Below, piece by piece: positions 1-64,000 of a stretch of 64,000 bases of DNA. Location of the stretch: NCBI GenBank assembly GCA_033764955.1, contig JANRIL010000038.1:64001-128000 (forward strand), written 5' to 3'. How positions within the stretch are numbered: position 1 is the stretch's first letter; every line of letters starts with the position of its first letter. The DNA is from Cyanobacteriota bacterium. Its GTDB lineage: Bacteria > Cyanobacteriota > Cyanobacteriia > Thermostichales > Thermostichaceae. The position numbers and the translations under genes were made by a program. The notes beneath the pieces are model-generated. The model was given only the letters and a program-made list of their open reading frames with translations, was not told where the DNA came from and did not search any database.

Positions 1-56
1 GTGGCAATCAAAAATCCCGCTAAAACGAACAGCCCTACGATCAAAAGCCCAGCCAT
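1..56 (-). CDS. 5' end of a membrane/secreted protein running off the window edge (MAGLLIVGLFVLAGFLIA...)
   Basis: Manual translation; ATG at 56 preceded by GAGGA; hydrophobic N-terminus. Confidence 0.55.
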   Translation of the reverse strand, partial: MAGLLIVGLFVLAGFLIA

Positions 57-65
57 AATCTATCC

Positions 66-134
66 TCATTGGGACAGCCAAATTACACTCATCAGCAAAG
101 CCACCAGGATAATTAGCAAAAGTGCCACCCCCAT
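66..134 (-). CDS. Candidate 22-aa single-TM small protein (MGVALLLIILVALLMSVIWLSQ)
   Basis: ATG 3 nt after the upstream TAA, GGAG upstream; fills the intergenic gap; its TGA overlaps the RBS of the next gene. Confidence 0.45.
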   Translation of the reverse strand: MGVALLLIILVALLMSVIWLSQ

Positions 135-137
135 CCT

Positions 138-1283
138 TTAGGCTCCTGTCATCAGACCGCCACTCAGTTTGCGAATGGCGGTTGCCGCCACATCACTGTA
201 GCGCAACTCTCCCGCTAGAATCTGCCCCATACGACGGGTAGCGGCAGGGCGCTTCACCCCGATGCGATAGGCCACCCCTGGCAGGCGATAAAACACAGAT
301 GCGATTCGCTTTGCCCAGCGCATCTCGGATCCCCATTCCTGCTGGACTTGCTGCGAATAAGCAGGTAGAGCCTCTTGATCTCCCCCCAGGGCAGCACTAA
401 TGGCAGTCGCAGCCAGTTTGCCCGTCAGAAGAGAGGGGCGGATCCCTTCAGCAGTAAAGGGGTCAATCACACAGGCGGCATCCCCCACCAGCAGGGCATT
501 TTGGGTATGCAGGGGTTGATCTTCATCCCAGAGGCAAATGGGGTGTCCATAATGCTTGATGGTTGATAGATCCACCCCAAACAACTGAGCATAGTCCTGG
601 GTAATGGTCTTCAGATTTTGTTTTTCTCCGCCACGGAAGGTGCCCGCCCCAATCGAATAGCCGTCCGCCTTGGGAAAATTCCAGATATAGCCGTTGCTGA
701 CCGAACCAAAGTCAAAGTGGGCGGCGGCGGTATCGGGATCCCTTAAGCGAGCCTCTACTTCGAGGGCAGCGGCCAACCGTCGTTGTCGCTCCTGAAAGCC
801 CAGCCATTTCGCTAGGGATCCCTTGGCTCCATCCGCCGCAATCAGATAGGTAGCCCGATAGATCGCGTCGGGGGTGAGAATTTGCCAGTGATCACTGTGC
901 CATTGGATGCCCGTGACAGCAGTTTGATCCATCACCTGACAGCCCTGTCGTTGCGCCTGCTCAATCAAAAAGTGGTCAAACACCTCCCGTCTGACCATCC
1001 AGACAGGTTCTTTGAGATCCAATTCGGCCACCACCGGATCGCCGAGCTTCCAGGTATAGCGAATTTGGTTGATCTTGAGGGCAATGGCAGGGGAGAAGTC
1101 AAAATCAAACCACTCCGCTACCATAGGCGATACTCCTCCCCCGCAGGGCTTGTAGCGGGGTAATGCCTCCTTTTCCAAGAGGGCAACGCGATGTCCCGCT
1201 TTAGCCAGATGATAGGCAGCAGATCCTCCCGCTGGCCCTCCTCCCACAATCAAACAGTCATAGCGCGGTTCAGACATACACAT
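138..1283 (-). CDS. Geranylgeranyl reductase family FAD-dependent oxidoreductase
   Basis: GGGPAG Rossmann motif, KPCGGG, AADG, GDAA...DPFTAEGI. Confidence 0.9.
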   Translation of the reverse strand: MCMSEPRYDCLIVGGGPAGGSAAYHLAKAGHRVALLEKEALPRYKPCGGGVSPMVAEWFDFDFSPAIALKINQIRYTWKLGDPVVAELDLKEPVWMVRREVFDHFLIEQAQRQGCQVMDQTAVTGIQWHSDHWQILTPDAIYRATYLIAADGAKGSLAKWLGFQERQRRLAAALEVEARLRDPDTAAAHFDFGSVSNGYIWNFPKADGYSIGAGTFRGGEKQNLKTITQDYAQLFGVDLSTIKHYGHPICLWDEDQPLHTQNALLVGDAACVIDPFTAEGIRPSLLTGKLAATAISAALGGDQEALPAYSQQVQQEWGSEMRWAKRIASVFYRLPGVAYRIGVKRPAATRRMGQILAGELRYSDVAATAIRKLSGGLMTGA

Positions 1284-1349
1284 CCCTCCTCAGACAGCCA
1301 AAGTGTAAAAATCATACCGCTCCGCTTGTTGTTAAAGGGATCCCCAAGG

Positions 1350-2669
1350 TCAGAGGGTGGTCGTGGGATCCAGGAGGACAACCTGCACCCGCACCCGTTG
1401 TTGATCCTCCAACACCGTCAGATGCACATGCTCAATCGTCAGCCGATCCCCCCCCTGGGGTTGGCGACTATTGGCTTCCAAAAATAGTCCAGCCAAAGTA
1501 GCGGCCTCACCACGGGGCAGTTCCAGATTCATCTCATTGTTAACGGTAGAGAGGCTGGCACGGATGTTGAAGATAGCCTCCGTATCACTGATCCACTCAA
1601 ACTCTTTTTCTTCAGCAGCGTCATACTCATCGCGGATTTCTCCAACAATCTCCTCCAGCAGATCCTCTAGCGTGATCAGTCCGGCGGTGCCACCAAACTC
1701 ATCGGTCACCACCACCATGTGGATCCCTTCCTCCTGCATTTCCTCCAGCAGATCTCCGGCTGACTTGCTGCTGGGAATATGGCGAACGGGGCGGATCAGT
1801 TCGGCCAGCGTCACGGGGGAGGGGGTCGATTCGGAGACCAGTTGCGCCCGCACCAAATCTTTGACGTGCAGAATACCAATCACATGGTCGATGGAGTCTT
1901 GACAAACGGGCAGGCGGGTGTGGGCACTGGCGGCAGCAATCCCGCAGGCTTCGCTGAGGGGCAGGTGAACCTTGAGGTATTGAATATTCACCCGTGGCAC
2001 CATCACGGCGCGCGCCGTCAGTTCCGAGAGTTCCACAATCCGCCGAATCATCCGTCGCTCGCGGGCATCCACCGTGCCTCCTGCCGCCGCCGCATCGACT
2101 TGAGCTTTCAGCTCTTCCACGGTGATCAGGGCTTGCCGATTGTCAGGATTATTGCCCGTGAGTCTGAGGATGCTGTTGGTAGACTGCTTCAAAAAACTGA
2201 CCATAGGGCGCGAAAGCGTTGATAACCCTTTAATCAGACCAGCTACGCTGAGGGCAATTCCTTCCGCATGAATCAGAGCCAACTGTTTCGGCACCAACTC
2301 TCCCAACACCACCTGTGCCATCAACAACAGCAGGGTGACGATGGTCAAGGCCATGTTTTCTGCCCAATCTCCTACAAAAGGCTCTAAAAACTGGCTGAGG
2401 GGAAGGGAGAGGTTAATAGCGGCGGTGGCAGAGGCCAAAAAGCCAACGAGGGTGATGCCAATCTGAATGGTGGCTAAAAAACTGGTGCTGTCCTCAGTCA
2501 GTTGCAATACCGTTTGGATCTGTTTGGCCAGTCTGGGGGTATCCTGCTCCTCAATTCGGGATTGCAGACGGGCTTTATTCACCGAGACTAAAGCAATTTC
2601 TGCCGCCGCAAACAGGGCATTGATCGCAATTAAAACGAGATTCAGTGCCAGTTGTATCAGGATATCCAT
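1350..2669 (-). CDS. HlyC/CorC (CNNM-CBS-CorC) hemolysin-family transporter
   Basis: FAAAEIALVS, GELVPKQ, CBS pair, DEFGGTAGLITLEDLLEEIVGEIRDEYD. Confidence 0.92.
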   Translation of the reverse strand: MDILIQLALNLVLIAINALFAAAEIALVSVNKARLQSRIEEQDTPRLAKQIQTVLQLTEDSTSFLATIQIGITLVGFLASATAAINLSLPLSQFLEPFVGDWAENMALTIVTLLLLMAQVVLGELVPKQLALIHAEGIALSVAGLIKGLSTLSRPMVSFLKQSTNSILRLTGNNPDNRQALITVEELKAQVDAAAAGGTVDARERRMIRRIVELSELTARAVMVPRVNIQYLKVHLPLSEACGIAAASAHTRLPVCQDSIDHVIGILHVKDLVRAQLVSESTPSPVTLAELIRPVRHIPSSKSAGDLLEEMQEEGIHMVVVTDEFGGTAGLITLEDLLEEIVGEIRDEYDAAEEKEFEWISDTEAIFNIRASLSTVNNEMNLELPRGEAATLAGLFLEANSRQPQGGDRLTIEHVHLTVLEDQQRVRVQVVLLDPTTTL

Positions 2670-2681
2670 AAGAAAGAGGGG

Positions 2682-3143
2682 TTAATGGAAATGCCCAGTC
2701 AGGTTGGGCTGAAAGGGTTGCCGTACCGCATCAAAAGGGATCCCTTGCTGGTGCAGCCAATCTTGCAGAGGACTGTCGTTTTCGGCCAGCAGGGTGCCAT
2801 CGGGGAGGCATTGAGCGGGACGATGCCAATTGCCCAGATGATGAGCCACTCGCCCTAGCTCCAGCAGATTGGTCGGCGTGATGTGCAGCAGGTCTTCTGG
2901 TTGAGCCACCACCCTAATCTCTAGCTGGGAATCTTGATAGAGCAGATCTCCCGCTTGTAGGGTGGATCCCCTGGGCAAGGCCAGCAACAGTTCTCGCCCC
3001 CCCTGTGTGTAGAGGCGCTGACGAATGCGTTGGCGATCGATCCAGGGTAGGGTGACCGTATCGGAGTGGGTAGGGGTAAGGTGATCGGCGGGATCCGCCT
3101 TGTGGCTGATCAAGAGGGGATTACTGGCAAGCCCTTCGCCCAT
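2682..3143 (-). CDS. ureE: Urease accessory protein UreE
   Basis: R-x-R..T..G.E...LPRG..L..GD N-domain; AHHLGNWH; PFQP near C-terminus. Confidence 0.85.
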   Translation of the reverse strand: MGEGLASNPLLISHKADPADHLTPTHSDTVTLPWIDRQRIRQRLYTQGGRELLLALPRGSTLQAGDLLYQDSQLEIRVVAQPEDLLHITPTNLLELGRVAHHLGNWHRPAQCLPDGTLLAENDSPLQDWLHQQGIPFDAVRQPFQPNLTGHFH

Positions 3144-3147
3144 AGCC

Positions 3148-3492
3148 CTAACTAGCCTCTAAAAACTGACTAAGATCTTCTAGCAAACGGGGGAGTTCTA
3201 CCTCGCTGGAGAAACGTAGGCCACTGGCCTTCAGCGTAACCAACACTTTCGCGGCATGGGGGCTAGGCCAAATATTGGGATTACAAAAAACCTCCAGCAC
3301 CAGCCCTTCCTCTTGGCGGCGGTGATCCACAGGGGATTGTTGGTGTGTCGGGGATCCCCCAGCGGTGATGCGGAGCCGTTCCGTCAGGCTTTCTAGCACC
3401 CCCCGCAATTCTTGACAGCCGGCTGGGGATAACGGAAAACGAATCGAGCCAGTTGCGAAGTTGAGGAGAAACTGAGGAGAATAGGTGCTCAT
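3148..3492 (-). CDS. Conserved cyanobacterial hypothetical protein
   Basis: LEVFCNPNIWPSPHAAKVLVT motif; ATG at 3492 preferred as start. Confidence 0.75.
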   Translation of the reverse strand: MSTYSPQFLLNFATGSIRFPLSPAGCQELRGVLESLTERLRITAGGSPTHQQSPVDHRRQEEGLVLEVFCNPNIWPSPHAAKVLVTLKASGLRFSSEVELPRLLEDLSQFLEAS

Positions 3493-3568
3493 GAGGATGA
3501 ATGAATAAAGACCCCGTGACGGTTGCTCTGCCAACCCGCAACCCTAGCCTTTTATGTTAGAGGAGATT

Positions 3569-3898
3569 ATGGACAATAACAGCTTATTACGACAACTGTT
3601 GCTGATGGGAGTGGGCACGACAACCCTCGTGGCGGAGCAACTCAAAAAAACCGCCGATGATCTGGTGCAAAAAGGCAAAATGGATCCCGATGATGCCACC
3701 AACATGATCAACACCATCGCCAATCAGGTGAAGGCGGAACAAACCAACTTTGAGGGCTATCTGCAACGGCAAATTCGCAACATCATGCAGGACTTGGGGG
3801 TACCTCGGCAGGCAGAGATGGATGAGTTGCGGGGACGACTCGACCGCCTAGAGCGGCAAATTCGCCAACTGGAAAATCAGGTTTATCGCGGCAAATAA
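3569..3898 (+). CDS. Phasin-family / coiled-coil protein
   Basis: LLLMGVG...DDLVQKGKM; DLGVPRQAEMDELRGRLDRLE; GAGGAG RBS before ATG 3569. Confidence 0.8.
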   Translation: MDNNSLLRQLLLMGVGTTTLVAEQLKKTADDLVQKGKMDPDDATNMINTIANQVKAEQTNFEGYLQRQIRNIMQDLGVPRQAEMDELRGRLDRLERQIRQLENQVYRGK

Positions 3899-3953
3899 AA
3901 ACCATTTCCCTAGAGGTTGATCAGACCTCCCCATTCACCACAGGAGAAAAGCT

Positions 3954-4730
3954 ATGCATTCCATCGGGGATCCGCAAAGGAGAGACTGGCGGCAATGGCT
4001 CGTGCGGCGGCGTTGGTGGATCCCAGTCTTGGTAGCGGCGCTGCTCTGCCTGCCCTGGGGATCCCTTGGAGGGGGGGAATCAACCAGAACTGCCCTGGCT
4101 CAGTCCAACGCTCTGCCCCAGCCTGTGCAACTGGAGTTACCTGCTGGCTTGGCTCGCTATCGCTATCAAAAAGATCAAGGGGATTATCTGGAGGAAATTA
4201 ACTCCGATAACGGAGCCTATGTGCAGTGGACTAGCCTACCCATTGCGGTCTATATCCAGGATGATCATGCCAGTTGGGCAAAAGCGGTGGAAGCAGCGGT
4301 CAAGGAATGGTCAGAATATGTTCCTCTTAAAGTGGTCAAGAATGCCGAAGCAGCCGCTAGCGGCATCACAATAGAACGGGTAGAAAAAATTGCGGGTATC
4401 AGTGGGGCGGCTCGGCCCGATTTTTTCTTTAGTCCCCAGGGAAAATTGCAACAAAAAGTCTCGATCATCATTGGAGAATATCAGGGGCTAGCGGAAGTAA
4501 CGGCGGTGGCTCGCCACGAGCTGGGTCATGCGCTGGGCTTGTGGGGGCATAGTCCCAACATTCGGGACTTGATGTTTGGGGGTAATCATGCTGAAGCGAT
4601 AGGGGGCAGGGTTTTGCGGGTTCCCAAAATCACCCCACGAGATTTGAACACCCTCAAACGGGTTTATGAGCAACCTACCCTGATGGGTCAAGTGTTTCCC
4701 GAAGGAATACAAAAGCTTTACGGCCAATAA
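3954..4730 (+). CDS. Matrixin-family (M10-like) Zn metalloprotease, exported
   Basis: HELGHALGLWGHS zinc motif, Met-turn DLM, RDLNTLKRVYEQPT; N-terminal hydrophobic segment. Confidence 0.85.
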   Translation: MHSIGDPQRRDWRQWLVRRRWWIPVLVAALLCLPWGSLGGGESTRTALAQSNALPQPVQLELPAGLARYRYQKDQGDYLEEINSDNGAYVQWTSLPIAVYIQDDHASWAKAVEAAVKEWSEYVPLKVVKNAEAAASGITIERVEKIAGISGAARPDFFFSPQGKLQQKVSIIIGEYQGLAEVTAVARHELGHALGLWGHSPNIRDLMFGGNHAEAIGGRVLRVPKITPRDLNTLKRVYEQPTLMGQVFPEGIQKLYGQ

Positions 4731-4757
4731 AGAAACCTTGGCCTTTTTCTACCCCCA

Positions 4758-5345
4758 TTATTCATCACAACGAGACACTCCCTGGGCGCAATAAGTACTC
4801 CACCAAGGATTAAAAGTAGCTTCATCTTCTGCCATCAGACTGTTGTCTAGTAAGGCTTGAAAACTACTCTTGTCATCCCCGTAGCGCAAATGCATGTGGA
4901 CAGGATCCCCATGCGGGGAACGCAATATCACATACTTAAATTGGTTGCAATCACTATTTTCATTGGATGTCTGCAACTCAAACATATCCCAGATAGAACC
5001 CAAGGATTTTTCGGGATAGTAGAATGGATCGCCGGCGGCTCCTCGATAAACATAACGACAATTTTCCGCTAGAGGAGTTTTGCCTTCCATATCTTTATAA
5101 AAGGAGAAATACTCCATTTGCTTAAAGACTACTCGGCCTGGATTGCGGGGATCCTGAGTAGAGGACTCTAGAGATGTATCAAGAGTGAAAGTGCCATCGA
5201 CTCCCAAAAAAGGTTGCTTATAAGCATTGGGTGAAACAACTTGTGGCTCGCTGGCTAGGACAGGTGCTGCGGAAATTCCCAAGAGAAAGCCAGTGGCAAA
5301 AACAAGCCTACTAAAGCAGTGGTGGAGATTAGTCAGATTAGTCAT
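4758..5345 (-). CDS. Hypothetical secreted protein
   Basis: 195-aa ORF with signal peptide (..PVLA|SE) and four Cys in the mature part. Confidence 0.7.
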   Translation of the reverse strand: MTNLTNLHHCFSRLVFATGFLLGISAAPVLASEPQVVSPNAYKQPFLGVDGTFTLDTSLESSTQDPRNPGRVVFKQMEYFSFYKDMEGKTPLAENCRYVYRGAAGDPFYYPEKSLGSIWDMFELQTSNENSDCNQFKYVILRSPHGDPVHMHLRYGDDKSSFQALLDNSLMAEDEATFNPWWSTYCAQGVSRCDE

Positions 5346-5690
5346 TGTTGCAACCTAAAGTACATAAACCCTGCTCAGCTCTCTTGAGCATTATTGATCA
5401 GTCATCTGTTCTTAAGAATTATTCGGATGATCTTCCAAATAACTCTATGACTTTTAGCCGACCATGAGCTGATTAGTGTAAGTTGAGTGTAGAAATAATG
5501 ATGCAGAGATAACCATGCCCTGTGGGGGCATAATCTGCTCAATTTAATTATTTATTAAGCATCTTTTGTGGATTAAACGTTCAGGCTTTTTCATGTCTTT
5601 GATGAGGTAAGAGTCAGTCATCCACAAAGGCTCTCGTGTTTTTGGTTGGAGGGATTTTTAGAAGTGCCGGCAAGTGAGCAGTCCCTCAGC

Positions 5691-6278
5691 TTATTCCCTC
5701 TCCCTCAAAGAAGCCAATTGGGAACGCCGCCGATCCACGCCCAAGCACAGTTGAACAAACAACACCCCCAAGGCCATACTCACACTGACAAAACTTGCCC
5801 GTCCTAGCCAGCGCAAAGGTTCTAGTCCTGTCAATCCAATCAACGCCCACGCTCCTGGATGTAGCAGCCCACCCAGCAGCAATACCCGTGCCATCAGATG
5901 ACTACCCCACAATCGGGATCCCATCACCACAATCGCTAGTCCGCCACCAATATTGATGAACCCCATATTGCCCAAGTGGGCATAGCAGATCCACCAGGCT
6001 CGTTTTTGCAGCTTTTGAAAAGGAATATCCAGGGTTGGGGGGGAATCGGGCGCAGAAGGGATAGCAGACAGGGGAGCGGGCGCATCCAGAACAGGATTGG
6101 CAAGGGATCCCGTTTCGCCAGAAGGGGGAGCAGTCAGGCGGAGCGGTTGCACCTGATTGAGGAGGATCCCTAAACAGAGGGCGCTCATGACCATCACCAA
6201 TCCAACTTTGACATTAAGGCGACCGGGCAGCGTCCCTAGCGGGGAATATGGAGGCTGTTGGGGAGGAGGCTGAGACAT
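5691..6278 (-). CDS. Hypothetical multi-pass membrane protein
   Basis: About 4 hydrophobic segments, Pro-rich loop. Confidence 0.7.
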   Translation of the reverse strand: MSQPPPQQPPYSPLGTLPGRLNVKVGLVMVMSALCLGILLNQVQPLRLTAPPSGETGSLANPVLDAPAPLSAIPSAPDSPPTLDIPFQKLQKRAWWICYAHLGNMGFINIGGGLAIVVMGSRLWGSHLMARVLLLGGLLHPGAWALIGLTGLEPLRWLGRASFVSVSMALGVLFVQLCLGVDRRRSQLASLRERE

Positions 6279-6378
6279 CGAACTCAGAAAAAACCAGCAG
6301 TTTCAGTCTGGCACGAACCGCCCCGATATCACCTGGAAATCAAGGGTTGTTCCAGGGAGCGAGGGAATGAGGGCTTGC

Positions 6379-7146
6379 TCAGGGGGCGATCACCAAATCC
6401 ACGCGGCGGTTGCGCTGTCGTCCGGTGGCGGTTTGGTTGTCAGCAACGGGTTGAGACGCACCAAATCCGCTGGCGACCCAACTGTGGGTGTTGCCTGACG
6501 GCAGGAGTTTGATCAGATAATCTTTGACGGCATTGGCTCGTTCCAAGGATAAAACTAGGTTGTAATTGTCTTCACCGATGTTGTCGGTATGTCCAGCCAC
6601 AAGGATGCGGGCATTGGGCATATCCCGCAGAGAATCCGCCACTTTTTGCAGAAGGCTGGCGGCTTCGGGGCGAATCTCAGCTTTGTCGAAGTCAAACAAA
6701 ACATCCCCCGGCAAGCTGATGGTCTGAGTACCCACCTCCAGCGTGCTGCTGGGTATCGTAGGGGGATCCTCTGGGGGTTGCGAAGAGGGGGGAGGGGAGG
6801 GTTCTAGGGTGGGCAGGGTTGGGATAGTCGGCTCAATGACTGCTGAGGTGGAGGGCTGTAGGGTGGGCGTCAACGATTGCCGCTCCAGTTCTGCCTCCAA
6901 GACTTCCACCCGCATCAGTAGGCGGATCACTTCCTGTCTGAGGCTGCGAATTTCCTGCCGTAGATCGGCTGCCGATCCAGAAACGGGGGGATCGGAGGGG
7001 CTAGGAGAGGATTCGATAGAGGGAGATTCCAAGGGCTGAGCAGATAGGGGATCCCAGGTAATCAGCCCCACTATTAGGCTCAATCCCCAGCCTGTACAAG
7101 TGAGCCAAAAGGTGACCCATGACAGGGTAGCCGTCCGTTTACTCAT
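6379..7146 (-). CDS. OmpA-family peptidoglycan-binding protein with coiled coil and Pro-rich linker
   Basis: DVLFDFDKAEI, VAGHTD, LSLERA, RQRNRRVD. Confidence 0.9.
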   Translation of the reverse strand: MSKRTATLSWVTFWLTCTGWGLSLIVGLITWDPLSAQPLESPSIESSPSPSDPPVSGSAADLRQEIRSLRQEVIRLLMRVEVLEAELERQSLTPTLQPSTSAVIEPTIPTLPTLEPSPPPSSQPPEDPPTIPSSTLEVGTQTISLPGDVLFDFDKAEIRPEAASLLQKVADSLRDMPNARILVAGHTDNIGEDNYNLVLSLERANAVKDYLIKLLPSGNTHSWVASGFGASQPVADNQTATGRQRNRRVDLVIAP

Positions 7147-7655
7147 GGGGGTTTCCTCGGATGGTCTGCTCCCCTATTCTGACCTGCTCGGACAGAACTT
7201 GCCTGGAGATAAAGCCGCTTTTGAAGTGCGGCAACATGCCGATTGGGGGTGGGCGGAGATAGATAGCATCCGAGTCAGATTGGATAGAAAATTGGGGTCT
7301 GGGGCAATTGGGGGTAGTGCCCCTGGAGTAATGAGACTATTTACTTGGGGTTCTTCCATTTCTTATCTGAGCCATGTTTACCTGCCCAAACTGTCATTCT
7401 TCTAACTTTGTTAAGCAAGGCAAAACCCATAATAAAAAACAACGATATAGATGCCATGATTACCATAGGCAGTTTACTCCTAACTCCACTCAGAAAGTCA
7501 TTTCGGATGCGGGTAGATCTTTAGCGGATAAACCCTTGCTAGAACGACTTTCTATCGCAGCCATATCTCGGATAACAGACATCTCAGAATCATAGCTATA
7601 AAACTATATCAATCATAGGTTTGCTTATACGTCTCAAATCATGGAGATTTATTCC

Positions 7656-7679
7656 AAGCTTACGGTAGGCTGACGCCAA
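7656..7679 (-). repeat. SDR-like micro-element (reverse orientation) inside IS1
   Basis: Reverse complement TTGGCGTCAGCCTACCGTAAGCTT resembles the copies at 7728 and 8009; boundaries approximate. Confidence 0.55.
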
Positions 7680-7695
7680 CAAAAAAGGCACGTTG

Positions 7696-7711
7696 TTCGC
7701 GTTAGCGTCTT
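7696..7711 (+). repeat. Shortened SDR-like micro-element
   Basis: TTCGCGTTAGCGTCTT after TTG; identical at 52181-52196. Confidence 0.55.
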
Positions 7712-7727
7712 TTCCTGTAATGCGATG

Positions 7728-7750
7728 CTCGTGCAGCTTGGCGTAGCCAT
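7728..7750 (+). repeat. 23-nt SDR-like micro-element
   Basis: CTCGTGCAGCTTGGCGTAGCCAT interrupts the InsB CD(E)LWSFV motif. Confidence 0.75.
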
Positions 7751-8008
7751 TACTGTGGTCGTTTGTGGGATCCAAAGACAATCAACAATAGCTCTGGATT
7801 GTCATGGAGAAAGAGACTCGAATAGTCGTAGCCGCTTCTATCGGATCCAGAACCAGAGAAAGTGTAAAAGGGTTATGGAAGAGACTGCTAAAAATCTGGA
7901 AAAATAATAGTAAGTTCTATACCGGTTTCTGGAAATCTTATCAAAAATTTATTCCTAAAAATCAGTATGAAGCTGTTGGTAAAGAAACAGGGAAACCCTC
8001 TCTAATTG

Positions 8009-8031
8009 TTCGCGTAGCTTGGCGTACCCAT
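8009..8031 (+). repeat. 23-nt SDR-like micro-element
   Basis: TTCGCGTAGCTTGGCGTACCCAT; removal restores ATT GAA CGA, giving IERLTNTLRQR. Confidence 0.8.
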
Positions 8032-8298
8032 AACGATTAACCAACACCCTTAGACAGAGGATTGGAAGGCTAGCAAGAAAAACTCTATTCTTTTCCAAAA
8101 TGCTGGAGAACCGTATTGGGATGATCTTCAACTTTTTGCATCACTACCATGCATCATTACTTGCATAGGACTACCCAACGCGCCATTGGGTGGCCAGATC
8201 GACTGTGAAAACGGATTCCACCCCGTCCGAGCTACCCCTCTGGTGACATCTTGTGTTCTACCTGACCCAGTTAGGCGTTAGACTTTGGATGCTCTAGT

Positions 8299-10149
8299 TT
8301 GCCTACTCTCAATTCTATGCACTTGAGTAAATCTTTTCGCCGCACCAAAATTGTGGCTACCATCGGACCTGGTTGCCTCCACCCACAAACGTTGCGGGAG
8401 ATGATTGAGCAGGGGGCAACCACACTACGACTCAATTTTTCGCATGGCACTCATGAGGATCACCGCAGTAGCATTCGTTTGATCCGGCAGACGGCGATGG
8501 AATTAGGGATCCAGGTGGCGATTTTGCAGGATTTACAAGGTCCCAAGATCCGCTTGGGCAAGTTTGCGGAAGGATCCATTTCCTTGAAAGCGGGGGATCC
8601 CTTTGTCTTGACCAGCACCAAGATTCCAGGCACCCAGGAGCGCAGCTATGTCAGCTACGACAAACTAGCGACGGAAGTACCGGAGGGATCCACGATTCTC
8701 TTGGATGACGGGCGGGTGGAGATGCGGGTAGAAGCCGTCGATCAACAGTCGGGGGAACTGTTTTGTCGAACAATTGTGGGAGGGCCACTCTCCAATAACA
8801 AAGGGGTTAACTTTCCAGGGGTGCGGCTGTCGATCCGGGCGGTGACCGAAAAAGATCGGGAAGATTTGGTATTTGGCCTCAATCAAGGGGTGGACTGGGT
8901 AGCCCTCAGTTTTGTGCGGGAACCCTCCGATGTGGTTGAGCTACGGGAACTGATGCTGGCAGCGGGGCGACGGGTGCCGATTGTTGTCAAGATTGAGAAG
9001 CACGAAGCCATCGAGCAAATGGAAGGGATCCTCTCGATCAGCGATGGGGTGATGGTGGCACGAGGAGATCTGGGGGTGGAGTTGCCCGCCGAAGATGTGC
9101 CGATTTTGCAGAAGCGCCTGATTGCTCTGTCCAACCGTTTAGGGATCCCGGTGATCACCGCCACCCAGATGCTCGACAGTATGGTGCATAGCCCCCGCCC
9201 CACCCGTGCTGAGATTTCGGATGTTGCCAACGCTATTTTGGATGGAACCGATGCGGTGATGCTCTCCAATGAGACCGCTGTAGGCAAATTTCCCGTTGAG
9301 GCTGTGGCAACGATGGCTCGTATTGCCATTCGTACCGAGCAGGACTATCCCTATCGCAGCTTTCAGCAAAAGCGGGAACAGGTGAGCAGCCCTGCTATGG
9401 ATCGGATCTTTCAGCGATTAGGGGATCCCGTTCCTAGGGGCAAGCAGATGGTGATCCCTAACTCCATCAGCAAAGCGGTGGGGGAAATTGCCAGCGAGTT
9501 AGAGGCATCCGCCATCATGACCCTGACTAAAACAGGAGCCACCGCCCGCAATGTCTCGAAGTTTCGTCCCCGCACACCCGTGATCGCCGTTACCCCCCAT
9601 GTAGAAATCGCCCGTCGTCTGCAAATGGTCTGGGGAGTCGTGCCTCTACTGGTGATTGATCTCCCCTCCACGCGGCAAACCTTTCAAACCGCCGTCAATC
9701 TGGCTCAAGAACAAGGCTTGCTCAAGGATGGCGATTTAGTCGTTTTAACGGCAGGCACTCTCCAAGGCATTGCCGGATCCACCGATTTGATCAAGGTAGA
9801 TTTGGTCAAGTCTGTGGTAGCCAAAGGATTAGGGATTGGCAAGGGACGGGTACAAGGACCAGCACGCATTCTCACCTCTAGCCAAGATTCACAAGGAGTG
9901 ATGGCGGGCGAAATTTTGGTGGCCCGATCTACAGATGCCGATTGTGTAGAAGCGATTCGGCAGGCGGCAGGGGTGATCACGGAGGAAGATGGGGTAACCT
10001 CTCACGCGGCAGTTATCGGCATGAGTTTGGGGGTTCCAGTCTTGGTAGGTGTGAAAGATGCCACCCGCTTGATCCGCAATGGCTCCATTGTTACCATTGA
10101 TACCGAAAAAGGTGTGGTGTCTTCAGGTACCGATGGATTTGGATTCTAA
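8299..10149 (+). CDS. pyk: Pyruvate kinase with C-terminal PEP-utiliser mobile domain
   Basis: RRTKIVATIGP, RLNFSHG, DLQGPKIR, ARGDLGVE, MLSNETA; TSHAAVIG C-domain; alternative ATG start at 8317. Confidence 0.97.
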   Translation: MPTLNSMHLSKSFRRTKIVATIGPGCLHPQTLREMIEQGATTLRLNFSHGTHEDHRSSIRLIRQTAMELGIQVAILQDLQGPKIRLGKFAEGSISLKAGDPFVLTSTKIPGTQERSYVSYDKLATEVPEGSTILLDDGRVEMRVEAVDQQSGELFCRTIVGGPLSNNKGVNFPGVRLSIRAVTEKDREDLVFGLNQGVDWVALSFVREPSDVVELRELMLAAGRRVPIVVKIEKHEAIEQMEGILSISDGVMVARGDLGVELPAEDVPILQKRLIALSNRLGIPVITATQMLDSMVHSPRPTRAEISDVANAILDGTDAVMLSNETAVGKFPVEAVATMARIAIRTEQDYPYRSFQQKREQVSSPAMDRIFQRLGDPVPRGKQMVIPNSISKAVGEIASELEASAIMTLTKTGATARNVSKFRPRTPVIAVTPHVEIARRLQMVWGVVPLLVIDLPSTRQTFQTAVNLAQEQGLLKDGDLVVLTAGTLQGIAGSTDLIKVDLVKSVVAKGLGIGKGRVQGPARILTSSQDSQGVMAGEILVARSTDADCVEAIRQAAGVITEEDGVTSHAAVIGMSLGVPVLVGVKDATRLIRNGSIVTIDTEKGVVSSGTDGFGF

Positions 10150-10155
10150 GATTTT

Positions 10156-10491
10156 CTAGGATTCAGGAGTGTCTATCAGTTGAGACCAATCAGCATGGGG
10201 TGGGTGGTGATTGAGACGGATCGGGTCGAGGGAGTGTTGACGACGATAGCGCATCAAGGCCGAACGAAAATTAGCCTTGCTCACCTTTTCTCCGGTCAAC
10301 TCGGAAAGCAATGCCCACAGATCGGAGCCAACATGCTTGATATGATCAGCCCCATAGCCCATGACTTTGGCAATTTCCGCATAGGTTTTCCCCTCCCATG
10401 CGTAAGAAAAAACGGATACTTGTAGGTCATTCAGTCTCTTGTCTTTTTCTAAAACCTCATCAAGAAAAACTACTGCCTCTTCAGTATTCAT
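10156..10491 (-). CDS. Stand-alone N-terminal HTH domain of cyanobacterial STAND (NB-ARC/WD40, AAA_35) proteins; probably truncated
   Basis: LNDLQ..VF..AWEGKTYAEIA..GY...HIK.VGS.LW.LLS...GEKVSKANF; ends at DWSQLID. Confidence 0.75.
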   Translation of the reverse strand: MNTEEAVVFLDEVLEKDKRLNDLQVSVFSYAWEGKTYAEIAKVMGYGADHIKHVGSDLWALLSELTGEKVSKANFRSALMRYRRQHSLDPIRLNHHPPHADWSQLIDTPES

Positions 10492-11234
10492 ACGGGGCTA
10501 TTCCTATTTTCCCGAAATTTGACCTAGTAAAAATTATACTTAAGTGTATTAGATGCTGTTTTTTAGGGATCCCTAAGGTATAGTGTACGGAGGGGAAAGT
10601 TTCCATGCTCAATCGATCCGCCAATCAAACTTGAGGGCAAAAGATCTTTACCTACCAACCTTCAACCTTCAGCGTATCCCAAGAATGGGGACAGAAAAAA
10701 TTTGTTACCTTGATTTGAACACTTATTAGCACCAAAAGACACTTTTTGTCTCGATTGAACAATTTTTGATGATAATTGAGATCGCATGGAAGCTGGCTGC
10801 CCGTTTTTTTTAATCGAAAGGGTCTGAACGGGGATCCCTCATTGACCAAATGGATCCCTGGGGTAGAGGAAAGAATCCCTAAGATCCCTGTTAGTTAAGA
10901 TAAGTTAGTTACGATAATTTCTGTCCGTTCTGGATCCCTCGACTCATTTAGGCTTATCCACGAAGTCAGCTAGATGTTGACTGGCTGTAAAAATATCAAT
11001 GACACGGATTATTAATGACATGGATCATGGTAACGTCCCAGAGATAATGCCGATGAGCTGGGCAGGATAGCTTATTGAGAACAAAGTCTAGAGCCGTCAT
11101 TACACTTAATTATTCTCAATAAGGATAAGTCCATAAAACACTCTGTTATTTCACAGCCATGACTTAGTCCATACCATCTAGAATTGGTTTTAGTTTTTTC
11201 ATCGAATTTTCCCCTGAATTGGCTGCGACTCACT

Positions 11235-11504
11235 GTGAAGAAGAAGCCTCGCCAACAAAAGTTTCCCCACCTTCTCGGTTCAAAATGGACATCGGTGCAG
11301 CCAGTCATGGGGTGGCGGCATTATGTGATCACCAATCGACAGGATCAAGGCGGGGGAGTAATTTTTGCCCAGTTGCAATCGGTTTGTGACCCAGGAGTGC
11401 GGATCTGGGTGAATGCCCGCACCTTAAAAAATCGGGATTTGTGGCAAGCAGGCTGGCTAACCCTGGATGAAGAGTGGAGCCAGCCACATTCGGGAAACGC
11501 TTAG
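11235..11504 (+). CDS. TIGR02450-family Trp-rich protein
   Basis: FPHLLGSKWT...GWRHY...LKNRDLWQAGW; GTG start at 11235 preferred. Confidence 0.85.
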   Translation: MKKKPRQQKFPHLLGSKWTSVQPVMGWRHYVITNRQDQGGGVIFAQLQSVCDPGVRIWVNARTLKNRDLWQAGWLTLDEEWSQPHSGNA

Positions 11505-11513
11505 GTTGAGCCG

Positions 11514-11657
11514 TTAAGGAGCCGCCTCAACCACGGCAGCCGAGGGAGTTGGAGTGCGGTTGGGGCGAGGCAAAATTGGGTCTATCGTCACCTTAGGGTT
11601 GCAAGCAGCCAAAAGACTGCTCAACAAGATACTCAGCAAAACCGTAAATCTCAGCAT
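11514..11657 (-). CDS. 47-aa small lipoprotein (MLRFTVLLSILLSSLLAAC-NPKVTIDPILPRPNRTPTPSAAVVEAAP)
   Basis: Manual translation; basic residue, hydrophobic core, lipobox LAAC at Cys19. Confidence 0.65.
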   Translation of the reverse strand: MLRFTVLLSILLSSLLAACNPKVTIDPILPRPNRTPTPSAAVVEAAP

Positions 11658-11967
11658 AATGGTCACGCTCAGCGATGTGTTCTTTAAAGAATGGTTATGG
11701 TTTGACTAGTATTTGAGAAAAGTTTTAAATAGCCAGTCCCACAAACGCTGACAGCATAGCAGAAAGTTTTGAAATGTCCATTAATCTTGATCACAAGCTG
11801 GGCTAAACCTCAAAATTGGGATCCCTAGCTAGAGCCTGCTCGTCCGATGCCTGTCGTGGCTGCAACCGTTGCCCTTAATCCCTGCTTGAAGAGGGGCTTA
11901 CTAACCGTCAATCCCGTTAATATAGGAGAACTTGACCCACCCAGTTTTTTGAGGGGAGCAGCATACC

Positions 11968-14589
11968 GTGGACGCTCGTTACAATCCGCAAGAGATCGAA
12001 CCCAAGTGGCAAGGGCACTGGCAATCTATCGGTTTGGATCGGACGCCCTCGCTAACGGTGGATCCGCAGCAGCCCAGCAAAAAGTTTTATGCTCTATCGA
12101 TGTTTCCCTACCCCTCCGGCAAATTGCACATGGGGCATGTGCGAAATTATTCGATTACTGATGTGATTGCTCGCTTTAAGCGGATGAATGGCTATGCCGT
12201 TCTTCACCCGATGGGTTGGGATGCCTTTGGGTTGCCCGCCGAAAACGCGGCGATTGATCGGGGAGTACCGCCTGCCCAGTGGACTTATCAAAACATTGCC
12301 CAGATGCGGGATCAGTTGCAACGGCTGGGGTTTTCCTATGATTGGCAGCGAGAGGTGACCACCTGTAGCCCAGATTATTATCACTGGACTCAGTGGATCT
12401 TCTTGCAGTTTTGGCAAGCCGGGTTGGCCTATCAGCAGGAGGCAGCAGTCAACTGGGATCCCATCGACCAAACCGTGCTGGCTAACGAACAGGTGGATAG
12501 TGAGGGGCGTTCCTGGCGTTCGGGAGCCAAGGTGGAAAAGCGCCTGCTCAAACAGTGGTTTCTTAAAATCACCGCCTACGCTGAACAACTGTTGCAGGAT
12601 CTGGATCGATTGCAGGGTTGGCCGGAGCGGGTGCGGATCATGCAGGAGAACTGGATTGGCAAGTCTACAGGCGCACGGGTTCTGTTTAGCAGCGAAAGCG
12701 GGGTGGGGATCCCTGTTTTTACCACCCGCCCTGACACCCTCTGGGGAGCGACTTTTTTGGTCATCTCACCCGAACACCCTCTGGTGGAGAAATTGACCAG
12801 CCCGGAACAAGCGGCGGCGGTGCAAGCCTATCAGCAAGCGGCGGCCAGCAAAAATGAACTGGATCGCACCGCTGAGGATCGGGAGAAAACAGGGGTATGG
12901 ACAGGCCAGTATGCCATCAATCCGGTCAATAGCCAGCCCATTCCCATCTGGATCGCCGACTATGTACTGATGGGCTATGGCACAGGATCCATCATGGCCG
13001 TGCCCGCCCACGATCAACGGGACTTTGAATTTGCCCAGAAATTCGGCTTGCCGATTCAACCGGTTGTCTTTCCTGCCGATCAGGCGGTGGAGGCAAGCGA
13101 ACCCCTGCAAGCGCCTTATACGGGAGCGGGGGTGCTTCGCCATTCGGGTCCTTTGGATGGATTGCCTGTGGCGGAAGCCAAGATCAAAGTGATTGACTAT
13201 CTAGAGCAGCAGGGGATCGGCTCCGCCCAGATCACCTATCGCTTGCGGGATTGGCTGATTTCTCGCCAACGCTATTGGGGCTGTCCGATTCCGGTGATTC
13301 ATTGTGCCAACTGTGGCCTTGTGCCTGTGCCGGAATCGGATCTCCCCGTCATTCTGCCGGAGAATGTGGCTTTGACCGGGCGCGGCGCTTCCCCTCTTGC
13401 CCAACTGGAGGAGTGGCGGCAGGTGGCTTGCCCCCACTGTGGCCAAACGGCTCAGCGAGAGACCGACACGATGGATACCTTTATCGACTCCTCCTGGTAT
13501 TTTTTGCGCTTTAGCGATGCCCGTAATCCACAGCAGGTTTTTGACTCCCTTCAGGCCAATGGCTGGCTGCCCGTCGATCAGTATGTGGGTGGAATTGAAC
13601 ACGCTATCCTGCATTTGCTCTACTCCCGCTTTTTTACGAAGGTGTTGCGGGATCGCGGTCTGTTGCAGGTGGATGAACCCTTCCTGCGCTTGCTCACCCA
13701 AGGCATGGTGCAAGGTCTGACCTATGTCAACCCCAACAAAACGGGCAAAGACAAGTGGATCCCTGCCCATTTGGTCAAACCGGAGGATCCACGGGATCCC
13801 CAAACGGGTGAGCCTTTAGAAGCCTGCTATGCCACCATGTCCAAATCGAAGGGCAATGGCGTGGATCCGGAAGATGTGCTGCGGCACTATGGGGCGGACA
13901 CCGCTCGCATGTTCATTTTGTTCAAAGCCCCGCCGGAAAAAGATCTGGAGTGGGATGATGCCGATGTGGAAGGACAATTCCGCTTTTTGCATCGAGTTTG
14001 GCGGAGTGTATATGAGTTTATCGAGCAACCCGGCTGGGCAGAACGGTGGCAGGTGGCTCAGCAGGGATTGACGAATCTGGCGAGTCAGGGATCCCTAACG
14101 GCGGCTGAGCGAGACCTGCGGCGGGCGGTGCATGTCGCCATCCAGGAGGTCACGGAAGATATTGAGGTGGGCTACCTGTTTAATACGGCCATCTCGGAGC
14201 TGATGAAGCTGAACAATGCCATGTCAGACTCTGGTTTAGTAACCTCTCCGGTCTATGCGGAGGCGGTGCTAACCCTGGTTAAACTGTTGGCTCCTTTTGC
14301 CCCCCACATGGCCGAAGAGTTGTGGTCTCAACTGGGGGAAGCAGGTTCGATCCATCAGCAGACGTGGCCCCAGGTGGATGCCGCCGCTTTGGTTGCGGAT
14401 CGGATCACGATTGTTGTGCAGATCAACGGCAAAACCCGTGGCACTTTTGAGGCTCCCGCCCAGATCACCGATGCTGAGCAAGAAGAACTAGCCAAAGCGT
14501 CGGAAATCGCTCAAAAACATTTGGCGGAAGCAACCATTCGCAAGGTGATCGTGGTGTCGAAAAAGCTGGTTAATTTTGTGATTGCCTAG
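11968..14589 (+). CDS. leuS: Leucine--tRNA ligase
   Basis: [13 protein letters not shown] (HIGH), TMSKS (KMSKS), editing-domain [17 protein letters not shown]. Confidence 0.98.
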
Positions 14590-15626
14590 CTTGCCGACCA
14601 GCGAGCGGCGTAGGTGGCGGCTCCCAATAAGCCGACTTGGGCATTTAATACCACCTGAATGGGCATCACTTCTAAAACCCTTTGCATGCGACCTTTGTCC
14701 AAAAAGGCGCGGATAAACTCACCGGTCTCTAGAAGGCGCAGCAATTTAGCGGCAATCCCCCCCGCCAGATAAACACCGCCATAGGACAACAATTTGAGGG
14801 CTAGGTTGCCAGCTTCGGCTCCATAGGCGGAGATAAAAAGATGTAGGGTCTGTTCGGCTAAAGGATCCGTTTGCTCAAGAGCGGCATTGGCAATCATCGC
14901 TGCGGCATCAATCGAGGCTGCTCCGGCCTCCCAGGCTCGGATTGTCTCCAACAGGGCTGGGGATCCCGCTATAGGCTGGGTATCTCGGAGGAACTGATAA
15001 ATTGCCACAATCCCCTGACCGGAAACCACCCGCTCGACGGAAACCCGCTCATGGCGTTGGAGAAGATAGAGCAACAGTTGGCACTCCAACGGCGAGCGAG
15101 GGGCAAAATCCGTATGTCCCCCCTCACTGCCAAAGACCTCATACCGCCCATTTCGCTGGATCAAATAGGCTTCCCCCAGTCCTGTGCCTGCCCCCAAGAC
15201 CGCGATTGGAGCCTGTAGATCCGGTATTCCCGTCTGCAAGGTACAAAGATCGCTGGCGGGCAATCCCAAAATTCCATAGCCAATCGCACTAAAGTCGTTG
15301 ATCAAGGCCACCTGCGGGATCCCTAAATCCTTGCCCAGTTGAGGGGCTTGCAGCAAAGGCCAGCGCAGGTTGGTCAAACGGGCGGTTTGCTGGACAACCG
15401 GTCCAGCGATGGCAAAACAGGCCACCTCCGGTTGGGGATCCCTCTCCATCCCCAGATGGATGCCCGCCTCCCTGAGAAAGTGTTGAACCATCGGCAGCAG
15501 GTCGGGATAATCATTACTGATGTAGCGCACCCGATAGAGGGACTCCAGCCCCTCCCCTTCCTGATCCGCCACCAAACTGAGCATCGTTTTGGTTCCACCG
15601 ATATCCCCTGCCAGCAGAAGTCGCAT
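14586..15626 (-). CDS. glk: Glucokinase
   Basis: [35 protein letters not shown]. Confidence 0.95.
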
Positions 15627-15780
15627 GTGGGATCCCCCATGACACACCTATCTACGAGGCTATCCTAGGGCGAAATGGATCCTAGAGTCTGAGGGGTTGG
15701 GCAATATTCGGGTGAGAACCCCTGAGAATAGTCTCCTGGCGAATCTCAGTCCGTTTGCCATTACCGGAATTGACCAGAAG

Positions 15781-17694
15781 TTACCAGGTCCAGCGTAAGC
15801 CTTGAGATTGCAGATAGGCTTGCAAGTCCGCCATTTTGCCCCGGCTTGGGATCCCGGCTGCTGACAAGGGGGGCGTGGTTGGGGCTTGTTGGAGCAGCCA
15901 AGCCGCTGTTCCCCCGGCTGCCGCGCCGATGCTCCATTCGCCGTAATGCACACGGGTGGCGGCATTGACGATATGGCTGACCGCTAAACTTTTGCCCCCG
16001 ATCAACAAATTGTCGATGCCTTGGGGGATCAGGCTTTCCAAAGGGATCAGGATGGGTTTGACGGCAAGTTCGCTAACCGGAGCCGAGCTGGCCGATTGGG
16101 AGGGTTCCCAGTTGCGATAGCGGCAACCGTGGATATCGATGGCATAGTGAACCAAGGCAACGGCTGTCGCCGAAAAGTCTCGTCCACCGCTGGTGCCCCG
16201 ACGAATATCCTGTTCCTGCAGGAAAAAAGCCGGTTGTCCATAGGCAGCTCGCCCCAGGATGCGCCGGCCTTCGCGGATGTAGGGAGTCATGCTCAGCCCC
16301 GAAACCGTTCCCATGCCACCGGGATCCTTACCTGTCAATAAAGCCAGCGGCCAATCGGGTTGAGCATAGGTTTCCATCAGCCATTCCGCAAACAGCAGGG
16401 CGTGATCCTCCCCATCCTTGAGGGCATTCAACTGCAAACCCCCCAGCCAATTGGTGAGTTGACGGGTTTGGCTGAGTTGGGTGGCCGTCATGATCAAAGA
16501 GGGGTTCATCACCCCCCAGTCGTTGCCGCGATTCCAGTTGACTAGGGTCATATCTCCCCGTGCCGGGATCCCGACAAAGGGGTCATTTTGGGTGAGGCTG
16601 AGGCTGCGCCGATAGTGAAAGAAGCTCTTGCCCGCCAACAGGGGAAAGCCCTCTAGATCAAAGTCGCGACGATGTTCGGCACGGCTGAGACCCGGTTGTA
16701 AGGAGGCCAGTTTGGCTTGGGATACCCCCTGATCGTCATGGATGGCTAAAACAAACGGATAGGTAAACGCCTGAGTACATTCCGGATTGTCTTGGGGGGC
16801 AGCATTGGGTTCTCCGGTGGTGGCGGCGCTTTCGGATCCCAGGCGATAGGGCACTTGACTCCAGGCCACCACCTCCCCCGTATCGGTGGCATCAATCACG
16901 ATCAGCGATTCACCTGCCGGAGGCTGCAAGCGAATAGGAATTTTTTCAAAATAGGGATCCGGCGACCAGGAATACCAAGCAATCAATTCCCGTGACAGCC
17001 TGCCCTGGGGCAAATAATCGGGATCCCGTGCAAGCCGCTGCACGGCATAGATGGCCGTAATCTGTTGGCCGCTGGCATCCCGTTCAGCCCCCTTAAAGGC
17101 AGTCGAGACACTCCAGCGGCTGCCAGGAGCCTGAGAAGCAATCTGTGCCAGCCAGCCCTCCGCCGCCCGTGCCCCCACCTGGGGGGGAAAACACAAAAAA
17201 CCCACCCAACAACTATTGATCTGGTGAACCAGCAGGGGCTGGCTGGTTGGGATCCAGGCGGGCAACGGAACCGATTGCTGAGCAATCCAGGCTTTGAAGC
17301 GATTCCAACTGGGGGAAAAATTTTGCAGGTTCCGCATCGGCAAGGATTCATCAAGGGCAGATACCCCCTGACTGCTGATCTGCCCGCCTAACCAGGGGCT
17401 CACCTCGATCAAACAGGTTTGCGCCCCCCCCTGCATGGCGTGATAAGCCGCCGCTACCCCCCCTAGGGATCCCCCGACCACCACCACCTGGCAAGTCCAG
17501 ATTTGCGGTGAAGCCGGCAGCGGATTCAGTGGAGAGGGGACCATAGATGGCGGAAAAGCCGCCGCCACCCTGGCTGGGGAGGAGGGATCCGCGGCTATAC
17601 GGGGCAACCATCCCACCATGGCACCCGCCAAAAAGCTAAGTAAAGCCAACCCCAACCAGCCCCGCCGGAAACGATACCGCCGCTTTGCCCTCAT
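15781..17694 (-). CDS. Exported FAD-dependent oxidoreductase
   Basis: VVGGSLGG, LGGQISSQGVSALDE, IDATDTG, PYIREGRRI; Arg-rich signal with RRGWL. Confidence 0.85.
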   Translation of the reverse strand: MRAKRRYRFRRGWLGLALLSFLAGAMVGWLPRIAADPSSPARVAAAFPPSMVPSPLNPLPASPQIWTCQVVVVGGSLGGVAAAYHAMQGGAQTCLIEVSPWLGGQISSQGVSALDESLPMRNLQNFSPSWNRFKAWIAQQSVPLPAWIPTSQPLLVHQINSCWVGFLCFPPQVGARAAEGWLAQIASQAPGSRWSVSTAFKGAERDASGQQITAIYAVQRLARDPDYLPQGRLSRELIAWYSWSPDPYFEKIPIRLQPPAGESLIVIDATDTGEVVAWSQVPYRLGSESAATTGEPNAAPQDNPECTQAFTYPFVLAIHDDQGVSQAKLASLQPGLSRAEHRRDFDLEGFPLLAGKSFFHYRRSLSLTQNDPFVGIPARGDMTLVNWNRGNDWGVMNPSLIMTATQLSQTRQLTNWLGGLQLNALKDGEDHALLFAEWLMETYAQPDWPLALLTGKDPGGMGTVSGLSMTPYIREGRRILGRAAYGQPAFFLQEQDIRRGTSGGRDFSATAVALVHYAIDIHGCRYRNWEPSQSASSAPVSELAVKPILIPLESLIPQGIDNLLIGGKSLAVSHIVNAATRVHYGEWSIGAAAGGTAAWLLQQAPTTPPLSAAGIPSRGKMADLQAYLQSQGLRWTW

Positions 17695-17722
17695 CCCCTC
17701 TCTCCCCTGACCCTTCGCTACC

Positions 17723-18535
17723 CTAGTGTATTCCTCCGGCTACGTAGGCTTGTGTGGCGGGCTGCTGGGGATCCCCAAAAATCACACTGGTTTGATCGTA
17801 TTCCGCCAGATAGCCCCAGCGCTCCCCAGATGCCGTAAACTCTACGTCAAAAAAAGCGGTTTGATCCGCCAAGCGAGCGGCCTGTTGCATATTGTGGGTG
17901 ACCATGACAATCGTGTAGTGATGGCGCAGTTGCCGCAGCAGTTCCTCAATTTTGGCTGTAGCTACCGGATCGAGGGCGGCACAGGGTTCATCCAACAAAA
18001 TCACCTGCGGCTCCACAGCCAGAGCACGCGCCAGACAGAGGCGCTGTTGCTGCCCACCAGAGAGAGCCAATCCACTCGCCCCCAGCTTATCTTTTACCTC
18101 ATCCCAGAGAGCCACCTGCCGCAGGCGGGCTTCCACCCCCTCGGCGATGGATCCGCGAAACCCAGTCACCCGCAGCCCATAGGCCACATTGTCAAAAATT
18201 GATTTGGGCAGTGGGGTAGGCTTCTGAAACACCATGCCAATGCGGCGACGCACCTCCACCGGATGGGTTTGGGGATGATAAAGATCGTGGTGAAGATAGG
18301 AGACAGATCCCTCCAGACGAAAACCAGGGATCCCATCGTTGAGCCGATTGAAACAGCGCAGGATAGAGCTTTTGCCACAGCCGGATGGCCCAATAAACGC
18401 CGTGATACCCAAGCTAGGAATCGCCAAGGTGACATCCTTAACCACCTGTTTGTTTTGGTAGTAAAGATGCAGGTGTTCTGTTTGCAGGGCAATGGGCACA
18501 GCCGTCAGTCTCGATGGGAAATCCATAGCACTCAC
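17723..18535 (-). CDS. pstB: Phosphate ABC transporter ATP-binding protein
   Basis: GPSGCGKS, GMVFQKP, LSGGQQQRLC, LLDEP, VTHNMQQAAR. Confidence 0.93.
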   Translation of the reverse strand: MSAMDFPSRLTAVPIALQTEHLHLYYQNKQVVKDVTLAIPSLGITAFIGPSGCGKSSILRCFNRLNDGIPGFRLEGSVSYLHHDLYHPQTHPVEVRRRIGMVFQKPTPLPKSIFDNVAYGLRVTGFRGSIAEGVEARLRQVALWDEVKDKLGASGLALSGGQQQRLCLARALAVEPQVILLDEPCAALDPVATAKIEELLRQLRHHYTIVMVTHNMQQAARLADQTAFFDVEFTASGERWGYLAEYDQTSVIFGDPQQPATQAYVAGGIH

Positions 18536-18564
18536 ATCAGCAAAATGATCAAGAGCCGCAATAG

Positions 18565-19464
18565 TTATCTAGGGGAGCGTCCTTGCCAGATTATCGCCTG
18601 CGCCATGCTATTTACCAACAACGCCAATCCCACCAGAACCAAGGCGGCTATGGCGGCTAGCTCCTGCTGTCGGGGAAAAGGGATCCCGGCAAAGTTATAG
18701 ATTAAGACGGCCAAGGAGGGCATCGGCTGCCCAATCCCCTGCGGCCAAAAGTAAGAAAACAGGGCGGTTAATAAGAGAGGAGCGGTCTCTCCCGCCGCCC
18801 GTGTCATGGCTAGGGTGATCCCGGTCAAGAGTGGGGGCAGCGCCACAGGCATCACCACCCGCCAGAGGGTTTGCATCGGGGAGGCTCCACTAGCCAGAGA
18901 AGCCCAGCGCAGCTCGTCAGGGACACTAGCCAATGCCTCAGTTGTGGTTTGAATGATCAGGGGCAGCATGATCAGCGCCAGGGCAAATCCGCCTGCTACT
19001 CCCGAAAACTGGCGAGTCGTTAAGACAAACAGGCCATAGCCCAGCAATCCAGCCATAATCGAGGGCATTCCACTCAGCAGTTGTACCGCCAACCGCACAC
19101 TCTGCACACCCAGCGATTGGGGATCCCCTTCGCTCAGATACACCGCCGTTAGGATCCCCAAGGGCAAACTCATGCCCGTTGCCAATCCCACCAGGATCAG
19201 GGTGCCCAGCAAGGCATTGCCGATCCCCCCTCCCGACATCCCCACCGCTGGGGGAAGCAAGCGAAAAATTGCCGGATCCCAGCCGGACCAGGCCAAGCGA
19301 CCCAGGTAGCCAAGAATCGCCACCAAGGGAGCTAAAGTTAGCCCCAAACAGAGCAAACTCAGGCAGGTCGGGAGGGTTCCTCCCAGATGCCGGCTAGGGG
19401 ATCCCAGCGGCAAAGGCACCCGCGTGGTGGACAATGGCTGGGGGGAAGAAAATGGGTTGACCAT
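18565..19464 (-). CDS. pstA: Phosphate ABC transporter permease
   Basis: GGIGNALLGT, LSGMPSI, RAAGETAPLL; ATG at 19464 with GAGG RBS. Confidence 0.9.
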   Translation of the reverse strand: MVNPFSSPQPLSTTRVPLPLGSPSRHLGGTLPTCLSLLCLGLTLAPLVAILGYLGRLAWSGWDPAIFRLLPPAVGMSGGGIGNALLGTLILVGLATGMSLPLGILTAVYLSEGDPQSLGVQSVRLAVQLLSGMPSIMAGLLGYGLFVLTTRQFSGVAGGFALALIMLPLIIQTTTEALASVPDELRWASLASGASPMQTLWRVVMPVALPPLLTGITLAMTRAAGETAPLLLTALFSYFWPQGIGQPMPSLAVLIYNFAGIPFPRQQELAAIAALVLVGLALLVNSMAQAIIWQGRSPR

Positions 19465-19477
19465 AGCCTCTGGATCC

Positions 19478-22400
19478 CTAGGATGCTGTGCCGCCAACCA
19501 GTGAGCGAATCGTACTCAGCAGATCATCGTTGGAAGTTCGTGCTTTCACCAAGGCCATTGATACCTGCTCTACCACATCCGCTCCCACCTCCTGAGCCGA
19601 AAAAATCACCACTGGGGGCACTGGATATCCCTGATAGTTAAGGAAGGGCAGCAGATCCAGACCGAATCCATCCGAGAGTTGCAGATCGAGAATAACCAAG
19701 TCAAACTCCATCTCCGCCAGCTTGAGTTGAGCTTCCTGGAGGGTTGTGGCTGCCACCAGTTCCGCCACCTCCGCCAAGACTTGCCCGACAATCTGCAAAA
19801 TATCCACATCGTCCTCCACATGCAGAATGCGGGGTTTCCGCGCATACCAGTGGTTGGCTGCTTGTTGCACCGCTTTTAGGAGTCGGTCTTGATCAATCGG
19901 CTTTTCTAGCCAGTCCACCATCGTAATACTGCCCCCCCCCAGTTCGGGTTGGTGCCCCTGCTGAGCATAGGCCGAGACTACAATAATCGGGAGATTTTGT
20001 AAGCTATCAATCTGTCGCAGATCCCGCAAGAGGGAGATGCCATCCTGATCAGGCAGGGCGAGATCAAGGGTCATAGCGGCAAAACGTTGCTGATTTAACC
20101 ATTGCTTAGCCTGGGCAGCGGTGTGGGCAACCTCCGTGGTAAAGCCTGCAGATTTCAACATGAGGCTGAGCAATGTGGCAATATCGGGATCATCTTCACA
20201 GACCAAAATCGGCCCGTGGGTGGAGGGAAGATCCGCATTGACTGGGTGCTGACTGCTGCTTCCTAGAAGGGGCAGTTCAAAGTAAAAGGTTGTGCCTTTG
20301 CCCACTTCCGTCTCAAAGCCAATGGCACCGCCCAACCGCTCGATAATCGCTTTGCTGATGCTTAACCCCAGCCCCGTCCCCCCCTTTTGGCGGGTATCGG
20401 CAGAGTCAGCCTGGGTAAACTTTTGAAATACATAGGGGCGAAAAGCCACCGGGATCCCACTGCCCCGATCCACGACCGAGACGCGCACCTGCTCGCGGTG
20501 AGCCTCTACCCGCACTACCACCTCCGAGTGGGGGGGGGAAAACTTAGCAGCATTGGAGAGCAAATTGGCCATCACCTGCATCAGTCGATTGGCATCGGCA
20601 TTGACTCGCCAAGTCCCATTGGTCTCTAGGCGGTAATTAACACCGAATTGTTGACCATAGGCACGATTAGATTCTACAGATTGTTCCAGAAGAGGGACCA
20701 GGGACAGGGGCTTCAGATCAAAATGCATCTTGCCCGACTCAATCTTTTCGATATCCAAAATGTCATTGATCAACACCACCAACCGCTCACTGTTTTTGTA
20801 GGCGATATCAATTAGGTGTTTGACTTGGGGGGGCAACTCTCCTCCAACTCCTCCGGCAATCAACCCCAACGATCCGCGAATCGAGGTGAGGGGGGTGCGC
20901 AGTTCGTGGCTAACCGTGGAAACAAATTCATTTTTCATCCGCACGATCCGTTGCCGCTCCGTAATATCTCGGTAGCTCCAAACCCGCCCATAGCCTTTAT
21001 CCCCCAACTGTTGGGAAGTAGAATAGCGTTCAAAGACTCGTCCATCTTTTAATTCCACCACATCAAAAGCTTCTTCTTGAAGTTGAAAAAGCTGATTGAT
21101 TCGGGCAATAAACCCCGCCGGATCGAGGGTCTGATCGGCCATAAATTGTAACCGTTCCTGTCGGTAACCGTCGGGATCCATCAAGGGATCCGGGATCCCC
21201 CACATTTCCACAAACTTTCGGTTATAACTAAAAATTTGCCCGCCCCGATCCACCGCTAAAATGCCATCGGCGGTTGACTCCAAAGTACCTTGCAAAAGTA
21301 AGAGTGACTTTTCCAGTTCCCGCTCGGCTTTTTTTCGCTCCGTAATATCTTCAAAAGTACCCTCATAATAAAGAATTTGCCCCTCTTGATTGCGAACAAC
21401 TCGCGCATTTTCCCGCACGGTGATAATCTTGCCATCTCGTCGCCGATAGTCAATTTCTAACCCGCGAATTTCTCCATTGCGCTCCAGATCCTCCTTAAAT
21501 TGTTGACGGCTATAGTAGTGAGGATAGTGAGGATCCTGCTCCAAATTCCAGTCGGCTAGCTCCTGAAAATCTCGACAGGCCATCATTTGAATAATCGCGG
21601 GATTGGCTAGGATGGTTTGGCCATCAGGAGTGGTGCGATAAATACCAATCAGGGTATTTTCAAATAAACCTCGGAACTGTTCTTCATTTTCCCTCAGGGC
21701 TTGCTCAATCGCTTTGCGGCGGGTGATATCTTCCACAAACCCCTCGTAATAGGCAATACTGCCATCGGGATTTTTCACCACCCGCGCACTCTCAGAAATC
21801 CAAATTTTACTACCATCTTTACGATAAACCTGGGATTCAAAATGGGTAATAGTTCCCTGCCCACCCAACACCCGAATAAATTCCTGCCGACGGTGGGGAT
21901 CCACATAGAGGTTTTGGGCAATATTGGTCAAGCTGGCGATCATTTGTTCGGGGGTATCATAGCCATAAATTTGAGCAAGGGCTGGATTGGCACTCAGATA
22001 CGATCCGGTTGGGGTGCTTTGAAAAATTCCCTCCAACGAGTTTTCAAAGATACTGCGAAATTTCATTTCTGCCGCTTGCAGGGCTTGTTCTGCCCGTTGC
22101 CGCTCACTGACATCACGGATCAAACTGAGGATGAGGTGTTGGTTTCCCACCTCCAAGAGACCCACCCGTGCCTCCACCGGAAAGGTGCTGTTGTCTTTGC
22201 GGCGATAGAGGGTTCGCCACGTCATCGGGATCCCAGGTTGTAGGGTTTTCCAGGTCTGCGGAGCGTCGCTTGCGGCATCGCTGATTTCTAGATCCTCCAC
22301 CCGCCGTTGCAGGAGTTCGCCACTGGCATAGCCCAGCATGTCGCAGGTACGGGGATTGACATCAATAATCCGCCCACTAAAGTCGTGCAGGATCATGCCA

Positions 22401-23896
22401 TCGGCGGCTTGCTCCATCAAGCAGCGAAACCGTTCTTCGCTTTGCCGCAGTTCTTCCTCCACTTGCTTGCGTTGCATCTGGGATCCCAGTTGGTCGGCGA
22501 CGGTGGAAACCAACTCCACCAACCGCTGATCCTGTACCCGCGCCGACTCTAAAAAAAATACCAGCACCGCCAACACCTGATGGTTAGCCAAAATCGGCAC
22601 CCCAAAGCAGGCTTTCAAATTGACGCGGCGGGCGATGCGGGCGCGGGAGAAGGTGGCCTCCGGCTGGCTAGAAACATCAGCAATCCAAAGGGGACGCCGT
22701 GCGGCCCAAATTTGCCCCGGCAACCCCTCTCCCACCCCAAAGGTGAGATCGCGGCTGAGCATCCGAAATACCTTCATGCTCTCACTGCTGCCATACCAGG
22801 CGGGACTGAGATTGAGTCGGTTATACCCTGCATTGGGGATCCAAGCCTCGCCAAAATCCCAATCGGTGGCTTGACAAACCTGCCGCAGCACCACGGAGAG
22901 GGCAGAGGTAAAGTCAGAGCATTCGGCAATCGCCTCGGTTGTCTGTTGCAACAGTTGCAGTTCCTGTTCGGCTCGTTTGCGCTCCGTGATATCTTGCACA
23001 ATCGCAAAGGTAAATTCCGCCTGTCCCTGTGCATTTTTGACCACGGTGACCGTCAGATCAATCCAGATGAGTTGGCCATGCTTGGTCAGATAGCGGCGCT
23101 CAGTACGAAAAGCATCGGCCTCTCCCTGACGAATTTGCCGATTGAGGTGCTGATCCCGTTGCTGCTCTTGCGGATCCGGATTGTCGAGATCCTGATAGCT
23201 CATCTGTTGCAATTCGGCGGGGGAGTAGCCCAACATATCGGCATAGGCTTGGTTCACCTCCAGAAACTGGCCGTCCATCGCGGTGATGGTGATACCGACG
23301 CTAGCCTGTTCAAACAACACCCGTAAACGGTGCTCCCGTTCCTGCAAGGCGGCTTCCACCTGCCGTCGCTCCAACACCAAGGCTAAAGCAGAGGTAATAG
23401 CCCGCAACAAATCAATTTCTGTGATATCCCAGGCTTGTGCCTCCAGACAGTTGTCAAACCCAATAAAGCCCCAAAAGCTCCCCCTCACCATCAAGGGTAG
23501 GATCACAATTGCCTGGATCCCCTGCGGCTCCAAAATCTGCCGCTCTACCTCTGGAAAATCAGCAATCACCCCCTCGATCATTTCCCCCGACGAGAGAACC
23601 TGCCACCAACGGGGGATCCAATCTTCGTAGGCGACATTTTGCAGTTGGGGGTTATCCAGCTCAGCAGGGATCCCCAAATTACACCATTCCGCCCGCTGGC
23701 TGGTGAACCAGCGCCCGTTGGCATCCTGATGATTTTCAAACACATAAACACGGCTTGCTCCGGTAACTTGTCCAACCTTTTGCAAAACGGGCTGAAAAGG
23801 ATCCTCGTGGGGTGGCAACGCTAACAACTCTTGCTGGATCTGCACCAGGGTTGAAAGATAATGCTCACGCTGACTGGGGAAGGAGGGCAAACTCAT
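19478..23896 (-). CDS. Hybrid sensor histidine kinase: GAF-PAS-GAF-PASx4-HisKA-HATPase-REC-REC
   Basis: VSHELRTPL H-box, NLLSNAAKF, DRGSGI, GGTGLGL; repeated DITERK PAS ends; two receiver domains (VCEDD, HVEDD). Confidence 0.93.
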   Translation of the reverse strand: MSLPSFPSQREHYLSTLVQIQQELLALPPHEDPFQPVLQKVGQVTGASRVYVFENHQDANGRWFTSQRAEWCNLGIPAELDNPQLQNVAYEDWIPRWWQVLSSGEMIEGVIADFPEVERQILEPQGIQAIVILPLMVRGSFWGFIGFDNCLEAQAWDITEIDLLRAITSALALVLERRQVEAALQEREHRLRVLFEQASVGITITAMDGQFLEVNQAYADMLGYSPAELQQMSYQDLDNPDPQEQQRDQHLNRQIRQGEADAFRTERRYLTKHGQLIWIDLTVTVVKNAQGQAEFTFAIVQDITERKRAEQELQLLQQTTEAIAECSDFTSALSVVLRQVCQATDWDFGEAWIPNAGYNRLNLSPAWYGSSESMKVFRMLSRDLTFGVGEGLPGQIWAARRPLWIADVSSQPEATFSRARIARRVNLKACFGVPILANHQVLAVLVFFLESARVQDQRLVELVSTVADQLGSQMQRKQVEEELRQSEERFRCLMEQAADGMILHDFSGRIIDVNPRTCDMLGYASGELLQRRVEDLEISDAASDAPQTWKTLQPGIPMTWRTLYRRKDNSTFPVEARVGLLEVGNQHLILSLIRDVSERQRAEQALQAAEMKFRSIFENSLEGIFQSTPTGSYLSANPALAQIYGYDTPEQMIASLTNIAQNLYVDPHRRQEFIRVLGGQGTITHFESQVYRKDGSKIWISESARVVKNPDGSIAYYEGFVEDITRRKAIEQALRENEEQFRGLFENTLIGIYRTTPDGQTILANPAIIQMMACRDFQELADWNLEQDPHYPHYYSRQQFKEDLERNGEIRGLEIDYRRRDGKIITVRENARVVRNQEGQILYYEGTFEDITERKKAERELEKSLLLLQGTLESTADGILAVDRGGQIFSYNRKFVEMWGIPDPLMDPDGYRQERLQFMADQTLDPAGFIARINQLFQLQEEAFDVVELKDGRVFERYSTSQQLGDKGYGRVWSYRDITERQRIVRMKNEFVSTVSHELRTPLTSIRGSLGLIAGGVGGELPPQVKHLIDIAYKNSERLVVLINDILDIEKIESGKMHFDLKPLSLVPLLEQSVESNRAYGQQFGVNYRLETNGTWRVNADANRLMQVMANLLSNAAKFSPPHSEVVVRVEAHREQVRVSVVDRGSGIPVAFRPYVFQKFTQADSADTRQKGGTGLGLSISKAIIERLGGAIGFETEVGKGTTFYFELPLLGSSSQHPVNADLPSTHGPILVCEDDPDIATLLSLMLKSAGFTTEVAHTAAQAKQWLNQQRFAAMTLDLALPDQDGISLLRDLRQIDSLQNLPIIVVSAYAQQGHQPELGGGSITMVDWLEKPIDQDRLLKAVQQAANHWYARKPRILHVEDDVDILQIVGQVLAEVAELVAATTLQEAQLKLAEMEFDLVILDLQLSDGFGLDLLPFLNYQGYPVPPVVIFSAQEVGADVVEQVSMALVKARTSNDDLLSTIRSLVGGTAS

Positions 23897-24124
23897 GGGC
23901 AGTGTTGAGGAGCAGAAATGAAATCAAGCGCTGGGAGCCAGCGGAAGCAATTGGCAAAACCATCTCTGGATCAATCACTATCAATCAACTGACTGAAGAT
24001 GGCTAAACAAACTTGCTATCGATTGTGGCATCGCTAGTCTAATTATTGGGGAAAAACTGACGGCATCTCGTGATCCCTGCCCCTAGCTTCTCCCTACCTC
24101 TTCCCTCTCCTGAGAGCTAGCCCT

Positions 24125-25135
24125 TCAGCCCACAGAGGATCCCTCGGCTGGCTTGCCTGCGCCTAGTCGCTGGGCAAAATCAGGGATGGTCATTTCTAAC
24201 CCTTTTACCAAAGGAATCTGGGGTTGCCAATTTAGCCACGCTTTCGCTCTCGAAATATCTGGACGGCGTTGTTTGGGATCATCACTGGGCAAGGGGTGGT
24301 AGATGATCTGGCTGGTGGTTCCGGTTAATTGCTGCACCAATGCCGCTAATTGATTGACCGTAAATTCATCGGGGTTGCCCAGATTGCAAGGGCCTGTATA
24401 AGAACTCGCCATCAACCGCATCAATCCCTCCACCAAATCAGCCACATAACAAAAACTGCGGGTTTGGGATCCATCTCCATAGACCGTCAGATCGTCCCCC
24501 CGCAACGCCTGCACAATAAAGTTACTGACGACACGGCCATCTTCCAAATTCATCGTCGGCCCGTAGGTATTAAAAATGCGGGCGACGGCGATATCCACCT
24601 GATGCTGGCGATGATAGTCAAACATCAAGGTTTCGGAAACCCGCTTGCCCTCGTCATAACAGGCGCGGATGCCAATTGGGTTGACATTGCCCCAATAGTC
24701 TTCCGGTTGCGGATGGACGGTGGGATCCCCATAAACCTCTGAGGTGGAGGCAAACAGTAGACGGGATCCCGTTTTTTGGGCTAGTTCCAGCATATTGAGT
24801 GTCCCCAAGACGCTGGTTTTGATGGTTTGAATGGGATCTTTTTGATAATGCACCGGAGAAGCCGGACAAGCCAGGTGATAGATCTGGTCCAGGTGGTCTA
24901 ACCAGGTGCAAGTGGCTAGGGGAGAGGTGGCGATGGGCTGGGTGACATCCTGCTGCCAAAACTGAAAATTGGCCTGATCGCGGTGGCTGACCAGATTGGT
25001 TTGCCGACCCGTCGAGCAGTTGTCGAGGGCAATAACCCGCTCTCCGGCACTCACCAGCCGTTGCACAAGATGAGTGCCAATAAATCCGGCAGCTCCGGTC
25101 ACCAGAATCGTTTTGGGCTGAGGATGGGTTGACAT
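24125..25135 (-). CDS. UDP-glucuronate decarboxylase (UXS family SDR)
   Basis: [37 protein letters not shown]. Confidence 0.93.
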
Positions 25136-25160
25136 AGGTAGGGATGAAGGAAAGTAAAGG

Positions 25161-26573
25161 TCAGCGACCGACTCCGATATAGACAAAACCGGCTGCCTCC
25201 AGCGTGGCTCGATTTAAGGCATTCCGCCCATCCACCAGCACGGGACGCCGCATCTGACTGGCGATAGCCACCCAATCCAGGGTTTGAAAGGCTGACCACT
25301 CGGTCACCAGCACCAACGCATCACAATCTTGCGCCAGCGCCATCGGGTTAGCTTCTAGGGTAAAAGTCGGCCAATCGGGTGGAATCCCATCTGGGGTGAT
25401 CACGGGATCAAAACCTTTGACTTTAGCCCCCAGCTTACTGAGTTGTTGAATCAGCGTTAAGGCAGGGGCATCCCGCAGATCATCGGTATTTGGCTTAAAG
25501 GTCAGCCCCAATAATCCCACAGTTTTGCCCTTTAATACCTTCAACAATTGCTGGAGTTTTTCAATCACCCGTTGCCGTTGATCCTGGTTGACGGCGATAA
25601 CCGATTCCAGAATGCGGGCTTGATAGCCATAGTCCGACGCTGTTCGCAAGAGGGCGGAAATATCTTTCGGAAAGCAACTGCCCCCCCAACCCAAGCCAGC
25701 GTTAAGAAACTTGCTGCCAATTCGGGAGTCCAGCCCGATCCCTAGCGCCACCTGCTGCACATCACCCCCCACTCGTTCACAGATATTGGCGATCTCGTTG
25801 ATAAAACTAATTTTGGTGGCCAGCAGGGCGTTGGCGGCATATTTGATCATCTCTGCCGAGGCTAGATCCGTCACCACAAACGGTACCGGATCCCGTTGTG
25901 GATCCTCGGCAAACCGCCGTTGCACAATCGGCTCATACAGTTGTCGCATCAGGTCAATCGCTCGGCCACTGCTGGATCCCACCACAATCCGGTCGGGGTT
26001 AAAGGTATCCCAAATGGCGCTGCCTTCCCGCAAAAACTCAGGATTGCTGACCACATCAAACTGGGGCAAATCTGCCAGCGCCAGCGTGGCTGTTGGGGAT
26101 CCCTTGCTCGGTTGTCCAACTTCGGCGACATTCTCCACCGGTGAGCGCCCCTGAGCGGCTCCATCCAGCAGGATCATACGTACCCAATCGCCGGAACCAA
26201 TCGGCACAGTGGATTTGTTAACAATCACCCGATAGCGCCCATCCAGATGGCGACCAATGGCACGGGCTGCCGATTCCACATAGCGCAGATCGGGATCCCC
26301 ACTGGGCAGGGCGGGGGTGCCTACTGCGATAAAAATCACATCCGCCTGGGGAATAGCGCTGGCGAGTTCTGTGGTAAACGAGAGCCGTTGTGCCGCCACG
26401 GAATGGAGGACAATTGCTTCTAGCCCCGGCTCATAAATGGGCATCTTGCCCTGTTGCAGGGAGCTAACTTTAGCCGGATTGTTGTCGATGCAGATCACGC
26501 GGTGACCAATTTCCGCCAGACAGGCTCCGGTAACTAATCCAACATAGCCAGTGCCAACAACAGCAATATTCAT
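25161..26573 (-). CDS. ugd: UDP-glucose 6-dehydrogenase
   Basis: [37 protein letters not shown]. Confidence 0.95.
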
Positions 26574-26756
26574 GGGAAGTTGCTCACGTGGGGTGTACAA
26601 GATGGCGCTAAAAGGTTCAAGCAAAAGGGATCCTTGGCTCAACCGTCAGCTATCCTGTTCAGGATTGCGGGATAGGCTAGCACCCTTTAGGCTGGTTGTC
26701 GGTGATTTCGTCACTTTACTAGAATTTTTTGCTCGACGGTCAAGCAAAGTCAGCCT

Positions 26757-27569
26757 ATGTCTAAAATTCACTTCTCTCTCGTATCTTCTTGGTGGCGTCA
26801 ATGCCTTACCCTGCTGGGGGTTAACTATGCCTACATGGTGGAGTATCGGGCTGAGCTGATCCTTTGGGTATTAGCGGGATCCCTACCGTTGATTTTGATG
26901 GGAGCCTGGACAAAAGCCGCTCAGGAGGGAAATTTTGGTTTAGAGTCTGGCCAGTTTGTCCGCTATTTTTTGGCGGTTTTTTTGGTGCGTCAGCTCACGA
27001 TTGTTTGGGTGATCTGGGATTTTGAAAAGGAGGTGGTGGAGGGTAAGTTATCCAGCCGCTTGCTACAACCCCTCGATCCGGCTTGGCATCACCTCGCTGC
27101 CCACCTATCGGAGCGGTTGGTGCGGATCCCTTTTACCTTTTTATTAGTGGGTCTATTTTTCTGGGTCTATCCCCAAGCCTTTTGGATGCCGGATGGACAA
27201 ACTATCCTATGGGCAATTCTGGCAATTATGCTGGCTTTTGCCCTACGTTTTGTTATTCAATATACGTTTGCTCTCTTTGCCTTTTGGACAGAACGAGCGG
27301 CGGCTTTGGAAGAAGTTTGGTTCATGGTTTATCTGTTTTTGTCAGGCTTGATTGCTCCTCTAGAGGTTTTTCCACCCATTTTGCGGGAGATAATTTTGTG
27401 GACGCCTTTTCCCTATATGGTCAATTTTCCCGCCAGCATTTTAGCCGGGATCCCGGTCTCTCTGGGGAAAGGATTTGGTGTGTCCCTAGGCTGGTTAGTC
27501 GCTTTTGGGCTATGGAATCGTTGGCTATGGCGAAAAGGTCTTAAACACTATTCGGGCATGGGGGCATGA
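26757..27569 (+). CDS. ABC-2 family transporter permease
   Basis: EYRAELILW, EGKLSSRLLQPLDP, LSGLIAPLE, HYSGMGA. Confidence 0.88.
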   Translation: MSKIHFSLVSSWWRQCLTLLGVNYAYMVEYRAELILWVLAGSLPLILMGAWTKAAQEGNFGLESGQFVRYFLAVFLVRQLTIVWVIWDFEKEVVEGKLSSRLLQPLDPAWHHLAAHLSERLVRIPFTFLLVGLFFWVYPQAFWMPDGQTILWAILAIMLAFALRFVIQYTFALFAFWTERAAALEEVWFMVYLFLSGLIAPLEVFPPILREIILWTPFPYMVNFPASILAGIPVSLGKGFGVSLGWLVAFGLWNRWLWRKGLKHYSGMGA

Positions 27570-27575
27570 AGACTA

Positions 27576-27851
27576 TCAGGACTCGCCTGACAGCGAGGGA
27601 GAATGGCGATAAAGCAGGTCTTTTAATAAGGTTAACGCTTCTCGATCAAAGTTATTGTGAAGAATAGCCTCTTGCAGAAATTGTTTTTCAGCTTCGCTAA
27701 TCTGGCCATCTTGTAGAATAATTGTTTTTAATCCATCGGCTTCAAAGCGATCAATCATATTGTCATCTTCCAGGAAAAAGGCAAGGGCAGCCCGTAGATT
27801 GGCAATGTGAGTTTCAGAAACAGCAGCGTCTAATGATTCGGAAGCAGACAT
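27576..27851 (-). CDS. Small acidic hypothetical protein
   Basis: 91-aa ORF; DGQISEAEKQFL repeat-like motif; GGAGGA RBS. Confidence 0.7.
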   Translation of the reverse strand: MSASESLDAAVSETHIANLRAALAFFLEDDNMIDRFEADGLKTIILQDGQISEAEKQFLQEAILHNNFDREALTLLKDLLYRHSPSLSGES

Positions 27852-27928
27852 CAGGGATCCTCCATCGGTTTTGTCAGTAAATTTCCGCTAGGTTTATAGG
27901 GTTTTTATCGATCTTTTTCAGAGATCTT

Positions 27929-29209
27929 TTATGGAGCAAGGGTCAAACTAAGGAGAGCGGATAAGGAGCAGTCAGGGATCCCGTAGGTGGCTAACTGAGC
28001 CAAAGCTTTTGGGTTTTCTGATGGTAAGGGGGTGTGGTAGATCGATTGTTTGAGTGAAGATGAACTTAAGTTGAGGGTTTCTAGATTAAAGTAACTAATT
28101 TCTGGATAATTAGTGGGGGAATCCTCCCGAATATCTATCTGCTCAGTAGCCTGGTTAACTAGCCACTCCATGATAATACTTGACACCAAAGATTCGGGAT
28201 CCAGTAAGGATTGGTCTATATTAGCCTGCGGATCACCTGAGGAGTTGCTGACATCAATCCAAAGGCAAAACTGTTGGGGTTGTGGATGATGGCATAAAGC
28301 AGATAATACCGTCTTCAGTTGCTCGATTTGCTGATTTACTGGTATTTGCCAATCGGGTGTAATCATGAGATGAATCCGCTCGTCTGCCAATACTAATGGG
28401 GGGGATCCCGTTAGTGTGGCTGGACGGGCTATCTCTTGGATAGAAGCCCAATACTCCTCTCTTGAAATCTGGAAATAGCCCTGAGTTGGAATATGAAATT
28501 CATCAGGGGTTTCGCTTTTTTGCAGTGCCACATACAACATTGAATGACGTGGCATCCGCTGCTCCTGGTGCCATAGTCCCTGAAGGGCTTTTCGGACATC
28601 CTCTTGATCCTTTATTTCTACAAACCGCTGCGAATCAAATTCAAACAAAAAGGTGAGCATTCGATAATGGTTACTGGCGGCCATATCCCAATAGAGGGTA
28701 GGATTAAAATTATAGAATCCATGATCAATCCAGCCAATAAAAGGCATTCCATGCAGCATCAATCCCTGTGGTTTAGTCAGATCATGCATGGTCTTGAAAA
28801 ACTGAGCAATATTAAATATATGCTCACCCGTTCCTAGGTTGATAGTAACGTCAAATTGCTGGTCGAGGTTGACAGGCTGATTGAGATCAAATGGATACGC
28901 ATCAAGAGTCCCATGCAGGTCAATGGCGGAGATTGATTTATAGTTGATCAATGATTTATAGACAATTTTAGCAATATCGAAGTTCCGTTTTTTACTGGGA
29001 TCCTGTTGCACCTTATCCAGTTTTGCTAGCAATTCGCTTTGCAATTCGGGATCCGCCACTCGCTTGCGAATATCCTCAGTCAATGTCTCCAAAGAAACAT
29101 CGCCATGCCAATGCTGTTCACCAAACTCTAAAACATCGGCAGAGTCAGGAAATAACTTTCGCTGATACAATGTGGATAAAAACTGATATTCAATAATCGA
29201 GATTGCCAT
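27929..29209 (-). CDS. Putative SAM-dependent methyltransferase-like protein with cyanobacterial C-terminal domain
   Basis: VLEFGEQ, DLNQP, FDVTINLGTGEHIFN, DHGFYNFNP; C-terminal I.PDW...L.ID motif. Confidence 0.7.
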   Translation of the reverse strand: MAISIIEYQFLSTLYQRKLFPDSADVLEFGEQHWHGDVSLETLTEDIRKRVADPELQSELLAKLDKVQQDPSKKRNFDIAKIVYKSLINYKSISAIDLHGTLDAYPFDLNQPVNLDQQFDVTINLGTGEHIFNIAQFFKTMHDLTKPQGLMLHGMPFIGWIDHGFYNFNPTLYWDMAASNHYRMLTFLFEFDSQRFVEIKDQEDVRKALQGLWHQEQRMPRHSMLYVALQKSETPDEFHIPTQGYFQISREEYWASIQEIARPATLTGSPPLVLADERIHLMITPDWQIPVNQQIEQLKTVLSALCHHPQPQQFCLWIDVSNSSGDPQANIDQSLLDPESLVSSIIMEWLVNQATEQIDIREDSPTNYPEISYFNLETLNLSSSSLKQSIYHTPLPSENPKALAQLATYGIPDCSLSALLSLTLAP

Positions 29210-29361
29210 AAACCATTCAGCATAGGTTGCTTGCAGTATACTACCCCCCTATTTCCCATTGAATCCAACGGGGATCTCTTAACTGCCTGCCTTCCCCGTC
29301 TTCGTTCGCCGACATCAGCCTTAACCCCTACACCGCCCACAACCAACCGCATGGATCAGTT

Positions 29362-30723
29362 ATGGATCCCCTTTTTTTAGGCATTGATTTGGGTACATCC
29401 GGTTTACGGGTAGTGGCTCTCAACACGGAGGGATCCCTGGTGGGGCAGGTTAGCCAATCCCTAACTTCAGTGCAGCCTGATGAGTGGATAGCTACCTTGC
29501 GAGGGTTATGGCAGGAGTTGTCAGAACAAGTTGGGGGTCATTATCAAGCGGTTGCGGTAAGCGCTTGCAGCACCTCCGGTTCGATTGTGCCCATTGATCG
29601 AGAGGGAAAACCCGTTTTTGAGGCTCTGCTTTATCACGACTCACGCGGGCAGAGCCAAGCCCGCGCCCACGAGATTCCTACAAGCTGGGGCTTAGGGCGC
29701 TGGCTGTGGTGGCAGGAAACCCATCCGGTGCTGGCCCAAACTAGCTATCTGGCTCATCCCAGCGATGTCTTACTGACGGCGTTAGGGGGGGAACCCAGAG
29801 TCACCGATCATACGTCGGCCTTAAAAAGTGGGTTTGATCCGGTGGGCTATTGTTGGGGCTGGTCAGGGATCCCCACCCTGGACTGGCAGCCGTTCCCCCG
29901 TGTGGTGGCTCCTGCTACCCCAATTGGCTATCTGCGGGAGGAATGGCGGTGGGGGTCGGCCAAAACCCTGATCGTGGCGGGCATCACCGATGGCTGCGCC
30001 GGACAACTGGCGAGTGGGGCAGTGGCTGCCGGACAGGTGGCGGTCTCGTTGGGCACAACCCTGATTTTCAAGGGGGTCAGTCACCATCCCCTGCAAACCC
30101 AGGATGGCAGCGTTTATTCCCATCTGCATCCGGATCGGCAAACCTGGCTACCCGGAGCCGCTTCCTGTGCTGGCGGAGGATCCCTGCCACACCATTTCCC
30201 CGATCAAGAGTGGCGGGTTTGGGATGAACAGGCGATGCGCCATCTTCCCACAGGCGAAATTATCTATCCACTCTGGCAACCTGGGGAACGCTTTCCGGTC
30301 ACCAGTCCTAATTTTTTTGGGTTTTCCTCCCTTGGGGATCCCCGCTCTAGTCGGGGCTATGCGGCTCTGCTGGAGGGAGTTGGTTTTGTGGAAAAACTGG
30401 GGATCGAACGCCTGCAACAGTTGGGACTTATCCCCCAAAGTCCGATTTTGGCCACAGGGGGAGGATGCCGTAGTCCGCTTTGGCTGAGGATTCGCGCCAG
30501 TATTCTCAATCGCCCCCTGCAAGTTCCTCAATACCCTCAACCCGCTGTAGGAGCCGCCATCCTAGGAGCAGCCGCTTGGTGGCAATGTTCGGTGAGGGAG
30601 GCCAGTCAACGCTTGGTTAAGCAGGGTCAGCACATCGATCCCGTTGCCGCCTGGGTGGATCCCTATGGTGAGGCTTATCGCACCTTTTGTCAGCGTCTGC
30701 GCTCCCTAGGGCTATGGGATTAA
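29362..30723 (+). CDS. FGGY-family carbohydrate kinase
   Basis: LGIDLGTSG, GITDGCA, SLGTTL, GERFP, TGGG. Confidence 0.92.
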   Translation: MDPLFLGIDLGTSGLRVVALNTEGSLVGQVSQSLTSVQPDEWIATLRGLWQELSEQVGGHYQAVAVSACSTSGSIVPIDREGKPVFEALLYHDSRGQSQARAHEIPTSWGLGRWLWWQETHPVLAQTSYLAHPSDVLLTALGGEPRVTDHTSALKSGFDPVGYCWGWSGIPTLDWQPFPRVVAPATPIGYLREEWRWGSAKTLIVAGITDGCAGQLASGAVAAGQVAVSLGTTLIFKGVSHHPLQTQDGSVYSHLHPDRQTWLPGAASCAGGGSLPHHFPDQEWRVWDEQAMRHLPTGEIIYPLWQPGERFPVTSPNFFGFSSLGDPRSSRGYAALLEGVGFVEKLGIERLQQLGLIPQSPILATGGGCRSPLWLRIRASILNRPLQVPQYPQPAVGAAILGAAAWWQCSVREASQRLVKQGQHIDPVAAWVDPYGEAYRTFCQRLRSLGLWD

Positions 30724-31772
30724 GCGTCTAGCAACACTTGCCGATGCTGCTCAGCCTGACTTGCCCAGGTTTGGCGCTCCTCCCACGACAGCGGGGATCC
30801 CTCGTAATAGTGGTGTAACCAGGCTTCTTGGATCGAATCGGCCTCCCCAGGGAGTTCTTCCAGATCCCATCCCGGCATGTCGAGTGCCGTCAACAAATGA
30901 CGCACCTTGGGGTCATAACTCACCGCAAAACAACGGCAGCCTTCCGCCGCCGCCATCACCAAGCCGTGATAACGCATCGTAATAGTCAGGCGCATTTTGC
31001 CCAAAAAGCCCTTCAGGTAACGGGGATCCCGTAGTAGTAGAAGATGGCTGGGGTTGGGCAACTGGGCTTGCAACTGTTCGGCCAACTGCTGATCGGGGCT
31101 AGGGGGAGCATGGGGGGCGGCCAACTGAAAGGGCACGAAGAAGAGGGGAGCTTCTGTCTTAGCTTGCAATCGTTGTAAAGCAGTGCGGATGACGGCCAAA
31201 CGAGCTGGGGTGAGATGGGGATGGGTGCGTAAAACCACAGCTATGCCGCCCTCAGGCCAATCGACCCCAGCCGGATCGGCTAACCCCTGCAACGCCCACA
31301 CCGGATCGGGAGCCAGTTGATAAGGGATCCCCCATCCCTCAAGCAATTGAGCCGCCGCCTGATCGCGTACACTCACCCCCTGACAACCGGCTAAGCAGGC
31401 GCGTGTCCAGGCTCGATTCCACGGGCGATCAAGGGGACCAATCCCCTGTGCCCAAGCGAGGGTTCGCACCCCCCGCTGCTGCGCCATTGTCATCACGGCC
31501 AAATAATAAAGGGGACTGCGCCAACTGCTGCGATCCTGCAATAAACTTCCCCCTCCCCAAACAAACAGGTCAGCAGCCCCCAAAAGCCGCCACAGTTCCG
31601 GCAGGCTCCAACGGGAAGCACTCAACACCGGATAGGTGGCTGCGGTTACTTGCGGTTGATCCGACAACACACAGGGTTGATAGTGCTCCGGCAACATCTG
31701 CAAGAGGCTGAGCAAGAGCGCTTCATCTCCCGCATTGCCGAACCCGTAATAGCCTAAAATCACAACTCGCAT
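30720..31772 (-). CDS. csaB: Polysaccharide pyruvyl transferase
   Basis: GYYGFGNAGDEALL, GGGSLLQD, AQGIGPL, SVRD, MRYHG, SYDPKV. Confidence 0.93.
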   Translation of the reverse strand: MRVVILGYYGFGNAGDEALLLSLLQMLPEHYQPCVLSDQPQVTAATYPVLSASRWSLPELWRLLGAADLFVWGGGSLLQDRSSWRSPLYYLAVMTMAQQRGVRTLAWAQGIGPLDRPWNRAWTRACLAGCQGVSVRDQAAAQLLEGWGIPYQLAPDPVWALQGLADPAGVDWPEGGIAVVLRTHPHLTPARLAVIRTALQRLQAKTEAPLFFVPFQLAAPHAPPSPDQQLAEQLQAQLPNPSHLLLLRDPRYLKGFLGKMRLTITMRYHGLVMAAAEGCRCFAVSYDPKVRHLLTALDMPGWDLEELPGEADSIQEAWLHHYYEGSPLSWEERQTWASQAEQHRQVLLDA

Positions 31773-31834
31773 GGTGCGGATCCCTCTGGGAACTTCGAGG
31801 CGGTCAATCCGGGTTTTTATCCCTAACCAGCTCA

Positions 31835-33580
31835 CTAGCTGACAAAGGTATCGATGGCATCAGATTGATTGACTTCAAAACGGATTTGGTTTCGCCCTGC
31901 CCCCTTGGCCTCATAGAGAGCATGATCGGCGGCGGCAATCAGGTCTTCGGGGCTGTATTTTTGATCAAAAAAGGCTGTGGCGATGCCTTGGCTAAGGGTA
32001 ACATGGCTATCCACCAGGGAGTCTTCGTGGGGGAGTTGCAAGCTGCGTACTTCTGTCTGGATAGTTCTGGCCACCTGAAGCGCTCCTTCCAGATGGGTAT
32101 TGGGCAGAATCACCGCAAACTCCTCCCCTCCATAGCGAGCGACCAGATCACGGGGGCGCTTGGTGGCTCGGCTGATGGCTTGGGCAATTTGTTGCAGGCA
32201 TTCATCTCCCTGTTGATGGCCGTAAGCATCGTTATAAAGTTTGAAACAATCCACGTCACAAAGAATAAGGCTGAGGGGTTCTTGAAATTCTTTCATGCGC
32301 TGCCACTCCTGTTGTAGGTAGCTATCGAAGCGGCGACGATTGGCAATGCGGGTTAACCCATCCAAAATAGAGAGGCGCACCAGTTCTTGATTGGCTTTTT
32401 GCAGAGCGGCTTCAATGCGTTGACGCTCCTGAATCTCCGATTGCAGTTGTTGAACTTTGTCCTCCATGCCTGTGTAGAGACGGCGTAGGCGCTGGGTCAT
32501 TTGGTTGAAAGCTTGCGCCAACACTCCGATTTCGTCCTGGGTGACCACCGGAGCTGTCAGGGTTAAATCTCCAGCCGCAACCTTCGTGGCAGCCTCCGTA
32601 ATACGCAAGATCGGATAGGCAATTTGCCGAGCTATCCAGAATACTCCTGCCATGAGCAAAGTGGTCACTAGTAACCCCGTTAGGAGAATGGTCAAAAATA
32701 AGCTGCGAGCTGGATAGAAGGCGATAGCGGTCGGTTCTTCCACCAACAACGCCAGTTCACGCCCCGCCAACCAGCGATAGACGCCCATCACTTCCATGCC
32801 CCGATAGTTGAGATAAATTCCCTCTCCACTGTTGCCGGCGATGGCGGCATCAATGCCTGGGCTGCGGATCCCTAGTGGAAAGTCAGGACTACCAAAGCGA
32901 TCTCCGGCAATCAAGGTATGGTAGGGATCCACCAGATAGGTTTGGGTGGTTTCTCCGGGACGGGGATCCCCCTGCAAAACCCGCAGCATTTTTACCAGAT
33001 CGAGGTGGGTTGCCAACACCCCTACCGGTTTGCCGCTTGTCTCCAGAAGAGGGGTTGCGATGGTGATGGTGGGGTGGGCGGTGACTGGGGAAGCATAGAC
33101 ATTTTGTAGATAGGTTGTTTGTTGACCTTGTACAAAATAGGGATCCTGGGCGCGATGTTGACCTTCATGCCCTTTGTTCGTCGAAACCACCACTTGCCCA
33201 TCGGTGGCATTGAGGATCCCTATTTCTGTAAATTCGGGCCGACTACTTAAAGCAGCCGCTAAATATTGGGATAAGAGGCGGTAAGCGGTTTGGGATTCCG
33301 AAGTAGTCTGGGTAGGCTGTTTGAGTAAGATGGCTGCTTGGGTGCGAATTTCGGGTAGTTGGGCTAAAGCTAAGGTGGCCTCCTGTTGGCTATCAATCCA
33401 GAGATTGAGGGTATCTGCCTTCAAATTGGCGGTGGCATTGAGACTCTCAAATAAAACTTCCTCCAAATCAGCGCGGGCTTGCATAAAAGTCAATCCACCC
33501 ACAATGCCCACCAACAGCAGGGACAGCAGAGAATAGTAAAGAATCAGCTTGACAATCAAGCTTTGAAAGGCTGCCTTCAC
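31835..33580 (-). CDS. Membrane diguanylate cyclase (Cache-HAMP-GGDEF)
   Basis: 2 TM, DEIGVLAQAFNQM HAMP, DGLTRIANRR, RPRD I-site, RYGGEEF. Confidence 0.93.
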   Translation of the reverse strand: MKAAFQSLIVKLILYYSLLSLLLVGIVGGLTFMQARADLEEVLFESLNATANLKADTLNLWIDSQQEATLALAQLPEIRTQAAILLKQPTQTTSESQTAYRLLSQYLAAALSSRPEFTEIGILNATDGQVVVSTNKGHEGQHRAQDPYFVQGQQTTYLQNVYASPVTAHPTITIATPLLETSGKPVGVLATHLDLVKMLRVLQGDPRPGETTQTYLVDPYHTLIAGDRFGSPDFPLGIRSPGIDAAIAGNSGEGIYLNYRGMEVMGVYRWLAGRELALLVEEPTAIAFYPARSLFLTILLTGLLVTTLLMAGVFWIARQIAYPILRITEAATKVAAGDLTLTAPVVTQDEIGVLAQAFNQMTQRLRRLYTGMEDKVQQLQSEIQERQRIEAALQKANQELVRLSILDGLTRIANRRRFDSYLQQEWQRMKEFQEPLSLILCDVDCFKLYNDAYGHQQGDECLQQIAQAISRATKRPRDLVARYGGEEFAVILPNTHLEGALQVARTIQTEVRSLQLPHEDSLVDSHVTLSQGIATAFFDQKYSPEDLIAAADHALYEAKGAGRNQIRFEVNQSDAIDTFVS

Positions 33581-33673
33581 AAACTGACCTACGGAAAATA
33601 CAGGGTGGCCTTTGACCTATCCGGAAATAGGGATCCAGATCCCCATCGTCTGATTTTATCCCTTCGCTGAGGC

Positions 33674-35365
33674 TTAACGAGCCGTGCGGGTGATCTGCCA
33701 ACTTAAAATGATCACGGGCAACAAACCCACCGCCACAATCGCTAGGGCTGGGCCTGCTGCTTCGGTCAAGCGTTCGTCAGCAGCCAGTTGATAGGCGCGC
33801 ACCGCCAACGTGTCAAAGTTGAAGGGACGGATCACCATCGTGGCGGGCAGTTCCTTCATCACATCCACAAAGACCAAGAGAGCAGACGTCAGCAGGCTAC
33901 CCCCCAAGAGTGGCGCATGAATCCGCCGCAAAATCTGGCCGGCATCCCCACCCAGGCTACGGGCGGCCTCGTCCAAATGGGGTTTGATTTTGGTCAAACC
34001 TGCTTCTACAGTATGAAAGGCCACCGCCAAAAACCGCACAAGATAGGCAAAAATGAGGGCTGTGATCGTCCCACTCAGCAGTAGCCCTGTGGAAACCCCC
34101 AGGTATTGCCGCATCCAACCATCCACCCAGTTATCTAGGCGGCCCAGTGGGATCAAGACCCCCACGGCGATTACGGATCCCGGAAGGGCATACCCCATGG
34201 CGGCCAACCGTACCGTCAACTGAAGACTCACGACCGGATAGAGCCGCACCCCATAGGCCATTAACAGCGCCAAAACCACTGCCAGACAGGCACTTATTCC
34301 GGCTAGCAGCAAACTGTGGGATCCATATAGCCAGGTGCGGGCATTCAAGGTTTGGGAGGGATTTTCTAGGGCGAGCCGTAGGAGCAATCCGGCGGGCAGG
34401 AGAAACCCCAGCAGGATCGGGATCCCGCAGGCCAAACCCGCTGCCCACGCCCGTAGACCCTTGAGGGGGTATCGGGGTAGGGGGTGTTGTCCCCCCACTT
34501 GGTGATAGCGGGCGCGCTGGCGGAAGACTTGTTCGATCAACAATAAAATCAGGACAAACAACAACAAGAAAGCCGCTAACTGAGCCGCCGCCACCCGCTC
34601 CCCAAAGCCAAACCAAGTGCGATAAATGCCCGTCGTAAAGGTTTCGACCCCAAAATACTGCACCGTGCCAAAGTCATTGAGGGTTTCCATGAGGGCGAGC
34701 GCCAGACCAGCCACGACAGAGGGACGGGCTAACGGCAATGCAACCCGCCAAAAGCTGCGCCACGGCCCCTGCCCCAACGAACGGCTCACCTCCAAAATGC
34801 AGGTGGATTGCTCCAAAAAGGCCACCCGTGCCACCAGATAGACATAGGGATAGAGGACTAGCGTCAGTAGCGCCATAGCTCCCGGCAAGGAGCGAATATT
34901 GGGGAACCAATAGTCGTGGACGCTCCAACCCAACCACTGGCGTAATTGAGTTTGTAGGGGGCCGGTAAATTGCAGAAAATCAGTATAGACATAGGCCAAA
35001 ACGTAGGCAGGAGCGGCTAGGGGCAGCAGTAATCCCCACTCCATCCATCCTCGCATCGGGAACTGACACATGCTGACCAGCCAAGCGGTGGTCACCCCGA
35101 TCACTAGGGATCCTATCCCCACCCCCAGCATCAAAAGCAGAGAGTTGCGGATGTAGCGACCCAGCACCGTATCCACCAAATGCTGCCAGATCTGATGGGT
35201 ATCACTCCATACACTGCTCACCACAAACAGTACAGGCACTAACACCAACCCAGCCAATAATCCCGTCAGCAGGAGCCAGCCCAGGGATCCCATGGGGAAC
35301 CAGAGGGATTTCCGCCAACCCGCGAAGGACGGGGGAAGGGGAGGATTAGGGATCCCGTCATGCAT
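33674..35365 (-). CDS. futB: Fe(III) ABC transporter permease (FutB/IdiB-type)
   Basis: PLAAPAYVLAY, duplicated EAA loops, FVDVMKELPAT, RPFNFDTLA; start uncertain. Confidence 0.88.
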   Translation of the reverse strand: MHDGIPNPPLPPSFAGWRKSLWFPMGSLGWLLLTGLLAGLVLVPVLFVVSSVWSDTHQIWQHLVDTVLGRYIRNSLLLMLGVGIGSLVIGVTTAWLVSMCQFPMRGWMEWGLLLPLAAPAYVLAYVYTDFLQFTGPLQTQLRQWLGWSVHDYWFPNIRSLPGAMALLTLVLYPYVYLVARVAFLEQSTCILEVSRSLGQGPWRSFWRVALPLARPSVVAGLALALMETLNDFGTVQYFGVETFTTGIYRTWFGFGERVAAAQLAAFLLLFVLILLLIEQVFRQRARYHQVGGQHPLPRYPLKGLRAWAAGLACGIPILLGFLLPAGLLLRLALENPSQTLNARTWLYGSHSLLLAGISACLAVVLALLMAYGVRLYPVVSLQLTVRLAAMGYALPGSVIAVGVLIPLGRLDNWVDGWMRQYLGVSTGLLLSGTITALIFAYLVRFLAVAFHTVEAGLTKIKPHLDEAARSLGGDAGQILRRIHAPLLGGSLLTSALLVFVDVMKELPATMVIRPFNFDTLAVRAYQLAADERLTEAAGPALAIVAVGLLPVIILSWQITRTAR

Positions 35366-35495
35366 GCTCGAACTACTCCCGATGTTTTCCCTGAGTGCAG
35401 GCAATCTTTAGCTATGGGGCCACTATCGCAGGCAACCTGGAGGGCAATGGCAATAGGGTACGAGACTTGGTTGGGGAGGACTCTCCCTCGGTTAA

Positions 35496-35954
35496 TCAGG
35501 ATAGCCCCTCGTTCTTCCGGATCCACTCCGCTAGGGATCCCAGCCAGAATTCCAGCCCTTCCCCAAGCTTGCGATTGAACAGCCCACGCAATAGCCAGGG
35601 AAGGAACCCACGCATTTCCTCCTGAACAATGACTTCGGTTGTTGTTGGAGATAGGGCGATAAGTTGCCACTCATTGTGAGCCGTTACCCCCCAAGCCTTG
35701 CCAACAACGGCAAACCTGTGAGGATGGCTCAACTCCACGACCTCCGCCAGGATGCGAGTTCCGTCGTTACTATACTCAAACCGCTTGCCAACCTCCAGAG
35801 GTGGCACAAACCTCATATCTCTAACCCGTGAATACCAAGTTGGCCACTCACCAATTCGGGTGAGCTGATCCCACACCACTTCAATCGGGGCAGAGATTAT
35901 CTGACGGCGCTTCTGTAGAACTACTGACATTAATCTCCCTGTAGCCTGAGTCAT
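35496..35954 (-). CDS. SRPBCC/polyketide cyclase-like protein
   Basis: ISAPIEVVW..L..IGEWPTW pattern. Confidence 0.85.
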   Translation of the reverse strand: MTQATGRLMSVVLQKRRQIISAPIEVVWDQLTRIGEWPTWYSRVRDMRFVPPLEVGKRFEYSNDGTRILAEVVELSHPHRFAVVGKAWGVTAHNEWQLIALSPTTTEVIVQEEMRGFLPWLLRGLFNRKLGEGLEFWLGSLAEWIRKNEGLS

Positions 35955-36275
35955 GGTTAGCTTGGCTGAAAATGCGGCAGTCTGGCCAACCTGTCAAATC
36001 TCTACTATCCTGGGGTTTGACATTTCTGAGCTTGCCATTAAATCAACCATAGTTTTGCTTGTTGAAAAAAAGTTCATCCTGAGATGGCGGAGGAAATCTT
36101 TCCCATCATTCTTGTAGTAATCCCGACCCTTATTTTACCTATCCTAAGCAATACCTGTGTTTTCAGATCAAGTGTTAACGAACCCACGGAATACGCCACT
36201 CACCCACGGGGTGAGGATGGATAGCTGACAACCCCAACCTTTCAGATATCGATTAGAGCGAGCCGTAGGCCAAGA

Positions 36276-37196
36276 CTATTTGAAGCGGCGCATTCCTCGG
36301 CTGAGGGGATCAAATCCATCATCAAATTGGGTTTTATGGTCAAAACTTGCTCCCCAGAGGGTGGCTCGCTCCAGGTTGGATCCCTTGAGAGAGGCTCCAT
36401 TCAAATCGGCACACCACAGATAGGCCATCCACAAATTCGCCTGGGTGCAATCCGCCGAGCGCAGGTTCGCCGAGCGCAGCTCCACCGCTCTCAGATCGGC
36501 CTCCAGCAATTTGGCTCGGCTGAGATTAGCCTTGCTCAGATAGGCTCCCCAAAGAATGGCTTTGCTGAGATCAGCGTCGCTCAGGTCAGCATCGCTCAGA
36601 TTGGCTTCGCTCAAATTGGCTTCGCTTAAGTTGCTTTTGTTGAGATAAGCCAACCAGAGATTTGAGCCACTCAGGTTTGCTTTCGACAAATTGGCGGAGC
36701 GCAGATCCACACCGCGCAGGTCAGCCTTACTCAAATCTGCTTTATAAAGACAGGAGCGCCAGAGGGTAGCCCCCCAGAGATCGGCTCCACTCAAGCAGGA
36801 GGCCGTCAAGTCACTGGAAAACAAATTCGCTTCCCCCAAGTTAGCACCGCTTAAGTCGGTTTCTCGGATCGCCGCCTCGCTCAGATTGGCTCCTTTGAGG
36901 GAGGCTCCACTCAACCCCGCCCCACTTAAATCGGCTCCGCTCAAACTCGCACCACTCAAATCCGCCAGCCAAAGGTTGGTTCCTGCCAGATTGGCTCGGC
37001 TCAAAAACGCCTCAAAGAGATTGATGCCACTTAGATCCAAACCGCTGAGATCGGCTCCAAACAAATTGGCTCGCTCGAAGTCGCGTTCTCCCGCCTCAAA
37101 GCGACGCAACAACTCATCAGCATTACTGACATGATGGGAATTTTGAGTCACGTTGAGCATGGGGGGAAGGGGAGGAGGTAACCTTTGTTCTATCAT
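36276..37196 (-). CDS. Pentapeptide repeat protein
   Basis: ELLRRFEAGERDF followed by many A[DN]L[SR]x repeats. Confidence 0.95.
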   Translation of the reverse strand: MIEQRLPPPLPPMLNVTQNSHHVSNADELLRRFEAGERDFERANLFGADLSGLDLSGINLFEAFLSRANLAGTNLWLADLSGASLSGADLSGAGLSGASLKGANLSEAAIRETDLSGANLGEANLFSSDLTASCLSGADLWGATLWRSCLYKADLSKADLRGVDLRSANLSKANLSGSNLWLAYLNKSNLSEANLSEANLSDADLSDADLSKAILWGAYLSKANLSRAKLLEADLRAVELRSANLRSADCTQANLWMAYLWCADLNGASLKGSNLERATLWGASFDHKTQFDDGFDPLSRGMRRFK

Positions 37197-37305
37197 GCTG
37201 GCTTACTTGGGCGGATCCACAAAAAAGATTCGGAATCACCCCCAAGGAAGCGGCGAGGCCGAACGATAGAAACCCTTTTGATGCCAGTCTGGGTAACTCA
37301 GCCAT

Positions 37306-37917
37306 TCACGATAGCGGGATCCAAGGAGAAAAATCTTCTTTTTTGACAAACTGAAAAGGTCCAGATAGGGATCCCCAGATGACTTTGTCGGTGACGGGAT
37401 CGCGGCCTTGGTCGAGGCTATGAAAATAGCTTTCCGCGATCGTAAATTCACTGTGCAGATAGGTTTCTTGCTCTTTGCGAAAAACTCGACAGGTTTTGCC
37501 GGGAATCGAGCAACCTTGAAAAATTTCTCCCGTCCACATAACCTGGGTCACACAACCAGTTAGGAGATCCAATTCGTCAGCAGTTAACCCGTGGAGGCGA
37601 CTCCGATCCTGACCCGCTCCTACCCAGCGCTGGGGATGAATCAGGCCATAGTTTTGAATCTGGATCCCCTCGGCAGTTTCCCCCAGAGCCAGCACCCGTT
37701 GCCGATAGGGTTGATCGGGATAAATATCATAGGTTTGCTCCACATAAAACCCCAATCCCCCCACAACCGAGAGGGGTAGCGGACATTGGTAGACATGGAT
37801 GTTGGCAAACCAGACCGGTTCGGCAATCGCTTGGGCAAAGTTGTTGAAGTGCCCTGCCATCCACACCGCTAGCTGTCGCAGCAAAGGAGAGGGATCCGAG
37901 AAAGTGGCCGAGGTCAT
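37306..37917 (-). CDS. cpcT: CpcT/CpeT-family phycobilin lyase
   Basis: MAGHFNN..QA...P.WFANI, EQTY...PYRQRV, SLDQGRD...IWGS..GPF. Confidence 0.88.
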   Translation of the reverse strand: MTSATFSDPSPLLRQLAVWMAGHFNNFAQAIAEPVWFANIHVYQCPLPLSVVGGLGFYVEQTYDIYPDQPYRQRVLALGETAEGIQIQNYGLIHPQRWVGAGQDRSRLHGLTADELDLLTGCVTQVMWTGEIFQGCSIPGKTCRVFRKEQETYLHSEFTIAESYFHSLDQGRDPVTDKVIWGSLSGPFQFVKKEDFSPWIPLS

Positions 37918-40307
37918 GGGGAAATCGCCGCGTCGTCACGTTCTAGCATAGCGGCTACGGTTTCATAGCTACTGCCATACCAGCGTTGCAGTTTCTCCAA
38001 TTCTTCGGCCAGGGATCCGGTGGGCGGAAAGGTTTCACAGGGATAGTGCAGCGCCCGCAGGCCCGCCACCAGGGTAGACGGAGCCAGCCACCATTGTTGG
38101 GCTAGGCGCAACAGATCGACTTGATCATGGCTTTGCAGATGGTGGTGCAGTTGACGGCGGATCCCTTCCGGGGGCAGTAGGGGGACGACCTGCTGATGCA
38201 CATAAACCCGTAGCTGCTCTCCGGTGGGGGGGGTAGAGGCCAATAGCCAAGCCAAATGGGTGATCGAGGGGGGCCAACTCCAGAGGAAGAGATGGTCATA
38301 GTGATAGCCCCCTTGGGGACGGTCGTAGTGTAGGGTTAGCCCCTGATCGGGATCCCCCTGAGGGGAGGGGGTTTGCGGCACCTGCGGACGGCGATAACCG
38401 TAGAGCAAAGCAGTGCCCTGGCAAGTGGGCAAGAGGATGGACAGGCGATCCAGGGGGTGCCAGTGCAGGCGGTGGGGAATGGGGGGAGCCGGACGATAAA
38501 CAATCGTCGGGTGAGGGGTGAGGGCGTTTGCTGGGGAGGAAGTGGGGGTAGGCATGGGCGGGGACACAGGCAAGCGGGGTAAATCCGATGAACTGGCTTG
38601 AATGCCTTTGATCTGAAGTTGCAATTCCGTTTCTCCCTGCCAGTGATGGAGGGTGAGGCTATAGGCCAAATGAACGGAACGGGGCAGCGGATAAGCCATC
38701 CCATATTTCCAGGCAATCCCCGAAAATGGGCGTCCTCCCTGGGGATCCCGCACCTGCACGCGCAGATGAGATCCCTCCCGTCCGAAGGTGGATTGGCGGA
38801 TAACCTGGAGATGGCGGCTAGAGAAGACGGGTTCTTGATTGCCAATGCCGCAGGGTTGCAACTGCTGGATTTGTTGATAGAGATCCATCGTCATGGCGTT
38901 CAGATCGGTTTCGGCATCAATCACCACCAGGGGTTGAATATGATCCGCCTCCAGGCAGGTTTGGGCATAGTGGCGCAGGGCTTCTTCCAGGGCAGGCCAT
39001 TGCTCCGCCATCATGCTAAATCCGCCCGCCGCAGTATGTCCGCCGTGTTTGAGAAAGAGGTGTTGACAACTTTCTAGCGCCTGAAAAACATGGAATTCTG
39101 GGATCCCGCGGGCTGAGCCACGAATTTCCCCTTTGGCGGTGGATCCAATAAAGACGGGGGCACCGTAGCGTTCCACAAGGCGAGAGGCCACAATCCCGAT
39201 CACCCCATGATGCCAGTCTGTGCCCAAGACCGTCAGCACCCGCTCGGTTTGGGGATCCCAACCGGAGGCCTCAATCTGTTCAATAGCGGCCTCCTCAATT
39301 TCCCGACAAAGGCGTTGGCGCTCTTGGTTAAGGGCTTCACACTCCTGGGCTAAGGTTTGCGCGTGGACGGGATCATCGGTGGTCAGCAAATCAATCACCA
39401 CCTGCGGCTGAGCCAAACGTCCCACTGCGTTGATGCGCGGACCTAAGCCAAAACCAATCGCCTCCGGTTGCAGATCCCGCTGCTGATCCAATCCGGTCAC
39501 CCGCAGCAGGGCTTGAATGCCAGGAATCTGGGAACTGGGGAGGAGTTGCAGCCCCTGCTTGACCCACAGCCGATTTACCCCCGTCAGCGGAGCCAGATCG
39601 GCAATCGTCCCTAAAGTAAACAGCTCCAGGAGGGGGCGCTGCAAGGTGATGGGATCCCCCATTCGCTCGCAGAGGTGCAGAGCCAGCAAATAGGCCACAC
39701 CGACCCCCGCCATCCCCTGATAGGGAGAGGGATCCGCAATCAACTTAGGATTCAAGATGGCATCGGCAGGCGGCAACATCGTCGGCAGGTCATGGTGATC
39801 CGTGACAATCACCGTCAATCCCAGTTGTTTCGCTCGCTCAATCGCCGCCACCGCCGCAATGCCATTGTCTACCGTGATGATCAAACCCACCCCTGACGCC
39901 GCCAAATCTTCAACCATTCGCTGATTCAGACCGTAGCCCTCGGTCATGCGGCTAGGAATCTGATAATCGGCTGCGCCTCCCCAAAAGCGTAGGGTACGCA
40001 ACAGGAGTGCCGTGCTGGTCATGCCATCCGCGTCATAATCTCCACAAATGGCCATTTTTTGCTGATCCGCAAGCGCCTGCTGCAAAAGATCGACGCAGAA
40101 GGACAAATCGACAAAATCGCGGGTGGGATCCGGCAGTTGGGTAGGTGTGGATCCCAAAAAGTGAGCAATCTCTTCGCTGTCTCGCAAACCGCGATTGAGC
40201 AAAACCTGGGCAACGAGAGGATACAGATAGGTCTGGCGAGCGATCTCTGCCGCTTGCTCCACTTGAGGTGGATACTGTTGCCAACGTTGGGGAGGCAAGC
40301 TAGCCAT
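37914..40307 (-). CDS. recJ: ssDNA-specific exonuclease RecJ with C-terminal extension
   Basis: GDYDADG, TVDNG, TDHH, GPRINAVGRL, HHGVIGIVAS, GGH. Confidence 0.95.
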   Translation of the reverse strand: MASLPPQRWQQYPPQVEQAAEIARQTYLYPLVAQVLLNRGLRDSEEIAHFLGSTPTQLPDPTRDFVDLSFCVDLLQQALADQQKMAICGDYDADGMTSTALLLRTLRFWGGAADYQIPSRMTEGYGLNQRMVEDLAASGVGLIITVDNGIAAVAAIERAKQLGLTVIVTDHHDLPTMLPPADAILNPKLIADPSPYQGMAGVGVAYLLALHLCERMGDPITLQRPLLELFTLGTIADLAPLTGVNRLWVKQGLQLLPSSQIPGIQALLRVTGLDQQRDLQPEAIGFGLGPRINAVGRLAQPQVVIDLLTTDDPVHAQTLAQECEALNQERQRLCREIEEAAIEQIEASGWDPQTERVLTVLGTDWHHGVIGIVASRLVERYGAPVFIGSTAKGEIRGSARGIPEFHVFQALESCQHLFLKHGGHTAAGGFSMMAEQWPALEEALRHYAQTCLEADHIQPLVVIDAETDLNAMTMDLYQQIQQLQPCGIGNQEPVFSSRHLQVIRQSTFGREGSHLRVQVRDPQGGRPFSGIAWKYGMAYPLPRSVHLAYSLTLHHWQGETELQLQIKGIQASSSDLPRLPVSPPMPTPTSSPANALTPHPTIVYRPAPPIPHRLHWHPLDRLSILLPTCQGTALLYGYRRPQVPQTPSPQGDPDQGLTLHYDRPQGGYHYDHLFLWSWPPSITHLAWLLASTPPTGEQLRVYVHQQVVPLLPPEGIRRQLHHHLQSHDQVDLLRLAQQWWLAPSTLVAGLRALHYPCETFPPTGSLAEELEKLQRWYGSSYETVAAMLERDDAAISP

Positions 40308-40851
40308 GTGGTGGGATCCCTGGTTGAGGTTGCCGCGACCAACAATAGCCGCAAACATACCAACGATTGAGTTCCGCTTCAGGAGCAGGACAACGGCACT
40401 GGGGGCAGGGGGGCATCTTTAACTGGGTCTGTTTGACGTGCCTAGCCCAGCGCTCAAAAGCTTCTTGGGGGGTAGCGGCGGGATCCTCTACTGACTCCTT
40501 TTTGGCTCTGGCTGGCTCATGAACCCTGCCCAAGGACGGGGGGGTATGGGACAAGGCTTGACGATGCCATTCAGCGGGGGAAAAGCGGATATCCCGCAAC
40601 GAAGCGGACAAGGCGGCATTGAGCTTGCTGAGGATGAGGGGGCGCTGAAAGGCCAAGTTTTGTGCCCAGGCGGAAGTAGAGGTAGCCACCTGCAAAACCT
40701 GCTTCTGGATGCTGACCGGATGGGTATGGGCAGACACCGCCACTCCGACCACTTGCGGCCAAATCTGGGTGACCCTGCCCAACAAACGATAATCCGCCCA
40801 ATGGGGATCCCTTTGGACTTGTTGCAAAACCTGATCCAGAGAACTCAACAC
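40300..40851 (-). CDS. DUF721/DciA family protein with C-terminal Zn finger
   Basis: W..VVG..V..HT.P, V...SAWAQNL.F; CPQC...CGYC; GTG at 40851 preferred over the track start. Confidence 0.85.
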   Translation of the reverse strand: MLSSLDQVLQQVQRDPHWADYRLLGRVTQIWPQVVGVAVSAHTHPVSIQKQVLQVATSTSAWAQNLAFQRPLILSKLNAALSASLRDIRFSPAEWHRQALSHTPPSLGRVHEPARAKKESVEDPAATPQEAFERWARHVKQTQLKMPPCPQCRCPAPEAELNRWYVCGYCWSRQPQPGIPPHG

Positions 40852-40889
40852 AGAAGGATCCCGACCATCCTTACGAGAATAGCTCCAGG

Positions 40890-40985
40890 CTAGCCCCCAT
40901 AGGCAAAGGTAACCAGCAACAAAACCGACAACAGAATGCCCGGACTGAGCAGAAGAATTAATTCCAGCAATTCGTGGGTAGGCAT
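40890..40985 (-). CDS. 31-aa membrane micro-protein, Norf4-like (MPTHELLELILLLSPGILLSVLLLVTFAYGG)
   Basis: Manual translation; length and PGILLS...FAxGG pattern match my recollection of Synechocystis Norf4. Confidence 0.7.
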   Translation of the reverse strand: MPTHELLELILLLSPGILLSVLLLVTFAYGG

Positions 40986-41135
40986 GATGGCTCACGGAAA
41001 TTAGGATACAACGCGCAGGCATGGGGATGGGTGTCGTCCCCCCTTGTTTGTTTTTAGGATCCGGTACAATCAGCCCAGACAAGGCAAATCTTTAGGGTTT
41101 ATTCCGCTCTGCTCATCGGCAGACATTCAAGACAA

Positions 41136-41813
41136 CTAATACAAGAGGACCCGCCGCAGAATCACCGCCAGCAAAGCCACCCCCACAGTTACCAGCAATT
41201 GCCCCGGCAGCAGATAACCGGAGTAGTTTTGCACCAATTCCAGCAAGTTGGCATCCCAGGGTTGGCTGGCGAGTAGATAGGTCAGCCCCGTCACATGAAT
41301 CGAGAGCAGCCCCGCCAAGCCCGCCACCATCATCTCGATCAGACTCTTGGGGCGGAGGGATCCCCGATTGGGCGAGGGGTTACGCGGATCCCGTTGCCTG
41401 TGGGGGGGGAAGGGAGAACTGGCGGAAGTCCGACTAACTGAGGCAGGCAGGGATGAGGCGGCGGAAGGACGGAAGGCAATCGTGCCACAGATCCAGGCTG
41501 CCGGTAAGAACCCCACCAAATAGCCCAAGCTAGGACGGTAGAGGTAATCAAGTCCCCCCCCTTCACTAAAGATTTGTCGTCCCACCAGCAACCCCAAGCC
41601 CAAATAGATGACCTGGGCATAAACCCCCGCCGTTGGGCCTGCTAAAGTTGCCGTCAGGAGAACGCCAGCAATTTGCAAAGAAAAGTGATACCCACCAATC
41701 CAAGGAACCGTACTGGGGATAGCTACCTGCAAGAGCGTTCCTACCACCGTCAAAATCACCCCAATGGCTGTCCAGATAATGTCGAGGGGCGATAACAAAA
41801 ATACAAATTTCAT
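41136..41813 (-). CDS. bioY: Biotin transporter BioY
   Basis: SLQIAGVLL, YL.LGL...IFSEGGG..Y..PSLGYLVGF. Confidence 0.85.
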   Translation of the reverse strand: MKFVFLLSPLDIIWTAIGVILTVVGTLLQVAIPSTVPWIGGYHFSLQIAGVLLTATLAGPTAGVYAQVIYLGLGLLVGRQIFSEGGGLDYLYRPSLGYLVGFLPAAWICGTIAFRPSAASSLPASVSRTSASSPFPPHRQRDPRNPSPNRGSLRPKSLIEMMVAGLAGLLSIHVTGLTYLLASQPWDANLLELVQNYSGYLLPGQLLVTVGVALLAVILRRVLLY

Positions 41814-41837
41814 GGGGTAAGCAAGACATCTATTTCT

Positions 41838-42761
41838 ATGCTAGGGGGTGTCTGTCCTAACCAGAATTTTCTGGATGGTTTATGGGGATCCGTCAGGGGA
41901 GTTGCTACTCTTAAACCTGGTCTGTCTCGGTGTGTCACTTTGACTGCTTCCTCTTTTGACCCCAGTGGGTTGGATGCCCAGTTAATTCCCCTAGCCCTGG
42001 ATCTGGCGGATGCGGCTGGCGAGGTGATCCGCCCCTTGTTTCGAGGGGAGCTGCACGCGGAATATAAACCCGCCGCGTCTCCGATTGTGACGATTGCCGA
42101 CCGCCAAGCCGAACAACGGATGCGGCAGATCTTGAGTGAGCGAGTGCCGCACCATGGAGTGATTGGGGAGGAATTTGGCCGAAAGGAGGCGGATAGCCCC
42201 TATACCTGGGTGTTGGATCCGCTGGATGGGACGATTGGGTTTTCTACGGGCAAGCCTTTGTTTGGCACTTTGATTGCGCTGCTGCTGGAGGATCAGCCCA
42301 TTTTGGGCATCATCGATCAACCGATTTGGCGGGAGCGCTGGCTAGGGATCCGTGGGCGGGTCACCACCTATAACGGTCAGCCCGTTCAGAGCAAAGCTAA
42401 CCGGGATCTGAGGAAAGCTTATCTGAGTACCACCTCCCCCGATCTATTTGCCACCCCTGACCAGAAAAGATACCTACATCAATTACGGCAGGTGGTGTCT
42501 GTAACGTCGTTTGGGGGGGATTGTTATCAATATGGCTTGTTGGCGCTGGGCTGCCTGGATGTGATCCTGGAGCGCTCCCTGGCTCTCTATGATTTTGCCG
42601 CCCTGATTCCCGTGATTGAGGGGGCGGGGGGGGTGATCACCGACTGGCAGGGATCCCCGCTTCACCAGGGATCTCCTGGGGAGGTGCTGGCAACGGCCAA
42701 CCCGCAACTGCACCAACAAGTTTTGCAGCTATGGTCTGCCAGCCCTGTGGAGGAGATTTAA
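41838..42761 (+). CDS. hisN: Histidinol-phosphatase (IMPase family)
   Basis: IVTIADRQAE, GEEFG, WVLDPLDGT, PLFGTLIAL, GGDCY, YDFAALIP; true start likely nearer 41940. Confidence 0.88.
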   Translation: MLGGVCPNQNFLDGLWGSVRGVATLKPGLSRCVTLTASSFDPSGLDAQLIPLALDLADAAGEVIRPLFRGELHAEYKPAASPIVTIADRQAEQRMRQILSERVPHHGVIGEEFGRKEADSPYTWVLDPLDGTIGFSTGKPLFGTLIALLLEDQPILGIIDQPIWRERWLGIRGRVTTYNGQPVQSKANRDLRKAYLSTTSPDLFATPDQKRYLHQLRQVVSVTSFGGDCYQYGLLALGCLDVILERSLALYDFAALIPVIEGAGGVITDWQGSPLHQGSPGEVLATANPQLHQQVLQLWSASPVEEI

Positions 42762-43753
42762 TGATCGAGGCTGAGGCCATACCAGAAATCAGCCAAGGGG
42801 TTCAACCGGAATGGGGGATGGGCATGGAGTGGGGTTGGGGGAGTGGGGGAAAGGGTTGGTGGGCAGGGATCCCGATTTTGTGGGGAATCCTGCTGCTGTT
42901 GGTGGTGCTGGCGGGTTGTGGGAGTTGGGAGAAAAGCCGCGTGGTGACAGTGGTAGACCCGCAACCGGATGCTGGAGTCGGAGAACGGGGGTTTGATATC
43001 GAGGTGCGGTTTGGGGATGACAGTTTTACGCTGGCTCAGCAGGCAGCCTTTGAACGAGCGGCTAGTCGCTGGATGACCATCATGACCAGTGATCTGTCCA
43101 ATATTGCCCTCTCCCTGCCCAGTCATGCCTGTTTGCAGGGGCTGCCGGCGGTAAATCAGGCGGTTGATGATTTGCTGATCGATGTGTTGGGGGTAGTGAT
43201 CGATGGCCGAGCCGGAGTGCTGGGGGCGGCCAGTCCTTGTGTTTTGCGCCGTTCGAATCAGTTGCCCGTCTATGGATTTATTCAGTTTGACATCGAGGAT
43301 GTCGTGCTGCTGGAGGAGCGGGGGCAGCTAGAAACGGTGATTGTACATGAGATGGGTCATGTGTTGGGGTTTGGCACCCTCTGGCCTCGCTTGGGGCTGG
43401 CGGTGGGGGTGGGGGGCGAGGATCCCCGGTTTGCTGGGGCACAGGCCAACCTGCAATATGGAGCGCTGGGGGGTATGGGCAGCGTGCCGATTGAAGATCA
43501 AGGTGGTTCTGGTACGGCGGATGTGCATTGGCGAGAAAGTGTTTTTGACACGGAGTTGATGACGGGATCCCTGAATGGTGGTTTGACCAACCCCCTCAGC
43601 CGACTCACCCTGGGCAGCCTACTGGATATGGGCTATCAGGTGAATTTTGCCCAGGCGGATCCCTATCAATTGCCGGAGACTGGAGCAAGGCGGCGAGCCG
43701 GAATGCCCTTACAAGAACAACTTCTACCCGTAGTGATGCAGTGGGTCGATTGA
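42761..43753 (+). CDS. Leishmanolysin-related (M8-like) Zn metalloendopeptidase, lipoprotein
   Basis: LAGC lipobox, HEMGHVLGFG, distal HW, ELMTG Met-turn; TAATG coupling to hisN. Confidence 0.85.
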   Translation: MIEAEAIPEISQGVQPEWGMGMEWGWGSGGKGWWAGIPILWGILLLLVVLAGCGSWEKSRVVTVVDPQPDAGVGERGFDIEVRFGDDSFTLAQQAAFERAASRWMTIMTSDLSNIALSLPSHACLQGLPAVNQAVDDLLIDVLGVVIDGRAGVLGAASPCVLRRSNQLPVYGFIQFDIEDVVLLEERGQLETVIVHEMGHVLGFGTLWPRLGLAVGVGGEDPRFAGAQANLQYGALGGMGSVPIEDQGGSGTADVHWRESVFDTELMTGSLNGGLTNPLSRLTLGSLLDMGYQVNFAQADPYQLPETGARRRAGMPLQEQLLPVVMQWVD

Positions 43754-43779
43754 GCCGTCGGTCAACTGAGTAGGCAGGG

Positions 43780-45240
43780 CTAAAACGCAGGGATATCGGC
43801 AAATTGGGGATCCCGGACGGCGTGGGCGGCTTCTCCACAGGTGCGGGGGCTGGGGAAAATTTTGCCGGGATTGGCGATAACTTGTGGATCAAAAACCTGT
43901 CTGACCCATTGCATGGTTTCGAGATCCGGTTCGGAAAACATCTCTGGCATATAGCAGCGTTTGTCGGAGCCGATGCCATGCTCCCCTGAAATACTGCCTC
44001 CCATCTGCACACACAGTTTGAGAATTTCTCCCCCCAACGCTTCCACCTGTTCCAGAGCGCCAGGGATACGGTTGTCATAGAGAATGAGGGGATGCAGGTT
44101 GCCATCTCCGGCATGAAAGACATTGGCAACGGGATAGCCATAGGTCTGACTGAGACGGGCGATCTCGCTCAAAACCGTGGGGAGTTGGCTGCGGGGAATC
44201 ACGCCATCCTGCACATAATAATTGGGGCTGAGTTTGCCCATTGCCGCAAAAGCCGCCTTGCGTCCCTTCCACATGCGGAGGCGTGCCTGGGGATCGCTAG
44301 CCACCTGCACCTGTCTGGCTCCGTTCTCCAGGCAAATGGATCGAATCCGTGCCCCTGCTTCCGCCACATCCTTAGGTAAGCCGTCAATCTCAATCAACAA
44401 AATGGCTGCTGCATCACGGGGATAGCACCCTGTTGCCACCACATCCTCCACCGCATTGATGCTGAAGGTATCCATAATTTCCATACCCGCAGGCAGAATA
44501 CCCGCCGCAATAATGTCAGAGACGGTGGATCCCGCCGCTTCCACCTGCGGAAAGTCGGCCAATAGCACGTGGATCTGAGCAGGCGCTTTGAGAATTTTGA
44601 GGGTGATTTCGGTGGCAATCCCCAGGGTGCCTTCGGATCCCACAAACAATCCGGTCAGGTCATACCCCGGCATCTCCGGCAGGGATCCCCCCAAGTCCAC
44701 CACGTCCCCCGTGGGTAAAACCACCTTTACCCCCAAGACATGGTTGGTGGTCACCCCATACTTCAGGCAATGCACCCCCCCCGAATTTTCGGCGACATTG
44801 CCGCCAATCGAGCAGACACTCTGGCTAGAGGGATCCGGCGCATAGTAATAGCCCATGCCACTTACCGCCTGGGTCACCCAGGTATTGATCACCCCTGGCT
44901 GTACCACCACCTGCCGATTGGCTAAATCCACCTGCAAAATCTGGTTCATCAAGGTCGTAGCAATCACCACCCCCCGCTCCACAGGTAACGCCCCCCCTGA
45001 CAAGCCCGTGCCAGATCCCCTAGCCACAAAAGGTACCTGTTGTTGGTGACAAACCTGGATCACCGCTGCGACTTCCGCCGTGGATCGGGGCAACACCACA
45101 ACGGCAGGCATTTGGCGATAGCTGGTCAAGCCATCACACTCATACACCAGCAACTCCTCCGGTCGCCAGATCACCCGCTGGGATCCCAGGATCCCCACCA
45201 GTTCTGCCACCAATGGGGAAGGAGTCATTCCTGTTGCCAT
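43780..45240 (-). CDS. glcD: Glycolate dehydrogenase/oxidase subunit GlcD
   Basis: RGSGTGLSGGA, APDPSS, GGVHCLKYG, GSEGTLG, HAGDGNLHP, GEHGIG. Confidence 0.93.
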   Translation of the reverse strand: MATGMTPSPLVAELVGILGSQRVIWRPEELLVYECDGLTSYRQMPAVVVLPRSTAEVAAVIQVCHQQQVPFVARGSGTGLSGGALPVERGVVIATTLMNQILQVDLANRQVVVQPGVINTWVTQAVSGMGYYYAPDPSSQSVCSIGGNVAENSGGVHCLKYGVTTNHVLGVKVVLPTGDVVDLGGSLPEMPGYDLTGLFVGSEGTLGIATEITLKILKAPAQIHVLLADFPQVEAAGSTVSDIIAAGILPAGMEIMDTFSINAVEDVVATGCYPRDAAAILLIEIDGLPKDVAEAGARIRSICLENGARQVQVASDPQARLRMWKGRKAAFAAMGKLSPNYYVQDGVIPRSQLPTVLSEIARLSQTYGYPVANVFHAGDGNLHPLILYDNRIPGALEQVEALGGEILKLCVQMGGSISGEHGIGSDKRCYMPEMFSEPDLETMQWVRQVFDPQVIANPGKIFPSPRTCGEAAHAVRDPQFADIPAF

Positions 45241-45823
45241 GCCTTTGCCCTCGTGCCAACTGTACCCATCCCTGCTCCCTCTATTCGGGGAGGCTTTGAT
45301 CCTATCAATCCCTGGTTAGGCGGTAAACTGAGGGTGAGGCTAGGTTATCAAAGAACTGGATATAGCAACCTATCGTGAATGGTAAACAGCCCTTACTCCC
45401 ATCCCCCTCCCAGGGCGAGAGAGGAGAGCTAAGAAATCTCCTGTATCGTTCCTGATTGCTATAGTCCTGATGGGATCCAAGCTGACATCACCCACAATAA
45501 TCCCCATCCTTCTGATGGACTTCCTGAATTTATTAGCCAATATGGCAAAGACTATGTAGTAACAACAGATTCTGGATCCCTTTATCGAGTCAATCCTGCG
45601 GGAGTAGTTACCCGAATTTTGGATGGAGAACGTAGCGGCTAACTGCTTGCCTCCTACACCGAAGCCAACCCCCACCCCTGAGAGTTTCCCCCCTAATCTC
45701 AGAGATCCATTCTCCTTAGAGCAACATCTGCTATCTCACGTTGACAAGCTGGCAAGGCAACTTCTTGAGATTCCTCTGCTTTGTAGGTGCTCGCTCCTCC
45801 CTCCAATCAAAGAGCAACAGAAC

Positions 45824-46354
45824 CTAGAGACGGAGGGATCCGTTGTAGAGCACCGTTGTGCGGAAGCTGCCTTTATCAACACGGATTTCGCTCTCAATAG
45901 TGGGTTCCACAAACCCTGGGGATCCCCCGCGAAAGGTGAAGACCCAATGGGTTCCTTGATCCACAAACGGGGCATCGGCGGTGGCTCCATACATGGCAGC
46001 TTCGGCTCGATAATTTTGCAAGCCCCCATTGGCAAGTTCTGCGGCCTGACGGGCTAAATTCTTGGCTCGATTCAGTTCCCAAAAACTCGTGCTGATTTCC
46101 TCAAACGTGCCCCCTGGCAGAGGACTGGGAGAAAGAATGGGCAGAGGTTCGGGAGGGGTGATGGTGGGTGGCGGGGTGGTGGGTGGCGGGGAAACCGGAA
46201 AGAGAGGAGCCACCGATTGAGCCTGAGCTAGGGGGAAAGGCGGGATCCCGGCGATAAGGATCACACTGACCTGGAGGCAGCGGGAGAGGACTCTACTCCA
46301 GCCCATTGAGGGACTCCCCATGCTTCTCCGTTGAGACAGATTCACCATAGACAA
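45824..46354 (-). CDS. Conserved cyanobacterial secreted hypothetical protein
   Basis: Signal peptide, Pro-rich linker, LNRAKNLARQAAE.ANGGL..YRAE..M. Confidence 0.78.
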   Translation of the reverse strand: MSMVNLSQRRSMGSPSMGWSRVLSRCLQVSVILIAGIPPFPLAQAQSVAPLFPVSPPPTTPPPTITPPEPLPILSPSPLPGGTFEEISTSFWELNRAKNLARQAAELANGGLQNYRAEAAMYGATADAPFVDQGTHWVFTFRGGSPGFVEPTIESEIRVDKGSFRTTVLYNGSLRL

Positions 46355-46489
46355 TTATTAACTCATTCATCCAATCATTCAGGCTACTCTTTGCAGAGAG
46401 ACACCGACAAGGACTGGGATCCCAATGGTTTTTGAGTTTAGCGGTAGTATCAAAACGATTACCTCACCTTCCCCCTACCCTCCCATCTC

Positions 46490-48184
46490 ATGAAATCTCT
46501 CTGCTGGCGATGGATCCATGGATGTCTCTTGCTATCAGGGATCCCCCTTTGGGCGGCCTGTCAGTCCATCCCCCCTAACCTTGCTCAATCTCCGGTTCCT
46601 GCCGTGCTTCAGCCACAGCCCTTGAACCAGAGCCAAAGCTGGTATGAAGGCAATCCCTCCAGCTTTGACTCAACCGATGCGGCTATTGCTTTTGCCATCG
46701 CAGTTCTGCGGGATCCCCCCAATCAGATTGCCAATCCGACAGTGGCTCAGATCACGACGGAAGTGGAGAGTCGCTTTGGCTTGCGTCTCACCTCGCAAGA
46801 GATTAACTCCAGCCAGGGGTTTGTTGTGGCCGCCAGTGACTTTGATGGAGATGGAACCGAGGGAACTTCCCTGGATGCGGCGGTTGCTTTTGCCATTGCC
46901 GTTTTGCGGGAGCCTCCCAATAGCCTGGATAATCCAACCCCTAGCCAAGTAGAGGCGGAGGTGTTGGCTCGGTTCGGGTTGGAGATAGAGATTTCCGGAA
47001 CTATACCTGACTTAGATACCAGTGATTCAGCAGAGGCTGTCAGTTTAGCTAGCGGATCTATCCACAGCCGTCGCCTGATCAGGGGATTAGATAATCCTCT
47101 GTTTGTTACTAGTCCCCCCGATGATTTTCAGCATCTATTTATTCTTGAACAAAAAACAGGGCGTATCCGCATCTGGAATTTGACCAGAAGACGCCCTTTG
47201 TCAACATTTTTGACGATTCCTGCCTCGGAACTGCTCTCGGAGGGCTATGAACAGGGGCTATTGGGTCTGGCCTTTCACCCGCAGTTTGCCAGCAACCGTC
47301 GCTTTTTTGTCAGTTATACCGCTCGGGGAGGAGGGAATGCGGGGCAGACCAAGGTAGTGGAATATCAAGCCACCTCAGATACCACCGCCAACCCCAATCC
47401 CGTTCGTACACTCTTGAGTATTCCCCAACCAGCTCAAAACCATAATGGGGGTTGGCTAGATTTTGGCTCCGATGGTTATTTGTATTGGGCTTCAGGAGAT
47501 GGGGGCGGTTCGGGCTTTTTACCAGGGATCCCCAGTTCCGCCGATAATTCCCAAGATATTACGGACAACCTGTTAGGGAAGATCCTGCGTCTGGACGTGG
47601 AGGGAGATGATTTTCCGGCGGATAACAGTCGTAACTACCGGATCCCGCCGAGCAATCCTTTTGTTGGTATCACCGGAGACGATGAGATTTGGGCCTATGG
47701 CTTACGCAATCCTTGGCGCAACAGCTTTGATCGGCTCACCGGAGATCTTTACATTGCAGATGTGGGTCAAGACAGTCGGGAAGAAGTGAACGTACAACCT
47801 GCCAGCAGCAGTGGCGGGGAAAACTATGGCTGGAATATCCGCGAGGGCACTTTAGTTATCGATCCAGACGACAATCCCCCCAATTTGGTGGATCCCGTCT
47901 ATGAATATGATCACAGCGTTGGGCAATCGATCACGGGCGGCTATGTCTATCGGGGATTCAATACGCTTTGGCAGGGAACTTATTTCTTTGCGGACTTTAG
48001 CTCCGGTCGCATCTGGTCGTTGCGCTATGAGGGAGGATTGGTCAGTTCGGTGACGGAGCGCACCCAAGAACTAGTCCCTAATCGTGGATCCATTGACCAG
48101 ATTGCCTCCTTTGGGGAGGATGCCGCCGGAAATCTCTATATCGTCGATCTTGACGGGGAAGTTTTTCGCCTGGAATTTCCTTAG
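46490..48184 (+). CDS. PQQ-dependent sugar dehydrogenase (GSDH beta-propeller), lipoprotein with duplicated N-terminal module
   Basis: EQGLLGLAFHP, NHNGG, GDGG, YGLRNPWR, DVGQ..REEVN, SITGGYVYRG, SFGEDAAG. Confidence 0.9.
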   Translation: MKSLCWRWIHGCLLLSGIPLWAACQSIPPNLAQSPVPAVLQPQPLNQSQSWYEGNPSSFDSTDAAIAFAIAVLRDPPNQIANPTVAQITTEVESRFGLRLTSQEINSSQGFVVAASDFDGDGTEGTSLDAAVAFAIAVLREPPNSLDNPTPSQVEAEVLARFGLEIEISGTIPDLDTSDSAEAVSLASGSIHSRRLIRGLDNPLFVTSPPDDFQHLFILEQKTGRIRIWNLTRRRPLSTFLTIPASELLSEGYEQGLLGLAFHPQFASNRRFFVSYTARGGGNAGQTKVVEYQATSDTTANPNPVRTLLSIPQPAQNHNGGWLDFGSDGYLYWASGDGGGSGFLPGIPSSADNSQDITDNLLGKILRLDVEGDDFPADNSRNYRIPPSNPFVGITGDDEIWAYGLRNPWRNSFDRLTGDLYIADVGQDSREEVNVQPASSSGGENYGWNIREGTLVIDPDDNPPNLVDPVYEYDHSVGQSITGGYVYRGFNTLWQGTYFFADFSSGRIWSLRYEGGLVSSVTERTQELVPNRGSIDQIASFGEDAAGNLYIVDLDGEVFRLEFP

Positions 48185-48254
48185 CCTTGGCGGATGTTCA
48201 GCGAATGCCAACCCACTTTTCTCCAACGTCGAGAAAAAACTTCCGGCTCCCCCG

Positions 48255-48283
48255 TTGACAGGGTTGGGAGCAGGGGATATATT
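48255..48283 (+). promoter_or_regulatory. Sigma70-type promoter of Yfr2
   Basis: TTGACA (48255-60) - 17 nt - TATATT (48278-83). Confidence 0.8.
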
Positions 48284-48288
48284 CATTT

Positions 48289-48353
48289 ACGGTGAGGAGT
48301 GAAGAGAAGAAGCCTTTGGGGTCGAAACACGGAAAGACGCCCAAAGGCTTTTT
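48289..48353 (+). ncRNA. yfr2: Yfr2-family cyanobacterial sRNA
   Basis: 5' GTGAGGAGTGA motif; hairpin AAGCCTTTGGG-GTC[GAAACACGGAAA]GAC-G-CCCAAAGGCTT followed by U-run. Confidence 0.85.
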
Positions 48354-48392
48354 CATTGGAAGCTTTATCTGTGGACAGGAATTTTACAAATA

Positions 48393-50015
48393 CTAATCTT
48401 GGCTAGATGGGGGAGAAGCCTGAGGGCTAGGAAAAGCTAGGGGAGAAGGGATCCCTAACACACTCTTGGCCTCTAGCGGAATCACCTGCATCTTGCCGCT
48501 GACGGACTCGTTTCGTCCTACCCGTTCCTGTAAGATCTGCCGCAACTCAGGGGTTTGGCTCACATCCACCGCAGATTGGTTCCAGGCAAACCCCATCAAA
48601 CGCGGCCACCGTCCGGCCAGAATATCGGTGAGAACGGCATCTACCCCGCCTGTTTCTGTGCTTGTCCACCCTTCTCCCTGCCAACCTAAGCTCAGCAAGA
48701 GGATAGGGGATCCTGGATTCAAAGCAGTCAGAGATTGATAAGCCTTCTCTACGGCTTCCGACCAGGCGGTCAGGGATCCCGACGTTGGATTGACTTGCAA
48801 TCCTAACCAGTCAAACCAGCCTTCCCCTGGAAAATCTTGACCATTTCCCCCATAAATCCAGAGGAGGTTCGGTACCGATTGCTGACGGACGGTTTGGATA
48901 ATCCGTCGATAGACTGCCTCGCCCACTTCCGCCGCGGGGGATCCCAGCACGACCATGACAGGACTAGCAAAGCTCTGGATGGACTCCGCCCAACGCTGCC
49001 ACTCCCGATCCTGAAAACCGGATTGGATCTGCTCTAGCATCTCCGGCTGGTCAGTGGGTAGCTCAATCTGAAGACAGGGTACGGATCCCGCCTCGCGGAT
49101 CCATACGGCAGCTTGAACAGGAAAAGCCGAAGACAAGTGCCACTTTTGGGTCAATCCCACCCAAGCCACGGGTTTGCCCACCGCTTGCTCATAGGCTTGC
49201 CGTTGCTCGGGGGCATTGGCTCTTTCCGTGAGGGTTGCCAAATCAACCCCGTGATAAATCTGATTGTTGGCAGGTGTGGTGGCTTTGGCTGGGGCATCCT
49301 TGGCCAGAGGGGGGGCTTCTTGAGGAATTGGGGAGGTCAGCAGCAGATCCAGACGCAGATAACGGGGGGAAAAATCCGCCCGGTCAAAGGTCAGAGAAAA
49401 GCTACGGGCTGCCGATTTGCCCTGGATGATATCTTTGGGCTGAAAGTCCTGATGGATAGGGATCCCAGTCGCAGCCTGGATTTGGCTAGGCTTGACAGCC
49501 TCATCCTGCAAAATAGCCTGCTGGAGGGTGAGGCGCAGACCATCACCGGGCGCTATCAACAATTTGGTGGTATCCAGTTGAAAGGCGATGGAGAGATCCA
49601 CCTTGCCGACCGGGTTGCCATCGGGAATTTGGGTGCGGAGCCGGAGGCTGAGATCATCACTGGCATAAACTTCCGAGTTGCTGGGGGCAGGACTGGCGAC
49701 TCCCCCACAAGTGAGGCAAGGAGCAATGCTGCTGGCATAAACAATCACATCAGCGCTAGCGGCAGTTTGCAGTTGTTCGGGATCCAGAACAAAGCTGGCC
49801 TGTAGAATTTTGGTGGGGGAGCGTTTACCGTCATCGAGATCCGCAAATTTTTGTCCGGCTGGCGTGGCGGTGCGGGTTCCGGCGGAATTGCTGTTGCTGA
49901 TCGGGTTGGTGGTCAGTCCGGTATCGCTACCACAAGCCACCAACAGCAGAACAACCGTCAGTATCCAGACCACAATCTGGGTATACCCCCGTCTCCAGGT
50001 ATTCATAAAGTTCAA
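48393..50015 (-). CDS. Lipoprotein with C-terminal GH26-like domain, apparently non-catalytic
   Basis: LVAC lipobox; YEQAVGKPVAWV, FP......I...GSVP, FPGEGWFDWLG, WPRLMGFAW. Confidence 0.7.
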   Translation of the reverse strand: MNFMNTWRRGYTQIVVWILTVVLLLVACGSDTGLTTNPISNSNSAGTRTATPAGQKFADLDDGKRSPTKILQASFVLDPEQLQTAASADVIVYASSIAPCLTCGGVASPAPSNSEVYASDDLSLRLRTQIPDGNPVGKVDLSIAFQLDTTKLLIAPGDGLRLTLQQAILQDEAVKPSQIQAATGIPIHQDFQPKDIIQGKSAARSFSLTFDRADFSPRYLRLDLLLTSPIPQEAPPLAKDAPAKATTPANNQIYHGVDLATLTERANAPEQRQAYEQAVGKPVAWVGLTQKWHLSSAFPVQAAVWIREAGSVPCLQIELPTDQPEMLEQIQSGFQDREWQRWAESIQSFASPVMVVLGSPAAEVGEAVYRRIIQTVRQQSVPNLLWIYGGNGQDFPGEGWFDWLGLQVNPTSGSLTAWSEAVEKAYQSLTALNPGSPILLLSLGWQGEGWTSTETGGVDAVLTDILAGRWPRLMGFAWNQSAVDVSQTPELRQILQERVGRNESVSGKMQVIPLEAKSVLGIPSPLAFPSPQASPPSSQD

Positions 50016-50080
50016 TCCCTAAAAAATCTGTTGAAGTACAGGGAAGGAGCAGGGCCACCCATGAGAAGTCGGGATCCCTT

Positions 50081-50926
50081 CTACCCTTGCACCTGGGTTA
50101 CTTCCTCCGGCTGAATCGTCAAGCTGCCATCGTAGAGAATTTGCCCTGGCTGCACTTCCAGACGGCGGATCGTGACATCGGGATCCAATTGGATAGGCAA
50201 GTTGCTCAAGCCCGGAATGGGGATGGGAGTGGATTGTCCCTCAGCGATCCAAGCAGGATCTACCAAAAGCAGTTGATTGCTATTTTGTGCCCTCAGTCCG
50301 GTGGTCAAGGTAATGGGCAGTTGGGATCCCTCAGGGGTTTTGAGTTGAGCCTGAATGCGAACCCGTCCCGACTCCAGAGTTACCTGAGGCTGGCTGATCA
50401 AAAAAGGCACCGCTTGCCCCCCAATGGGCAGGTTGACCTGAGCCTGAGCCAACTGCTGCTGAATCATCGGGGCTTGCAGCGTCCGGTTGAGGTCGGCTTC
50501 GGTCAGTTTCATGGCCACTTGCACGGGCACAGGCGCTAGCAGCCGCAGTTGCCCTTTGCCCTGCACGGCTTCCCCGACATTGAGGCGGATATTTTGGCCG
50601 TTTAACTGCAACTGACTAACCTGAAACCCCTGATAGCTGAGGTTATCGCCAGAAACATTGGCCTGCTGGATCGTGCCATTCAAAATGTCCGCATCGCTGC
50701 CGGTAATTTGCACATTCAAATTCTCCACACTTTCCACCTCTGAGCGAATCCAGGCGGACACCAGCGGACTCAAGAGGGAACCGGCAATTTGGGCAAAAGC
50801 AGGCCAGCTAAAGAACATAGTCGGCAAAGCAATCAAAACAGCCAAAGGAATCCTACCTGAGTGCCGCTGACGGGGCAAAGCAGGGGAGACGGGGCGGGGG
50901 CGGTGGGCGGGCAAAAATCGGAACAT
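50081..50926 (-). CDS. DUF2993/LmeA-like protein
   Basis: WIRSEVESVENL.V.I.GSD..IL.G.I; LTEADLN. Confidence 0.8.
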   Translation of the reverse strand: MFRFLPAHRPRPVSPALPRQRHSGRIPLAVLIALPTMFFSWPAFAQIAGSLLSPLVSAWIRSEVESVENLNVQITGSDADILNGTIQQANVSGDNLSYQGFQVSQLQLNGQNIRLNVGEAVQGKGQLRLLAPVPVQVAMKLTEADLNRTLQAPMIQQQLAQAQVNLPIGGQAVPFLISQPQVTLESGRVRIQAQLKTPEGSQLPITLTTGLRAQNSNQLLLVDPAWIAEGQSTPIPIPGLSNLPIQLDPDVTIRRLEVQPGQILYDGSLTIQPEEVTQVQG

Positions 50927-51074
50927 GGCGGAATCACCTCAGGGGCAGCAACGAGTATCTGGCCGAAGCTAAGACTAGCCTAGAGCATCGGGATCCTCTG
51001 GCAAAAGGCGGTTCGCCGCAACCTGACCAACCCTAAATGGGGAATTTTGGCTGTGGATTCGCTCGAAAAAGTTT

Positions 51075-51527
51075 TCAACCGGCAGGCAATAGCCCCCGCA
51101 GCTTAGCGAGATATTCATCGATGTTGCGCTGGTTGCCCCCAAAGTCATACTCTCCCATCCGTCCTACCGACTGAATCTGCACCTGGGTTTTTTGGGGATC
51201 CCCTTCCACTGCCGCTAGGTTGACCGTGATGTCATCGACAAACTTAAAAAAGCGAGTGCGGGACAGCCCTTTTACCTGCATGGCTTCTTCGCTGACGGAA
51301 GCCAATTCTCCCCGATCCCACTCCTGAAACGCTTGGGAAGCCGCCCTCAACACCTGGGGGGGAGGTGCCTCGATAACCACCTGCATGGCAGCCGAGTTGT
51401 TTTTACTGGCGGCATGGGCAGGATCCATCATCAGAACATTCAGCCCTAGGGTGAAAACCAACAGGCCAAGGAGGAAGCCAACCAGAGAGAAATTAGGCAC
51501 AGCCAAACCCGTGAGCAACGGCATCAA
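51075..51527 (-). CDS. DUF1499 family protein
   Basis: FKFVDD; S..R.G.YDFGGN.R motif. Confidence 0.78.
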   Translation of the reverse strand: MMPLLTGLAVPNFSLVGFLLGLLVFTLGLNVLMMDPAHAASKNNSAAMQVVIEAPPPQVLRAASQAFQEWDRGELASVSEEAMQVKGLSRTRFFKFVDDITVNLAAVEGDPQKTQVQIQSVGRMGEYDFGGNQRNIDEYLAKLRGLLPAG

Positions 51528-51610
51528 TTTAACATAAAACTTAACACCTCTGGCCTTGGGATCCCAAGGCTAAGATCGATCCTTAGACCCCCAACAACGG
51601 AGTCCTCCCG

Positions 51611-52093
51611 ATGGTCACTTTCTTGTGGATAACTTCACGCCAAGCAGGATGGGCGCGGTCATTCTGGCTGGGCATTTGCCTGATCCTTGTGGTTGGATGG
51701 ATGGCGCTCATGCCTGTCCATGCCCGTTCCTTCAGCCAGCAAACCCCTGAGATCCAGGTGGTGGAATTGGGATCCTTGGGTAATCAACTTCAGTTTTTCC
51801 CCCCACAACTCACCTTCAAAAGTGGTCATCTTTATAAACTGCAACTGAGCAATCCCAGCCAACTCAAGCATTATTTCACCGCTAAAGATTTTGCGGATGC
51901 CATCTGGACTCGCAAAGCAGAGGTAGCAGGAGTAGAAATTAAGGGGAAAATTAACAACCTTGAACTCAAACCAGGAGCCAAAGTTGAGTGGCAATTTATT
52001 CCCATTCAGGCAGGAAGATATCCATTGGTTTGCACCATTCCAGGACATGCGGAAGCAGGCATGATGGGTGAAATCATCGTTACAGACTCCTAA
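51611..52093 (+). CDS. Exported cupredoxin (type-1 copper) protein
   Basis: KHYF...CTIPGHAEAGM (His/Cys/His/Met ligands); signal peptide. Confidence 0.88.
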   Translation: MVTFLWITSRQAGWARSFWLGICLILVVGWMALMPVHARSFSQQTPEIQVVELGSLGNQLQFFPPQLTFKSGHLYKLQLSNPSQLKHYFTAKDFADAIWTRKAEVAGVEIKGKINNLELKPGAKVEWQFIPIQAGRYPLVCTIPGHAEAGMMGEIIVTDS

Positions 52094-52169
52094 AATCCAC
52101 ACTTGCATACCTACTCCATAAAGACCTCCGGGAAACCGCATCCGCTTGTGGCTGAGGAGAGATAGGAGT

Positions 52170-52437
52170 AAGGCATGTTGTTCGCGTTAGCGTCTTTTCC
52201 TGCAAGGCGATGTTCGCGCAGCTTGGCATAGCCATAACTATGGTCGTTTGTAAGATCTAGAGGCAATCAACAATAGCTCCAGATAGTCATGGAGAAAGAG
52301 GCTCGAATTGTTGTAGCTGCTTATATTGGAACCAGAACCAAAGAAAGTGCAAAAAGGTTATCGAAGAGACTGCCATAAGCTTGGAAAAATAATAGTAAGT
52401 TCTATGCCGATTTCTGCAAAACTTATCAAAAAGTTAT
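52170..52437 (+). mobile_element. Second IS1 insB remnant, homologous to ~7685-7950
   Basis: Direct alignment to the first copy, including the same micro-insertions and the same TAG stop. Confidence 0.85.
52213..52235 (+). repeat. 23-nt SDR-like micro-element
   Basis: TTCGCGCAGCTTGGCATAGCCAT; removal restores GAT GAA CTA TGG TCG TTT GTA (DELWSFV). Confidence 0.8.
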
Positions 52438-52439
52438 AG

Positions 52440-52950
52440 TCATTCCAAATAGCACTGAGAGCGCAAGTATTGAGCACCAATGATAAGACTTTACGATTGC
52501 GAGGCTGAGACAAGCCGATTCCTCCCTGGCATATTACAATTTGGACATGCCTCAATTTGTCTAACAGTTTCTCTCGGTAAATTCTTGGAATCTCTACCCA
52601 TTGCAGGATTAAACCAATTTCTTGCATTTCGCCAACGATCTAGATTAGGGATTTCTGACCCCTGCCATATCTTATTTCCACATGCATCAAATCCAACCTC
52701 AAAGATAGTGCCAGACCAGATACCTCTTACAAATGAGGAAAATGGTAAAGAGTATCGAGAAGTCCACATGCTTCCTCGGAAGAAAAAGATTCACCATTTA
52801 TTTTCTCGATTTTGCCAGCGTGGGTAATAGCAAATCCACCTGTGTCTTCTAGATTTTCCTTGAGATGCTTAAAATTTTCAACTTGATCAGGGGTCATTTT
52901 CTAGCCTCCCCAAGTCAACATATTTCTTCCTGCCCATGATCTCGTCCCAT
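52440..52950 (-). pseudogene. Fragmented pseudogene of an uncharacterised (possibly ApeA/HEPN-like) protein
   Basis: SWAGRNMLTWGG*KMT...GGFAITHAGKIEKINGESFSSEEA..LLDTLYHF, frameshift near 52740, then SFVRGIWSG..EVGFDACGNKIW. Confidence 0.55.
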
Positions 52951-52952
52951 TT

Positions 52953-55784
52953 TTATCCATTGTTCATGAACATCATTAGAGCTAGTGAAAGCAATTGATG
53001 AGGACGAAAGGACAGAGGGATCCCTTGATCAGTACCATGTATATCCAGCAAAACATCCTCATTCAGATCAATCAGCCTGACCTGAAGCTTAGAGTTATAC
53101 CTCCAGGGGAAAGGATACGGAAGTAAGATGGACTGAGGTTGTTGACTACGATTAAATAGCCTAATGATAAGATGTCCCTGGGAGTTAATTTTATAGGCGG
53201 AAATCCCAATATTTTTATTCTCAATTTCCAGCAAAGAATATCCTACATAGTTCTCAACAAGATGAGCAGCCTGTTCGTATTGACCAAGCCAGACTTGTGC
53301 AGCTTTGAATGGAAACACAAACGGTTCTGCCTGCCCAGCCACTACTGGCAGTGGGGTATTTTCCGGTATAAACTGCCATGCATAATGAAATGTATAGGAT
53401 CCCTGGCATTGAGCATCTGGAGTCGGTAGGCTTGGCCCCGCTTGCACCCGACGAATCCGTCCCCCCTCACGGGAAATGACACCAACACAGCGAAGCAAAG
53501 TGAGGGCACAAAAGTCCTGATCTGGGATCCCAACGTTCAAACCTGGCATCCATTCATATTCATATAACCCCTGATGAGCAATTAAAACATGGCCATTATT
53601 TTCCGTTTTAGCCAATAACCATGTTTGACTAAATTGGGTTGAATAGGGTAGCTCTCCGGGATATTTTTGATAGCGATCCGGATAGTCTTCTGGTTGTAAA
53701 GTGATGGGTCGAAAACGCTCCTGGTTACCCCAATGGCTGCTGGCATGAATTTTTTCTGTACTTTTGTCTAGGGGGAGTAAAACTCGTAACCGATGATCTT
53801 TGCTTTGATTGTTAATCTCAGTGATAAACTCAATAAAGTCATTGGTTTCGCTCAGAATAACATCTGTTTTGATCTGAATGGGAGTAGATAGAGGTTGCCA
53901 AACTAGCTGCAAAGACAACTGAATTCGTAGTCTAGATCTACCAAATTCAATGAAAGATTGTATTTCCTCTGCTTGCTTTTTGCCAGTTGTTTGAGGAGGG
54001 ATGTGAGGATCTGAACTAAAACTATAGAGATCCCCCTTGTCAGGCTGGTCTTCAAAAATTAGGCCGTGATGCCAGGTTCGCCCAGTTAGTTTATGATAAA
54101 TCTTGAGGCTTCCGTTTAACTCCGCCTCAATCCGATAAGTTTGGTTTTCAATAAAATTCTTAGTAGTATTTTTTATAGGCGAAGAATGACTGAAGAGTAA
54201 AGGGATCCCCTGATCGGCTACTCTACGAAGAACGTAGAATCCTATACCAAGTGGTAATAAGTTTGCCACAAATGATAGCCCCCAAAGGGATCCCTGTATA
54301 TAAGTGAGATAGCGGGCATCAAAATGATCATCTGCTTTTTGGGTGATTGAGAACGGAATGGATTTTCCTGCTGGATCTATTAACTCAAAATATTCACTTT
54401 GAGAGGTATCCCTATCAATACCAGAGCTAGATTGCTGGTTAGATTCGGCTCTTGGCCACACAATCTCGATATCGACAAGCTGATTGAGAGCTTGTGGATG
54501 TGGATTAAAAACAGCAATGATGGATTGAAATGAATCCGTATAATTCATTAAACCTGCCCGTAAGGCAAGCTGTTGAAAGGCTTCTGAAATAACCGATTCC
54601 GCTATAGTTTGAGCCTGTCGAAAGTGATAGCGATTATCGTCATGGACACTATCTAAACTACATCCACAAATGTCATCATGGGGGTGGCACAGTAAAAGAT
54701 GCCTCCAGGCTAGATCTAAATGACTAACCCAAGGGATCCCTTGCTGATTTAGAGCCGCCACAAGGGGTTCTGCATACTTTTCTAGAAGTGCCTGAATGTG
54801 GTGATTATGAAGTTTGAGATCCATACGGGATGACCACACACCCGATAACACCGGATGATGAAGGTTTCCCACTAATTCACCTTGATATACAGACAAATCA
54901 GATGCCCTTTCTATCATTAAACTAACAGCTTTTTCATAGGAACCGTGAACAAGATTTAATGTCACAGGCAACTGATGATCTCCCCGTTCAGCTTGTGAAA
55001 GATTCTGATTTATCGGTCTTTTTTGAAGATCTCCAATCATACTTGGAATTGCCGCTTGAATAGGCATGTGATCTCCGCCATTGCATAAAAGGATGACTCC
55101 TGTTCGGCTATGTATGCTGAGTTGTTCTACTGCCTGTTGAAGTTGCTCGGCTGCCATCTCTAAATCGGGTGAAAAACCTCTAAATTGACCAAAGCGATGA
55201 GGCTGCCCCCAGCCCGATAGATTATCATAGCCACCTCGCAAATAAACGGCCAAAACACGACTGCCATCCGCAGATTCCCACCAAAATTCATTTCCTGCAC
55301 TCCTAAAAAGAGCTTCGGAAACTCCGCGCATAAAAATGAATGAGCGCAACCCAAATCCCTGCAAAATCTGAGGCATTACAGCAATATGTCCGAACGAGTC
55401 AGGCATATAGCCATCCTGACAGGATCCCCCTAATGATTTTACTAAACGGATCCCGCGCTGAATATTACGGATTAAGGCTTCTCCACTCACCAGAAACTCA
55501 TCGGGTAAAACAAAAAAAGGACCGATTTGCAAACGCCTCAGTTCCACCATCTTTTGAATATCCGACCATCTTTCGGGGCGAACCTCTCGATAGTCTTCCA
55601 AAATTATAGTTTGCCCATCCAGTGTGAATGAAGCAAAGTCGGGTTGTGTTTGTAAAATATCTAAAATATTGTCAATCAGAGCGATCAAATGCAATCGATA
55701 TCCCTCAAAAGGTAAATACCAGGCTCGATCCCAGTGGGTATGACTAACCAATACACCGTGCAACAACCGATCACGATTCTTCAC
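52953..55784 (-). CDS. GH38 alpha-mannosidase (MngB-like)
   Basis: SHTHWDRAW, LDGQT, PDEFLVSGE, PDSFGH, NGGDH, HPHDDICGCS. Confidence 0.92.
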   Translation of the reverse strand: MKNRDRLLHGVLVSHTHWDRAWYLPFEGYRLHLIALIDNILDILQTQPDFASFTLDGQTIILEDYREVRPERWSDIQKMVELRRLQIGPFFVLPDEFLVSGEALIRNIQRGIRLVKSLGGSCQDGYMPDSFGHIAVMPQILQGFGLRSFIFMRGVSEALFRSAGNEFWWESADGSRVLAVYLRGGYDNLSGWGQPHRFGQFRGFSPDLEMAAEQLQQAVEQLSIHSRTGVILLCNGGDHMPIQAAIPSMIGDLQKRPINQNLSQAERGDHQLPVTLNLVHGSYEKAVSLMIERASDLSVYQGELVGNLHHPVLSGVWSSRMDLKLHNHHIQALLEKYAEPLVAALNQQGIPWVSHLDLAWRHLLLCHPHDDICGCSLDSVHDDNRYHFRQAQTIAESVISEAFQQLALRAGLMNYTDSFQSIIAVFNPHPQALNQLVDIEIVWPRAESNQQSSSGIDRDTSQSEYFELIDPAGKSIPFSITQKADDHFDARYLTYIQGSLWGLSFVANLLPLGIGFYVLRRVADQGIPLLFSHSSPIKNTTKNFIENQTYRIEAELNGSLKIYHKLTGRTWHHGLIFEDQPDKGDLYSFSSDPHIPPQTTGKKQAEEIQSFIEFGRSRLRIQLSLQLVWQPLSTPIQIKTDVILSETNDFIEFITEINNQSKDHRLRVLLPLDKSTEKIHASSHWGNQERFRPITLQPEDYPDRYQKYPGELPYSTQFSQTWLLAKTENNGHVLIAHQGLYEYEWMPGLNVGIPDQDFCALTLLRCVGVISREGGRIRRVQAGPSLPTPDAQCQGSYTFHYAWQFIPENTPLPVVAGQAEPFVFPFKAAQVWLGQYEQAAHLVENYVGYSLLEIENKNIGISAYKINSQGHLIIRLFNRSQQPQSILLPYPFPWRYNSKLQVRLIDLNEDVLLDIHGTDQGIPLSFRPHQLLSLALMMFMNNG

Positions 55785-55956
55785 TGTATTACTCTCTTCA
55801 ACAGATTAATAACTAAGCGTAGTCAATGTATCATGGAAATTTCTTCCTTAGTCATAAAGTTCTTAAGTTTTCAATAATCTCATTTTGAGACACTTCTGCT
55901 ACTCAATAGGACATTTAAGCTAATGCATTACCGAACTTCTAAAGTATACAAGAGGC

Positions 55957-56151
55957 TTAATTTTTATTTCGATATTGAGCATCTTTTATAAAAAGGCAAG
56001 ATCCTATTGTAAATAAGCAACAGCCCACCAGGTAGAATAAGGTACTAGGTGACCATTCAGCTCGGAGGCTAAGTCCTGCATCTAAAGTAAAGAGCAAACA
56101 GCCCAGTAAAAAAAGCCAGCTCCCGGTCAGATAAAAATTGCAATATTTCAT
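55957..56151 (-). CDS. Small YrhK-like membrane protein
   Basis: Two hydrophobic repeats GSWLFLLGC / GCCLFTIGS. Confidence 0.65.
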   Translation of the reverse strand: MKYCNFYLTGSWLFLLGCLLFTLDAGLSLRAEWSPSTLFYLVGCCLFTIGSCLFIKDAQYRNKN

Positions 56152-56251
56152 TAGATTGTTCTTCTGGATAGAGTTTCGCAACAAATGTACTCTATCATCA
56201 GTCTTGGCTGCTAAACTAGGTCGAGATGGCTAGACATTTCATCGAACGGCT

Positions 56252-56761
56252 ATGAATCTTACGACCTTACGAAAAATTTCCTTTGGCTTGTGCCTAACTC
56301 TGCTCCTTTTCCTTGCCAGTTGCTCAGCAAAGGCTCCTTCTCGTTTTGAGCAAGCTCAGCAAGATAGCACACAAAACAAAGTTAGTGCAGTTGCTCCAAA
56401 AGCTGAACAGGGTGGCCAATTCAACCCGTTCTTTCCACCCTCTCAATTTGGCTATGAGCGAGTTTTTGTTCAGGAAAAGCAAGGATTTGCCGAAGCCAAA
56501 CTAAAACGAGATGGCAAAGATGTAGCAATGCTATCCATTTCTGATACGATTAGCTTGCCTTCGGCAGCTCAGAAATATCAAGGTAGCGCAACATTTATTG
56601 CAGGTTATCCCACCCTAGAAATTGGTTCTACACAGACTGGTATTCTTGTGGCTGAACGATATCAAATCAAAGCTATTTCACGAGATCCTTCATTTGGTCA
56701 AGCTGAGCGCCAAGCTTGGATTCAGCGGTTCGATTTAGAGGGATTAGCTCAACTGAAATAA
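56252..56761 (+). CDS. Conserved cyanobacterial lipoprotein
   Basis: LASC lipobox; PSRFEQAQQ, QEKQGFAEAKL. Confidence 0.8.
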   Translation: MNLTTLRKISFGLCLTLLLFLASCSAKAPSRFEQAQQDSTQNKVSAVAPKAEQGGQFNPFFPPSQFGYERVFVQEKQGFAEAKLKRDGKDVAMLSISDTISLPSAAQKYQGSATFIAGYPTLEIGSTQTGILVAERYQIKAISRDPSFGQAERQAWIQRFDLEGLAQLK

Positions 56762-56809
56762 GTTACTAATTTCAGATCTTTTATCAATCTAATACGGAAT
56801 AGGAGATGA

Positions 56810-57700
56810 TTGGTGAGTAAACCAATTTATGAGCTGGTGGATGAATTGCCTACAGGTGGTATCACGGTAATGGCACTTCGCTCCCTAGATTTTGTTATGC
56901 CTGGCGAATGGAAAAATCTGACTGGATTTACCCACACCATCCGAGTAATTACAGGCGAATCGGATGAATCACTTATTCAGAAAATTGGGGAAAGAGCCGT
57001 TTATTTGTATAACGATAAATCCCAAGGCTATCAACGGGCACTATGGCTATATCAAACGGTGGATAGTGCAGCCGGAGCTTTAGGTACGGCTGCGATGGCT
57101 AATCGAATTGGTCAAGATGTTTCGTTCTTAGGATTTTTGAGTCACCTCACCCCCAAACCTGAAAAAGCCCAAACTATTGATCTTTGTGTCAAGTTAGTAG
57201 TTGAGTTGGTAGCTTTCTGCCAGATTAACGGGATCCCTGGTGATAGCATTGGTGATTTTTTAGGAGCACTAGCAGATTATAGCGGCGAGTCATTGCTGCG
57301 AATGGCGGCGTTAGTTTGTTTTGACGGTGTTCTTCCCCTGGGGGCTGATTTTATCCTGAAGGGGCTATCTACTCTAGACAAATTAACTCCTGCTGAGTTG
57401 GAAGGCAATCAAACCTTTAAGGGGGTTAAATCCCTTATTCCAGGGGGCAACACTAAGGGGCAACTGGCCTTTATTCAACAAAGTTTTGATTCGACACAAA
57501 AATGGATGAGTGAATTGGTCAATGCTCACCAACTCACCTCCGAAAAAGTCAGTTCTCAACTCCAAAATTTCGTGGAAATCTCCAAAGACAAGTTAGATTA
57601 TTTGGGAGCCTTTTTAGATATAGCTGTTAAGTACTACACTCATACGGGCACACAAACCCTAGCTCGCCGACTGATTGAACGGGCTACTGCTGAAATTTAG
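56810..57700 (+). CDS. Conserved cyanobacterial hypothetical protein
   Basis: SKPIYELVDELP...NGIPGD...ARRLIERA; AGGAG RBS. Confidence 0.82.
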   Translation: MVSKPIYELVDELPTGGITVMALRSLDFVMPGEWKNLTGFTHTIRVITGESDESLIQKIGERAVYLYNDKSQGYQRALWLYQTVDSAAGALGTAAMANRIGQDVSFLGFLSHLTPKPEKAQTIDLCVKLVVELVAFCQINGIPGDSIGDFLGALADYSGESLLRMAALVCFDGVLPLGADFILKGLSTLDKLTPAELEGNQTFKGVKSLIPGGNTKGQLAFIQQSFDSTQKWMSELVNAHQLTSEKVSSQLQNFVEISKDKLDYLGAFLDIAVKYYTHTGTQTLARRLIERATAEI

Positions 57701-57799
57701 GCAAGATGTAAGATGTAGCTCTTTCGTCATTTACCTACAGCACCCCTAAAAGAATCATAAGATATTTTATAATATCTAGACCGAGACAATAAAGAAGAT

Positions 57800-58258
57800 A
57801 TGAAGCTAATTGAGGAACTCGCTCAGTTTATCGCCAGCAACCCAGACCCACGGGAGTTAAAACGCGCCTTGGCTATCAAAATGACTTTACAAGGCTATAC
57901 TCATGCCGAGATCATGAACTTACTCCAGGTCTCATCAGGGTTTATTAGCAAATGGAAGCTCATCTTTATTGATAAAGGATTACCAGGACTCACTTTGGGT
58001 TATCGAGGATTGAAGCCCTATCTTTCGGCTGAACAAAGACAGAGTGTGATTGAGTGGATTAAACAACAAAAGAACTGTAACCCTTCTCTACTTGAACACT
58101 ATATTGATCAAGCGTATGAAGTCACCTTTGCTTCTAGCCAAAGTTACTATACTTTACTTCACGAAGCTGGATTGAGTTGGAAGAAAGTCCAAAAGACTAA
58201 TCCTCAAAAGGATCTAGAAGCCGTCACCTCAAAAAAAAAGAGATTAGCCAAAAGTTAG
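57800..58258 (+). CDS. IS630 transposase N-terminal HTH ORF
   Basis: RELKRALA, VSSGFISKWK, LSWKK; A9G run at 58231-58240. Confidence 0.88.
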   Translation: MKLIEELAQFIASNPDPRELKRALAIKMTLQGYTHAEIMNLLQVSSGFISKWKLIFIDKGLPGLTLGYRGLKPYLSAEQRQSVIEWIKQQKNCNPSLLEHYIDQAYEVTFASSQSYYTLLHEAGLSWKKVQKTNPQKDLEAVTSKKKRLAKS

Positions 58259-58275
58259 GGGAATGGAAAAAGCTG

Positions 58276-58827
58276 ATGGAATCCGGAAAACTAACGGTTT
58301 TTATGGTTGATGAGTGCCATCTATTATGGGGAGATATTTATGGATATGGCTGGGGGAAAACAGAACAAAGATTAGAGACATCAGTCAAAAGCTTCCGTGA
58401 GAAACAAAGCTATTTTGGTGCTCTTGATTACGAAAGACGAGAATTTCTACTTCAGGCATTTTGTAGTGCGGACTCAGAATCGACCGTAGCTTTTATTGAA
58501 TACTTGAGAGCACAGAGGCCTGGACAGCGAATAGTCATTATTTGGGATGGAGTTAGCTATCATCGGTCTCAAGTCATCAGAGACTATCTCCAAAAGATCA
58601 ATGCAGGGTTGGAAGCTAATGAATGGGCTGTAACTTGTCTATTGTTTTCTCCGTATGCACCTGAGCAAAATCCGGTAGAAGATATTTGGTTGCAAGGAAA
58701 GCGATTTATCCGTTGGTTTTACCATACTTGTCGATCCTTTAAGGTCGTTAAGCATCTCTTTGAATGGATCTTACATCATCAGATATTTGATTTCCCTAAG
58801 CTCTATGAGTATTGGCTTCCCTCTTAA
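58276..58827 (+). CDS. IS630 transposase DDE ORF (-1 frame)
   Basis: DECHLLWGD, IWDGVSYH, PEQNPVEDIW. Confidence 0.9.
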   Translation: MESGKLTVFMVDECHLLWGDIYGYGWGKTEQRLETSVKSFREKQSYFGALDYERREFLLQAFCSADSESTVAFIEYLRAQRPGQRIVIIWDGVSYHRSQVIRDYLQKINAGLEANEWAVTCLLFSPYAPEQNPVEDIWLQGKRFIRWFYHTCRSFKVVKHLFEWILHHQIFDFPKLYEYWLPS

Positions 58828-58892
58828 GTCTTTTAGCTTTGCTGTAGTACATCAATAGATGGTAGTCCTATTGACATAATGGCTATGAAACA

Positions 58893-59255
58893 TTAGGTTG
58901 TGGGTTCATTTACCTGAGAGGATTGAACCTTGAGGCGGTTGCTTACCCGCTCTTGCAGACGTTTTTCCATACGATTTTCTAACCGAGTCAGGGCAACGGC
59001 ACCCGCCACAACCCCCAGTTGCAGAGCCAAACTGGGTAAAGAAACATCGAGTTCCCGTCCTGCCAAAACCCTCATTAAAAAAACGGCTCCCCCCAACGCT
59101 CCTGAGGCTCCTACCGCCAGATAAATAAACTTGCGTAACCCACGATAGGGAGAGGCTAACTCACTCATCAAGCGAACTCGATCCTGCGACGACAATTTTG
59201 GATCCCCTGAGGATTGGGGTGGAGAGTTAGGCATCACGAAATCACCTAAAGTCAA
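58893..59255 (-). CDS. DUF3493 (LPA1-like) membrane protein
   Basis: RL..E..SPYRGLRKFIY...GASG..G. Confidence 0.82.
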   Translation of the reverse strand: MTLGDFVMPNSPPQSSGDPKLSSQDRVRLMSELASPYRGLRKFIYLAVGASGALGGAVFLMRVLAGRELDVSLPSLALQLGVVAGAVALTRLENRMEKRLQERVSNRLKVQSSQVNEPTT

Positions 59256-59292
59256 TAGATTGTATGGATCCCTATTCTCCTACATCAGGGTT

Positions 59293-60675
59293 TCAGGCAT
59301 CCAAAATCAGTGATGAAGACTTGGGTTTGGCTAAACATAATAAAATACACCCTGGATCCGGATCCCCTGTGGGCGGCTGCTCATAAACCACTTCTCCCAT
59401 CTGAAGGGGGCACATACAGGTGAGGCAAATACCCGCTCGACACCCAAAAGGATGATCTAGGTGATGCGCTTCGGCAAACTCTAAAAGATTGGCGTATGCT
59501 GGATCCCAGGTTAAGGTTTGTCTCGAACGAGCGAAGGTAATCTGTGAGGTTGAGGGGGAGATATCCTGTTCAGAATTGAGTCCGATAGACCTAGTAGGAC
59601 GAGGTTTGCTAAAGGATTCAAAATGCATACGAGCATCGGGGATCCCACGAATTTTGAGACCAGCTCGAATAGACTCCATAAAAGTGGGGGATCCACATAG
59701 AAAATACTCTGCTTGATCAGCATCCGATAACCGTCTCAATTCCGGATCTACGACCTGGTGAATAAATTCAATATCCACATATCCTGAACTGTGGAAATTA
59801 CCTTCATCTTCCGGTTGGGGCTGACTATAGCGAATCAATAGGCGCAGGTGAGGGTTTTGGAGAGCAAGGTTATTCATTTCTTGGTGAAAAGCATGATTCT
59901 CGCCATTCCTCGCCCCATGCAAGAACCAAATGGGTCGGTTGGGCTGGTGGATAGAACTGGCTTTTGCCATGCTAATCATTGGTGTGATGCCAACACCGTT
60001 GCTAATTAAAATAATGGGGCTGGATGCTGTTAAATCTAAGACAAATTTACCACTGGGTGGCTTAATCAACAAATGAGAACCTTCCCCCATATGATCATGT
60101 AAAAAATTCGAGGCAATTCCGGCGGGAAAATCGGATCCCTGCGGAGATAGCTCCCGTTTGATAGACAGCCGATAGTAGTCGGTAGTAGCCGAATAATCTG
60201 ATAACGAATACGTCCGAATAATTGGTTTTTCTTGGCCAGGAATATCCAGTTGAAGCGTCAAAAATTGTCCCGGTTGAAAGGGAGGAAGACTTCCCTGATC
60301 GGTAGGTTTAAGATAAAAAGAGGTGATGCCTACACTCTCAGAGACCTTACGAACCACAACAAATTCTCGCCAATTTTTCCAGGGATCCTTTTTTTCTTCA
60401 GAAAGTGAGGATAACTCATTCTGCTGATGGGAAGCCGATGCGGGATCCATCTTTGATGAGATAGGGGATAATCTGGCTTGCAATAACCCATACCCTGCCC
60501 CTATGACGGCACTTGCTAGGGAAGCATAAACAACAGTGCGATAGGCATTGGCAGACTCAAGTTTACCCACTGTCAAGCCTAATCCGGCTATCAAAGTTAT
60601 GGAAGCACTCCATAAACCCGCCGTCGCTAAACTTCGCCATAGCGGCTGACTCATCGCAAATAATGGAGTGGGCAT
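59293..60675 (-). CDS. Membrane-anchored FAD/NAD(P)-binding oxidoreductase with C-terminal 2Fe-2S domain
   Basis: 2 N-terminal TM, FQPGQFL, RTYSLS, GVGITPM, LCGSP, CRAGICLTC...C. Confidence 0.88.
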   Translation of the reverse strand: MPTPLFAMSQPLWRSLATAGLWSASITLIAGLGLTVGKLESANAYRTVVYASLASAVIGAGYGLLQARLSPISSKMDPASASHQQNELSSLSEEKKDPWKNWREFVVVRKVSESVGITSFYLKPTDQGSLPPFQPGQFLTLQLDIPGQEKPIIRTYSLSDYSATTDYYRLSIKRELSPQGSDFPAGIASNFLHDHMGEGSHLLIKPPSGKFVLDLTASSPIILISNGVGITPMISMAKASSIHQPNRPIWFLHGARNGENHAFHQEMNNLALQNPHLRLLIRYSQPQPEDEGNFHSSGYVDIEFIHQVVDPELRRLSDADQAEYFLCGSPTFMESIRAGLKIRGIPDARMHFESFSKPRPTRSIGLNSEQDISPSTSQITFARSRQTLTWDPAYANLLEFAEAHHLDHPFGCRAGICLTCMCPLQMGEVVYEQPPTGDPDPGCILLCLAKPKSSSLILDA

Positions 60676-60746
60676 AATCGGGATCCCTTTCTATTTTTAG
60701 ATTTGTTTTCGATGTGATCTATGTGATCTATATGATCGCTAGGTTT

Positions 60747-61505
60747 TCAGAAATTCCTGGTCGAAATACTCCAGCCTGTTGAGGTAGGAAGTGAGCTTTG
60801 GATTGTGCCACAAGTTTTTTGCACATAATCGCACTGATAAATATAGGGTTCTTGCCAAGCTAGAGGAATTTCTAATAAATCGCGTACTCCCGTTAATCCC
60901 TGCATAATGAACAGGAATAAAGCTATGGAATTAGCAGCAATATGAACTCTTCGCCAAGTTTGTGATTTATCTTGATAGATTTCTGGTAGAATCGCCATCG
61001 AAAAAATCATCAGAAGTGTGGCCGTGATTCCCGAATAAAAATGAGACACATACCACTCGGAATCTCGATGAAAAACACCGTCCTGCCATCCCAAAATTAA
61101 AACTCCGGCGGCGGTGAGCACGGCTAAAAAATAACGCCAACCTCGTTGAATCGGTTTAGCCCTATTCAAAAATAATAGGGAGAGCAAGGTTAACCCATAG
61201 ACAAGTCCAACAAATATGACCTGATAAGGGCTACTCGACCATATATTTTCATGAATAATATGTTTGATGATGGGATGAGCAAACCCTAACAAACATAACC
61301 CAACCACCCCATTGGTAAGCATCCGCCCCAAACGCACGTGATCAGCCCCTACCTGGGGGGGGATTTTACTTTTAGCCCCGACCAGAGCTTCTAGGCGACG
61401 TTGACGAGTTTGCCAAGCAAAATAACTGACGATTCCAATTAGAGGCAATACAACGGTAGCTGCCAAAGCAGGATGAGTTAAACGCAACAGATCTGTCAGT
61501 TCCAT
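60747..61505 (-). CDS. DUF4079 family membrane protein
   Basis: HP....V.PL.G, R.RR, HVRLG, SHFYSG, RRVH, Q.LTG.RDLLEIP. Confidence 0.8.
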   Translation of the reverse strand: MELTDLLRLTHPALAATVVLPLIGIVSYFAWQTRQRRLEALVGAKSKIPPQVGADHVRLGRMLTNGVVGLCLLGFAHPIIKHIIHENIWSSSPYQVIFVGLVYGLTLLSLLFLNRAKPIQRGWRYFLAVLTAAGVLILGWQDGVFHRDSEWYVSHFYSGITATLLMIFSMAILPEIYQDKSQTWRRVHIAANSIALFLFIMQGLTGVRDLLEIPLAWQEPYIYQCDYVQKTCGTIQSSLPTSTGWSISTRNF

Positions 61506-61714
61506 AATGCTCCTCCTGAGCTAAGATCCCGAGCTAAAAGCTCTACAGGCATTGAGACCATTTCGCTATGAACTATAGCCCGTGATCCATTCGCTAGGAT
61601 CTAAATGTAGGTCAGTGTAGCAAAAACTTTTCTCTCAAGCAGTAGAAAAAACACCTCATGCTTGCCCACCATTTGATTCCTCTGACGACCATATAGTTAA
61701 GCTTTCCTAAAGAC

Positions 61715-62290
61715 TTACTGGGGAATAATATCCACTTCCTGTATGCCCAATTCCCTCAGATCCTCGGCTCGCAGATGGGCATCTCCCGCCATCAGAAATT
61801 CGTCTAATTGTGGGGGGGACACCTCCGTACTGGAAAGCATGGCATGAGCTTGGCCACGGTGATGGATTTGATGGACTAATAAATGGGAAAGGGTTCGATC
61901 CACTCGATCCCACAAAATCCCCCGTTGTCCCCGATCAAAAGCAATGGGTTGAGCTAAGTCTTGCGGGGTGAGATGATCACAAAAATGAATGAGCCGCTGA
62001 TCCGTTTGAGCTTGGGCTTCTGCTAAAGCTTGACAGGTATCATAGGGAGTTTCATTTTGAAAAATCCCTTGTCCTAAGCCACCCCCTTCCAGGGCATCCA
62101 AGTAATACCAATCCACCACCAAAATATGATTGAGTGTCAGCAGGAGTGAGGGAAAAAAGCCAACACGGGATCCCGCAAATTCTACTGGACTAAGCTGTTG
62201 ACAAGCGCGATAAATTCGGTAATTTGACCAACGATTGTGGCGAGCCATAATCCGAAAATGACCCACTAAACCTATATTCTCACTGTGCAT
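61715..62290 (-). CDS. DinB family protein
   Basis: N.W.N.R, FFPSL..TLNHIL, HLLVHQIHHRGQ. Confidence 0.88.
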   Translation of the reverse strand: MHSENIGLVGHFRIMARHNRWSNYRIYRACQQLSPVEFAGSRVGFFPSLLLTLNHILVVDWYYLDALEGGGLGQGIFQNETPYDTCQALAEAQAQTDQRLIHFCDHLTPQDLAQPIAFDRGQRGILWDRVDRTLSHLLVHQIHHRGQAHAMLSSTEVSPPQLDEFLMAGDAHLRAEDLRELGIQEVDIIPQ

Positions 62291-62346
62291 AAGGTGTATT
62301 GCTTGGGGGTGATCGGGTGTTGCCCAGCCAGCCAGAATCAAGAGGG

Positions 62347-62604
62347 TCAAAGGGATCCCTGCACCCGTTGCCACTGATCGGGAGCATAGGTTTTGAGAGA
62401 GAGGGCGTGCAGTTGACCACTATCCAGTTGGGCTTTCAGAGCCTCGTTAATCAGACGATGCTGCTGAATCATACTTAGTCCAGCAAAAGCTTCCGCCACG
62501 ACAATCGCCTGAAAGTGGTTGCCATCCCCCACCATGTCCTGTACTTGCACTTGGGATCCCGGCAAGGCACGCTGGATCAGTTGACGAATCTCTTCCGTCT
62601 GCAT
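62347..62604 (-). CDS. bolA: BolA family protein
   Basis: GDGNHF, F.GLS.IQQHR, LHALSLKT. Confidence 0.92.
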   Translation of the reverse strand: MQTEEIRQLIQRALPGSQVQVQDMVGDGNHFQAIVVAEAFAGLSMIQQHRLINEALKAQLDSGQLHALSLKTYAPDQWQRVQGSL

Positions 62605-62688
62605 AAACCCTCCACATAACCACCCACGATTATCAGCATAAACTGCTAAGGTTGAGGCGATAGTTAGCCTATTTGGGAATCAACATCG

Positions 62689-63207
62689 GTGGAGGATCCA
62701 AAAAAAGAACTATGGTTGGCAGGGATCCCCACCCTAGCGGTTCCCCCGGCTGAATTCCGCCGACTGCCTGCGGCTGCCCTTGCCTATCTGGGAGATGCCA
62801 TTTACGAACTCTACATCCGGCAATCCTATTTGCTGCCACCCCAACGCATCACCCTTTATCATCAGCAGGTGGTGCAGCGGGTGCGTGGATCTACTCAAGC
62901 CGAAACATTGCAAGCCTTGCTCCCCCACTTAACCCCTCAGGAAGCATCCATTGTGCGCTGGGGAGAAAATGGGGCGGGTCAGCCCCCCAAAAATTTGGAT
63001 CCCGATCGCTATCGGCAAGCCAGTGGGTTTGAGACCTTGCTGGGCTATCTCTATCTTCAGGATCCAAGGCGATTGGGGGAGGTTCTTGCCCTTGCGGATC
63101 AGTATTTTGCTCTCGATACCCCCCCTAACCATTGCAGAGGAGCATCCCCCACAACCGTTAGCGGTGAGGGAGGGGCGAACCAGCCAGATAGTCTGGGCAA
63201 AATCTGA
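62689..63207 (+). CDS. mrnC: Mini-ribonuclease III
   Basis: LAYLGDAIYELYIR; YRQASGFETLLGYLYL; no dsRBD. Confidence 0.9.
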   Translation: MEDPKKELWLAGIPTLAVPPAEFRRLPAAALAYLGDAIYELYIRQSYLLPPQRITLYHQQVVQRVRGSTQAETLQALLPHLTPQEASIVRWGENGAGQPPKNLDPDRYRQASGFETLLGYLYLQDPRRLGEVLALADQYFALDTPPNHCRGASPTTVSGEGGANQPDSLGKI

Positions 63208-63306
63208 TTTCTTTCCAGGATTTTCCCCTCTTTTGTCTGGTTTCAGGCTAGTTTTGTCCTCTCCTCTGTCGTGCTTGGCCACTCTCGTTTGGATGGTGCT
63301 TTGGTT

Positions 63307-64000
63307 ATGCCTCGTTTTTCCGACCGCTCTAAGCGTTCCTCCGGTCGATCCCATCGATCCAGTTCACGGGATCCCCAATTCCGCCCCCGTTCCCGCAACA
63401 ATGGTGACGAGCAACCCAAGCGGCGAGACTTCTCGGAATCAGAAAACCAAGATCGTCCCTCCAGTTTTCGAGAAGGCAAACCGGAGCGGGAGGCACGCCC
63501 GCGCCGCCCCCTGCGGGTGGATCGCCCTCAACTCAAAAAACGCAGTGGTAACGGCACTTCTCAACGGGGAGAGAACCATACTTTTGTCGAGAAATTTGAA
63601 AAACCTCAGGCAAAGCCAAAATTCCGCCCCAGCTCTTTCCCCCAGCCCGCTGCTCTCGATCCCGATGCTCCCACTCACGAGACCGGCGATGCGCCTGTGT
63701 CCACCCCAACCGAGTCGGAAGACAGCCATGATTTAATTTTTGGCAGACACCCAGTGTTGACGGCTCTCGAAAACCAGATGACCCTCAACCGCGTCTGGAT
63801 CTTGCCCCAACTGCGCTACAACTCCAAGTTTCATACCCTGCTCGAAGAGGCCAAAAATCGAGGCACGGTGGTTGATGAGGTGAGTCCGCAGCGACTGAGC
63901 CAGATCACCCACGGCGGCAACCATCAAGGGGTCGTGGCTCAGGGAACTCCCTACCAATATACCGAACTAGAAACCCTGGTCAGCCATGCCTTCGCTGCCA
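63307..64000 (+). CDS. rlmB: 23S rRNA (G2251)-2'-O-methyltransferase RlmB, partial, with long Arg-rich N-terminal extension
   Basis: Manual translation from ATG 63307: ...DLIFGRHPVLTALE...NRVWI...NHQGVVAQ; runs off the window; follows mini-III. Confidence 0.88.
   Translation, partial: MPRFSDRSKRSSGRSHRSSSRDPQFRPRSRNNGDEQPKRRDFSESENQDRPSSFREGKPEREARPRRPLRVDRPQLKKRSGNGTSQRGENHTFVEKFEKPQAKPKFRPSSFPQPAALDPDAPTHETGDAPVSTPTESEDSHDLIFGRHPVLTALENQMTLNRVWILPQLRYNSKFHTLLEEAKNRGTVVDEVSPQRLSQITHGGNHQGVVAQGTPYQYTELETLVSHAFAA

Follow-up and report, generated by a model that had tools for sequence, protein, structure and literature searches.

Two precise 23-nt insertions of an SDR-like micro-element in a relic IS1 transposase of a cyanobacterium

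How does a sequence of 23 nt that encodes nothing come to lie, with exact borders, at two places in a single transposase gene? The question is raised by a locus in a cyanobacterial genome, and an earlier note on the same DNA had gone further, reading the locus as one that is hit repeatedly and the small element as a possible means of inactivating incoming insertion sequences (ISs). The stretch analyzed here, called the window, is 64,000 nt long (G000:C11:64001-128000) and belongs to the source genome, G000, which is 89% complete. A degraded copy of an IS1-family element occupies positions 7313..8175 on the plus strand of the window. It measures 863 bp, 69 nt of which are small inserts, and it contains several in-frame stops. 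Its terminal inverted repeats could be read from the sequence, the left one (GGTAGTGCCCCTGGAGTAATGA) at 7313-7334 and the right one at 8154-8175. An InsA-like zinc-ribbon reading frame follows at 7374..7595 (plus strand), truncated by a TAG where homologues have a W. The A6G run at 7681..7687 (plus strand) is likely where translation slips by -1 from the InsA frame into the InsB frame; IS1 elements use an A-run as their slip site, and the same A6G run is found at the frame change in the IS1 relatives of another genome, G013.

The assignment to the IS1 family comes from several sides. In a Pfam search, Zn_ribbon_InsA (PF03811, E 2e-5) and DDE_Tnp_IS1 (PF03400, E 1.5e-4) both scored just below their curated cut-offs, because the transposase gene is fragmented. 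An intact IS1 open reading frame (ORF) of the same genome matched the window copy by tblastn with a joint E of 4e-56, in three high-scoring segment pairs (HSPs). The element shares with the family the InsA-type zinc ribbon, the A6G run at the frame change, the motifs DELWSFV and IERxNNTLRQR..RKTLSFSK, and 22-nt terminal inverted repeats starting GGTAGTG. It differs in that the relics in the source genome are all dead, each with two or three 23-nt inserts, and have stops at W and Q codons, truncations, and inserts resembling miniature inverted-repeat elements (MITEs). The G+C content of the IS is 41%, against 51.5% for the genome, and no recognizable target duplication of the IS itself remains around what is an old copy. 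A second copy of the same IS, a 268-bp fragment truncated at both ends, lies at 52170..52437 on the plus strand and corresponds to 7685-7952 of the first copy (86% by blastn). A search for related loci with a 68-aa piece of the IS returned two distant Chloroflexales loci and nothing else.

The 23-mers in this transposase gene are precise insertions of a tiny, hairpin-bearing element. With the search pattern TTCGCGYAGCTTGGCRTAGCCAT and up to three mismatches, three matches were obtained in the window, against 0.00 expected from a control of 100 dinucleotide-preserving shuffles; these are the same three that had been reported before. All lie on the plus strand. Site 1 (7728..7750) falls within the D-E-L-W codons of the transposase, site 2 (8009..8031) falls between the I and E codons of IERxNNTLRQR, and the third match (52213..52235) is site 1 of the truncated copy, with the junction GATG^AACT. 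The HSPs of the intact IS1 ORF, which is found on contig C14, cover 7371-7649, 7753-8007/8013, and 8034-8162 and break exactly at the 23-mers. Each 23-nt insertion breaks the transposase frame, and excising exactly 23 nt at each site restores ..CD(E/V)LWSFV.. and ..SLIERLTNTLRQR.. in frame, just as had been claimed. The unit is non-coding, and the IS1 reading frame fixes its borders to the base.

The empty state of both sites can be seen in relatives. Across the phylum, the motifs DE[LM]W and IERxNNTLRQR are uninterrupted in 26 ORFs of intact IS1 homologues, none of which holds the 23-mer natively. The nearest IS relatives, with 65-67% DNA identity, are those of G013, which belongs to the same family as the source genome. 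Across site 2, these relatives are shorter by 23 nt (402 vs 425 aligned bases); their alignment begins just past site 1, and their ORFs are continuous at both motifs (..CDELWSFVGSKGNKKWLW.. and ..GKTSLIERLNNTLRQ..). In all copies compared, the inserts at both sites are without target duplication, as previously noted. The claim that both sites read TG^AAC needs more care. At site 2, the junction is ATTG^AACG in 5 of 5 covering copies. At site 1, GATG^AACT is found in the 52-kb copy only, and the other four of the five copies have GATG^TACT; the window copy at 7751, for example, reads ..CCAT|TAC... With the inserts set aside, TGAAC is absent from both strands of the 867 bases (7311-8177) that hold the window copy, which means that both available target sites were used.

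The earlier note had counted up to four hits in this region, and two of them are secure. The third had been described as a reverse-oriented relative of the 23-mer at ~7656-7679. There is a real 23-nt insertion, TCCAAGCTTACGGTAGGCTGACG, at 7653..7675 on the plus strand, which is absent from the relic on contig C6 and from the outgroups. The C6 copy reads ..TTTATCCGTAAAAAAAGG.. (GTT TAT CCG TAA AAA AAG) and matches the GTA GAG CCC TCA AAA AAG of G013 codon by codon, and with 7653-7675 excised, the InsA frame continues as ..I Y P T K K into the A6G slip site. This insert is polymorphic among copies at different locations in the source genome. Its proposed kinship with the 23-mer was rejected, being at chance level: 1763 and 2422 of 5000 shuffles scored as high in the two orientations. 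No second copy of it was found within 5 mismatches in the source genome, nor any within 3 mismatches in 400 other genomes of the phylum.

The supposed fourth hit, a "shorter variant" at 7696/52181, is doubtful. The segment concerned, TTCGCGTTAGCGTC at 7696..7709 on the plus strand (equivalent to 52181-52194), lies in coding sequence that is common to the IS of G013 (LFTKCS), and to that extent it is not a clean insertion. What it does have is a marginal likeness to the 5' arm of the 23-mer (12/12 once one gap is allowed; 26 of 1000 shuffles score as high). It begins after TTG, where typical IS1s have TTG ACx. G013 has 54 nt between the A-run and the DELW codons (TGG), and 20 other homologues have 38-45 nt, including one (L096) that starts at an upstream A-run and measures 42 nt from its inner run; by a hand count that leaves out the site-1 23-mer, the same stretch is 55 nt in the window copy. 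The clade formed by the ISs of G013 and the source genome is ~13-14 nt longer there than the 20 other IS1 homologues, and on these sequence comparisons, 7696-7709 may be a very old, truncated, in-frame relic of the same kind of element.

The 23-mer is a discrete mobile unit of a family that resembles the small dispersed repeats (SDRs) of cyanobacteria. It begins with a 12-nt 5' arm (TTCGCGYAGCKT), continues with a hairpin of 4 bp around a GTA loop, and ends in a T; the first hairpin pair uses the last T of the arm, and the hairpin is the TGGC-GTA-GCCA pointed out earlier. Covariation supports this structure. Columns 12-15 pair with columns 19-22, and 98.1% of the cells pair among 40 distinct copies. 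In 21 cells both sides have changed, a result that 0 of 500 shuffles equaled, and slid controls gave 15-64%. Paired changes have produced the variants TGGC/GCCA, TGCC/GGCA, TACC/GGTA, and TCTC/GAGA. Rfam gave no match for positions 7200-8300 of the window or for five loci from Nostoc.

The distribution of the family was followed in a scan of one genome per species and in 401 genomes of the phylum, with the reversed pattern as a control. Of the 17 loci from the species-level scan, 15 are from Nostoc (11 from a single metagenome-assembled genome, or MAG), one is from a Chroococcales MAG, and one, probably a chance match, is from Pseudomonas. In the sample of 401 cyanobacterial genomes, 57 had matches, including 38 of the 45 in one family, f19, and the maximum was 135 copies per genome, against 0-1 per genome for the reversed pattern. 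At up to three mismatches, 43 copies were found in the Nostoc genome G041; the counts for G158 and G018 were 155 and 19. Copies are also present in 10 of the 22 other genomes of the host's own family and in 0 of 7 of its sister family. The family of repeats, then, reaches beyond the Nostoc group.

In Nostoc, the 23-mer is part of a MITE-like composite repeat with heptamer arrays, where it lies close to the left inverted repeat, on its inner side. That one position of the composite repeat, followed through four genomes, exists in three states: 6 copies are empty, 15 have the 23-mer, and 12 have a 24-mer, which is a different unit whose 3' half, GCGTAGCCAT, is common to the 23-mer. The empty state reads TTGATTTCTG^AACTGATTTGC (CTG^AACT). 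The filled allele of the Nostoc repeat is longer than the empty one by 22 nt (one A is missing), and that of IS1 is longer by 23 nt. Other genomes offer other contexts: octamer arrays (CTGAACTY)n in G158, often with tandem copies 30 nt apart, and another hairpin repeat in G018. Throughout, the left flank ends in TG and the right flank begins with A, which is AAC in Nostoc and IS1. Orientation is fixed, and entry occurs between the G and the A of TG^A(AC) without duplication. The idea of an SDR-type element that has no protein of its own and prefers TG^AAC as its target is thus borne out by filled and empty alleles in Nostoc and by empty homologues of the IS1, the same motif being shared by both.

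The copies in the source genome tell a different story from the repeated insertion that had been suggested. Nine copies with up to three mismatches were found, all inside relics of one IS family and all at the same two sites. The relics lie on contigs C6, C11 (two relics), C34, C38, C40, and C46. Five relics cover site 1 and five cover site 2, and every one of them is filled there, at identical positions; the fuzzy search lists only nine because one copy has a 10-nt internal deletion. A tenth match in the genome, at 5 mismatches, is unrelated. The other relics are 80-89% identical to the window copy, and pairwise differences among relics are 10.5-20.7% over 217-219 shared columns, mostly transitions. 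Apart from the inserts, all relic copies have stop codons and further frame errors, and two of them hold unrelated 104-nt dispersed repeats. The relic phylogeny is star-like and its informative sites conflict; consequently, descent is not provable site by site, and the third indel is polarized by the outgroups alone.

The divergence of the 23-mers themselves also points to inheritance. By hand count, the site-1 23-mers are 2-3 bases of 23 off the consensus in the four full-length copies, which makes them about as diverged as the surrounding IS. Together with the filled state of 5 of 5 copies at each site, this fits two old, inherited events. The site-2 23-mers are 0-1 base off the consensus, again by hand count. 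Three changes in 5 copies compare with ~7 expected, a rough estimate and not a significant difference; with so little divergence, later or recurrent filling, or gene conversion, may have played some part.

An intact 249-aa IS1 ORF is present at G000:C14 in an element with the ends GGTAGTGC..AGTAATGA, nearly the same as those of the relic element, and this intact IS1 is without TGAAC. Outside the IS relics, a structure-aware scan of the source genome gave two intergenic copies, both of another variant (TTCGCGGAGCGTGCCGAAGGCAT at C14:54699 and a second one at C14:135643), and one further match, a chance one within a 529-aa ORF.

The best explanation, and probably the right one, is that two old SDR-type insertions in an ancestral IS1 were inherited as the broken element multiplied. 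Two SDR copies entered one ancestral IS1 at its only two TGAAC pentamers, in the same orientation, after which the broken IS1 would have multiplied, reached no fewer than seven or eight locations, and degenerated. A doubly broken transposase is immobile by itself and would need help in trans, probably from the related intact IS1 of the same genome with its near-identical ends. As for the micro-element, it encodes nothing, so the mobilizing enzyme must be supplied by the host or by a mobile element. We suppose that the unit, a non-coding arm with a hairpin, is copied and pasted by such a trans-acting enzyme, which would recognize the hairpin and a short target, and that the intermediate is most likely single-stranded DNA or RNA. 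Multiplication occurs mostly by riding IS elements and MITE-like repeats, as seen in this IS1 family, in G018, and in Nostoc. The SDR system of the source genome appears to be inactive now.

One variant of the best explanation, differing from it in the place of insertion only, has the insertions occurring in another host with Nostoc-type SDR activity, followed by horizontal transfer and spread with help in trans. The IS-borne variant (..AGCTTGGCGTAGCC..) has exact counterparts in one Nostoc genome and the Chroococcales MAG (G041:C3, G044:C19), and the free copies in the source genome and those of its family are of the GTGCC..GGCAT variant; for this reason, the hits may have happened in another host. 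The low G+C of the IS would agree with a foreign origin, but it also fits pseudogene decay. An IS1 query, moreover, found a homologue in 0 of the 45 genomes of the SDR-rich family f19, no SDR-bearing IS1 turned up in the species-level genome scan, and scans of metagenome contigs for the IS-SDR junctions gave 0 matches for either site. The third insertion, polymorphic among copies at different places in the source genome, also speaks against an origin elsewhere. On balance, this variant seems unlikely, while deserving to be kept in mind.

The nature of the mobilizing enzyme bears both on the best explanation and on the proposed role in silencing. The earlier note had suggested looking for a co-occurring Y1 transposase or reverse transcriptase, and neither a Y1 transposase (PF01797) nor a reverse transcriptase (RVT_1) was matched in the 89% of the source genome that is available, a result that fits the presence of relics. 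Reverse transcriptase was found in four of the five other genomes tested, whatever their SDR load. A more specific lead came from G018, in which some 70 nt separate an intact tnpA of the IS200/IS605 type from a repeat that holds an SDR. The solo repeats with SDRs in that genome are copies of the end hairpin of that tnpA element. In orthologous IS605-like elements of G158, G001, G008, G010, and G014, one to three SDR modules lie in the loop of the end hairpin, in either orientation; those of G004, G027, and G022 have no clear SDR module. Being so variable (0 to 3, in either orientation), the modules look like insertions or passengers and not like parts of the element. The TnpA subfamily that lies beside SDRs occurs in 10 of the 45 f19 genomes, nine of which also have SDRs; of the 35 f19 genomes that lack it, 29 have SDRs. 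Outside f19, one of its 13 carriers has SDRs. As a candidate SDR mobilizer, this subfamily was set aside; these counts, from the same 401 genomes, show no dependence.

The SDR can be compared with Y1/HUH systems (IS200/IS605 with PATE, and REP/REPIN with RAYT). As in those systems, a hairpin is the likely recognized feature, and SDRs lie in the loops of the end hairpins of IS605-like elements and of their solo derivatives. Insertion beside a short specific sequence, in a fixed orientation and without target duplication, is a possible further likeness: the SDR left flank always ends in TG and there is no duplication, but most of what is conserved in the target (AAC) is on the right, and the element has a single small hairpin. 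Y1/HUH systems need two subterminal hairpins, whereas the SDR has one 4-bp hairpin in 23 nt. The source genome has no Y1 gene match, and the tested TnpA subfamily is without SDR co-occurrence.

A broader proposal is that SDRs prefer mobile DNA, be it TG^AAC in transposase codons, the hairpin loops of IS605 elements, or MITEs, that their enzyme comes from a mobile element and could be an HUH or another single-strand transposase, and that the outcome is conflict between elements or control of ISs by the host in several phyla. We regard this as a long shot. If it were true, the base-resolved sites in IS1 would be a ready-made target for catching the reaction.

The narrower idea, that the micro-element or a host system hits each incoming IS1 independently at the same two sites and thereby silences it, is quite improbable. 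In its favor, both TGAAC sites are occupied and none other is left in the window copy, two of the approximately four independent SDR-family events in the source genome fell within IS DNA, the site-2 copies are little diverged, and SDRs also occur in IS605-like end hairpins and MITE-like repeats. Nevertheless, no copy of the IS family with an empty site 1 or 2 was found, and the site-1 copies are as diverged as the IS itself. There are two free copies only in the genome, without a match to a Y1 transposase or reverse transcriptase. In other genomes, 4 of 25 IS1 homologues have TGAAC at site 1 and 7 of 32 have it at site 2, in each case unoccupied, and dead IS or MITE DNA tolerates any insertion, as the unrelated 104-nt repeats in two of the relics illustrate. 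The first description of the locus was largely right in what it observed; its reading of repeated hits and IS inactivation is unsupported, and no support was found for either an IS-silencing role or a mobilizing enzyme.

It is conceivable, and very improbable, that the 23-mers are bypassed or removed at the level of RNA or translation in the manner of an intron, in which case the gene would not be disabled. All copies have both inserts and yet the element reached many sites, the hairpin is conserved, the inserts lie in the sense strand, and an RNA intermediate has reportedly been proposed for SDRs (Elhai and colleagues, 2008). Against this, an intron-like insert calls for a host gene that is otherwise intact, and every copy here has stops and other frame errors as well; help from the intact related IS1, whose ends are similar, would be a simpler route, and no homologue with such inserts was found. 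Local repair, in which the 23-mer of one site was copied from the other by template switching or gene conversion and no mobile element was involved, would suit two window inserts that are 258 nt apart (7751-8008) in the same orientation and with the same consensus, but it is hardly credible when the same 23-mer, with the same borders and target, recurs in dozens of other genomes, where filled and empty alleles exist.

In the preferred reading, the 23-mer is an SDR-type unit. The SDRs of Elhai and colleagues (2008; SDR1-8 of Nostoc punctiforme and relatives) are reportedly 21-27 nt long, with a conserved structure and compensatory changes, and are said to occur in tandem repeats and mini-transposons and as nested copies. 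The likeness drawn here is one of description: at 23 nt, the unit is within the range of 21-27 nt and has no coding capacity, it has a conserved hairpin with compensatory changes, it is found in tandem short repeats and in mini-transposon-like repeats with nested or tandem copies, and it has precise filled and empty sites. It also has many dispersed copies (in G041, G158, and G018), with 9 IS-borne and 2 free copies only in the source genome. The difference from the published SDRs is that it is found here in the IS1 transposase of a cyanobacterium outside the Nostocaceae-type group. According to papers that cite the original description (PMC5861425, PMC4390886, PMC13756078, PMC3116915), SDR5 is 21 nt long and inserts in HIP1 between the third and fourth bases; one of these papers states that no SDR has been found outside Nostocaceae, and one, from 2026, still calls the function of SDR5 unknown. 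Identity with SDR5, as characterized there by its 21 nt and its HIP1 target, is ruled out. The 23-mer fits an SDR-kind micro-element by description, and of the SDR1-8 consensus set, SDR5 alone is excluded.

The mechanism by which SDRs move has been a question since 2008, and this locus gives unusually clean filled and empty sites, with borders that the reading frame fixes to the base and a TG^AAC target that is the same as in the Nostoc repeats. The source genome has relics only; for work on the mechanism, SDR-rich genomes such as G158 or G041 are the better choice. The host is not of the Nostocaceae: its pyruvate kinase is 65-69% identical to the best 80 loci, and Leptolyngbya-, Elainella-, Nodosilinea-, and Microcoleus-type genomes head that listing.

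When the 23-nt hairpin micro-element (the 23-mer), which is of the small-dispersed-repeat (SDR) type, fills its TG^AAC target, the net gain in length is not the same everywhere. In the Nostoc MITE-like repeats and in the octamer arrays of G158, another SDR-carrying genome, one target A is missing from the filled alleles, so that CTG^AACT becomes CTG-23mer-ACT and the net gain is 22 nt. In contrast, the two sites in the degraded IS1-family element of the window (7313-8175; site 1 at 7728-7750, site 2 at 8009-8031) have gained exactly 23 nt, and at site 1 a T replaces that same A in four of the five copies. The position of the 23-mer in the MITE-like repeat can also be taken by a 24-mer, TATCCCTCACGGGAGCGTAGCCAT, found in G041-G044 (Nostoc genomes and a Chroococcales MAG). 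The two have their 3' half alone in common, as though a shared module made up of the hairpin half could be combined with different 5' arms.

The genome under study has two solo IS 3' fragments, at G000:C48:65875 and G000:C27:65533; they start 2-4 nt beyond the point where the site-2 23-mer ends on its 3' side, and the DNA upstream of them is unrelated. Site 2 is empty, reading ..ATAGAACGATGG.., in an older relic of IS1 with about 72% identity (G000:C5:135897-136036).

Two IS1 relics outside the window, on C6 and C34, have each taken up a 104-nt insertion (G000:C6:18033-18136 and G000:C34:37046-37149); the inserts belong to two different dispersed repeat families, present at 7 and 4 further genomic places, respectively, and look like MITE-type elements. 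At G000:C7:3615-3660, an inverted stretch of 21 nt from the right end of the IS adjoins a different IS fragment at its left end. The junction, GGTAGTCCTATGCAAGTAATG|GTAGCGCCCC.., is that of one IS inserted into the tip of a second.

The window copy has in-frame stops at 7596-7604, 7671-7673, and 7789-7791, where homologues read W or Q; the changes responsible are TGG to TAG and CAA to TAA. Transitions make up the majority of the differences among the IS copies (16-33 of 23-45 per pair), and the G+C content of the IS is 41%, compared to 51.5% for the genome. G000:C14 holds an intact IS1 whose only ORF (249 aa) spans 106276-107022; the ends of this element lie near 106260 and 107040 and resemble in sequence those of the broken family. 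TGAAC is absent from both of its strands. A second, broken IS1 adjoins it in the opposite orientation.

In the sample of the phylum, the IS1 protein piece had no match in 45 genomes of the SDR-rich family f19, compared to 18 of 25 in family f15; these opposite SDR and IS1 distributions are confounded by phylogeny.

SDR modules also occupy the loops of bulged end hairpins in an IS605-like family with tnpA and a divergent large ORF (L127, on G018:C120; L220, L221, L225, L227, and L234-L236), in both orientations and sometimes nested. The IS605-like element of G014, 1920 bp long and present in three copies at least 99.6% identical, starts with GTGAAC, which includes the SDR target pentamer.
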